Assembly: GCF_006345805.1 (NCBI RefSeq)
Contig: NC_042999.1
Location: 71,238,001-71,302,000 of the forward strand
Direction of reading: 5' to 3'
Source: Octopus sinensis
Taxonomy: Eukaryota
Length of the DNA stretch: 64,000 nt
The translations under genes were made by a program, and so were the position numbers. Below the pieces are notes generated by a model. It ran no database searches. It was not told the DNA's origin and saw only the letters and a program-made list of their open reading frames with translations. Numbering within the stretch: the first letter of the stretch is position 1; the number at the start of each line of letters is the position of its first letter. Of the stretch, positions 1 through 64,000 are shown one piece after another.

Positions 1-89
1 ATATCCACAGCAACAACAACAACATCATCAACCATAACATTAATAACAGCATGCAACTACCAAAACGGATGAATTACATCGTCGAATGC

Positions 90-790
90 TGAAATGTTAA
101 CACTGATTGTGTCAAATATACTATTGTAACATTTCCGATATTCACATGAATAATGACATGCAATCTTTGAAAAGGCTCAGTCGGTTGCTCTCACTGCTTT
201 CCAGGATATTTTCAATTAATGGTTTCTGTGTGGATATTAAAGGTGATTCTATTATTACGAAACTGTTTTTCGTCGTATATTGGTTACTTTTATGATATTA
301 ATCTCCCTCTGTTTTCTTTATGAAAAATGCTCTATTTTGTTCTATAATGTTAAAAGTATTAACAATAGCATTATGTACACGTGACGAATAAGCGGCCCAA
401 TATGGGATAATGTAGCGATTCGTACGATCAATATATCTATTGGGAGTTTCTTAACGTTCTTTTAACTTTAAGCTGATTATATCAGATGCATAATAGATGC
501 CGCCCTCGTCTTCATAATCATCTCTAATACTCTCTACAATAACCTACAATCCTATAAAGAGAAGATCAGGTAAAAATGTGGCACAGGTTATATCATTTGC
601 ATATTTATACTGACGCATAAATTTGGGATAGGTTATTGTACTTCCTCTAAGGAACTCTTATCTTGGAACTACTTCTAGTATTCCGTAATGAGGTCCAATT
701 CTTCCTATTTTTACACTTGATTCCATCTACTTTATTCTCCACTTCTAAATAATGTTTTTATTGGTTTCAATCCGGAATAGTATTGAGACT
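90..790 (-). pseudogene. Highly decayed C-terminal remnant of an R4/Dong-like (restriction-like endonuclease) non-LTR retrotransposon
   Basis: Minus-strand fragments read YSSRVHNAIVNT (RHN-like) and KENRGD..KNSFVIIE (NRPD..IID-like), broken by stops and frameshifts. Confidence 0.35.
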
Positions 791-796
791 ATAACT

Positions 797-1025
797 GCAG
801 GTGATATGATTTAAAACAGGTGACAATTTAAAACAGGTAACACAAAGCAAGTAATATATCTCTGAACAGGTAATACAGCATAAAGCAGATAATATGAATT
901 AAACAGTTAATGAACATAAAACAGATACTACTAAATAAAACAGGCAATGCGTACTAATTAAAACAGGCAATAAATAAACCGCTAACAACACAAGCGACAG
1001 ATGTGACTACATAACACAGGTAATA
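797..1025. repeat. Degenerate ~20-bp minisatellite built on AAACAGGTAA-like units
   Basis: About 10 spaced variants of aaacagg(t/c)aa, aagcagataa and aaacagttaa. Confidence 0.5.
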
Positions 1026-1350
1026 TAACTTACAACAGTTGTTACAGCTTTAAAAAGTAACGGAATTCTTACATCAAACGAAATATAATTTCCTCACAAT
1101 AACTTTCTATCGACTGAAACTCTACAAACACATACTTTCCTTGTATCTTTCTCTTCTCCCTTTCTAACAACTTGACAAAGACTATATAAAATCAAAAACA
1201 TTCCAAGTATAGTATGACGAAGGCAAAAAAGCCGAAATTTTGAAGTTACTGTCATTCTTGTCCTTATAAAAGACACACACACATACACACACACACACAC
1301 ACACCACACACAGACATGCGCGCGCACACACATATATACATGTATATAAA

Positions 1351-1555
1351 AATAATAATAAATGCGCCCTTTTAAAGCCTAGCCCGGCTCATGGGCTCGG
1401 TTCCCTGGTTTCTATGGCGTATGTGTTCCCCAGCTGGACGGGACGCCAGCCCATCGCAGCGTTACTCACTTTTGCTAGCTGAGTGGACTGGAGCAACGTG
1501 AAATGAAGTGTTTTGCTCAAGAACACAACTCGTCGCCCGGTCCAGGAATCGAAAG
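1351..1555 (-). mobile_element. 5'-truncated tRNA-derived SINE with CORE-like and V/Meta-like domains
   Basis: Minus strand: B-box ttcgattcc, then cttgagcaaaacacttcatttcacgttgctccagtccactcagct (CORE-like), ctgcgatgggctggcgtcccgtccag (V/Meta-like), ending in (TTA)n. Confidence 0.75.
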
Positions 1556-3782
1556 CAGTTCTATGGGGAGGGCTTAGGAAGTGAGGAAGTGATGGAGTGT
1601 TGTGTACATGTATAGCTGAACATCTGTGTAAAGAGATAACTAAGGGGGGGGGGGAGATGGGCAAACACTGTAGATTGCAGGTGGTTAGCTAGGAGAACTT
1701 GTGGGTAGAGTGGGATTTGAGTGTAGTATAGATGAAAGGGAGGCGTGGAAGGAGGAAAAATGGGGAAGACAGTAGAGAAAAACGGCGGTGTGAAAATATG
1801 TAAATAATTTACGAAAACAGGTGCCAATTCAGATAAAAAGTTAGAAAGTTGCTAAAATGTAACAAAAATATTCAAGAAGAAAGATAGACTATCGGAAGAA
1901 AAAGAATTTATGCATGAAAGAGTATGTAAAGTAGGAAGGATTTTATCACAAGGTAGAGATTAAAACAGGATGGTTAAAAATGTGATGAAAAACGCGGAGA
2001 GAAGTCTGTGGCAGAAAAATTAAAAGGAGTAGTTGAAAATGGAGGAAGCATCGTAAAAAGAATATAAAAAGGGTTGTTATTAAAAAAGGATAGCATAAAA
2101 ATATAGAGAGAAAAAAGTTATTTGAGTCAGGAAATTGATGACAGAGCGGAAATTGTTGATGAAATCTAACAGAGAGGTAACGTTCCCAGTAAGGCCAGTG
2201 AGTGAAAATAAAGTTAATGGAATGTCACAGAGAGAGACAGGAATGGATTAAAGATTGGTTGGTGATGTTTGTTGTGAGACGAAATTGAAGGAACTAGTAG
2301 AACCAGGGATGAATTGTATAAAGAAGGCGAAAACGTGTTGCAAATTACACTGACAACAAAATGAATATACTTCCTTTGCCTTAAACTGGAATATACCAAG
2401 CCTTGATATCGCTCTTGTTCTCCCTTCAAGACAAATCTCAGTTTCTCAAGTTTTCTTTCTTTCTCTGCCCCTAGTTTTTCTTTCATTTATTGACATATTC
2501 ACACACAAACACTAAAACACATTATATGATCGAAAATAGATTTTTCTATTCTGTAGTAAAGTACATTGTAAAGTACCTTCGCTCCGTTGTATTGTCTCAG
2601 TTTGATGAAAAGTTAAAAAAAGGAAAGGTGTTACAATGAGTTTTCCTCCACTAAGCGGGCAAAATTAATGGACTGTATTAGTTTTATGGGCATGTTTCGT
2701 GGACATTGGTAACAGATTAATGAGCATCACATATACGAAAAATGATTGACGAATAAGAAGCCGAATACACAAATAAAAAGATATATTGGCCGCTAGCCAC
2801 ATATCTAGTTATATCATGTAACAAAACCATATATATGTTATTATTTAATTAAATTTTGACTTTATTATAGTATGAGTGTAAATAAATGAAAATACCAGCG
2901 AAATTTGATAGAAAAAACCCGACGAAATCGCAGTTACAAATAACTCCTTGGTCTAAAGGTATTTATGCATATATGCACATATATATGTGTGTGTGTGTGT
3001 GTGTTTAGATATATATATATATACATGTGTTTGTATGAATATGTGTGTATACATATACACACACGCATACACATATCAATACACATACACACACATACAC
3101 TCTCGTTCACACCGACACACATAAACTTTAAAACAACATTTAACTCATGGTTACATTCGTTATATTTCATAAAATCTTATTAAATTCAGAATTTAGTCTA
3201 TAACTATTGTGTGTATGCGTGTGTGCATATGTGCGCACGTGTGTCTATAGTGGAGATTTGTAAACAATGCAAATACGTTTTCCCGATATATATGAATAAG
3301 CTTACCATAGGTAAGAATCTCGAGATGTGCCGGCCATAGATCAAAGACTTAAAAAGAAAACTAAAAAGATATTGAAATCAATGAAGAGTCCTAATCCCGG
3401 CGTTCAGAATTCAGATACTAACAAAAATTCATGCCGTAACTCAGTCTAAACCTAGCAGTTTCTTTATGAGAGGCCCAGATGTGTTTGATGAACCTTTGTC
3501 ATAATAGTACTTTCAAGTCACTTGTAGGTAGACATCGTAGTTTAACAACATTTTCTTAGCCCTTATTCTGTTCTGGGATGAAAAATGAATTATTCTTGGT
3601 ATTAAGATTATGTTATATTAACAAAAAAGTTATAGTTTATACCTTATTTCTTTTAAATAAGGATCTAAACAGGCTTAGTCTTGCTAAGTGTTTGAAGATC
3701 AAAGTCTAATAAAAGAGAAATGGATGCAAATTGAATACAAGGATAATTAGGTCATGCAAGTTCCTCATACATTAATATCTAT

Positions 3783-3806
3783 GATATATATATATATGTA
3801 TGTATA

Positions 3807-3862
<56 letters not shown>

Positions 3863-3902
3863 CACACATACATATATATATATATATGATATAATATATA
3901 TG

Positions 3903-3955
<53 letters not shown>

Positions 3956-3989
3956 AATATATATATTTACATATACACACACACTATAT

Positions 3990-4021
<32 letters not shown>

Positions 4022-4032
4022 TTATATTTACA
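3783..4032. repeat. (TA)n/(CA)n compound microsatellite
   Basis: Direct reading. Confidence 0.95.
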
Positions 4033-4282
4033 TATACATACATATATATATAATGTTGGCAGACGAAATAGGGATAAGAATGTGCATTGTCCGTTTGATT
4101 GGAAAATTTCTATAGGTGGCTGAAGATTGTTCGACATTTTAAAAGTGATGTAATACTTACAGTGTTTAATAAAATGAAGTAGCATGAAACGATCGTACCA
4201 CATTACCTCGGATATACTTGTTGCTTATTTTGATTGTAATCACCCCATGGATTTATATGAATAATACCATGCAACATTCTGG

Positions 4283-4288
<6 letters not shown>
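4033..4288 (+). mobile_element. Short repeat fragment between (TA)n tracts, probable Penelope pseudo-LTR piece; second copy on the minus strand at ~26378-26600
   Basis: gaagtagcatgaaacgatcgtacc..ggatatacttgttgcttattttgattgtaatcacccc matches the reverse complement of 26410-26485. Confidence 0.6.
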
Positions 4289-4347
<59 letters not shown>

Positions 4348-4925
4348 GCATACAAAATATTATATACGAACATGTGGATATAAGTCTACACATGCACAAG
4401 CGTGCATACATACATGCATACATGCATATACCTACCTGTACACACACATGCGCACACACGCACACGCATACACACACACACACACACACCACACACACAC
4501 ACAAACACGTATGTATCTGTGTTAGTACGTGGTTTACGAAACAAACTTGAGACAAGCTTTTGAATAATTTGAATAATTCAAGATGACAGGAAAACATTGA
4601 AATTGAATCGCCCAGACACGGAAATCAACCCATGTGATTCTGTTTATTTCTGCTTATATGAAATTTTACGCATATATTCTAGAAAGAAGACGCGTAACAG
4701 CGTTAGCGTATGTGTGAAAAGCTAAAAAATTCAATTCGGCTTTTGCATCAGATAAAGAAGAAGCATTATAAATGTAAATATACACGCAAGACTTGCATAC
4801 AAATATTCCACAGAAGCAAACCACGTAGACTTATTGAAATGAATCAAATACTATTGATATGGATAATATAAATAATTTGTAACTTCTATGACATTTTATT
4901 ATCTCCTGGTCATGCACACACACAC

Positions 4926-5027
4926 ATATACACATATAAGAAACGAGATCGTTTCTTATATGTGTATATATACACATATAAGAAACGAGATCGTTTCTTA
5001 TATGTGTATATATACACATATAAGAAA
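4926..5027. repeat. Tandem 42-bp units, each a perfect hairpin
   Basis: atacacatataagaaacg-agat-cgtttcttatatgtgtat occurs twice, plus a partial third arm. Confidence 0.9.
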
Positions 5028-5399
5028 ATCTCTGTCGAGGTAGAAAGCAGTATACAAAGCGGAAAGTATTGCTTATGACCACTCTAATATGGCTGTCCTC
5101 TAAGAGACGACAATACTGCCATTTAACCCCAGAAAGGCACATCCTCGAGCTGCTTTAGTCAGTGAGATTTTCGCACTCGATATTTATTGCAAGTGGGAGA
5201 TAACTCCTGCCATCCTAGCTCCGAGACCACCAGACCATGTGGTTTCGATTCGTATTGGATCTCATTGGTGAGTACTCGCTCCCCTGGCATGTCAGCTCCT
5301 CCTATCGGTAGTGTAATGATCTAGTGTTAACATCTGTCTCATATATGGTCAAGTGCATAGGTTCCTTAGACTCGACAGTTACAACTGGGTGTGGGCTCT

Positions 5400-6100
5400 T
5401 GGTGTTATTCTCGTGTAATGATGTTTTTCATACTGGGGTAGCTGCTATATAATTTCACTGGGTGCCTGTAAAATATTTTCCTGCACTTGTAATTTTCTGG
5501 AAAGTGTTTACCCAAGAGAGACAGGAATATTTACCTAAGTTAGCTTTTACGTCAAGGGAAGCAGGGTGGGAACAACCAGATTATTTTTCTAGGTCTAGTT
5601 TTAGGTCTATTATTATTAATATTATTATTGTTATATTTATTAAAATCAGAGGGGTTATATATTAATTTCTCTTTAAAGCCACTATTGGCTAGAAGATTGT
5701 TGTAATAGGGGGTTGCCTTCTCGAAAATTTATTTAGAGGAAGAGGGGTTATAAACTCTTTTACTAATGTTACCTAACAGGTTTTTAAATTCTATAATGTG
5801 GGATGTAACATGAGTATTTATGTATATAAGAAGGTTTCTTGTTTGGGCTTATTATAAGTTTTATAGGAGAAGGTGTTTAGGTCTAGGGAAACATCTAAAT
5901 TAATAGTAGCACATAAAACATATATTGTGTTTATTAAATAATACTAGAAGAGAAACATCCTCCGGGCGGTTTTCTGCTAGACCCATAAGAATATCTTCAC
6001 ATTTGATTCCCAATTCAATAATTTTTATATTTTACGTCTAATTATTTCTTTGTATAATAGTTCACATTTGCTTAGTAAATTTTGCTTTCATTATTTTATC
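5400..6100 (-). pseudogene. Decayed Penelope-like element RT remnant
   Basis: Minus frame near 5900-5820 reads DVSLDLNTFSYKTYNKPKQET, resembling the PLE FLDVxLDL..YKPYxKP motif; stops and frameshifts. Confidence 0.55.
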
Positions 6101-6406
6101 ACAGTCATAATCTCTCTTTTTAAACAAACATCAAGGAAGTCCAACTACGCAGGGTGTTGAAACAGTTTGTCACGTTTTACCTTCCCCTCAAAACAACATA
6201 GTGATTTCAATTCAGCAGCCCATCTGTAATCTTTGCAGTGTGTGTGTGCGGAGAGAGAGAGAGAGAGAGAGGGGGTAGAGAGAACATTGCAAACAATGAA
6301 TGAAATAAACAGGAAATGAAAAAATCGTATGTAATAATAGGGCATAAGTACAGATATATATGCCCCAAATTTGTTGCCTCATAACATCCAGAAAATATAT
6401 ATGGAA

Positions 6407-6770
6407 GCACTCCGTCGGTTACGACGATGAGGGTTCCGGTTGATCGGAATCAACGGAACAGCCTGCTCGTGAAATTAACGTGTAAGTGGCTGAGCACTCC
6501 ACAGACACGTGCACCCTTAACGTAGTTCTCGCGGATATTCAGCGTGACACAGAGAGTGACAAGGCCGGCCCCTTGAAGTACAGGTACAACAGAAACAGGA
6601 AGTAAGAGTGAGAGAAAGTTGTGGTGAAAGAGTACAGCAGGGATCACCACCATCCCCTGCCGGAGCCTCGTGGAGCTTTAAGGTGTTTTCGCTCAATAAA
6701 CACTCACAACGCCCGGTCTGGGAATCGAAACCACGATCTTATGACCGCGAGTCCGCTGCCCTAACCACTG
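6407..6770 (-). mobile_element. tRNA-derived SINE, near full length
   Basis: Minus strand begins cagtggttagggcagcggactcgcggtcataagatcgtggtttcgattccc (A and B boxes); the tail is related to 59200-59348. Confidence 0.8.
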
Positions 6771-7199
6771 AAATGTATACTTTTTAAAGAAATTTTCTAC
6801 AAATACTGTATAGATGTTGTGGCCTCTGAGTATATAGGGATTTATGGGAAATAATTTTTCCGAGAGGGTGGAGGGAAGAGTTTCGGAAAATTCACATGAT
6901 CTGACTGTTTCCCCTCATAATTTTCAGGAAAATGGGTATCTTTTAATGAAAGTTTATACAAATACGTTTGAAGCTGCATGATTACGATTATAAAGAAACT
7001 TGTGGACATTTTTTTCCAAGGGGGTAGGGAGAGGAGTTTCGGATCAGGAAGATCCAATAAGTTGGGACTACTTTGTTTTGACGGAGATTTTCCCTATTTT
7101 TTAAAAATCACAACCTTCGAAATGATTGGGCTGGTGGGGCATCTTTGTATGAAATATGTTTTGAAAATTTATTTTACAACTCTGCTCCCTCATCATCCC

Positions 7200-7925
7200 A
7201 CTCCGGACCTATTTTGAGCAATTTTCTTTGCACTTCGGCAAGAAAATAAAAAAAATTGCTAATATTTTCAGAGGGAATAGTGAGTGATTTAATGGAGAGT
7301 TGGTTGTTGTTTCTAGCACATTGCAAGACAATCCTTCTCGTTTCTTTATCACACTCGCATGTATTGATGCTTTTCAATATTGTTCTCCCCATAAATACAT
7401 TTATATGCTATAAAAAATAAAACTTGAAAAATTATGATTTCTTTGCAACCCCACTCCCTGCCCCCGATTGTTTCTGCTTATGATTTAAAATGTTGAACAG
7501 CCCGTGAAGATATTTGCTGAAATTTATCCACAGTGATTTAAAAAAGAGTTACGTAAACGATAATTCATTTTAATAGCATAATTTTATGTTAGAAAACGTT
7601 TTGTTTTTCTAACAGACACACGGCTTCGCTTGACTGAGGCAGAGGCAAACATTTAGATTACAATGTTTTTGTTGCTTATTTTCCACAAATGGACCACGCG
7701 TACTTCGAGATCATCATTCCATAAAATGTGTTTAATAGGAGAAAAATATTGAAAAAACATCAATACATGTGAGAGTGAAAACGGAGGATGATTTACGTTG
7801 TGCTAGAAACCTCCCTTGAATTGTTCACTTTTTCCTCTGAAAATATTACCATAAATTTTTTTTGTATCGAAAAGGTTCCTTCCATGGCTTTTCAGTTAAA
7901 AAAAGATGGCCAAAATCGGTCGGGA
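7200..7925. mobile_element. Old fold-back / non-autonomous DNA element with ~190-bp imperfect inverted arms
   Basis: 7261-7390 (aatattttcagagg..tttctagcaca..catgtattgatg..tcaatatt..ctcc) mirrors 7738-7848; 7203-7228 mirrors 7900-7925. Confidence 0.6.
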
Positions 7926-8199
7926 TAGTTATTATTGTAAGGTTTATAGCATTTCAAATAGTCATAACAGCAAAATCCCTTCTTAATTTTTTCTTACAAA
8001 AATTATAGCTGTGTATATAAAAAAAAAATTCATTCAATAAATAATGTTTTTACTTTAACAATATAGAATAAATTGTGAGTTTTGCAATTACCGAATTAAA
8101 ACTTGAAACGAAAACATTGAAATAGAGAGTGAGAGACTTTGCAAATGAAAACGGAATACACCACTGTGAATGCAACGAATATTTAAATTTGTGAAAATT

Positions 8200-8550
8200 A
8201 GTTCTCTTGATCATTTAGGGGGTTGTACGTGGATATGTATGATAGAGCTTTTGCTTGTAAATCTTTCTTTAATCGTGGATGTTGAGTTGTAGGGCACGTT
8301 CAAAGCCTATATCAATTAGTGATGTGGATAGTTCCTGCTGATGAGTGTATCCTTTAGCTCATGTAGTCGTGTGTCCCTGGTTCTTGTATCAGATACTATA
8401 GTGCAAATCCTTTTGCCAGGTTGTAAGAGATATTCATTCTAGTGTGTTTGGGGTGGCAAGAGTCGAATGGCAGATGTTGCTTGGAGTCAATGGGCTTATT
8501 GTAGATGTCTGTTTCTATTTTGTTTTTGGATTTTGTTGCTTAAACCATCA
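8200..8550 (-). pseudogene. Penelope-like element RT C-terminal remnant
   Basis: Minus strand KIETDIYNKPIDSKQHLPFDSCHPKHTRMNISYNLAK/RICTIVSD..RLHELKDTLISRNYP with frameshifts; typical PLE signature. Confidence 0.8.
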
Positions 8551-8617
8551 TTTCTCTGTACCCAAGCTATTTCTTCAGATTTACTACTACCCACCTACGA
8601 AGCATTCACAAAGAAAT

Positions 8618-8648
<31 letters not shown>

Positions 8649-10247
8649 AGGGAGAGACTGAGACAGACAGACTATCTGAAGACTAGGGAAATATCCAATT
8701 TAATTGTTTTTCTTATTTTACTCTTAGTTGGAAAAGTCTAAAAGACGGAAAACTGTACTAAAGTGTACTTCATGATAAAAAATATTCTAGCATTTTCTAC
8801 TTTGTCTTATTTTACTTATACATATCAACTCGTGTGTTACTTTTCTACCCTCTACATACATACATACATACATACATACATACATACATACATACATACA
8901 AGTGGTTGTTTAGGTTTAAAGATTCGGGAGCTTAAGTTCCTTGCGCCAATAGTCTAAGTCTGTTTTAAAGGCACTGTTGTCCTAAAAGGGAGTAAGTGTT
9001 CTGTGATGTATACAATAGCGGCATATTTGCGTTTGATTTTGCCGGAACGTATAAAAAATAAATAAGCAGATTATCATTTATTTACGTACTTTATTCGTGA
9101 AAGCAGTCTCCAACATGGCCATAGTCCAATGACTAAAACCAATGAATTAAAATATACTTTTAGACACATGTCTATGTACGTTTTAGACTGCGTATGTAGT
9201 TATTCTTTAATATTTGTTTTCAGTTTTCTCTTAACGCGGCCTGATATAAATTGTTGTATCTATATAGAAAGTGTTTCCCGAAATAAATGATTGTATCTAT
9301 ACAGAAAATTGCTGCCAGATATATAAGTGCCAAGCTAAAATAATATAATTTATTATACAAGATTATACTTAAGCATACAGTCTAAAGAATTTTGCTAATA
9401 TATTCTATGTTCACAGTAAAACAGTATTGGTAACAGACCAGCTTCAGATTGTTTTTACTACTTATTACAGTGTTGACGATACTAATGGTGCCTTGATTCC
9501 TGCATACACATAACCAGACACACTCATACACACGTGACACATATACATAAAATGCATACAATTACAAACACACATATGTATGTGTATGTCTGTAAGCATG
9601 TGCATCCTTATATATACATATATATATATATATGTCAAATCATGTGTAGGTATGAATTGATGCGCTATCACTGACCCCAATATAATCACTGCAGCAACGA
9701 ACTAAATCCTTAGTACATTGGGAGTTTCTACTAAGGCTCTCGTAGAAATAACTGTTAAATACACTGCACACATTACTGTATGAAATAAAAAAAAATTGTA
9801 CCTATACGTCACATAAACAAGCGTGACTTACCACTGGAATGTTTGTCATCATAGGTCTGCTCGCTAAGTCCTGCCATGGGGCTTAAACAACAACAACAGC
9901 AACAAAAAACGGGTATACATTATGCATTATAAATGTTCGTTACTCATAGAATAGATGACCGCGTTATCAAAACAGCAAACAGAATACTCATTACACTCAA
10001 TCATAAATTAGCTTGATAATATATTGTAAATACAGAAAGAATAAATCTCTCTTCAACAATCGCAAACATACAAATCACTGAATACACTGCAAATGACCAA
10101 TGTACATTAGACATACTTGTGCTAACAAGAAAATTATAAAGGCTATGACGCTAATTGTTTCATCGGGCGTACATTTTACGTTCTTGCTTATCAAGTGATT
10201 TTTGCATTTACAAGGAGTCATTACTCAATCATAAAATGCAATACACA

Positions 10248-10349
<102 letters not shown>

Positions 10350-11472
10350 AATACATACACGCAAAAAAATCTACATAGGAAAATATTCGTCGATATGTAA
10401 TGGAAATGAGAACACACATGGCAAGAAAGTTCGTAATAAAAACTATATTAATTACAAAGTAGAGCGCAGAAATTAATGCACGGACTGCAAATCCTCGTGT
10501 CAAAAAATCAGCAGAAAATATGGTTAAAGTATTCCCTGAATGAATGAATAAATCATTTTGAACTAAATGTGCGAATTTAAGAATGAGAAAAGGCGATATT
10601 GTCCCCAGTATTCTACGTGCAAAAAATATCAACCAACAAAATCATTTTAACTCAAGATGTGACAATTACGTCTTTGGATAATTGCCATAGAAACATAAAT
10701 ATAAAGAATACCAAAGAAATATGAATTCAGATTTAGGAGATAGCTATGTTTTTGGTGATAAATGAGTAGCTGCATTTATTTTGTAAACAAAGAAAATTTT
10801 GTTCATTCTCATATTGAGATTTTCCGTTATCTCGCGTTTAGTTCCTTCAGGAGACTATTGCTCACTTTTCTATTTTTAATGTTCTAGATTAATTGAAAAA
10901 CAGTTCTTTTATGAATAGCAGAAGTAGATTTTAGGCAATTGTTAGTCATTAAGATACATTTGAAACCTGCACAATTTACTGCTTATTTATCTAGAAAAAT
11001 CAACGGTACAGTCTTCTAATGGTATGGTCGTTTTTGTTCTATCAGGTGTTTAAAATAAAATTTTGTTAGACGGAATGTTGATGTGCTATGTAGACTTCTA
11101 TTCTGTTTGAAGCTAATAAGATAATGGTAATTATAGAAACTAAATTTAGAATTAAATTGTTTGCTAGGACAAAGAAGACTCAGTGTTATTATATCAAAGT
11201 AAATATAAAAATTTAGCTTGAGTTTTTTTTTGTTTTAATGTCCAAATTTCCTCAGCTACTTTCCCGCACTTTGTCTCCAATATATACTTCGTCACCTTTT
11301 CATAAACTTATATTAAGCTTCCTCCTTTCTTCCCTTCTCTACTTAATTTATTAAGATTATACAGCGCTCCAATCTCAAAAGTTATTATTTACACATTGCA
11401 AAGAGTTTCTCCTTCGAACATACAACAGATACAAAAAGTATTTTGACATGTATATATCTATATATACATATG

Positions 11473-11775
11473 CAGCGTGCGGTGAATATATTGTCGTCTA
11501 AATTATGCAAAAATGAAAATAACACTGACATCTCATTTCAACACATATAGTTACCAAAATTACATAAAAATATTTTGAAATACTAAAGAGTAAATTCAAT
11601 TAATAAAATCGCCATTGGCTTCAACCACAGACTCTAGACGACTTTGGAATCTCCGGCAACCCTTCTAGACGGTCTCTTTGTTTAAGATGGTGAAGGCTCC
11701 CACAATTCTTGCCTTTAGTTCATCTTTGATGTTAAAGGAGTTTTGTTGGTCTCTCGCTCAATTGCGCACCATGCG
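11473..11775 (-). mobile_element. Tc1/mariner-superfamily 3' end fragment
   Basis: Minus strand KGCRRFQSRLESVVEANGDFIN* (transposase C-terminus) followed by a CAG-starting TIR-like end at 11473. Confidence 0.6.
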
Positions 11776-11924
11776 CAAACAAATATATTCTTGCATATAT
11801 GTGTACATAATGCATATGTGTGTATGTGCATGTGTCTATGTATGCACATATATACATATACAGAAATATATATATATATATGCATACACATACATACATA
11901 AATTCATGCATATATATATATATG

Positions 11925-12158
11925 TTGGGTTAGCGCATAATTATTGCGGCTTTTTTTCAACAAATTTCTTTCAACAAAAACAATAACAGCACGTAACAAA
12001 AACTTCTTTAAATGATTATACCGGAGCATATTCGCCATCTACTTCAATTACTGCTTTCCATTTGCTTGCCAGAGGGTCAGACAGTTATTTAAAGATGTTT
12101 TTGTTGAATATTGTTCTTGATTTTGTTGTAAAAAACCGCAATAATTATCACCAGCCCA

Positions 12159-12159
<1 letters not shown>
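11925..12159 (-). mobile_element. Mariner-derived MITE, copy 1
   Basis: Imperfect TIRs ttgggttagcgcataattattgcggc / ccgcaataattatcaccagcccaa; internal minus-strand [12 protein letters not shown]. Confidence 0.8.
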
Positions 12160-12216
<57 letters not shown>

Positions 12217-12285
12217 GTTTGCATGTAACATAGACATACACAGTCGTGTATACTGTGCGGATGCAATATATGTACATACATACAT

Positions 12286-12318
<33 letters not shown>

Positions 12319-12350
12319 ATATATATATATATATAATATATATATAATAT

Positions 12351-12415
<65 letters not shown>

Positions 12416-12433
12416 ATAATATATATATATATA

Positions 12434-12677
12434 TTGGGTTAGTGCATAATTATTGCGGCTTTTTTTCAACAAATTTCATTCAACAAAAGCAATAACGTAA
12501 CAAAAACATCTTGAAATGATTATTCCGGAGCATACTCACCATCTACTTCAACTTCTGCTTTCCATTTGCTTGGCAGAGGGTCAGACCGTCATTTAAAGAT
12601 GTTTTTGTTAAATATTGTTATTGATTTTGTTGTATAAAATTTGTTTTAAAAAACCGCAATAATTATCACCAACCCAA
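12434..12677 (-). mobile_element. Mariner-derived MITE, copy 2
   Basis: Near-identical to 11925-12159, TA-flanked. Confidence 0.8.
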
Positions 12678-13274
12678 TATATATATACATACATATGTTT
12701 GCATGTAAACATACACATACAGTCGTGTATACTATGCGGATGTAATATATGTTTGATAGCTTTGACGTGATACAAATGTTTATTTGACAATGTATAAGCA
12801 CGCAACGAAGGAATGATAATAATTAAAAATATTAAGCCTCATACGGCATTTAATAGCAGGAATCTGATGCAAATTAAACAAATGGGATAAATATTGTAAA
12901 CAAATTTTGAAAATAATTTGTCTCTTTCCCATAATACGAGTCAGTGATTTACCACAGAGATTGAGACAAATAAAATCCGCATGTTTAGGCACAGAAACAC
13001 GAATATACAAACATACATACATTCATACATATTTATAAATATATGTGTATGTATATGCATGTACATGCACATACATACATATATACATACATACATGCAT
13101 ACATACATATATACATACACACACATGTATATAAATGCAAGGTTTTATATCGAGTTAGGAAAATAAAATCACATTAGACTGAAAGATAGCTGAAAACTTT
13201 TTGTAAAGTACATAACTATTATTATTTAACAAGAATAAAGAAGTGTTGACAGTGATTCGTGTTAAAGAATATAC

Positions 13275-13315
<41 letters not shown>

Positions 13316-13317
<2 letters not shown>

Positions 13318-13910
13318 AGAAATATTAAAATTACTAAGTCTCTCTAAAAGAGAACAGCGGCAGCGTTCCCGGAAAATAATAGTTATCGCCATACTAATAT
13401 GGCATTCTTATAAAAATAAGAATAAAGCTGTCCGCTTATTAGCTCCATGAGGCCATCGCCTTAAGTTAGCTATTTGATACACAAAATGTATCCATATAAC
13501 CTTCTTATTTTTATAAGAATGCCATATTAGTATGGCGATAACTATTATTTTCCGGGAACGCTGCCGCTGTTCTCTTTTAGAGAGACTTAGTAATTTTAAT
13601 ATTTCTATTATTGAAAACAAGTGGATGTATTCCACCGAAACTAGGTAAATAAAACCATCGAACAGAGATTGTCGGAAGCGACACCTACTGGCTGGCTACG
13701 CTGCATTGAAAAGGGGCAATACCCCGAAACGCGTCTGTAGCTGCCGGTCAAGTAGTGTGGAGCGACTGACCTCCCTTGTTCGAAGGTTATATGGATACAG
13801 TTTGTGTATCAAATAGCTAACTTAAGGCGATGGCCTCATGGAGCTAATAAGCGGACAGCTTTATTCTTATTTTTATAAGAATGCCATATTAGTATGGCGA
13901 TAACTATTAT
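13316..13910 (+). mobile_element. Hammerhead-containing retrozyme-like / Penelope pseudo-LTR unit (362-nt monomer plus inverted partial copy) in (TA)n
   Basis: 13502-13548 is repeated directly at 13864-13910; 13316-13503 is an inverted copy spanning the monomer junction; (TA)n on both sides. Confidence 0.8.
13700..13741 (+). ncRNA. Minimal type I hammerhead ribozyme (U3-A8 variant core)
   Basis: GCTGCA-TTGAAAA-GGGG caata CCCC-GAAA-CGCG-TC-TGTAGC: stem I GCTGCA/TGTAGC, 4-bp stem II, palindromic helix III, GUC site. Confidence 0.75.
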
Positions 13911-13946
13911 TATATATATATGTATATATATATATATGTATGTATG

Positions 13947-13983
<37 letters not shown>

Positions 13984-13984
13984 C

Positions 13985-14031
<47 letters not shown>

Positions 14032-14549
14032 CAGATAAGTAACAAGGTATTAGTGCATTAGGACCATTTCAGGCGGCTCCATTTAATCGACAAATACAAG
14101 CATTAAATCAATTTGAAATACATCGCCCTCTTCGGATGCGTAAGACCATACAGGTTTTCAACATACAGGATGCTCCATAAAAATATTTTAGCAAATATTT
14201 CATCAGAACTAGAGAATAAAAGAATGGCATGCTTGTTGCTATTGTTATAGGAGAATGAAGTTAGGGAGAAAATACCCCAACTATAATTTAGAGTGGCAGA
14301 AGAGACTAACAATGGACGTCATGAGATGGTAATTCAGCTACATTTATCTACTTATCACTATCGAAAGATCTAAAGCTGTGTGTATAATACCGAACTAACT
14401 TAGTGCCTAATTCAACTGAACCTTAATTATGTATGTATGTATGTATGTATGTATGTATGTATGTATGTATGTATGTATGTATGTATGCATGTATGTATGT
14501 ATGTATGTATGTATATTTATATGTATATATATATGTATGTATGTATATA

Positions 14550-14591
<42 letters not shown>

Positions 14592-14754
14592 TATAATATA
14601 TATATATATATTTTTGGTGATTTCTTTTCCTTCTTTGGACTTTTCCCTTTCTTCCTTCCGACGAAGAGCTATGCTGCACGTCATCTTGCTGTCCGTTAAT
14701 TTTATTCGTTTATTCGAATTGACTTTACACACATACACACACAAACACACACAA

Positions 14755-14786
<32 letters not shown>

Positions 14787-14934
14787 ATATGTGTAAATAT
14801 ATAGATATATATACATGTAAGCATGCGTACATACATATATACATACAGATATGCATATATATATATACATATATATGTGTGTGTGTCTGTCTGTCTGTGT
14901 GTACGCGCGCGTGTGTGTGTATGTATATATGGGT

Positions 14935-15335
14935 ACATTGGCCCAAGAAGGACTGTACTTTCTGAATCAAAATCAGTGGGATACTTGGGCTTCGACATGA
15001 GCAATGATGCATCTCTCCTGGTACATATTGAGTTGGCAATAAAATGCAGACGGTTAACCGGATGGAACCTTAGACTTTTCAGAACGAAAGAATGGAAAAC
15101 TATGATGGTCCTAGGGACCTACTTGGTGTAGATGCAGGTGCCTACATAGCCAAACTGGATCTCATCTTGTCAAGAGCTCCGGATGAACCTACTTCGCGGC
15201 AGGAAACGCAGATGAGAGCAGCAACATCACAGTCCTCCCATTCACCAAATGTCACATATCAGAGTAGGTTTCAAGTAGTGAAGGTATAAGAAAGCTCTCG
15301 GTGAAGTCTCACTATGGCTGCAACTAGTAAAAGAA
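14935..15335 (+). mobile_element. CR1/L2-type LINE 3' fragment with internal deletion
   Basis: YIGPRRTVLSESKSVGYLGFDMSND.. and KLDLILSRAPDEPTSRQETQMRAATS match the ORF2 end at 48998-49800. Confidence 0.85.
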
Positions 15336-15779
15336 TTAAAAAATAAATGAAAAACATTTGCCTATTTCGAAGATTAACTGTCCATAATAAAGATGAATGT
15401 AAATAAATTGCTTCTATGTGTGTGAAATTTAGAAAGACGAGTGGAGAGTCGCTTGATGCGCAATTTTATAATTTACTAATCGTTTTATGTACCAGGGTTC
15501 CTTCCGCAATAGTATAGAAAATCCAAATACTGTATAATGCAGTCATAAATTATGTTAGCTCATTAGAGGATAGCTTATAAACATGCTTTGGCACAGACAC
15601 ACACTTGACTGAATCTTTCTATTATAAGTATAGTTCATTAATCAGATTTCTATACAATTTCCTTTTAGCCAATTTCATGTCACAAAGCTCGGACCGCCTC
15701 GAATCTATGATATATAAATTTGCTCAAGATTCCACTCATTGCGTGGACTTCATAATTACGAAGCGAACATCTGTCGAAC

Positions 15780-16280
15780 TGAAGGCGCTGGATTTCCTAT
15801 ATCACGTGATTTCTTTCCATTGGAAATCAGCTGTGGCAGGCGTCCTCTCATCACATGTCAGTCTAATCTCGCGGCTCCGGTATATAGGATATCGACACCT
15901 TTTCAGACACTGATGTCGCAAATAACCAGTAGACTTAACTTAACTGACCATTTTCGTCTACTACGATTTATAAGTATACTCTTATGCACCAAGCGTCTAT
16001 ATGACAAGAACGCTCAAGGCCAATAACGTAGTATTCGGTGTTCTAACAAGCGATCCACGTTAATTTGGATACAAAGATAACCTGTTGCTTTTAATACTAC
16101 GTCCGTCGCTAATAACCAATTTTTAATAAGCTTGCTAGCTATTTGCGACATCAGTTTGTGAAAAGACGCCGATGTTGTATATATAATAACAGAGAGGGGA
16201 CTGGCATGCAGTGACCGGACGCTTCCCACTGATTTGAAAAAGAATGAAAAATCAGGTAATAGGGGAGTTCCAGCGTCCAT
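15780..16280. mobile_element. Old fold-back element with imperfect inverted arms
   Basis: 15891-15922 mirrors 16140-16173; 15784-15862 mirrors 16199-16279. Confidence 0.6.
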
Positions 16281-16964
16281 GACAGACGATTGCAACTATC
16301 TATTTGTGTGCTTTTATGCACTAAACGCTTTTATGAGAGGACTTCTCAAGACTAATAATGTTGCATTTATTGTTCTGAAAAATTAAGTTGGATATAAGAT
16401 TACTTCTTGGCATTAGTACGGCTTCCGTTGCTAAAAATTGATATATGCGTTGGGTATATTCGTATTTGTATGTATTTATGTGTATAAATGTGTACATAAA
16501 CGCACACATAAACGTACGTATATAAAACGTACCAATTAATGACCCCGTTAATGCTTGTAGTCGACTACACGAATGTAAGATGAATGTTTAACATAATTTT
16601 CCTTACTCTTTCTATCCTCCGTTCGTCCATCTTCTCACACTGATATCGAAAAAAAAAAAAAGAAAAGAAAAAAGTGCACTATTAAAAATTTGACGATCCA
16701 CTAAAACTAAAAATGTCTTGGCAGAAAAGTGTAGTAGACATTTTACTTTTGCTAAACGATTTAAAATTGAAAACCAGGAAATCTTTATACCTAAACATAA
16801 AGATATATTAGCTTTTCAATATCGAGCTCTATTTATTTTGTTTTTACTCATAAACCTATATGTGTATGTATGTACATATGTGAGTATGTATGTATGCATG
16901 TATGTATATTTGTGTGTGTGTGTGAGTGTGTGCCCGTACGCGCAGGGGGGCAGTTGGGTTCTGT

Positions 16965-17505
16965 GATCAATCATAAGAAGGAAATAGGAAACTATGTTGG
17001 CCCTGTTGAGAACATGTCCTCAGTCATCTAGAGTACTGTTAGAAACATAGTATCAAACGAACAGAAGAGGTCGGGCCACCGCAATGCTATTACACCAAGA
17101 CGATTGTCTTAGTGCAACACATGAGCTACAAGGAGAATCCCTATTCCCAAATGCGAAGCCGCAGAAGGTATGTATATGCAGGGATATGTATACTTGGAGA
17201 ATACTGGAGGGTCAAGCACATAACTTTGAGACAGATACCCACGAGCTTGTCGCCACTGGATTGTACCAAACTTTCCACTCACTCCATTTAGCATCAGGAC
17301 TCAAACTGTAACAGTGTATAGCCCAATTTTTATTTGGAAAATCCACCTTATAGCAAGAAACACAAATAAGGGAAATTTTGTTTAACTCACTGGTTCACTA
17401 GCACCAAACCTGGAGAGAGGATCGTTGAAGTGAAATAAGCTGACTATCACACCAAGAGTAACGCACTAGCATGGCCGCAAACTCTGGCTGAAGTAAGTAA
17501 AAGAA
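16965..17505 (+). mobile_element. Decayed CR1/L2-type LINE 3' end
   Basis: YTWRILEGQAHNF resembles YVWKILEGIVPNF of the 49-kb copy; ends in gcatggccgc..gctgaagtaagtaaaagaa. Confidence 0.65.
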
Positions 17506-18095
17506 TACGTACACCCCGCCCCACACCGACATCCACACACGTACGTATGTACATACATACACGTGCATGACTATTTCTTGACTTTTTGCATACGGAAGTT
17601 CATTTTATTTCAATTACATGTTGCATTCAGACAAGTCACACACTGTTTTCATTCGATCCATCTCTTCTTTGTATGCATCCGTCCTCTGTCTCCCACCATC
17701 TATCCATCTGCTTATTCATACATTCGTCCATTGAGAAAATCATTCATTTATTAAATCAATCTATTATTCATTGAATCATCTGCCGATTTATTCGTTGATT
17801 GATCTCTCATATCACTCAAACTTGCTTAAATTCTATCTCTCCCTCTCTCGCACTAGTTACGACTCACATAATAACACACACACATATACTCACACAACAG
17901 CATTCATAAGCACATATATTCACAAACAAAAATGCCTAAACACATGGACTACACATACACACACATGCGCGCACGCACACGCACAGACACACACACTTGC
18001 ACATTTAGATGTGTACGTTTGTGTGTGTCTGTATGTTTAAGTGAATTCATGTCTGTCACGGGTATACTTGCTTTTCAAACTGTAAAATCTTGTGG

Positions 18096-18280
<185 letters not shown>

Positions 18281-19583
18281 TAACCGGGATAAGTCAGTGG
18301 GTTTGAAGCTTGGCTCCTGGAGAAAGAAATCCATGCAGTTCAACAGCGTCTCCAGCGTGGGACACTGGACCGACGGACCGGTTAAATTGCTCGGAGTCTG
18401 GCTCAGTTCAGACTGAGGTGGCGAATGCGTACATCGCATCAGTCATCAACTGACCGTCGTACCTTGCCCCGAACCTACCATCACCAAACTAGAACGCATA
18501 CTCTTCCGCTTTTTGTGGAAAGGAGCATTTCGATGGTAAGGCGATCCATTTGCTGTCATGGATCAAGCAGAGACCGAGGATAGGTAAATGCTACTGCAAG
18601 TGTTATTATGCTCTCGAGCAGGTTTTCCGCGTGGGACCAAACTTGTGCAACTCTACTCCCACAAAAGCGTTCTATAGAAGATTAGTGGAGGGGAGGTGTG
18701 ACGACGTTTTGGGGGAGAATCTGGGCGTCGACTAGGAACACCTGACCCGCATCTTCAGGACCATGTTCGGGCCGGGACCTATGGACAATCATCAGAGATC
18801 CCTGACCTGGCAGTGCTATCAGGGAGCATTGCCCGTTCGGGATAAGCTCTACAGGGACGGTTCGAGAAACACCGGACCGACCTTCCTGAGATACGGTCAG
18901 AGAGACGAAACCGTTCTGCACGCACTCGTGCAATGTCCAAACATTTCAGATCTGTGGGCTTATGTCAAACGGCTGCTGTCACGTGTGGAATGAATTTGAT
19001 TGTCGGCCGAGTCTATCGTGAATATTGCCCCGCCACCTTCCTGTAGGAAGGTAGTTTTCATTGTACTGGTAGCTATGGTGAAAGAATGTGTGTGGTGTAC
19101 TCGTTTGAAAGGTTTAGAAACAAATACTTTCCTTTCTGGCCAATTTCTCATCAACTTTTTCAAGTACCACTTGAAAAGGAAGGTGGGAATAGAGGGGGAA
19201 GCTTTGTCCCACGCAAGTTTCCGTAAAAGGTGGTTGAACGTAGCAAAGATGGTACGCATGAATGACAAAACCACTTTGAGCATCATTCTGTAAATCTAAA
19301 AGAGCGAGAGAGAAAGAGAGAGAGAGAGAGAGAGGAGGGAGAAGGGAGAGAGCGCTTTGCTCTCATGTGTTCTCTCCCTTTTTTTTTTTCCATGGATAAA
19401 TCTAATCTTTATTACATTTTTACTTCCCCTTTTGGGAACTCTATTACAGACGGAACGTTGTTACTTTGCTGTTTACACGTACCAAACTTTTTCGATCCTT
19501 TTGATCTTTTTTTTTTCTCTTTCGAAAAGAAAAGTTCTACATTGTATTTTTCCCTCTGTGTTCGACCCTACGTGGCTAATAAA
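18281..19583 (+). mobile_element. 5'-truncated L1/Tx1-type LINE, older copy B
   Basis: NRDKSVGLKLGSW..VKLLGVW, LPVRDKL, ETVLHALVQCP, ECVWCTR (L1/Tx1 ORF2 C-terminus, zf-RVT); ends gtggctaataaa before (TC)n/TATC. Confidence 0.85.
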
Positions 19584-19588
19584 TCTCT

Positions 19589-19655
<67 letters not shown>

Positions 19656-20234
19656 ATAAAATTAGGCAGAATTAATCGTGTGAAAAGTAAAGAATTGAAG
19701 AATTTATACTCCACTGTCCGATTAAAATCTATTTGGCTTAGAAGTGGTTAAGTATGAGTTATTTTCTTTTGTTTTCTAAATATATTTTAAATAAACTTGA
19801 ATAGATTAAGTTCTATTGAAATGGATTAATAGGTCATTTTTACTGTGAGAAGTATTTGTTCTTGAAATGCATTTGAACGGAAAATTTGATCTAAATGGAA
19901 TATAGTAAATTAGAAACATGTTATATGTATACTTCCAAATGTACATAAATACACATGTACGTCTGTGTATATGTGTTTGTACATAATTTACATGAATGTT
20001 TGTATGTGTAGATATATTAATTCTTGTGTGTATATGTGTTTGTACGGACGTAAATTTGCGTATATGCTACCACCTCATCCTTCACTGCTTAGCTTCTGGC
20101 TTACAACACTGTTATGCCAGCAATAATTTATCATAGTAAATATATATGGGCGATTCTCTGAGATATTGCTTCTATACACCTTCATGCTCTCTTCCATCCA
20201 CAATGCACAGTACATTAATCTCTCATGTTTTCAG

Positions 20235-20330
<96 letters not shown>

Positions 20331-20352
20331 GCTAGCTAGCTAGCTATCTATC
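20235..20352. repeat. (TATC)n microsatellite
   Basis: Direct reading. Confidence 0.95.
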
Positions 20353-20924
20353 GACGGACGTGTTGTCACCTCGGCTCCGAAGGTAATCGTTTATTTTGAC
20401 TATTTATAGCCCATATTTGTGTACATTTTTGTAAATAAGGTGTGTAAGACACCCAACTTTCGTTTGCGTGCTTTTCCAAGGGAGGAATTCGCCCCTAGGG
20501 GCAGTTTCAACCCTAATTATATTGTATATTTTTCTTCTCGACATTAAAAAATGTCGAGAAATGTTATTGTAGAACGCTGGTCGCGTTCCTTTATGGACCA
20601 GCATTTTCCTCGTCTGGAAACGCTAGAAGAAAAAAGAACTTATGCACGCAAAGTGCAAACCTGAATGACGTGGTAGTGAACGCTGCAACCACTTGCGGTA
20701 ACAGCACTGTCACCACCACCACCACCACTAACAACAACAACAACGAGACTACTACTGCTACCACCACCACCTCCACCTCCACCACCACCACCACCACCAA
20801 CATAAATGATAAAATGAAACTCATGCGAATACTATTAACAAAAACAACAAAAAGAAGAACAACAATAAAAATGAAATAAATATCTTACTATCTAATAGTG
20901 AAGATGTTAATATAAAATAATCAA

Positions 20925-21350
20925 CAACACCAGTAAATTTCGCTGACACTCTGCGTCAGAAAAAAGAAATAGTAAAATTTACGAATGAAGAGTTAATAGA
21001 AACGAGAGCACTCTTTACAACACAAGGGCAGGATTTAGTGCTGCATACACCTCAACACATAAAGGAAGAAATAGAAAATAAGACAATTATATATAAAATT
21101 ATAAGAAAAAACAAAAAACAAAATGAACAGATTACAAAAACGGATATAGAAAGGTGTTTAAAAAGCATAATGAAAAAAAAAATAGAATATATAAACTGGG
21201 GTCCCCAGTTTATTACAGTGGTGGTCCGCTTCCCTAACCAGGAAGTGGCAAAAGCTCATACGGTCGAGACAATAAATATACAAAGAATAATGCATATATA
21301 TGCCGAGGAAAAAGAAAGACACAACCAGGTAGAATGTTTAAGAGAAAATT
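20925..21350 (+). pseudogene. Possible decayed LINE ORF1 (gag-like) N-terminal fragment
   Basis: VNFADTLRQKK followed by a Lys-rich, non-microsatellite 104-aa ORF (21038-21352); no diagnostic domain. Confidence 0.3.
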
Positions 21351-21994
21351 AACTGATATATTAACATGTGTGACTGTGTATGCGTCATGTATACAGAATA
21401 ATGGACAGGCCGTGATGAGAACAAAGTGTATGTGTATGTATAGGCATGGATGTATGCCTGTGCGTTAAGTACAGATAAGAATAGTAAAGAAGAAGAAAAA
21501 CATTGAAAGAGTCTATAATGATAAGTTAGAAGAATGTTCATAGACACAAGAATGAGAATACCAGTTTGTAGCCAATTGTACACGATAGTTGAAATACTGT
21601 ATCAAGACGTTGCGGCGATGATGCAGAGCCGATTGAGGTACATGTCATACGTGAAGTTGTGGCTGTGATGCTGCTGCCTGGGTCACTTGTATATTCGCTG
21701 TTGATCCACGGTGAAGTAGTTCACGAACAGTGCAGTGTTTGTAACTTTTGTGAGTTGGTTGTTGAGTTGCGTAAATAGAGAGATGTTGACGTTAGGCCGA
21801 ATGGCGGCGGAGATGGAGGTCGCTGAATGCTGTTGGACGAAGTTGGTAAGTCTCAACGGTGTTGCTGTTGTTTTGTCGCTGGAACTGGCTGTGTCTTGTG
21901 TGGTCAGTGGCTAGACCTCAAAAGGTCTGAAACTAAAGACGTCGAGACGATGAGAAGCTTGAGTTGTAGGCTCAAAGTTGGGTAGAAAACAGGC

Positions 21995-22095
21995 TGTCAC
22001 ACGTGACCTTATTTGAAGGCTGCGATTGGTTGGGTTGTATATTGGCGCACGCTAGAGCAAAAGACAAATTGCGCCAGTACCAACCAATCAGAGTA
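21995..22095. promoter_or_regulatory. Promoter-like cluster: E-box, two opposed CCAAT boxes, TGGCGC motifs
   Basis: cacgtg near 22000, gattgg near 22024, ttggcgca near 22042, tgcgccag near 22070, ccaatc near 22084, beside a GC-richer unique stretch. Confidence 0.35.
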
Positions 22096-23258
22096 GTGGA
22101 CATAACAGGCTCCAAAATGCGGCCAAAGGCTAGCTGTTATCTACTACGTTCGTATGTGAGTATACATAATAGAGAGGAGATGAATTTCACTCAAATGTAC
22201 GCTACACATTCAAGTCCACTTCCATTTACCGCACTAATGTATTATCAAAGCGCTGCTCTTTGTATGTAGTTTTTTGACGTATTGTACTTATTCCCCTTCC
22301 CATCTAGCTTTGTGCCTCTTCTTCACTTCACCCCCTATACTTTTAACTCTTTAACTCCAGCCTCTTGGCTTAGCTGTTTCTTTCCATACCAAAGAGCCCT
22401 TCAATTTTATTTCTACCTTAATTTCATCACGTTATATTCCACACTGCTCACAGTAAATTAATTTTCTGATTCTTCTGAACGGCAAAATTGAAATAATAAA
22501 ATTGCTGTTATTTATGCTTCTTAATAACTCATTATTATAAATGAATTAAAAATTTTCAGCAATATTAGCGATTGCCATACCAAATTAATTACTAAATGCA
22601 TTTATTATTGAATACTTTCGTTCGTTAGATACTTTCTTCATTATTACTATCCAACTTTAAATATAAACTTATGCAATTATTATCACATGCATTTGGTCAT
22701 CATCTTGTGTACTGATGAAGGAATTTTGTATTATGCATACGACCACCTCTCTCGTTGATTTGCTTCCGTATTTTGTTAATGTTTCTTGTTAGGATGACGA
22801 TTTTAGAAGAGATCTCTTTTAGTTTCTTTGCAATTTTTTAGTTCATGGTGGTAACATGTTGTCCTGATTTTATGGCATTTTAGTTACTCGCATGGTGATA
22901 AAGTATAGGAAAATAAGTTATATTTTTTTACTCTAGTAAAAATATAATTAAAATAAAAGACGTTGACAATATACTTCCACATTTACTCACCTCTTCTGCC
23001 GTCCCCCGGAACCGAGGATAATTGTGGGGTTGTACCATATTTTCGCTAATTGATTTAGCTGCCCATGTTGTTGACGTCACGAATGTTCTATCCTTGACCT
23101 AGTGGAATATCCTGAATGTCACAGCTTGAGGGGGTTTGCACTAACTGAGAACGAATACTTATTCTAGCTGGATAGCCTGGAACAGGAGGAAAATGACTTT
23201 TAAAATGATATAATGCGTCACCGGGTCCAGAAATCGAACCCATCACTAGATGGTCGCT

Positions 23259-23260
23259 AT

Positions 23261-23350
<90 letters not shown>
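23259..23350. repeat. (TATC)n microsatellite
   Basis: Direct reading. Confidence 0.95.
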
Positions 23351-23723
23351 AGAAATTGAAAACAGAGGGTTACCCACTTGCAAACAAATGTGGTAACATA
23401 TAACAATATTAACCAAGGTTACCGCGGTCTTTTTCGTAGGCTTTTCTTCCCACGGATAAACCTTACTTGCTTTCCCCTTTACACCATACATCATAACACT
23501 GTGATACAAGATCCCTATTGATCGTTTTTTTCCCTCTTCCCCTTTTTTTAAATTTTATTTTTTGTTCTTTTTTCCTTCTTTTACGATCCCTTTTGATCGA
23601 AAACCTACGCCACCTTTTTTTTTGTTTCTTTTGTTTTTTGTTTTTTTTCATCCCCCAAAAGAAAAGCTCTACCTTGTAACTTGTCCCATCTGTGTGCAGC
23701 TCTGTGTGGCCAATAAAGAAACT
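23351..23723 (+). mobile_element. 3' UTR-only copy C of the Tx1-type LINE, inside (TATC)n
   Basis: Nearly identical to 37766-38247 apart from a shorter T-rich tract; ends ggccaataaagaaact. Confidence 0.9.
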
Positions 23724-23735
23724 TATGTATGTATG

Positions 23736-23833
<98 letters not shown>

Positions 23834-23838
23834 CCTAC

Positions 23839-23930
<92 letters not shown>
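23724..23930. repeat. (TATG)/(TATC)n microsatellite
   Basis: Direct reading. Confidence 0.95.
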
Positions 23931-24082
23931 AGGCGTAGGTGTGGTCGTGTGCTTTCCAAACACATGGTTCCGGTTTCGGTTCCACTACGTGGTACCTTGA
24001 GCAATGTCTTCTACTATAGCCTCAGGCTGACCAAATCCCTGTGAGTAGATTTGGTTGGTGGAAACAGAGAGAAGCCCGCCGT
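23931..24082 (+). mobile_element. tRNA-derived SINE 5' half (family of 48491-48897)
   Basis: cacatggttccggtttcggttccactacgtggtaccttgagcaa..ggaaacagagagaagcccg. Confidence 0.8.
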
Positions 24083-24171
24083 ATACACACACACACGCGC
24101 GCACACACAGACACTGACGCACGCACACACACGCATGTTTTTCCGGTGACCTCTCTTTGCTTATATATATA

Positions 24172-24202
<31 letters not shown>

Positions 24203-24254
24203 CATACAATTATGTATATGTATGCATGTATATATATATATATGTGTGTGTGTA

Positions 24255-24532
24255 TATTGTATAAAAGATCGTGGGTAAGACCAGAGCAATGAGAAGTAAA
24301 TGCAAGGCAAATCACAAGAAAACAAATATATGAATGAATGTAGATTTACTTGCATTCAATATTTCGGGGTTATGACCCCATCCTCAGGAAATTAACGAAT
24401 GTTGCAGATGTGCGTGTTTGTGAGTGTTTGTGGAGTAGACATGCGTGGAAATTCATATGATTGTTTTCTTGTGATTTGCCTTGCATTTACTTCGCATTGT
24501 TGTGGCCTTACCCACGATATTTTATACAATAT
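24255..24532 (-). mobile_element. Mini-element with ~80-bp inverted arms around a hammerhead-like motif (Penelope pseudo-LTR type)
   Basis: 24255-24335 mirrors 24451-24532; minus strand 24390-24355 reads ttc-CTGAGGA-tGGGG tcataa CCCC-GAAA-tatt-gaa. Confidence 0.65.
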
Positions 24533-24844
24533 ATTCTACACAATGCTTCACAGTAACTATTCCATTATATATATATATATATCACACACATACACACGCG
24601 CGTGATATTCTTTCAAGGGATGTAATAATTCTGAGTGGTGTAATTCTGAGATGATTTAATTTCTTTACCTTTTTTTCCCTTTTCTCTTTTATGTTTGGTT
24701 CTGGGATTTATGGGTTTGTTGCATTCATGCAGATTGACTTCGGCCACACAACACCAATCATTAGTCATTCATTGGTTGTTATTTTCAGTTTCTATTTTTC
24801 TTCTCGCTTGTTTACAACATTATATATGACTGTCATCATTTCTA

Positions 24845-24975
24845 AGGCGACGAGCGGGCTGAATTTTTAGCACGTCATACACACCTGCTTAACTATATTT
24901 CTTCCGGTTCTTTACGCTCTGAGTTCAAATTTGATCCTTTCGGGGTCGATAATATAATTAACAGTTGAACACTTA
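24845..24975 (+). mobile_element. Decayed Nin/Deu-type SINE fragment
   Basis: ctgagttcaaat..atcctttcggggtcgataa matches the SINE at 51596-51984. Confidence 0.6.
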
Positions 24976-25824
24976 CATGTCCTCTCAAATTTTCTGGATT
25001 TATGCCCAAATTTGTAACAATTACACTGTGTAACACGATTTTTGTCCTTGAATAGCAACTGATATTTCCTAGTTTCTTAACCTGAAGGTTAATATTTCCT
25101 TCAAACTTTGCTTTTGTTACATTTATTCTAACCCCAAAGAACCCCTCCCAACACATGTCTATGATACTGCTCTTGTTCATGAACAGAGATGCACATATTG
25201 TCAACCATTAAGAGACATGCTCATGTGGCTAAAGTCAAGTAACTTACAAGCAAATATGTGGTATAAAGCAGAATATTTGCTATAACGTTATTTCCGCTTC
25301 AGCAAGTCAGCACTGAATCTGTCTGAAATATAATGGAAAACAGGTCAGTTTCAAAACATTGATGTCCAGGTCACAGAAGTTAAGTTTGAAGGGAATAGTA
25401 GTCATTTCCTCTGATTTCTAAATAAAAACAAACAGGAAATAACACTTACTGACCAAAGACAAACGAAATTGTTACACAGTGTTATTGTCATCATTCTATC
25501 AAGTAAAATATAAAGTAAAGAAAGAGAGAAAAAGGAGAGTAAAAAAAAATGATAGGAAAAGTATGGACGAATGCAATGGTGGAAAAATGAAAGAAAAAAG
25601 GAAAACTGTGAATGTCCAATGATGACAGATCAGTGACCGTTCGTTATAAATATGTCAAAAAAACACTCTGCATGAATACAATAGTACCATATATTTCAGG
25701 GATCAACATGAAAGAAAGAAAAAAATGAAGACCCCAATAATTATAAGACTAATAATAGGTATGTTGGGGTAATCGGTCAGCAGACGTATCGCGAACGAAG
25801 AGTTAGTCAAGTACAGAGCGGTAA

Positions 25825-26150
<326 letters not shown>

Positions 26151-26159
26151 TATAGAAGG

Positions 26160-26210
26160 AGCTTCTACAGGACTAGAACTGTTTCATTCTAAAGAAATCA
26201 TCAGGAAGCT
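26160..26210 (-). ncRNA. Type I hammerhead ribozyme in a ~95-bp island inside (TA)n
   Basis: Minus strand AGCTTC-CTGATGA-tttctttagaat-GAAA-CAG ttctagtc CTG-TA-GAAGCT: canonical core, 6-bp stem I, GUA site. Confidence 0.8.
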
Positions 26211-26246
26211 TATTTACTGTGGTTAACCCCGACTCAACCCGGGACC

Positions 26247-26293
<47 letters not shown>

Positions 26294-26295
26294 TA

Positions 26296-26335
<40 letters not shown>

Positions 26336-27552
26336 CAGCAAAATTTAGATTCAGATGATATGGTACTTAAGTTAAAGACACCAGAATTTGGTATGGTATT
26401 ATCCATATAAATCAAATGGGGTGATTATAATCAAAATAAGCAACAAGGATATCCAAGGTACAATCGTTTCATGCTACTTCATTTAATTAAACAATGTAAG
26501 TATTACATCAGTTTTAAAATGTAGAGCACCCTTCAGCCACATATAGAATTTTTTAATTAAATTGACAATGTTCATTTTTATACATATTCCATTTGCCAAC
26601 ATTACAAAGAGGGTAGATATATAGACAGAGATGTTAATTTCATCATTATGAACATGGTAGTAGAAGGTCCTTCTCCATGGGTAGATTTTTTATCACTGAG
26701 TTCACTTTGTTATTTATATTTATCAATGGGGAGGGTTTTTTTTATTTGGTTCAGTGGAGACAAACAAGAATTTTTTCTATTTATAGATAGAGGAAGGGGT
26801 AGTACAAATGTCAGAGCCATAAATCCAACCCTATTATGAGAAATTCAACTATGGCATAGTTGAATGTATTTTAGCTAAAGTTAGTAGGCTGAAGCTAGTG
26901 GGGTAGGGAGAATAGAGACTACTAACCCTCTAGAGATTTCTAACGTTCTTAACCATTTAACAACCATAATCCTGCTTGTGATTTTAAATAAATATCCTTT
27001 AGATAGTTTTTTTCCAAAGGATTCTAATAAATTTTAGTATCTTATATAGGGATGGAAAATATAGAAATCATTTCATATTTATATAAATATATATATATCA
27101 GATTTTTATTAATGTAGATTTATAGTTAGTTAGTAAATAGTGGTTATTTTTATTAATGAGTTAAATTAAAAGAATATGCTAGACATAATATTTATTACCT
27201 GTAAAAGAAAACCTTATCAATTAGCCCATATATCAAGAGCCTATAAGATATATTAAAATATAATGGAAGGGAGGTAATCAAGATGAACTAAACTTTTCCA
27301 TTCTTCCAGAGCATTAAATTTTGTTCCTACCCTTTTCTTCGTCTGTTTGTTTTCTGTAAATTTGATATATATATATGTATGTATGTATATATATATCAAC
27401 CTTGTAAGGGATACTTATATCCAATGAATAGACTGGTGTGTTACCTATTTTTAACTATGAGCATTAGTGTTAGTGCTCATAAATGATAGATAATGACAAA
27501 AATTATCTACAGTTTACCAATATTCAAGGAAAACAGAAAATGGAGATACAAA

Positions 27553-27660
27553 TGATGAATAACAATTGATTTACATCAATTATAATTCATTAATTAATTA
27601 CATGTCTTTGTATAATTAATTGATAAGTGATAATTGATGTATATCAATCGTTATTCATCA
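27553..27660. repeat. ~108-bp hairpin
   Basis: tgatgaataacaattgatttacatcaattat / ataattgatgtatatcaatcgttattcatca (31-bp arms, 2 mismatches), with further imperfect pairing inside. Confidence 0.85.
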
Positions 27661-27694
27661 ATTATACATACATACATACATACATACATCATAC

Positions 27695-27729
<35 letters not shown>

Positions 27730-27751
27730 ATATATATATATATATAATATA

Positions 27752-27805
<54 letters not shown>

Positions 27806-27812
27806 TATATAT

Positions 27813-29746
27813 AACGGGAAGCTTTATGAAAATAGACAAAAGACGAAGGCAGGTGGAAAACAAACAAACAATTGTATTAGTATGGCGCTCAGGAAATATA
27901 AATAAAACAAGTCTTTAACGTTTCGAGCCTACGCTCTTCAACAGAAAGATACACAGAGAGAAAAAAACACAGAAAGAAGGAGAGAAAAAAATGCGTGCAG
28001 TAACTAACGAATCAACATGGCGATCTGATTTCGGCCAGAGGTCAAAGATCAAACATGAGACGCGAGAGCGAAATAAGGGGAGATAATAGGGTTGATAATA
28101 GGGTTGAATGACCCTAGGTCTGGACAGGCGTATGTATGGGGTTGGTGTATGTATTAGTATGTATTAGTATGTATTAGTACGTATTAGTATGTATAAGTGT
28201 GTGTGTGTGTGTATGATAGAGTATAAGTGCGTATGAGGGGTCTGGACGTGTGTATGTATAGGGTTGGTGTATGTATTAGTATGTATTAGTACATATTAGT
28301 ATGTATTAGTTGGTGTATGTATTAGTATGTCACATCATATATGATGTGATGTGTAAAGTCGTGTGGTGTAGTGAGGAGAAGAGGGGGAGGGGGAGAAGGG
28401 GAGGGGAGAGAAGGGGAGGGGAAGAAGAGGGGGAGGAGAGGAAGGGGAGAGAGAAGGGGAGTGAGGGAGCAGAGGGAAGAGGGAAGGAGGGAGGGAGAAA
28501 GAGGGAAGAAGGGAAGGGGAGTAGGGGTGAAAGGATGAAGGACTGAAGAAGTAGGGGTCGGGGGGGAAGGATAGGTGAGGAGGGGGGGAGAGGGGGGTTA
28601 GATGAGGAGGGGGGAGAGAGGGGGGGTTAGATGAGGAGGGGGGAGAGTTGAGACCAAATGGCGTATAAGAGCGAAGAGAGAAGATTAATTCCTGTTCACG
28701 GCGCAAACGGGAATCCGGATGGCCTCTGTGTAAGGACAAACCGAACACAGATAGGTGTTGCAAGGAGTGACCGGTGGAGCGGAAATGGCGTGAGACCGGT
28801 GTGTCGTTCGCAAGGTGGATGTCACGAAGGTGTTCTGCGAACCGGTCAGCCAAGCGGCGTCCGTTTGTCCGATGTACAAGGAATTGCAGAGAGAGCAAGA
28901 GACGCAATAGATAATATTGCTGGAGGTGCAGGTGAAGGAGTGGATGATGGGATAGGGTCGATGGTGGGTGCTAGTGAGGCGGGTGGTGTTGGAGAGGTAA
29001 GGGCAAGTGCGGCAACGTGGGCGGGAGCAGGGGAACAAGCCGGGTTGGGAGGTAGGGTCAGGGAAGGAGCTATGGACCAAACGGTCTCGAAGGTTGTGGG
29101 CTCGTTTGAAAGAGGGGAGGGGTCGGTTAGGGAAGAGGTGTGAAGTGGACGGGTCGGACTGGAGATGACGGAAAGCTCGAAGAATGGTGCGTTGGAGACG
29201 TAGGGTCGTGGGGTGGTAAGTGAGGGGAAAAGGGAGGCGGGAGACTACAGGGCGGGTTCGGGGAGAGAGAGCAGATACACGGTCCACGGACCGTGCTCTG
29301 GCAAGGGCGGTGTGGATAGTGGTGAGGGGGTATCCACGTAGGGTGAAGTGGTGAGCCATACGTTGAGACTGAGTCTCAAAGTCATGGTCGTCACTACAGA
29401 GCCTACGTAGACGGAGGGATTGGGAATAGGGGATGGAAAGCTTGGTGTGTTCTGGGTGGGAGGAAGAGAAGTTGAGGTATGAGTGTGAGTCTGTGTGTTT
29501 GTAGTGAATGGAGGTGGTAAGAGTGGAGTGAAGAATGCTAACCGAAATGTCGAGGAAGGAGACAGAGGTGTTGGAGATAGTGGAAGTGAAGTGGAGGGCT
29601 GGATGGAAAGATTGGACGAAAGAGAGGAAGGAATCTAGATGTTCACGGGAGAGTGAGGTGGCACCGATAATGTCGTCAATGTAACGACCATATAGTTCAG
29701 GAGTGGGACCAGTGAAATTAGAGAATATTTGGGCCTCAACATAGCA
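27813..29746 (-). mobile_element. 5'-truncated Penelope-like retroelement inserted in (TA)n
   Basis: RT and GIY-YIG coding region, 3' UTR with a 10-bp minisatellite, terminal region with a hammerhead-like motif near 27911-27949; (TA)n at both ends. Confidence 0.9.
28640..29745 (-). pseudogene. Penelope-like RT C-terminal half + GIY-YIG endonuclease (truncated, one frameshift near 28866)
   Basis: YGRYIDDI, FLDISV, SHPEHTKLSIPYSQ, CSRPRCRTC, NIIYCVSCSLCNSLYIGQT / RLADRFAEH..RREQELIFSL..GLN. Confidence 0.92.
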
Positions 29747-29833
29747 TATATATATATATATATAATATAATACGTAAAATTGTATATATATAATACCATA
29801 CGTAAAATACCTAACGGTATATCTTTTTCTATG

Positions 29834-29914
29834 CCTCTGAAGAGATTTCACCTAATATAATGATTTTAGTAATTGCTATTGAATCTGTTAGGCTGAACTG
29901 AAACAGCTGTAAGG
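29834..29914 (+). ncRNA. Hammerhead-like motif with extended stem II
   Basis: CCT-CTGAAGA-(ttcacctaa..ttaggctgaa)-GAAA-CAGCTG-TA-AGG; palindromic helix III as in PLE hammerheads. Confidence 0.6.
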
Positions 29915-30736
29915 GACTATGTTTGATTTTTGCAGGTAATAAATTTCTATTATATATAAATACACACACATACCATAAGCTTCGTTTTGCCTTACAAGGC
30001 ATTAACCACATTAACCAGCTCAGGAATATTGTAAGAAATCACTGCCCAAGGTACCACGCAGTGAGACCGAGCTATTCCATTTTCTGCTACATTGTAAAAT
30101 AGTTGAAACTTCTGAACTAATTTTTATAAAATTGGTTTAACTACTTAATCCATTATCCAGTGTGCTTAACCTGTTTTGAATAAGGCAAAGTGTGCTTGAG
30201 AGTGACATGAATTTCTTACTTTGAGCAGATTTTCATTAACACATGCGTGACTGTATTTTTTTTTAATCACGTGTAAACTAAACTAGATCTCCTATGATCG
30301 AACGATCACATATATACACGTGTAAATAGTTGCATATTATCCACGCATAGATTTACACACATATGTACCCACATGCGTAAACTAACATTGCAGCCATCCC
30401 ATCTGATTTCAATTCTACCCATCGCTCCAAATACAACCTCCACTCCTTTCCATCATTCCACTTATAAACTCTGCATTCTTTATTTGCTAATCTAAATTCC
30501 CACCCACACCGTCGCCAAATTTAATATCGCCTCCCTCTCTCCCTCCCTCCATCTCTTGTACAAACACTACCGATTCGACTGCTCCACCTCCGCCATACTG
30601 ACGTAGGCTGCCTTCGCCATCTTCGTTACCATTGTTACCACCATCATTATCGCAATCCTAACAAGTTCCACTACCACCTTACCCTACGTGACCCTGCCAA
30701 CAGCATAGCTACCACTCCCGCTGCTACGACAATTTA

Positions 30737-30758
30737 CCATCACCACCATCATCATCAC

Positions 30759-30830
<72 letters not shown>

Positions 30831-31108
30831 AAATCCTCGTCGTCTCTATCGCTCTAAAAACAGAACTTCCAAAACAATCGCCAACTCCACCATCAAAAGC
30901 CTCGCTACAATTGCATCCGCCATTACGGCTACTATTGGTATTGCGGTTGCTGCTACTGTCGTTGCTGCTGCTACATCAACAATAAAAAAAGCTACAACTA
31001 AAAATGTCACCACCACTACCACCACCACCACCATCACCACCACCACCACCACCAACACCACCACCACCACCGCCTGCTACTACTACCATCCCACACCAAC
31101 ACCACCAT

Positions 31109-31144
<36 letters not shown>
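30737..31144. repeat. Trinucleotide tracts (CAT)n, (CAC)n, (TAC)n
   Basis: Direct reading. Confidence 0.9.
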
Positions 31145-31930
31145 GTTTGATAACAAATGAAGTAAACCTAAACCACGCCCCCATGTTCCCTCCATTCTAT
31201 CCTTGCATTTCATTTCAGCTTTTTTCTCTCCGTTCCTTCCTTCTTTCCTTCATTACTTTCTCTTCACTCTTTTCCTCGTTGTTTTCTTTTGTCTTTTAAT
31301 CCATGTTTTCTTCACCACGTTTATTCTCTATTTGTTTTCCGTCCGTCGGTTTGCTAAACACAGCAATCAAATATTCCTTAAACCACATCCTATTGTCTAA
31401 AAAATAGAATATAATAAAATAAAGAAAAAAGACATTCGATAATTTTTTTTTTTTTTTGGAGACGTTACTATTAGAATAAGGCGTGATGATCATGACTGGA
31501 ATACCGTTGATCACAGAACTGCAGTTAGAAATGAACTAGTGTTAAACGATAGGTACAATAGTTGGTTTGTTTTGGTTTGTTTTTGGCCTAGGTAAAAGCA
31601 ATAGAGAGAATAAATACCAAACTTAAAAAATAAGGTCTGTGAGCAATTTGTTAGACTAAATCACTCAAAGTGGTGCTCCAGCATTGCCACAGTCCAGTGA
31701 CAGAAACGAATAACATAGAAAAAGGGAAATACATTCAACGAATTTTCGTCTTTAAAATCTGCTGGTCAGTGTTTTAATCGAAAAAAAAAAAAAGAAAATG
31801 GACGACGTGTTAAAGCAGTGGAAAGAACGCATTGCACAGTTTATAGTGGCTCATAACCTGAGTTCAAATCTCGCTGAAGTCAAAACTGCCTTCCATCCTT
31901 ACGGAGTAGATAAATAAGCGTTGAGGGCGA

Positions 31931-32420
31931 TTCTTCTTCTTCTTCTTCTTCTTCTTCTTCTTCTTCTTCTTCTTCTCTTCTTCTTCATCTTCCTCTTCTT
32001 CGTCTTCTTCTTCTTCTTCTTCTTCTTCTTCTTCTTCTTCTTCTTTCACCTTCATTCACTTGCTCTCTTTGCTGCGCTGTGAGGGAACCCTAGCAGATGA
32101 TCCACAGAGCCTGCGATAAGACAGGGGATCCTACCGACATTGAGTGTATAGTCTGAGTTTGAACGATCTGATCTACTTACATTCCATGTGTTGATGGTTA
32201 CACACGATACAGAAAGTTTGTTGTCGGGGAAGACTGTTTACAGGGTAGTAATTATGAAGGAGAAATAACTGATCAAAGTTTTTTTTTTATAACATCTAAG
32301 AAGTGAGGAGAATAAATGTTTGGGACGGATCGAACGGTTGGACTAGACGTAGAGTACAGTAAAGACATGATTCAGCGGAGCAGAGGCTGTTCTAGCCACA
32401 ACGAATCTGTATGCTGCTAG
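31931..32420 (-). mobile_element. Probable L2/Crack-type LINE 3' remnant ending in (GAA)n
   Basis: Minus strand has a disrupted LWNSLP-like motif, then a short UTR running into the (GAA)n tract at 31931-32045. Confidence 0.4.
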
Positions 32421-32591
32421 TTTGTAGTGTGTTGAATTGGCTATTTTTGTATATCTGATAAGACTACGATCTATATTTATATGGTTTTTACAAACTTTTT
32501 TAGTTTTCTTTTTAACAACTTCTATATTCCTTTCTGTGTTTCGTTTTCCTTTTGTTCGTTCCTATTTTTTCTCTTATTCTTCTTGCAGTTT

Positions 32592-32661
<70 letters not shown>

Positions 32662-34086
32662 CTTTTTGTCTCTTTCCTATACTTTCTTTTTCCCCTTTTC
32701 ATGCTTTCTCCACATGCCCATTATTTTATTTTTTCTTTTATCTTTCTTTTCATTCTTTTCATTCTCTTTTTCTGCTCTTATTTTCCTTACAATTTTCTCT
32801 TCTGTTCTTATCAATTTCATCCGTTCATTATATTTGTTTTTCTTTGTTTTGTGTCTTTTCCAATCTACATACAAATGAACCGACAGGAAAACCTCTAGGT
32901 GTTCACTCAATTTGCTAGTAATAGCTGTCGAATTTCTCTCTGATAACAGTCCACCTTTTTAAAGAAGAACACGAACACGTTGGATAATGTTGTCCAAGGT
33001 ACACTAACGCAGAAAACGTTTAGCAAATAGAATGCATTTGATCATAGGTTTGCTCGATCAGGGCCAAGTTGGCGTTAAACAACAAAAGTAAGAACAAGAA
33101 CACCAAGAGGAAGAAGAAGAAGAAGAAGAAGAAGAAGAAGAAGAAGAATGTACCTGTATAGCTACAGTAAAGCTTTGAGTTAATTGAGTAAGGTCCTAAC
33201 GTTAAATCGTAGGTAACCTGAAATTTACACCGACCTCGAAAAGGAGGGAGAGCAAAGTTCACTTCGGTGAAAGAAACTTACGTAAATCATAGAAACGCGA
33301 ATGAAATTGATTTCAAAAGGAAAGGCGTCTACTATGAAAATGTAATTTATCAAATTTTCTTCTTCTTCTTCTTCTTATTATTATTATTTTGTGATTTTAA
33401 AACGCCCTAAAAAAGACATTGGTACATAACTTGATAGAAAACATAAGTGTCATACTTTTCACATATTTTTCATAATATTATCAAACCAAATATATGTTCA
33501 CAGTTCTTAAAAATACAGGTTTTGGTAAGAATTCCATGTGTGAATGTCTGCATTTGTCCTAAGTAACCCAAGTTCTGCTTATTTATGAATGTAGCACACT
33601 GGTCAATGTAACACATTGGTATACTGGTTAACTCTAGTTAGTTTAATTTCTATACATCTGTAATAAAATATCCAAATATGCTAATTATATATTCATCGCT
33701 CAATATGCAAATTAGGCAACACGTTTTTAGAAATTTGCAACACCATTACTTTCTTTATTGTATTTATTATATGTTTGTCCTGTTTCGATATACTGAATTT
33801 GTCAGTAGTAACTTTTATGTAATTAGATATATTGTTAATCTTTCGGCCTTTTCTTTGTATACTAGTTCTATTGTATAGAAAGTCTGAGAGTCCGTAATTT
33901 TTTCAAATTGGTAAAAAAATATGCTGTAAGCCGTACCCCTGCATGTCCCCAGTCCAGTGACTGAATTAAGCAACAGGTAAAGTAAAAGGTAAAGGATAAC
34001 TGAAATATGCTAGGTGGTAGAAGTAATCGTAACTCTGCCTCATGAAGCTATTTTTGAAAGATAGACATGTAACAGATATCAATTGC

Positions 34087-34248
34087 AGAAATCAATTGCC
34101 TTAAATTGAGAAACCACGCCTTGCCCAAATCAGTATTCTTTAGGCTTACACTATGCGCCTTATACACCTGTATAAGGCATATAGAGTAAGCCTAAAGAAT
34201 ACTGTTTTGGGCGAGGCGTGGTTACTCAATTTAAGGCAATTGATTTCT
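34087..34248. repeat. Near-perfect ~162-bp palindrome
   Basis: agaaatcaattgccttaaattgag..ccttataca-cc-tgtataagg..ctcaatttaaggcaattgatttct, few mismatches. Confidence 0.95.
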
Positions 34249-35149
34249 ATGCATTCCTTCTGGAACACATAGAAATTAAGAAAATTATAAATTAAAAAAA
34301 TTCATCTGCATAAGCTACTGCTGTTAAAACTCTCTACTATAAGCAATAAATATACAGAACCTGTTTGACAGGTTTTTCGTTTTTGGAATGAAATATATAA
34401 TGAGCATAAAGATCATTCAATGTTGTGGGCTGGATTAAAGCATAAACCAGAACTCTAGGGCCGGATATGGACAATTATTCAATCTAAACCCTACATTCTC
34501 AAGTAAATATATAAAGAGGACAATATACACTAAAAAAATTGTATTAACAATAAAGAAAGAAAAACTTGTGAGCTGCCAGTTATGTGTGCATTCAGAGATG
34601 GATGGTAAAATCTCCCCTGCATGGTTTGTATGCAGTACTGTTAGAATTAGAACATAGTTAGAAATATCTCTGGCTGGGGACCTCAGATATTGGATGATCT
34701 CAAGCTAAACGAGTGTACTACAATGGTAAAAATCCGCACTATGAATCAAACTGTGCCTGTTGAAAAATGGATTAAAGGAAACTTAGATCGTTTCCCCTAT
34801 TCAATCATCGTGACCAGGATAAGGTTCAAAAGTTAGATACTGGACCAAGCTCAATACAAGATTGACTAGAGAAACTCCTCGTCGAGGATACCTTTCATTG
34901 AGGGCATCTAGTAACATCTGATCCTCCAGAAACGAAATTAAAAATGAGAATCGGATACAAAAGAATCTAGTGTATACTTCTGGTATACACTAGATGGCAA
35001 ATCTACTGCAGATAGTACAGAGAACCAAAGAAACTATCCACGCTGAGGACAAACTTACATTTAACAAATATCAATGAACTAAGATGTTATCCTACATTAG
35101 TAACAATAGAAGTGATGGTTAGAGTAATAAAGCAGAAATCCCAAAATTA

Positions 35150-36090
35150 AAGGAAGTAACCACTATGAATCGATAGGATCGAGAAGATAAGGAGGTTACA
35201 CGAAGACCTATTTCTCCTGAGTGAAATGGAAAAAAGGTACAATTGCCAATAAATAGAAAAAGGAAACAACTAAAGCGAAGGTTCAACATAAGATTGTTGA
35301 TTGATATAACATCAGCGAAAGAAGCACTAATACAAAACAATAAGAGCACTGAAGAAGATGCAAAAGAAGGTCTAAAGAGATATTATAGGTTAGAAACAAA
35401 AATAGAATTCAACCAACCAACCAACCAACTAACTAACCACTTACAAGTGAAAAAAAAATGCTGAAAATTTTTGGAGCAACATATGAGAAAGTGAAATACA
35501 CGAAAGAGAATTAAAATAATATAAATAGCCGCGTATGGTCAAATATAAGCATCACTGAAAATTCAAATGTTATCAAGTCGATTAAGAATTAGAAGTTACC
35601 TGGTCTTGAGGGGATTGTAAATTTCTGGAGAAAATATTTGTCATATATTCGCCAGGATCTAACTAATGAGTACAACCTCATAGCAAAAAAATCCCGGTAA
35701 TTGTCCGTACTGGCTTACACAAAAGATAATTTCACTGCTTACTAAGAATTAATATACAGAAACATTGAAAAAAAAACTATAAATCTCTTACATGTCTACA
35801 ACCGAAATATGTATCCTCACCTTTATTACCACACAAAAGACCTCTATTTCTGTAACCAACAGATAAGAAAGGATGTGGAAGGAGAAGATATAGATGCAAA
35901 GATCAGTTGTTCATAAAACCCAGATAGTGTACCAAATACTTTGATATTGAAGAGCTTTATGACTAAAAAAATCTATAACAAAAATTTTCATAAAAGTGAC
36001 TATGAATAATTGGAAAATAACTCTATATCTAAACCATAATAAAGAGTCAGTACAGTCATGGCACATCAAATTTGATGTACGGTGAATGGG
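35150..36090 (+). pseudogene. Decayed R4/Dong-like non-LTR retrotransposon RT N-terminal remnant
   Basis: KRKQLKRRFNI..KEALIQ..LKRY, KNYKSLTCL (YRPITCL-like), KKGCGRRRYRCKDQLFI (EQKGC..GCKDQL-like); many stops. Confidence 0.65.
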
Positions 36091-36680
36091 TTACTCCTCA
36101 TGATTTTTTTGCACGCTCTCTTGGAGCGTGTTCATTTATTTTAATCTTTGTTAAATTTTCTTGTATTTTTCTCTGTCTTTAGCAATCCCTCACTCTAGCT
36201 CGTTCCCCATCTCCCCCACATTATCGCAAGAAAACGAAGCACCGCTGCTAATCATGGCCAGAAGGGGAGTTCGTGAAATTCATATTTGTCTTTTGGGACC
36301 ACAGACTAAGTTAAAACCCTTCAGTGTTTTCGGAGCTGTGTTATTTAACCATACTTATTCTTTCTGGACTTACAGAAAAGATAACCATATTATATTTGTC
36401 ATTTGAAAAAGAATCATTTTAAAAAGAATGATACTGATCGAAATGATAATGATACATCTTTTGACGGCTGAGAAAAGTCTCGTGCTGAAAAACATGAAAA
36501 TTCTGTGAATTATCTAAACAAAAGTACTTCTTACTATGTACGTCCAAGAACTTCATGAACGCCATAATTTCTCCACTTACTAGGAACTGCTCTTATGTAG
36601 TCTAATGAATGAGTCATGATTCAGACATGAAATTATAGCAATAATATATCAGCCCAGATAATGACTATATCAATATCAAT

Positions 36681-36701
36681 ATCTATCTATCTATCTATCT
36701 A

Positions 36702-36775
<74 letters not shown>
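36681..36775. repeat. (TATC)n microsatellite
   Basis: Direct reading. Confidence 0.95.
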
Positions 36776-38601
<1,826 letters not shown>

Positions 38602-38794
38602 TTGTCTCTCTGTCTTATATAGTTACGTACACTCATACATATACATATTTATACAATTGCATACTAATTTCTCCATGTCAATTACTTTAGAGTATGATTG
38701 TATGTGCGTGTATGTGTGTATGCGTGCGGGGTGTGTGTACGCGTGCGTATCCGTGTGCGTGTGTATGTATATCCATGTGTGTTTTTACGTGTGT

Positions 38795-38832
<38 letters not shown>

Positions 38833-39849
38833 ACGTTTGTGTGCATGTATTTAGAGTGTTTATTCTTGTTCATGAATTTCTGTTTAGGCTATATTCACTC
38901 ACACACATGTACACGCATAGCTGTATATATGTATACATATATATATATATATCTACATGTGTGTTTGTGTGTGAGTGTGTATGTGGGTGAGTGTGTGTAT
39001 GTGGGTGTTTGTTTGTATGTGTGTGAGTGTGTGTGTGCATGAACATATTATACATATATATGTAGACATATATAGAGATAATTACAGCGCAAATATAACG
39101 AGAGAACAAAGAATTGCTCGACGTCTAATGAACAAATTGAATTTTCAAAGCTGTAATATGATAAGATATAAATAATGTCTTAAATAACTTGACACCTCAA
39201 AGTTCAAATTGTATATAACATGATATGTTCCCACGTATCGTTTCATTTAGACCATAGATATTTATACACACGAACAAGCACATACGTATCCATGTACGCA
39301 CACATACACGCACGTATGCATTCACACATATCGAATTCAAATTATCTTAGATGAAGAATGCACTTTTCTTATTATGTCTGTGTTAAACTGCTGACATTTG
39401 CTTCGAGGCGCGACGGAAAGTGTTATTCCGATGAGAGCAACTTGTGGTGAAAACATGTTCATAGCTATTTAGCGCCCCTGAAACAAAAAAAAAAAGAAAG
39501 GAAAAAGAGCAGATGGTGTTCGTTTTTGCCTTTTCAATAGTGAATTTATTCTTAACTATTTGCAATTATCTTCCCCTTTTCATACATAATCATAAATAAT
39601 TGCTGTTAGGGAATAAAAGTCCCCGAAAGAAGTTTCATAAGGAAAATAAATATCGTATACGGCATTCAGTAAAACTTCCGTTGACTTTGTGATTTAAATT
39701 CATGTCACTGGCTTCTGTAACATCCTTGTACTTTTATTTATGCATAAGAATGATAATATCCAATGCATGAAGCAGAGAGAAATATATATAAGTATACAGA
39801 AGATATATATTTACCTTTTTTATGTCAATTATGCAAGCGGTATACATTA

Positions 39850-41900
39850 AATATGTCCCAGAAGGAAAGACCAATGAGTACAAATGTATAAATTCCCAAA
39901 GAATGGAGAGGTCTTATGACATGTAGAGCACAGTCTGTTAATTGACAGTTAAGGTCAATTAAGAGACACTGAGCAATCCTGCCTAATAAGAACATTCCAA
40001 GAAACACAGTACAAAATCAGGCATTCTCATGATTGGGAAAAATCAGAAAGAGAAAATAGAGTTATAAAGGATACCAAATAGATCAGATAGAAACTCAAAA
40101 CTATAGAGGATATATAAAAAAACACGAAAATTGTCTACAAATTTACTCGAGAATCATTCATAGTATATCGCTTACTAAAAAGAATAAGTGAAATACTTAA
40201 TGAGTTACTCAGAGGTGTTTCCATTTCCCCACTTGAACGCATGCAGGCAAAGAAGCCAGAGAGGTTCTTTGGCGCAATAATTCTATACAGCAAGCTGATA
40301 AGCAACGAATATATCGATATAAAAGAGATATATGTAATATCAGTCATAGAGGAAATGAACTGAAATGCATCGAGCCCCGACGGATTTCTTTCAAGCCTTC
40401 TAAAAACATGTAAACAAGCCACTCTAGATACTCTTTCAAACTTCTGGCAAGTGGAAAATCCCTGAAAAATGTTGAAGGAATGTATAATATGCTCTGTGTA
40501 TAAAAATGGAAGCAGTGTTGTCGCTAAAAATTACAGGCCTGTCTCTTTGATTTCAAATATCGGTAAAATCTTGGGACGAATTATTTGACCAAAACTGATC
40601 AGATTCTTAGAAGAAAATTACTTGCTGGCATTCACCCTGGTAGAAGCTTCCATACAGCTCTATGACTTGGTGCTAAAACAGTTGCTCAATCATTTGACAA
40701 TCGACGTTTTATAATATCAGATTAGCGAAAACCTTCGATAAAGTTGACTATAGGGTGGTGTGATGCTAACCCGGAAAACGTAGGAGAGTGACTTCTAGAC
40801 ATGTCAAGAGACAGAAACAGAGACAGAAACTCTTTCAGTGAAACATCAATTTTAAGTGATATCTCACAGGGAAGTGTCTTGGGATGGGGCATTGCTGTTT
40901 GCAGTCGTTCACTCAACTATGTCATCACTTATAGAAACAGCGACTCTCACCAGATATGCGGTTGATACAAAAGTATTTGAAACAATAAAGAATCCCGGGT
41001 GATACTGAAAATCTGCAGCAGGACCTCAATGAAATCTACAAGTCGGCTCAAGATAGTAACGTTCCCTTTGACGCTTGAACATTCTGAATTCTTTGCTATC
41101 AGGCTACCAACACTTCACAACCAAGTTGCACGGAGTGTAATTACAGAGTCGCAATATGTACATGACTGGGGAATAGACTTGAGTAATGATGCATTTTTTC
41201 ATCTACACTTTACCAAAACCGCAATGATGTTCTATGGAAGAGCTGGACAGATTCTCAGATCATTCAATGTAACAGAGTAGGAATCCTCTCTGCTTTGGGG
41301 GAGGGCATTTATCTCCAGTCGCCTGAACTACTGCTCATAACTATGGTCGCTAAGCAATATTAACCTAGCAACAGACCAAGAAACATTCCAACAATACATC
41401 ATGAAGATGCAACAGCTGAGGTACTGGAAGAGACTGAAACAGTAAAACTCTACTTCAATGAGAGAAAATAGGAAATTAATGTATTAACCTATACATGGTA
41501 AACCCTTGAAGGACTCGTTCCAAACTTCGGTATTGATAACTATATCAATCACCGAACCGGCATCCTTTGCATAGTCCTGAAGGTCTCACACATACTCACT
41601 GAAAACCAAGACTACATAGTGCAACGCTCTAAGGTTCAAAGACATACATCTTTTTAATATCTTACAAACACCCATCTACCCTCGAAAACTGATAATTCTA
41701 AATGGAATGGATGTAAATATATTCAAGAAGCACCTGGATATTCTAATATCTGCAATTGCGGACAAACCACCCTCACAACGAGAAATGCAACTGGGGAAGC
41801 ATGTAGAAAACTTCCTTATTTTATTGATGAAGTAGTACCAATTGCATATACCGTGCTCCACTATGGCCACTTGCCTCAGATTGGAACTAATAAAAGAATT
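39850..41900 (+). mobile_element. Old, heavily mutated CR1/L2-type LINE
   Basis: KNYRPVSLISNIGKI, KTFDKVD, ISQGSVLG, YAVDTKV, LEGLVPNFG in broken frames; tail ctatggccac..ggaactaataaaagaa. Confidence 0.85.
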
Positions 41901-42596
41901 TTAAAAAATGACTTTATTTTTCATGCCTGAAGCAAACACTTTGCATATATTTCATGACTGCTTCATTCAAAGAATTACCAATAGACATGAAACAAAAATC
42001 ATAGACAAGTAGCGAAGAGAATATACCAATAACATATAATCATTATCACCATCGTTGTCGCTGTCGTCGTCATCGTCGTCGTCAACACTGTCGTCGCCGC
42101 CGTAGTGGTCGTCATTATCATCATCATCATCATGGTCATGTTTTCTGTGCTCACAAGTTGAAAACAATGGATCGCCATATCAGACTTTCTTGTACCGTCC
42201 TTAAACATTATTCAATATTATGCCTGTCCAATTTTTTATATTGTCCCTCCGCATTATTCTTCATTTACCCATCTCTCTCTTTCTCTCTTTTCTTTCATTT
42301 CACCTTTTCTTCACAGTGTCTGTAACACATAACATCATTTTTTTTTAATTAAGTGTCCTAAGTATCATAGTTCTTTTTTCTCTTTGTTGGTGCCTAATAA
42401 AATTTCTTACTTTCCGCTGTTGCAAGTACTTCATCATCGCTTTTATGTCTTGTCCATGAAATTCTCAAAAGTTTTCTCTATGCCCACGTTTCAAAGACTT
42501 GCAATCTATTCGGTAGTACTTATTCTAATTTAACTCTACAACTCCATATATAAATGTATTAGAAAATACGATTGTATCTACACACACCACACACAG

Positions 42597-42643
<47 letters not shown>

Positions 42644-42806
42644 CGCACACAGACGCATATATGCGCGTACACAGATCTATACACATATGTGTGTTTGTAT
42701 GCAAATGAACATATACATATATGCGATAGAAGCAGATACATATGTAAATATGTGTGTGCATGTATATATATATTTGTGTATGTTTATATATATATATATA
42801 TATATA

Positions 42807-44050
42807 TCAGGTCATCCCATAAGTTCTGTCCGAATTTTGAATAAAGAAAACAAGTGATCAGATGTTATATTTAATTGAAATTTAATCATCAACGTACTTT
42901 CCTTGATTATTTGACTTCCTTCCATCTATTTACAAGCTTTTTTAATCCAATCAATGTAAAACTCTTTTTGTTTCAAAGTGAAGAACTCTGAAATGTCAGT
43001 TTCGACCTCCTCCTAACTTGCGAAAGTTATGTCCCCCAAATAGTTCTGTAAACTACGAAGCAAATGGTAGTCTGAAGGAGCAAGGTCGGGACAATAAATT
43101 GGATGATATGATCTTTGCATTGTGGGGTCGCGCATCGTCCTGCTGAAACATCACTCCTTTTCGGTTCACTAAAGCGGGACTTTTTCTTCAAAACTTGGTT
43201 CAAACGTTCTTATTGCTGAAAGTAGACTTCAGCATTGATTGCTGCATTAGGTGATAACAATTCAAGGTGAATTACTCCTTTGCAATCCAACCAGATAGAG
43301 AGAAGAACCCTTTTCCCATGAAGTTCCTTCTCCGTTTTTGTTGAATTTTTTTCCCTTTTACCAAGCCACTGTTTACGACATTTGACATTTCTATAGAAGA
43401 TCCATTTTTCGTCATCAGTCGCAAGTCTATCCAAAAAGGGTGAAATGAATTCACGAGAATGGAGAAAAGAGCAGATGTCATCTCGGGATTTGCGGTTGCT
43501 TTAGGACAATTCATGAGGCAGCCATTTTCCAAGTTTAGGAACCTTTCCAAGTTGTTGAAGATGACGATGAACAGTTGTATGGTTTGAACTAGGTTTTATT
43601 GCCACTTCTTCCACTGATAATGCAGGATTTTCTTCAAGTAATGCCTCAAGGAGCTTATCAAACTCAACTGGACGTCCTGTTCGATCTTCATCTTCAAGGC
43701 TGAAATCTCCACTTCTGAAATTTGCAAACCATCTTCTGCAAGTTCTTTCATTCAAGCATTCTTTTCCATAAACTGAGTGTATGTTTCGAGTCGCATCGGC
43801 TGCAGAGTTTCCGTCTTTGTACTCATATGCATTATGTGCCTGAAATGCTCTTTGGATACTTCCATGTTAGAAAGGGTTTTCATCAAAGAAATTTTAATTC
43901 TATTATTCTGTAAAATAATATTTAATTAGTTTAAATGTACACAAATACATAAAGATAATTTATGATTCCATTAGACATTCTAAAGTACTATTAAATTTCA
44001 TTCAATTTTAAAATAAGGTAAAATCGGACAGAACTTATGGGATGACCTGA
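42807..44050 (-). mobile_element. Full-length mariner transposon (dead)
   Basis: Perfect 27-bp TIRs tcaggtcatcccataagttctgtccga / tcggacagaacttatgggatgacctga, TA flanks, ~1.24 kb. Confidence 0.95.
42882..43865 (-). pseudogene. Mariner DD34D transposase pseudogene
   Basis: RRWFANFRSGDFSLED..GRP, GKWLPHELS, TDDEKWIFY, QQDDARPH, PDLAPSDYHL; several frameshifts. Confidence 0.92.
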
Positions 44051-44056
44051 TATATG

Positions 44057-44088
<32 letters not shown>

Positions 44089-44089
44089 A

Positions 44090-44171
<82 letters not shown>

Positions 44172-44189
44172 TACACATATACTTTCCTT

Positions 44190-44407
44190 TATTCCTTTAT
44201 TCTTTTACCCATTTCAGTCGTTTGACTGCAACCATGCTGGAGCTCCGCCATGAAGTGTTTTTGTCGAGGCAATTCGCCCCCAGGCCTTACTTGTAAGCCT
44301 AGTATTTATTCTATCGGCCGAACCGCAAATTTACGGGGACAAAAAACACACCATCACCGGTTGTCAAGCGATGATGGGGGATCAATATCAAGTACAAAGA
44401 CACCCCC

Positions 44408-44449
<42 letters not shown>

Positions 44450-44590
44450 GACGGTTTCCTTCAGTCTCCGTCTACCAAATTCATTCAAAAGCCACTGGTA
44501 TAGTAGCTATAGTAGAAGACACTTGCCCAAGGAGCCACGCAGTGGAACCGAACCTGGAACCATGTGGCTGGGAAGCATGCTTTTCACACA
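44190..44590 (-). mobile_element. tRNA-derived SINE (family of 48491-48897)
   Basis: Reverse-complement match to head, body and the ccagcatgg..cagtc..gactgaaa tail; central (TA)n. Confidence 0.85.
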
Positions 44591-45426
44591 CGCACACACA
44601 CACAAACACACACACATAAATTTATATCTCAAAGAGCCTATATATTAAGTCGTCTCACATGAAATGCATTTTAAATGGGTTTCTTATGAGTCATCTGCAA
44701 ATGGATTTTTAATGAGTTTCTATATGCTTGTGTTTACTTTAAAGATGACATATTCTTTGAAGATGGAATATATGCCTCAGGTGAGCGTTGGATGAAGGTC
44801 ATAAATGAACAAGGATCATATTTTGATTAAATAGATAAATATTCTAAAACTTAAAAAACAAGTTTAATGTTTCCTTTTTCAAATGCGCCATTTTCACACA
44901 GACAGAAGAGCTCATGAGCAGTCATTGGCCATCCAACAATATATGTACTTGTGCATGTATGCATGTATGTATGCGCGGGGAAGGGGAAATACGTGGGCTG
45001 GTATCCAGGCGCGCGGTAGGGCCACTGGGAGTGGAAGACCCCTATTGTTATCACAACATGTCTCTAGGAGAGGGAAACTCTGAGAGAAAACCTGGAACAC
45101 TGACAATATTCCATGATGTAGACAAGTTCTTTTCAAGTTTATGTTGTCCATGTTCAGAGAGTAGGATTAGATTTGTGCACATCCTTTCCCCACAATAAAA
45201 AAATCATCATGTACAGGCATCGCTTGGAAGAAGGTAAGACCTATCATAAAAATGGCTGGTCGAAGCCTTCGGATGTGTGGGACTTTCGATCAGACGGTAG
45301 CAATATTCGAACACGTGTTTTCTGTCATCATATATAAATATATATATATATGTGTGTGTGTATGTGTGTGTGTGTTTATATATTCGTTTTGCAAGATTCT
45401 TGACGTAAATTCGTGTGGTGAAACAG

Positions 45427-45700
45427 ATATTGTTGCATTTAGGGGTGCTCATGTTGCCAGTTTAGCCAAGGAAAACACACGCTTCACCTTTATTTCATAT
45501 TAATTGTATTTCGGCCAGGGTTCTTTCGTTGCACTTCTGTGCCCACATCAGTGGCCCTTTGCTTTCTGATGAGGTTACAGAAGTATGACGAAAGAACTCT
45601 GGCCGAAATATAATTGATATGAAATAAAGCTATTCAAGTGAACACCAAATATATACTGCGTGTGTTATTGGCTAAACTGGCGACATAAACATCTTCAAAT

Positions 45701-45710
<10 letters not shown>
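45427..45710. mobile_element. Inverted pair of hammerhead-like pseudo-LTR fragments
   Basis: 45427-45551 mirrors 45566-45710; each arm reads CTGATG(A/T)..acagaagt..cGAAAgaac.ctggccGAAAta. Confidence 0.65.
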
Positions 45711-45751
<41 letters not shown>

Positions 45752-45800
45752 ATATATATAATATATATATATGTGTGTGTGTGGTGTGTGTGTGTGTGTG

Positions 45801-45835
<35 letters not shown>

Positions 45836-46021
45836 GTTAAATGTTCGAAATGAGGAGTAGATAGATAGCCAACAATTGATGAAGGGTCCTTTCATTGTGT
45901 TTACTTGTCCTGTTTTCCATTGTTTCTCGTTGTTTACGTATTTCACTCGTTTCTCCCTCATTTGCGTACGTATTTCATGTTATTTGCACAGTTAGCGATG
46001 TCCCGTACTCATATATGGTTG

Positions 46022-46107
<86 letters not shown>

Positions 46108-46231
46108 TATATCTATTATTTAAATCTATTATTTAATTGAACGCGATGCGTCCATTTCCAAGTGTGTGTGTACATATATATATATATATATATATACATA
46201 AAAATAACTATACATATCTATATGTATGAAT

Positions 46232-46290
46232 TGCGGTGCCCCAGCATGGCCACAGCTCGTGAGCTGAAACTAGATAAAATAAAAATAAAT
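46232..46290 (+). mobile_element. Isolated 3' tip of the CR1/L2-type LINE
   Basis: gcggtgccccagcatggccacagctcgtgagctgaaactagataaaataaaaataaa. Confidence 0.75.
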
Positions 46291-46654
46291 AATATATATA
46301 TATATATCTTAAAATATATATATATATATATTTTAGAAATGGGGACGACCGGTTTATGAGTTTACCTTAGGTTTCCATAAAATGTTTAGCTTTGTGGCGT
46401 ATCATCAGATCTCAAGAACCTGTTGGCCCAAGACCTCTTAAAAATATGGAGGAGGAATGCTTCTCTACTCAACGTTAACAATTGGAGATTATCTCCCTTT
46501 GCAACCAGCTGTGCCGCCATCTTGTGAGCTCCAGAAGCTATCAAAAACCTCCTGAAATGTAAACATGGCCCGAAAATTTCTGTTCTGGAGTTAAGGATAT
46601 TCCCTGGTTTGAGAGTACTTTAGGATTCTCGCGCCTTCAGCTATGCATAACTTG

Positions 46655-47795
46655 TTAAAATGTGTATAATTGATATCTAGTAGATATGCCCTTTGCATTT
46701 TTCAATGCAAGGAACCTATTAGGCATGTTAGTATTCAGCTGACGAATGTTCTCTTGATGAATTTTTTGCCGAGTTACATGCAGTAATCTCAAAAGATTTG
46801 ACTTTGAGGATGCTTTCTTGTTCTTTTTATGAAGTGTCCTGTCCATTATGCCCAAGAGGTGTTCAGTAGGGTTCATATCTGGTGATTGGCTTGGCCACGG
46901 AAGCTTTTTAATGCCATTCTCTTCCAACACATCTGGGGTCATTTTAACTGTGTGACAAGGAGCCCCATCTTCCATAATAAAGAGTCTTCTTTAATCATTT
47001 CCCCAATTGAGAAGATTGGAAGGAATCCTTTCTGCAATGAAGATATATATTTATCTGAGTTTATGTTTCCCTCACGTTCCACCAGCTCTGATTGACCATT
47101 ACTCCAAATTGCCCCCCAGACCATCACAGAATGGCTGCCATGTTTCATTGTTGGCTACAGTCTTTGCATCTCAAATTCATGATCACAGAGTCTCCAGACC
47201 CACACTCGACCACTGTCAGAAAATACAGCAAATCTAGACTTATTGGAGAATATGACAGTATCCCTAATTGTTAGTGGTCTCTCCACCATCTCACTGGCCC
47301 TATCGTTTCTCCGCTTGATATAGGCTGGTCGAAGTAGTGGCTTACTTCTTGCTGCTCTGCCATAGTAACCAAGTTTGTAGAGATACCTGACAGTTGTTCT
47401 TGGACCGATACCAATTTGTTCTGCTGTATCAGAGGCCTTGCAGCGAGGATTATCCTCAACATTTCTCTTAACAAAGAGAAAGGTCGTGTCAGAGGGCCCT
47501 GGTTAATCTGGGTGAGTTGATTTGGACTCCTCTCCTCTCTGGTGAATGACACAATCACACTATTAATTGTAGAAAGCGGGATCCCAAGGTTTTCTGCAAT
47601 TTCAGAATAACCGTCAATACGACCTCTTTAAATTTCAGACAATTACAAAACTTCTTTTGTACTTGGCATAATTTAACAGTCACGTATAGCAGCCGAAAGA
47701 TAAAAATGTCAATTAATAAAAAATATAAAGATTTACAAGTTAGGATAAACATAAAACGATGTTTTATGGGTGTCTATTTACTTCTGCTATGTCTG
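46655..47795 (-). mobile_element. Tc1-like transposon remnant with transposase pseudogene; only one TIR seen
   Basis: [34 protein letters not shown] (DD34E motifs); CAG-starting end at ~47795. Confidence 0.88.
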
Positions 47796-47805
47796 TGTGT
47801 GCGTG

Positions 47806-47889
<84 letters not shown>

Positions 47890-48362
47890 GTGTGTGTGTG
47901 TTGGCATGAATACGTTAATATATATGTGTGTATTGTGAAAAGATCGTCAGAGGTCGTTGAGAAAGTAAGCTACTACATTTGGTTCAAGAAGGAGGTCGAG
48001 TGAGGATGGTAGAAACAGCTGACCCAGAGTCGCATCATCTGAGTCAACGCAGCTCGTGCTGTTGTGCTGTGTGTTGCCGCATACATCGGTGGGTGGCATT
48101 AGTCATACGATATAGTGTATATTTAAACACATAAGGAATCCACTTATAGGAATTCAACACGCTAGAAAGAACAGCTAGGTTCTATAGCCACAAAAATTAG
48201 GGATAAAATTCGACAGGAACGAATTGAAAAATGAAAAACAGTTTTACCATCTAGTTTCCTGGACTAATTGGTTTCTGATTTGACAAGGTTGTCCTTCCTT
48301 GGTTTTGTTTTCCTCTTCCTTTAATTTATACATGTGTGTGCGTGTGCATGTATGTGTGTATG

Positions 48363-48396
<34 letters not shown>

Positions 48397-48436
48397 TGTA
48401 TGTATGTATGTATGTATGTATGTATGTATGTATGTA

Positions 48437-48479
<43 letters not shown>

Positions 48480-48490
48480 ATATATTATAG

Positions 48491-48897
48491 GGACAGGAGA
48501 GGCTGTGTGGTAAGCAGCTTGCTTACCAACCACATGGTTCCGGGTTCAGTCCCACTGCGTGGCACCTTGGGCAAGTGTTATCTACTATAGCCTCGGACCT
48601 ACCAAAGCCTTGTGAGTGGATTTGGTAGACGGAAACTGAAAGAAGCCCGTCCTATATATGTATATATATGTATGTGTATGTGCATGTTTGCGTGTCTACG
48701 TTTGTCCCCCCAACATAGCTTGACAACCGATGCTGGTGTGTTTACGACCCCGTAACTTAGCGGTTCGGCAAAAGAAACCGATAGAATAAGTACTAGGCTT
48801 ACACAGAATAAGTCATGGGGTCGATTTGCTCGACTAAAGTCGTTGCTCCAGCATGGCCGCAGTCAAATGACTAAAACAAATAAAAGAATAAAAGAAT
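48491..48897 (+). mobile_element. Full-length tRNA-derived SINE with CORE-like segment, internal microsatellite and LINE-like tail
   Basis: A box ggctgtgtggtaag, B box gggttcagtccc, accttgggcaagtg, tail ctccagcatggccgcagtcaaatgactaaaacaaataaaagaataaaagaa. Confidence 0.9.
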
Positions 48898-48929
48898 ATG
48901 TATATACATATATATATATATATATATAT

Positions 48930-50685
48930 TCTTTTTGCTTGTTTCAGCTTAGAGCTGCGGCCATGCTAATGCACCGCCGTTTTGTACTACACTGTTATTA
49001 CGAAGAACCTCCTCTAATATGTGGCACTTGGTCAAGAATGGAGTTTGACATAGCTACTCTCATTTGCACCTCTTGCCGTGAGGTAGGTTCATCTGGGACT
49101 CTCGACAGGAAGATGTCCAGCTTTGATTTAAAAACTGCTACATCTACTTTGTGCAAGTTCCTCAGACTCTTTGGGAGAATATTAAAAAGCTGTAGGCCCT
49201 TTAAACCCAGGCTGTTGCAGAAGCTGGTCCTGAAGCGTGATGGCATTGCTGGGATCTTTGGCACTATGCAGTGTCGTCCCATTCTAGCATTGGTGTAGCT
49301 TACAATACCAAAATTTGGTACAATTCCTTCTAGGATCTTCCAGACATATATTTTTGCATACCTCTCCCGTCTTCTCTCTAGGGAGTAGAGTCTTAGCTGT
49401 TTCAACCTTTCCCAGTAGCTGAGTTGTTCCAAAGAGACGATCTTCTTTGTGAATCTTCTCTTGATTGCTTCAAGGTTCGCTGTTAATTTTACACTGGTGG
49501 GTGACCATAGCTGTGAGCAGTAATCCAGGCGGCTGAGGACGAATGTCCGCCAGAGGACCATCATGGTTTCCTTATCTCTGGTTCTGAATGTTCTTAGGAT
49601 CTAGCCAGCCAGTCGTCTGCACTTTGTCGCCATCCTGGTAATGTGCACTTGGAAAGAGGTATCATCACTCATGTCGATACTCAGGTCCCTCACAGACTTA
49701 GGCTCTGGGATTGAAATTCCCTGTGGCCCGGTGTATCCTGTAAGTTTAATATTCAGTTTTGGATGCTGATAGCGCAGGGCCTGGAATTTTTCAGCATTAA
49801 ACTGCATATTATTATCCTCAGCCCATCTGTAGATTGAGTCCAACTCCTGCTGCAGGTATGCAACATCACTGGGGTTCTGTATTTTCTGCGAGACTTTCGT
49901 ATCGTCTGCATAGCTTGCCAGAGTGGCTATCCGGGCATTTGAGGGTATATCTGAGAGGGCCAATATAAAAAGTAGTGGTCCCAAGACAGTGCCCTGTGGA
50001 ACACCGCTCACTATCTGTGTTCATAGAGGCGGCTCCATTAACCACTACTGTCTGACTCCTATCTTTCAGGAAGTCATGTAACCCCACTCCAAGTTTTCCA
50101 GCTATGTCGAGGTCACACAGTTTGTGGCATATCATACCATGATCCACCTTGTCAAAAGCTTTTACAAAATCAAGGTAGATTACGTCCACATTTGATTTGT
50201 TGAGTAACTGCTTCAACACCCAGTCATAATGTTGTAAGACCTGGGTCAGGCAGCTCCTACGTGGTCGAAAACTTTGCTGGCTATCACTCAGCAGGTAATT
50301 TTCCTGAAGGAATGCGATTAGTTTCTTTCTGACTATCCGTTCCATGACTTTGCTGATGTGTGAAGTCAGAGATAGGCCTATAATTTTTGGCATCTGCTCT
50401 ACTTCCCCCTTTATATATTGGGCATATTACTCCCTCCTTCAGCTTGCTTGGCAGTTTGCCATTCGTAAAAAAAGCTCTGGAAGAGAATCTTGAGGGGTTT
50501 TGCCAGGGCATGCTTACACGCTTTGAGGAGGATTGCTGGGAAACCATCTGGACCAGCAGTTGAGTTTGTGTCCACTTCTTTTATGGCTAGTAGGACGTCT
50601 TCTTCGCTAATGCCAATACATTCTACTGTAACCGCCTCGCTGGTTATAGGTGAGGTGGCAAAGAAGTCCACTGGTTCGTTCACAC
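48930..50685 (-). mobile_element. 5'-truncated CR1/L2-type LINE with RT pseudogene
   Basis: AGPDGFP, KNYRPIS, YLDFVKAFDKVDH, SGVPQGTVLGPLLF, YADDTK, SRLDYCSQLWSP, LYSLERRR; frameshifted. Confidence 0.95.
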
Positions 50686-50800
50686 ACACACACACACTCA
50701 CACACACACATATATATATATATATAATCTAATATAATAAGGGTGAAAAATTGAATATTAATTTGATTAATATCAATTTAAAACCAGTGGTCCAGCAGAT

Positions 50801-50831
<31 letters not shown>

Positions 50832-50894
50832 AAATTGATATTAATCAAATTAATATTCAATTTTTCATCCTTATTATTTTAATTATATATATAT

Positions 50895-50940
<46 letters not shown>

Positions 50941-50944
50941 GTAT

Positions 50945-50975
<31 letters not shown>

Positions 50976-50998
50976 TATATAACATATATATTATATAC

Positions 50999-51039
<41 letters not shown>

Positions 51040-51259
51040 TTAAAATAATAAGGATGAAAAATTGAATATTAATTTGATTAATATCAATTTACACACACAC
51101 ACACACACACACACCACCACACACATATATATATATATATAATCTGCTGGACCACTGGTTTTAAATGATATTAATCAAATTAATATTCAATTTTTCACCC
51201 TTATTATATTAGATTATATAGATATATATATATATATATATATAATATATATATATATA

Positions 51260-51298
<39 letters not shown>

Positions 51299-51380
51299 AG
51301 TGTGTGTGTGTACACACAACATATATATATGTGTGTGGTGGTGTGAACGAACCAGTGGACTTCTTTGCCACCTCACTATA
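50646..51380. repeat. Nested ~735-bp palindrome at the LINE 5' junction
   Basis: 50650-50685 is inverted at 51341-51376; block 50724-50800 is inverted at ~51140-51215; partial copies at 50831-50885 and 51043-51090. Confidence 0.85.
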
Positions 51381-51489
51381 TATATATGTATATGTATATA
51401 TATATGTACATATATATATGTACATATATATATGTACATATATATGTATGTACATATATATATATTTATATATATATTTATATATATAT

Positions 51490-52238
51490 TCTTTTATTTG
51501 TTTCAGTCATTTGACTGCGGCCATGCTGTAGCACCACTTTTAGTCGAACAAATCGACTCCAGGACTTATTCTTTGTAAGCATAGTACTTATTCTTATTTC
51601 TTTATTGCCCACAAAGGGCTAAACATAGAGCGGACAAAGAAGGACAGACAAAGGAATTAAGTCGATTACATCGATCCCAGTGCGTAACTGGTACTTAATT
51701 TATCGAGCCCGAAAGGATGAAAGGCAAAGTCGACCTCGGCGGAATTTGAACTCAGAATGTAACGGCAGACGAAATACCTGTTTCTTTACTACCCACAAGG
51801 GGCTAAACACAGAGAGGACAAAGAAGGACAGACAAAGGAATTAAGTCGATTACATCGATCCCAGTGCGTAACTGGTACTTAATTTATCGACTCCGAAAGG
51901 ATGAAAGGCAAAGTCGACCTCGGCGGAATTTGAACTCAAAACGTAACGGCAGACGAAATATCGCTAAGCATTTCGCCCGGCGTGCTTATTCTTTGTCCTT
52001 TTTGGTCGAACCGCTAGGTTACGGGGACGTGTACACACCAACATCGGTTGTCAAGCGATGGTTGGGGGAAACTAACACAGTCATACAAACATACACACAC
52101 ACACACTCACACACACATACATACGGCAGGCTTCTTTCAGTTTCCATCTACCAAACTCATTCCCAAGTCTTTGGTCGGCCCAAGGTGCCACTAAGTGGGA
52201 CTGAAGCCGGAACGATGTGGTTGGTAAGCAAGCTACTT
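51490..52238 (-). mobile_element. tRNA-derived SINE (family of 48491-48897), interrupted by a nested SINE and cut within its head
   Basis: Tail at 51490-51595, body and head at 51985-52238. Confidence 0.88.
51596..51984 (-). mobile_element. Nin/Deu-type SINE with ~183-bp tandem duplication and Tx1-like tail
   Basis: gagttcaaattcc B box and gtcgactttgcctttcatcctttcg..tcgataaattaagtacca, present twice; 9-bp TSD cttattctt at 51587-51595 and 51985-51993. Confidence 0.85.
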
Positions 52239-53088
52239 TATTTCATATGTATTTGCCATGAAGGCATTGCATCTTTATATTCCCACCCTCCTCTTTCATT
52301 CTCTCAAAAAGCTCGGAGAGCCTCTCCGTTTGTATTACGATATTTTCACACGATACAGCGGCTAGCCGCGAACTTTTTTGCTGCCTCATGCAGCTGGTTT
52401 AATTCTTGAATTATTTCGACCGACATATTCGTTCTAAATAAATTTATACACAATTTAATCCCAGAAAAAGGGAAACCTATCATTTTTTTACTTATTTTTC
52501 CCTCTCAACATGGACAACAGTTCAAATCCCACCCCCGCCGGGGGGCGAGACGTAACAACAAAGCCTAAAACGTTCGAAATTAATTAATTTTTGTTTTCTA
52601 CACAATAATAGAAATACAGATTTCTCCAAAACGGGAAACCTATAATATTTTTTTCTCACGAGAACAACAGTTCAAATCTCATCCCTGCTAGGGCGGTTAC
52701 CACAATAGAGCCTACAACGGCTGAAATTTAATTTTTCACACAATAATAAATTGATTATCCCCAAAAAGGGAAACCTATAATATTTTTTCCTCTTAATGAG
52801 GATAACAGTTCAAATCCCACCCCCGCTGGGTGGTGGTGGTGGGTTGGGGGGCACGACAATAAAGCCTACAACGGCCTTAATAAGTTTAATATCTCAACAA
52901 TTCACTACTGCAAAAATGGCTTTACACAAACATTTACTTTCTCCCGTCACCGGGAAAAAGCACAAAAATTTTCTAAGTTTCAAAGTTCGACAATGTTCAA
53001 CAGTTCGAAAATATTCAACAATAAACATTCAACAATTCCAACATAAAAATTATCCAACGTTCAACAAAACACATCTATCCACGAGACA
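52239..53088 (-). mobile_element. Non-coding insert with three ~130-160-bp internal repeats, probably a Tx1-type 3' UTR
   Basis: gggaaacctat..aacagttcaaatc..agccta units near 52470, 52632 and 52768; shares a 30-nt end with 53105-53148. Confidence 0.55.
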
Positions 53089-53104
53089 GGTAAGCAAGCT
53101 ACTT

Positions 53105-53910
53105 TATTTCATATGTATTTGCCATGAAGTATTTGCCATGAAGGCATTACAAAGAGGGGACGAATAAGGACAACAAACATAAAAGGGTGAAGTAGCTGTA
53201 GCGATTAAATATTTACAATTTAAAAATACAATAATTTAAGAATATATTTATAATTTTCGACTTAAGCGTTGCTCATTACAAATGAAATTTGTAATGGCTT
53301 CTCTGAAGGATAGGCATCCGACCACTAGGGTAGACCCCTTGCTTTTTCTTTCCTGTTTTTGGCTTCTACTTACCTGGTGCCAAACACCCCCAGCTTCCGC
53401 AGAAAAAGCAAACCTTCCTTTCCCTGTTAAGGGAAGGAGGCGGCACAATCTCGACGATAGATTCAGCTGATAGCTGCACTCTTTCCATCGATGACAACAG
53501 TTGCTCTGCGAAAACTATCAGTCTCGTTAATTCCGGACATTCCACAAATGCGTGCAAGACGGTTTCCCTGTCCTGCCCGCACCTCAGATATGTCGGCGAG
53601 ACAGCACTTCCGTGCCTTGACAGTTTAAAAGGAACAGGTAACGCCGCACGGATGCACTATGAAGCCAAGGATTTCTTGTAATTGTCCAGATACCCCAGCC
53701 CGAAAGTTCCCCGGAACACGTTGATTAACTGATTTTCATCGTAGCCCAGGGTCTCCCCAAGGCGTCTTCGGACTTAACCTCCACTAACTCACTATAGAAA
53801 TCCGCGGTGGAACTCCTAGTGCCGGCATTGCCCGCCCAGGAGAGTAGCTGAAATGCCTGGCGGCACTCCAATTGCCGTTCTCCCAGCCTAGGTCTCTGCT
53901 TGATCCAATT
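53105..53910 (-). mobile_element. Second-family L1/Tx1-type LINE 3' fragment
   Basis: ETVLHAFVECPELTRLIVFAEQLLSSMERVQLSAESIVEIVPPP is homologous to copies A/B; minus-strand end gaaataaa. Confidence 0.8.
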
Positions 53911-53997
53911 ACCAATGTCCGTTAAGGACGTTAATTGCAGAAGGTAGAACCGAACATGCGGTGACCATTATTCTTCCATCAGAAAGTGCGGTGACCA

Positions 53998-54374
53998 TTA
54001 TTCTTCCATCAGAATAATGCTCGGTCACATACAGCGAGAATGACATTCTAAAGGCTGGAGCAGTTTTAATGTGAAACGAATCCTCACTCACCATATTCAC
54101 TGCTCTATCTGATTATCATTTATTCCGCAGTCTTCAAAGTCATTAGAACAGAAAAAAAAATGAATTCTGTAGACGAGGTCCGAACAGTACTGGAGGAGTA
54201 TTTTTTTTCATGGATAAGTGAATTTTGGAAGAGGGGTCTTGCAAGTCTACCAGACAGATGGAAGAGCATTGTAGAAAATGAAGGAGTGTATATTTTAGAT
54301 TAAAAAAGAACTTTATCTTGATTTTGAAAAGTAAAAGAAGTATAAAAAACCGTTTTATTTATTGGATGACTCAA
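53998..54374 (+). mobile_element. Mariner 3' fragment with right TIR
   Basis: FFHQNNARSHT, PHSPYS, SDYHLFRSLQ, FWKRGLASLPDRWKSIVENEGVYILD*; end ..ggatgactcaa-TA. Confidence 0.85.
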
Positions 54375-54381
54375 TATATAT

Positions 54382-54605
54382 GACGGGCTTCCTTCAGTTT
54401 CCCTCTACTAAATTCACTCACAAGACTCTAGTTGACCCGAAGTCATCGTAGAAGAGATTTACCCAAGGTGCCATGTAATGGGTCTGCACACAATTTAACT
54501 CACAGGGCATGGGACGACCCGTGCCTTTAGGAAATATTTGTCCAAAATTCCACACAGTAAGATCGAACTCGAAACACGAAACCTCGTGTTCGAAAGCGAG
54601 CTTCA
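54382..54605 (-). mobile_element. Decayed SINE 5' half (family of 48491-48897)
   Basis: gacgggcttccttcagtttcc..cccaaggtgcc. Confidence 0.65.
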
Positions 54606-54607
54606 CA

Positions 54608-54642
<35 letters not shown>

Positions 54643-56125
54643 TATGGCACGCATATATTTACGAGCATATACTTATACAAGTATACATACGCACATATAT
54701 CGGCATACGTACAAATAACACCAATGTATACAGGGACGTATATTTATATACCCACATACTTTCATGTCGGCTCCTCCGAAGCTTCGTAAACATATTTATA
54801 CACATACATATACAAAAACGTAAACTGCTTACACACAACTATGTACCCCGTACATTGGCATACAACGTATCAATAAACACACACCCTCGCTCGAATAGGC
54901 ACACATACAAAAATAGCCATACATTAACATGTGCATTATGTGCATTGTCTGTGGATGGCGGAATCGTTAAAGCGTCGAACGAAATAATGTGATAATTGAT
55001 GACGTCACAATACTTTCAGAGTTCAAACCCTGTCCAGCTTCAGTCTACCTTTAATTCTTCCGAGGTCTATAAATTAAACAACATCAAGCGATAAAATCAA
55101 TACTGGAGGATTCGTAGAATCGGTTATATTTGAAGTGGTGCTCCAACATGACCACAATCCATTGATATACATACATACATTCATACGTACATACATAAGA
55201 TATATATATATATATACATACATACATATATATATATATAAATTTATATGCATGCATAACACATCAGCCCATGTGCTCATTCATAAACATCTGTGTGCAG
55301 CTATATAGACAGACACACAGACACAGGTAGATAGCCATGTTGTGGCATATCTAAGCTTAGACACCTACACAAAGATACATGCACAGACACACATACACAC
55401 ACACACACACACGCATGCATACATGCAAGCACGCACACTGACTCGTAGCATACCCACATGTGATCATGTTTACAGCTACATGTTCATACATATTCAACGC
55501 ACTCACGTGCACATGTATGCACACAGATACACGATGAAAGAAGTAATTTTATACATGTATGCACACACACAAAATAATTAGGCAAATGTTTACACTTGTA
55601 TTTGAACAGGAACATACATATACTACACATTCTCTGGCTCTCTCCTTCCCTCTCTCTCTCTCTCCCTCACACAAGCAAAAGTACGTACACGCATATATAC
55701 GTATGAACATATCTACATACAAAATTAACACGCACTTCTGTATATACTCATACATTCGTATGTTCACACATATTCGGAAGAACACTGATGCACATATATA
55801 ATACATGCTTACATACTCACGCACCACATACACATAGACACACGCACATACTTACAGGCATGCGGGCATATATATATATAATATATTATAATATATATAT
55901 ATATTGTACATCCGCATATACGTAAATGCATGTAATATATATATATATTATATAATATATATATATAATATATATATATTATATATACATACATACATAC
56001 CACACACATATATATATATATATATATACATACACGCACACACACATATATATACATATGGAGCGCATACAACCATATATACAAGAACATTATATATTTG
56101 TGTGTGTATGTGTGTCTGTGGTGTA

Positions 56126-56195
<70 letters not shown>

Positions 56196-57081
56196 GAGAG
56201 ATAGACAGAGAGAGACAGGGATATACCCTTACGGGAGAGTGCAGACACGTTCCGTACAAACTCATAGACAGATGTACACATCTCCACAAACACACACGTG
56301 CACACAAACTCTCCCATTCCAACACACACACACGCACCTACAAACAACCCTCCCCCCTACTCGTCTCTCACTTGCTATACTGGGGTCCACAACTCAAACT
56401 CCCATTTCACCGTAGCTTTTCCTCCTCCTCCTCCTCTCCTACGACCAAACAACATAACGCTAAATCTACACACATACAGCCACGCCCCCTCCACCTCAAA
56501 ACTTCAATCTCACAAACTGCGTTCTTCGACACACGAACCCACACATTACAACCTCCTACACACAAACACATATATACACATTTACACATACACACTTACG
56601 CAGACACAGATGCACAAATAAACACATACAGAACACACACACACACACACCACACACACACACATACACACGCGCGCGCGCAGCACGGCAGCGTAGTTCC
56701 GTAAAAACATGGGCAGCGGCATTCGTTATCATGTATATCTAAACGGCATAAAGATGCTGCTGTCTGCAATACGCGGACGCTTATAAAGTTTCTCTTGTTT
56801 TTTATTGTTTGATTTCATATATAATATATATATATATATATATATAGAATATATAAATATACATATATATATGTGCATATACATATATACATACATATAT
56901 ACATACATATATATTTACTTTATATGCATAGATGTATATATATATACACATATAAAACTTTATATTTATATGTACATATATTTATACTTATATGTCATTT
57001 TTATTAGGTTTTCTACATCTATCCCATATATACATCATATTTCTATCCAGTATCGAACTTTGATGTAAACTTTGCAAACGT

Positions 57082-57122
<41 letters not shown>

Positions 57123-57217
57123 GCGTGTTCTTAAGTTCATCGTAACAACATCGTATATCTGAAATATATCTAAATCTGTACTCTCTCTCACTCCACTCTC
57201 ACTGACTACTATATATA

Positions 57218-57259
<42 letters not shown>

Positions 57260-58772
57260 TATATCTGTAATGATATACCTGCCTGCTTAACGATCTCTCC
57301 CCGATCTCTCTCCGTTTCATCATTCCATTTTCTGTGTGTTATTTTATTTTATATCATTACAAACAGAGGATTAAAATCGAGCCCAACCTTGATTTAATTT
57401 CTGAGTTTCATTTTTCATTCTCTATTTGCGCTTCTCTTCTTCCTTCCTCACCCTTCCTCACTCTCCTACTCAACATCTATCTATTATCTTCTTTCTCGAA
57501 GGCTTTTGTTGGATTTCGTTTCTTTTATTTTTCTTTTTAAAAAAATCCGCTATTGTATCTTTAGAAAATACCACTTACAGAAATCTTCAAATTTTTGTGT
57601 TTAGAACATCAAGTTTCCTAACTTCATCTGCTGCTTTCAGAAAAAAAGAAACTATTCTAAAATGAACAAATGAAGCTTTGTCATAATAGATTTATAAATT
57701 ATTGAGATTCATCCACATCTATTATTATCATCATTAATATTATAACGCCGTTATTATTTCGTTAAGAATCTTTTATTTACTACGTGAAAAAAAAAAAAAA
57801 AAAGACAATGAAGTAAAAAGCAACAAAATATAATTAAAAATAAAAATCTTCACGCACTTTTCAAGGCAGCAGTATCACTTCCTACTCTTGCAGTCCCCAC
57901 TTCTTAACTTCCTTATTTTTCTCTCTTTATTATTTATTTACTTATTTATCTATTAATTTATTTATATTTTATTTATTTATTTTTTGGAAATTTACTTTTG
58001 TTCTTATTTGTTCTTTGGACAAAACTTACGACTAGAGGCGCCACCGGACTAATATTGCTTAATACATATCTATCTACATATATATATATATATCTATATG
58101 TATATGGACACACATTATCAATGGAGTCCCATTTATTGGTATTTATTGTTCTAATCTCCGCAACAGGTAAGTGAAACATGTTCCCAATGTTTTTTGGCAA
58201 ACATAATATGTCACATTCATGCAATATACCACGTGTTATCACCGATATAATATTTGTTACGCTATCTTTTAATTGTTCTTTTCTGATATATGTTTCTGGT
58301 GTATATACATTTTCCAGCGGCTGCTGCGTAATGCGAGGGGGTGTTTATAAGATAGAACCGCTGTTTATGCTACCTTTCTTTTTACAGGACAGACTATCTT
58401 GCGATTGCATGTGTGTGTGTGTGTGTGTGTTTGTGCGTGTGTGTGTGTGTGTCTGTGTGTGTGTGTCTGTTTTATACACACGTGTGTACGCAATAACTTA
58501 TAAGTATATACTTATATGGATTTATATGTATAAAAAACATAGTTGTATGTTTGTAAACAAGAGTACCATGCGTGTACATGAGTCGATTCATATATATATA
58601 TATATATAAATTCTATATAATGATATAAATAATAGCATGCAAATTTGGGGTTAAGAAAATAAACCGCTTGGATGGAAAAAAGTCGAAGTCTGGTCTTGGT
58701 ACTCCAGCCCATATCTTATGTAAAAATAAACGTTCTTATAACATAAACTGGATATATATCTATATACATACG

Positions 58773-58810
<38 letters not shown>

Positions 58811-59089
58811 CATTTGTAAGTATATAGTAATAACATATATAGTAATAAAAGCTATATGTGTGTCTCTGTGTGTGCGTATGTGTGTGTAATAGTAAAAGCT
58901 GTACAGAAAGACGATGAAAGTATATACGTAAAACAGGAAAAAAAACAACATAGACAAGACGTCGACACGTTCATCCCTCATTAGTTATCGATCAAAAATC
59001 TTCACAACTTCGACATGTGTGTGTGTGGATGTATTTGTGCGTGTGTATGTGTGTGTTCGCATGTGTGTAGGTGTGTGTGTGTGGGTGGG

Positions 59090-59348
59090 TGCAGGCATGC
59101 TTGAGTGGTTAGGAAATCCGTTTCATCCTCATGCGGTTCATACTGTTTCGGATTCGCTTCCACAGAATCGCGTGGGTATGTATAAGTCACCATAGCCTTG
59201 GGACCTGCGTTCTGCTGAATCTATTCGAGAATTACATTTAGGGTACACGTGTCTGCGGAATATTCAGCCACTTATTCGCTAATCTATCGGGTACTTAGTT
59301 CAGTCGATCGAGTCACCGGAATACACTTCTCGACGACGCTGACGGAGA
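59090..59348 (+). mobile_element. Decayed SINE related to 6407-6770
   Basis: gctgaatc..gagaattac..agggtacacgtgtctgcggaatattcagccactta mirrors the 6480-6545 segment. Confidence 0.6.
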
Positions 59349-59486
59349 TTTGTGTGCGTTTGAAAATATATTTACATGTATGTATTTATGCGTATGCACT
59401 GTATATACTTGTATGACTGTATATATATATGTACGCATGTGTATATATATATGTACGCATGTATACGTTTGCATGTATGTATGTAC

Positions 59487-59517
<31 letters not shown>

Positions 59518-59627
59518 TGTATGTATGTATGTATGTATGTTGTATATATATGTGTATGTATATATAATAGTATATGTTTTTGATTTGAATGTATGCATCC
59601 ATGTATGTATAATTGTTGTAAGTGTGA

Positions 59628-59673
<46 letters not shown>

Positions 59674-59915
59674 TTTATGTGTGTGTGTGTATATATATAT
59701 ATATATAGATATATATATGTGTATATATAGATGTTATATATATGTATGCGTTTCGAAAACACGCATTGAGTCGAACCAGGGGCAGCTGATGAAGCGGAAT
59801 ATTCCTTGTATTTTGTCTTGTACTCTGTTTTTTCGTTGCTTAAAAAAAGTCCGTTTCCTTGTTTGTTTTTATGTTTTCGTTTCTCGTGTTTCACGTTTAT
59901 TTGTGGTGTCCTGTA

Positions 59916-59985
<70 letters not shown>

Positions 59986-60016
59986 TGTATATATACATAT
60001 AGATGTAGGTATGTAC

Positions 60017-60075
60017 AAGCTCTACCTTGTAACTTGTCCATCTGTGTGCAGCCCTGAGTGGCCAATAAAGAAACT
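60017..60075 (+). mobile_element. ~60-bp 3' tip of the Tx1-type LINE
   Basis: aagctctaccttgtaacttgtccatctgtgtgcagccctgagtggccaataaagaaact matches 38188-38247. Confidence 0.85.
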
Positions 60076-60098
60076 TATTTATTAAATGTTATATATAT

Positions 60099-60140
<42 letters not shown>

Positions 60141-61419
60141 TTATATGTGTGCATATATACACATGTATGTGCGTGTGTTTTTATGCTCTGTTCATTTCCT
60201 TCGCGTGTATTTATTTACTTTTTCTGTTTTTTTTTATTTCGTTTCTTCTTTAGCGAGTAATGCAACCTTGAATACAAAAACTGAAATATTTTTCCAAATA
60301 AATCATTTGTCGGTAAAAGACAAACAAACTTGATATCTTACGAATATTACACTAACACTATACTGTTTTTTCTTTTCTTTTATATAATAATCCATTGCAA
60401 CATAATACTGATGTATTTTCCAGAAATAGCGAAAAATTACTTCAAACTTTAGAAATTCGTTCAAAATCATTGCTCAGAATTATAAGGTGTTTCATTGTTT
60501 ATTGATAAACACAAATACTTTTTCGAGTTATAAAAATCCTTAAACTCTGTATTCATCTTTCAGTGATACCGTCGTCACACACTGGCGACTTTACTGGCTA
60601 CTTCGAATAGATTGAAGTCGGGACTACATGCAAAAGTAAATAGTCAACGAAACACACATGAATCCTATTATATCTCTTCTGCCTACTGTGGTGAACTATA
60701 TCACCCACTGTACGTATGTATTTGCAGCGAAATAGATTCGGCAGCAGGCTTTTAAAAAAGCGATTTCGTGGAGGAAAGGTAGCTGCTGTGACAGGAGTGA
60801 AGTTGCTGATGTTTTTACTTCTGTTTAACGAGGTCTTCTGTCCTCTCTGCTTCCGTTTTTCGTTTAACAAAACCATCAGATCTCTTTATGTAAGTTGTGT
60901 ATGTAACCTGCCCATCTTCGACTTCTCTGTTCTTAATACCTGGAAAACTGTATCATTTGTCTCGTTATCTTTAAATCTGTTTGATAGGATCAACTGCCCA
61001 CTCTGCGCTCAATATTCAATTGTATTTTTTATCTGTGCGTTGGATGATGGTTGTCAAGTGGACACAGAATCTTGTCTTATCTGCGCTGGATGTTTGTATG
61101 CAGGACTGTGTTCGCTTTTCTGTATGTTAACATAAATAATATAAATATACAAATTAATATAAAAAAGAAATATGTATTCAGAAATTCAAATTAAAACAAA
61201 AACCAACAGTATATTTATAAAAATCTACATGCACGCTTTTCTTCTATCATCAGTTTTTCAGTTTATTTTTCTAAATAAGTCTGAAATTCCCTGCAAAAGT
61301 GTCAAGTAATTACTTCAAAACTTCGTCTATCGACTCGGATAATAGACCACGCTTAAGTACAATACCTGTGAATAGCTTCACGCAACTGACAAACTTACGC
61401 GACATATCGTCGGTTATCC

Positions 61420-61568
61420 CTTTTGTTAGTTTTTTTTTTTTACACGATCCCTTTTGACCGGAATTTTTTCCTCCCATTTTTTCTATTTCCTTCCTTTTTC
61501 TTTCGAAAAGAAAAGCTCTACATTGTATTTTGTCCCTTCTGTGTTCGGCCCTGTGTGGCTAATAAAGA
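61420..61568 (+). mobile_element. 3' UTR fragment of the Tx1-type LINE followed by (TATC)n
   Basis: acgatcccttttga..aaaagaaaagctctacattgta..ccctgtgtggctaataaaga then (TATC)n to ~61764. Confidence 0.85.
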
Positions 61569-61658
<90 letters not shown>

Positions 61659-61682
61659 CCTACCTATCTCTCTATCTCTCTG

Positions 61683-61765
<83 letters not shown>

Positions 61766-62148
61766 GCCACTCTGTCCGTCTGTCCGTCTGTCTATTCGTC
61801 TGTTTATGTATCTACGTATGTGTAAATATTATACTCTCCCACACACACGTGTGTGTGTGCGTTTATGTATATAAAAAACAAGTATGCAGATAAACAAATT
61901 ATACACATCAAATATATTAAACGTGTTAAATTCATCAAATACAAAATATGCATATATGTATACATGCAAAACGAGAGAAAGCAAAAAATGGGAACTTTCA
62001 AATGATGAATATTTTTGTATAAATATGTATATATTTACATTAACAGGTCCAACATACACAGAGTACAAATGACAGAGAAAAAGGGGTGGAAGAAAGGTGT
62101 AGTATATACACACATACCAATTTGTATTTATATGTATACGTATATGTA

Positions 62149-62223
<75 letters not shown>

Positions 62224-62289
62224 TTGTGTGGATGTGTTTGTGTGTATACACATGTATTATACATCTATAGCTACCTATCTATGTATATA

Positions 62290-62521
62290 CAGGGTGGCTC
62301 AAAAGTAGGTTTACAGTTATCACGTAGGCACTTTAAATTTCTTCTAAAACATTTTCCTACATTTAAATTTCTATCTTACAAACTGAAAAAGGGAGCTTCA
62401 CAAAATTAACTAAATTACTAAAGAATAATGGTCTCATATTTTTTTTTGTAATTAAGATCTAAACTATATGAATGCGAAAGAGATAGTTGAATAACTGTAA
62501 ACCTACTTTTGAGCCACTGTG
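62290..62521. mobile_element. Tc1/mariner-type MITE
   Basis: 31-bp TIRs cagggtggctcaaaagtaggtttacagttat / ataactgtaaacctacttttgagccactgtg (2 mismatches), TA flanks. Confidence 0.88.
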
Positions 62522-62838
62522 TATAATCGTACGTGTACATATACATGGATACTTAAACACATATACAGGCAACAATGCGTTTGTGTTGTTAGTGGTACAG
62601 TGTAACCGATAATGCAACCAGTAAGGTAAAGAAAACTGACTACGTTGGTTAGACTAAATATATATTGTATAAGATTACAGCTCCAGATTACAGCATTCCG
62701 TCAAATAGTGTTATGTTTATGTAGTCCATGTAGTCGGATAATCCTCTGACAGGACTGATTGGTGAAGCTACTGATTTTCCAAACTTTCTTAAAGTTATAC
62801 CACACAATGCTTCACCAAAACTACCTCATTAATAATAT

Positions 62839-62887
<49 letters not shown>

Positions 62888-63014
62888 TATTATATGTATG
62901 TATGTATGATATATATATATATATATATCTATATTATATATATATATATGATGTATGTATGTATTATATATATATATATGTATGTATATATATATATATA
63001 TGTATATATATATG

Positions 63015-63087
<73 letters not shown>

Positions 63088-63094
63088 TGTGTGT

Positions 63095-63727
63095 GTGCAG
63101 CATAACTGTGTTAAGAAGCTTACTTCCCAACCGCATGGTTCTGGGTCAGTCCCACTGCATGGCACCTTTTACTACAGCTTCGGTTCAACCAAGGCCTCGA
63201 GAGTGGATTTCGTAGACGGAAACTGAAAGAAGTTCTTCCTGTACGTATACACCCACCACATTTATATGTTAAATAAAATAAGATACATAAGAAATTAGAT
63301 ATAATGCAGAAAGTATAAAAGTATATCTCTCCCTCTCCAGAGAAAATTCGTCTAAAAAAAAATGAACTCTACTAATTCCTTCTACTGACGCCCTTTTAAC
63401 TCGCCTTTGATGAGATATTATTTATTTTCCTGAAACAGCTGAAAGACCACCTTTCTTTTCATAAATGTCCTAGGAATATCAAATTGCCTTGGCCTTGTTA
63501 TGTCATTTTATTTAATATATATACGCTCACACACCACCTGCTTTAGACTCCTCACACATACTATTATCGAACCAGGAGCTTAACAGCGGTCCTTCCATAG
63601 CACTTACACAACGGTTTGGGTATGGATTTTGTTGAATTTTCTGCTGCTTTAAATAAAGCATATTACTCTACCACTGGTATTTGAGTACTCTTTTTTTCCA
63701 CCTTGTTTCACATTTATGTGTTACTCC

Positions 63728-63794
<67 letters not shown>

Positions 63795-64000
63795 GTGTGT
63801 TTGTATTTATGTATGTATGTATGTATGTATTACATAGCTATCCATCTGTATGTCATCGTGTTTGTGCTTGTCATCCCTTCATCACTTGACAACCGGTGTT
63901 TGTGTGTTTACGTTCCAGTAACTTAGCGGTTTGGCAAAGAGCTGATAGAATAATTACTAGGCTTAAAAAAGCCCTGCGATCGATCTGTTTGATTAAAGCT
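63095..64000 (+). mobile_element. SINE (family of 48491-48897) split by a ~500-bp insertion in its internal microsatellite
   Basis: Head at 63095-63240, body resumes at ~63855-64000; the insert carries a degenerate TTGATGA..GAAACAGCTG motif near 63405-63445. Confidence 0.7.

Follow-up and report, generated by a model that had tools for sequence, protein, structure and literature searches.

A SINE of Octopus sinensis with a tRNA-like head shares a structured 3' tail with Tx1-like LINEs, one lineage of which inserts into the SINE

The SINE inserted in the window (the whole 64,000-nucleotide stretch analysed, positions 71,238,001 to 71,302,000 of the forward strand of Octopus sinensis contig NC_042999.1, assembly GCF_006345805.1) ends in a 3' tail of ~45 bases, with a predicted small hairpin and an A-rich end, that it shares with Tx1-like LINEs. 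The enzyme that copied it was likely, with a probability of about 0.63, the reverse transcriptase encoded by lineage B, a LINE nested at a fixed base of the SINE, rather than that of family A, the LINE present in the window. The shared tail, the insertion site of lineage B, the target duplications and the SINE copies joined to one another at the same base were all directly observed. The tail and target system is probably that of a stringent SINE-LINE pair, with another LINE than the one first proposed: of the stringent SINE-Tx1 partnership put forward in the first-pass annotation, the family-level tail, the hairpin and the Tx1-like LINE were retained, and the window's family A as the partner was not.

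The SINE end and the end of the 5'-truncated family A LINE, which lacks ~80 bp near 37573, are identical at 34/42 positions without gaps, as originally counted, and the internal tail of the same SINE matches the LINE end at 33/42 positions (Table 1). The insertion is a dimer, overlooked in the first reading, whose two body and tail units have a 184-bp period and are 95% alike. The 9-bp target-site duplication and the host SINE on both flanks can be seen in the sequence as described; we take this host to be a CORE/OR-type SINE. The TATTCTATC site reported for the target was found in the intact host copy, but it is the reading of the strand opposite to the SINE's sense; in family A the (TATC)n lies on the sense strand.

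Table 1 Features of the SINE insertion, its host and the A-group LINE ends in the window.
Feature	Position	Strand	Comment
5'-truncated Tx1-like LINE, family A	36776..38246	+	ORF2 C-terminus with zf-RVT, pyrimidine-rich 3' UTR, tail
Family A tail	38205..38246	+	3-bp top stem, 6-nt loop, one register off the SINE hairpin
(TATC)n target microsatellite of family A	38248..38601; 5' side 36680-36775	+	
Further family A tail in (TATC)n	23681..23722	+	41/42
More family A tails	60033-60074, 61530-61571; 19547-19588		the last is older
Five A-group ends of the window	18415-19588, 23350-23722, 36776-38246, 60017-60074, 61421-61571		
Whole SINE insertion	51596..51984	-	5'-truncated tRNA-like head, then two body+tail units
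SINE 3' tail, CAA subtype	51596..51637	-	predicted bulged hairpin, 4-bp top stem, 5-nt loop, then A-rich end
First SINE tail, internal to the dimer, TAG subtype	51780..51821	-	one A links to the head position where B inserts
9-bp target-site duplication, 3' copy	51587..51595	-	site begins AGAA, start coupled to CAA tail subtype
9-bp target-site duplication, 5' copy	51985..51993	-	
Host SINE, another family, split by the insertion	51454..52238	-	matches 48512-48929
Empty target site in the intact host SINE copy	48780..48788	+	

The SINE head contains A-box- and B-box-like words ~55 nt apart; ARAGORN detected no tRNA in the window, and a full SINE copy gave no Rfam tRNA match. The label 'Nin/Deu-type' initially attached to the SINE found no confirmation. 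The central Nin (Deu) domain, of ~70-120 bp, is defined in the available parts of PMC4824008 and PMC4758252, and it was not recognised by eye against the Nin sequences accessible in the PMC4758252 supplement. Compared by eye with these Nin sequences and with the Deu blocks given in PMC4824008, the SINE body shares two short words only, in a different order, and lacks the Nin/Deu 3' block; the supplements searched do not contain an 11-base word taken from the body. A remote and truncated relation to the domain may exist. Octopus SINEs are labelled tRNA-Core and tRNA-Deu in the accessible part of PMC8967140.

The tail is a family feature and is not private to the window copy, confinement to which was ruled out by a scan of sampled genome sequence and by genome counts of exact tails. 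The scan, with four tail references at a threshold of 27/42 over 600 kb (60 evenly spaced 10-kb stretches), gave 49 matches on the real strands (46 SINE-type tails and 3 LINE-type tails; 44 of the 49 at 34/42 or above) against 3 in the reversed 600 kb used as a chance control, all exactly at 27/42. The whole genome contains 119,526 exact SINE-type tails (0 in the control) and 8,070 exact family A-type tails. A gapped tail profile run over the same 600 kb returned 56 matches: 45 SINE, 3 family A and 8 'other', the latter being three truncated SINE ends, two of an ORF1-only Tx1-like element, one Tx1-like ORF2 end (L109), one resembling by eye an (ATT)n-targeting family and one weak match (L063) with no classifiable coding sequence. 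A non-Tx1 LINE end was searched for and none matched in the 600-kb sample, which represents 0.02% of the genome and lacks lineage B itself, so that a rare partner could escape. The tail is, as had been claimed, shared between the SINE and L1/Tx1-type LINEs: in fetched DNA, Tx1-like families with as little as ~45% ORF2 identity carry related tails, as do ORF1-only derivatives, and the sequences that follow the LINE tails vary ((TATC)n, (ATT)n, (TC)n).

The expectation of a conserved stem-loop with covariation was borne out. In a loop-fitted alignment of 16 hand-picked related representatives, anchored on the loop, 58/64 top-stem cells pair, compared with 46.9 +/- 2.5 in shuffles (0/5000 reach 58), and both-sided changes occur at pairs 1-3 of the four top-stem pairs. 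The same bulged hairpin is predicted for the last 48-50 nt of the SINE, A and B, with single-sequence folding z-scores that are not significant; since the hairpins of A and B are offset by one register, RNAalifold gave no consensus fold when the tails were aligned without gaps. In 40 SINE units, the variants frequent at paired positions are of the G-C/G-U and U-A/U-G kinds, the pairing being kept as wobbles. A 65-nt fold at z = -2.75 was discarded, as it corresponds to a different, copy-specific pairing and not to the shared hairpin. The clearest compensatory change seen was in a tandem ORF1-only element (L090), whose tails near 8134-8178 and 9958-10000 (minus strand) have G-C for C-G in the top stem.

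Both LINEs were classified from their proteins and their targets. The ORF2 of A and B contains PF03372, PF00078 and PF13966, which place both in the L1/Tx1 group only; the ORF1 of B matches PF00098 above the cut-off, and that of A has no Pfam match, a CX2CX4HX4C pattern being visible in its translation. The ESM Atlas returned the Pfam families again for the LINE proteins and nothing further. Target-sequence specificity is present in both: A lands in (TATC)n, and B at one SINE base (126/140 exact tails and 30/30 best copies run into the SINE body there). In a reverse transcriptase tree of 39 stretches, built without curated Tx1L, Keno, Kibi or vertebrate L1 sequences, A and B belong to a group (98/95) that also includes turtle and lancelet proteins and a coral protein whose name, 'Transposon TX1', is an automatic annotation; this group stands apart from the Riccia and Closterium proteins. 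On architecture and targeting, as read from sequence, A and B are classed as Tx1-like.

Full-length family A is ~6 kb long and has an intact 1,145-aa ORF2 with AP endonuclease, reverse transcriptase and zf-RVT; identity among its copies ranges from 70 to 99%, Argonauta hians provides the nearest protein relative with a name (68%), and the best solved structure for its ORF2 is human L1 ORF2p (196 bits, vs 77 for R2). Insertion of A into (TATC)n is frequent: with the tail pattern shortened by two bases, 5,076 matches continue into (TATC)3, corresponding to ~60% of the A tails, and among the first 30 A tails examined, all of which carry the A-family 3' UTR, 15 run strictly into (TATC)n and most of the others into a degenerate form. 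The duplication length of A is not measurable inside the microsatellite. A-group ends cluster locally, with five in the 64-kb window vs 3 in the 600-kb samples, and one full-length copy (L051, 1500-1670 and 7700-7900) has an apparent, unusually long flanking duplication of ~190 bp of degenerate (TATC)n.

That family A is the stringent partner and passed its target preference on to the SINE is highly improbable. The 34/42 identity speaks for it, as do the abundance of A with its intact full-length ORF2 and the range of its copy identities, which overlaps the age of the SINE; against it are the other hairpin register and last base, a lower tail identity, a site motif on the opposite strand, and the absence of the SINE body after any of 30 sampled A tails, which largely refute A as sole partner. 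Nor does the SINE show a TATC preference, contrary to the suggested inheritance: only 98 of the 119,526 SINE tails (0.08%) lie in sense (TATC)n, ~3 times the background (0.026% of positions), and 95 lie in the opposite-strand (TATC)n. These orientation counts (98 vs 95) and A's 5,076 rule out inheritance of the TATC target. The wider idea of an inherited target preference fails for TATC and family A and survives with lineage B, a Tx1-like lineage that lands inside the SINE.

Family B, absent from the window, was found via divergent ORF2 pieces in fetched DNA. It is 5.3 kb long (ORF1 of 520 aa with a CCHC knuckle, ORF2 of 1,134 aa) and shares the hairpin register and the last bases of the SINE. 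Nineteen of the 20 fully fetched B copies are full-length and start after a SINE head. The flanking SINE is 85.5% alike pairwise, vs 99.4% for the LINE (18/20 loci), indicating independent hosts, and the target duplication is ~16 bp, with the variable first base the same on both sides in 19/19 full-length copies (printed junctions). Host diversity and matching duplications together indicate that B inserts site-specifically into pre-existing, independent SINE copies, and they rule out B as a single chimeric SINE-LINE unit. In four sequencing runs, one contig spans the B tail into the SINE body for more than 31 bases and three reach 12-13 bases past the tail. Full-length copies are far commoner in family B (19/20) than in family A (2/19 readable), both sets having been picked by a 3' query, and pairing with the host head in family B may aid completion of the 5' junction.

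Older B copies (78-88% amino-acid identity) extend the lineage. Ten of their ends were fetched: six lie at the same SINE base, two before other sequence, one is a SINE-type end after a deletion and one is unreadable; the older B tail type has 11 exact copies in the genome. Behind two older B-like copies (L385, L389) lies one and the same non-SINE sequence, which starts like the SINE site and is perhaps the 5' end of another stacked element. In the reverse transcriptase tree, B and older B group with a further family, E, in a 100/99 clade whose sister is the A group, and the B/E clade, not A, has the SINE's 4-bp stem with a 5-nt loop. When 130 SINE tails are compared with the LINE tails across their final 34 nt, the mean identity is 26.4 for the window A, 28.8 for young B, and 30.0 and 31.4 for older B, but one A-like copy reaches 29.3/34, above young B; tail identity by itself therefore gives no clean separation of the lineages, and hairpin register and target weigh more.

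The presence of the tail on distant Tx1-like families outside the SINE (E, D and the A group) places its putative origin in the LINE. It also argues against the reading that the tail is either a relic or a SINE sequence which B, living inside SINEs, acquired through template switching or conversion, with the SINE now moved by an unrelated LINE (RTE, CR1 or Dong), as do the B-like duplication length and +1 offset of the SINE and the failure of any other LINE end to match in 600 kb. This reading, which we consider very unlikely, draws on two older B copies (the L391, L390 pair), one with a tail almost equal to the commonest SINE tail and the other a deletion joined to a SINE-type end, and on the recent activity of CR1, RTE and Dong families in an octopus described in the available part of PMC13282606. 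Conversion from a SINE could account for the near-perfect older B tail.

The SINE shares its insertion signature with B: the same SINE head base, the same +1 offset and a similar duplication length. Of the 119,526 SINE tails, 25,990 (22%) are joined to the insertion base of B, the internal junction of the window dimer among them. Among 72 SINE elements with a head, 45 have a duplication of at least 7 bp (7-22 bp in 41 of them, mostly 14-17), which starts one base after the tail in 22/45; the other 27/72 have none, many because the next sequence is another SINE unit. In its choice of site the SINE is much less strict than B (~90% site-specific): in a non-random sample of 130 tails (all fetched loci minus 30 chosen for TATC), 89 are non-nested, and the bases that follow them are non-random (A, then G/A/T, G/A, T/A, A). 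The junctions between SINEs differ from those of B, the linker being A in 29/29 of the former and T in the latter, and the first base G in 30/31 against 15 G : 17 C at B junctions, with SINE heads carrying both G and C. Consequently, the 25,990 junctions cannot be counted as that many fresh homing events, and most multimer junctions would have been copied from multimeric masters or be RNA-templated, rather than arising by independent homing. The 40 SINE units sampled are 94.2% identical to their majority sequence, none above 97.8%, and family B is rare (140 exact tails) and young (99.4%), younger than the sampled SINEs; its rarity and youth indicate that the living B family did not make most SINE copies, and point to an older partner.

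In solo copies, tail subtype and landing site are coupled: CAA tails landed at 13 AGAA : 1 GGTA sites, and TAA/TAG tails at 1 : 23 (p = 3.5e-8). This coupling and the variety of the solo SINE sites are among the points in favour of a SINE that took its tail from a B/E-clade ancestor and was then served by many Tx1-like families reading the hairpin, A included, its own read-through tag, more than the partner, setting the site. Such a SINE is an unlikely alternative, of less weight than copying by lineage B. Every Tx1-like family seen keeps a related tail, A copies are over 50 times as numerous as those of B, and the 98 SINE tails in A's phase exceed the (TATC)n background; however, had the A endonuclease worked much, the (TATC)n share should far exceed 0.08%, the opposite orientation is equally frequent (95), and the hairpin register is of B/E type.

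Copying by lineage B, the preferred reading, would proceed as follows. A Pol III transcript from the tRNA-like head would be bound at its tail hairpin by the B-lineage ORF2 protein, the B-lineage endonuclease would nick sites resembling C|(G/A/T)(G/A)(T/A)A, and reverse transcription would begin about one base after the tail. A few read-through bases (GGTA or AGAA) carried over from an earlier nested landing would likely anneal to the target at the nick, and this would account for the coupling of tail subtype and landing site; the coupling could equally stem from two partners active in separate periods. A second nick ~15 bp away would yield the duplication. The dimer in the window, whose AGAA target lies within a SINE of a different family, would be a product of the B-lineage route, with an older, larger B-like family assumed as the past partner. 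A closed loop, in which a Tx1-like LINE reads the 3' hairpin, multiplies the hairpin-bearing SINE and lands in it, with read-through bases as heritable site guides, is a tentative extension to which we give somewhat less than even credence.

The closest known system is SINEU/Tx1-Mar of crocodilians, in which mobilisation by Tx1 was inferred from shared targets (Kojima 2015, PMC4494074, in the sections available). As here, a SINE is proposed to be moved by a target-specific Tx1, with a common site in another repeat and tandem SINE insertions; SINEU, however, has snRNA heads, poly(A) tails and a Mariner target, whereas the octopus SINE has a tRNA-like head and a structured shared tail and is itself the target, and no LINE with the SINEU-1 3' end had been found according to these sections. 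Stringent pairs in the L1 clade are ZmSINE2/3 with LINE1-1_ZM and SINEX-3_CR with L1-1_CR (accessible parts of Ohshima 2012, PMC3472496, and Ohshima 2013, PMC3747384), and in these too the LINE is of the L1 group and its conserved 3' hairpin of ~45 nt recurs in the SINEs; unlike A and B, the partner L1s are plant or algal and without target specificity. Such pairs are rare: Table 1 of PMC3747384 lists L1-clade pairs as 3/58, from plants and an alga; none involves a Tx1 partner, and no pair of the L1 group comes from an animal.

The target-specific Tx1 elements named in the accessible text of PMC4494074 are Tx1L (in Tx1D), Keno (U2) and Kibi/Koshi (microsatellites). Family A resembles Kibi/Koshi in its microsatellite target, (TATC)n not being among the targets named there, and B resembles Tx1L in using one site in another transposon, although the target of B, unlike that of Tx1L, is a SINE carrying B's own tail. 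The landing of SINE into SINE can be compared with the Alu-into-Alu hotspot (Levy et al., PMC2836564, available part); L1 itself is not confined to that hotspot and reads poly(A) (PMC3472496, available part), whereas here the LINE is ~90% confined to the SINE site. Thirteen recently active L1-Tx1 families were reported in an octopus, with no SINE partner named in the accessible part of PMC13282606, and the term 'Tx1' does not occur in PMC5786205. A search of the literature returned no Tx1-tailed SINE and no SINE-targeting Tx1; the SINE may already bear a name, and its partner an annotation, in repeat databases.

Whether the L1/Tx1 ancestor read a specific tail or poly(A) is posed as an open question in the accessible parts of PMC3472496 and PMC3747384, which record stringency in the L1 group from plants and algae only. 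The question of ancestral stringency becomes testable with a Tx1-like group from an animal that combines a covarying tail and intact young copies with two kinds of passenger, a SINE and ORF1-only elements. Its members have a common RNA handle and differing DNA targets (TATC, ATT, TC, the SINE head, LINE 5' ends), a natural series that separates RNA recognition from endonuclease specificity, and copying by lineage B would explain the origin and the multimeric structure of a repeat with more than 100,000 tail copies in the genome. Should the closed loop be true, the parasite's parasite would double as a safe haven for the LINE, and the L1 group of animals would include a lineage that recognises its RNA stringently, its related families having kept a common RNA handle while their DNA targets diverged.

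Several further families were seen in the fetched DNA. Family E (L393-L402, L403) is 70% identical to B in the C-terminal third, includes copies with intact ORF2, has the SINE-type hairpin and builds chains by landing just where LINE-like elements begin, in front of their 5' ends. Family D (L353-L382, e.g. L354, L364, L374) is older, ORF1-only and HAL1-like, also with the SINE-type hairpin, and is often found in tandem, followed by a fixed ~55-bp sequence. Tx1-like families ending in (ATT)n or (TC)n (L234-L236, L109, L085, L068) suggest a series of microsatellite-specific families within one genome. In the window itself, positions 52239-53976 (minus strand) contain a decayed Tx1-like ORF2 end (~50% to A) and a ~850-bp non-coding element with a common tail, both stacked at one site of the host SINE head and each followed by the same host bases; this is possibly a second Tx1-like lineage targeting a second SINE family.
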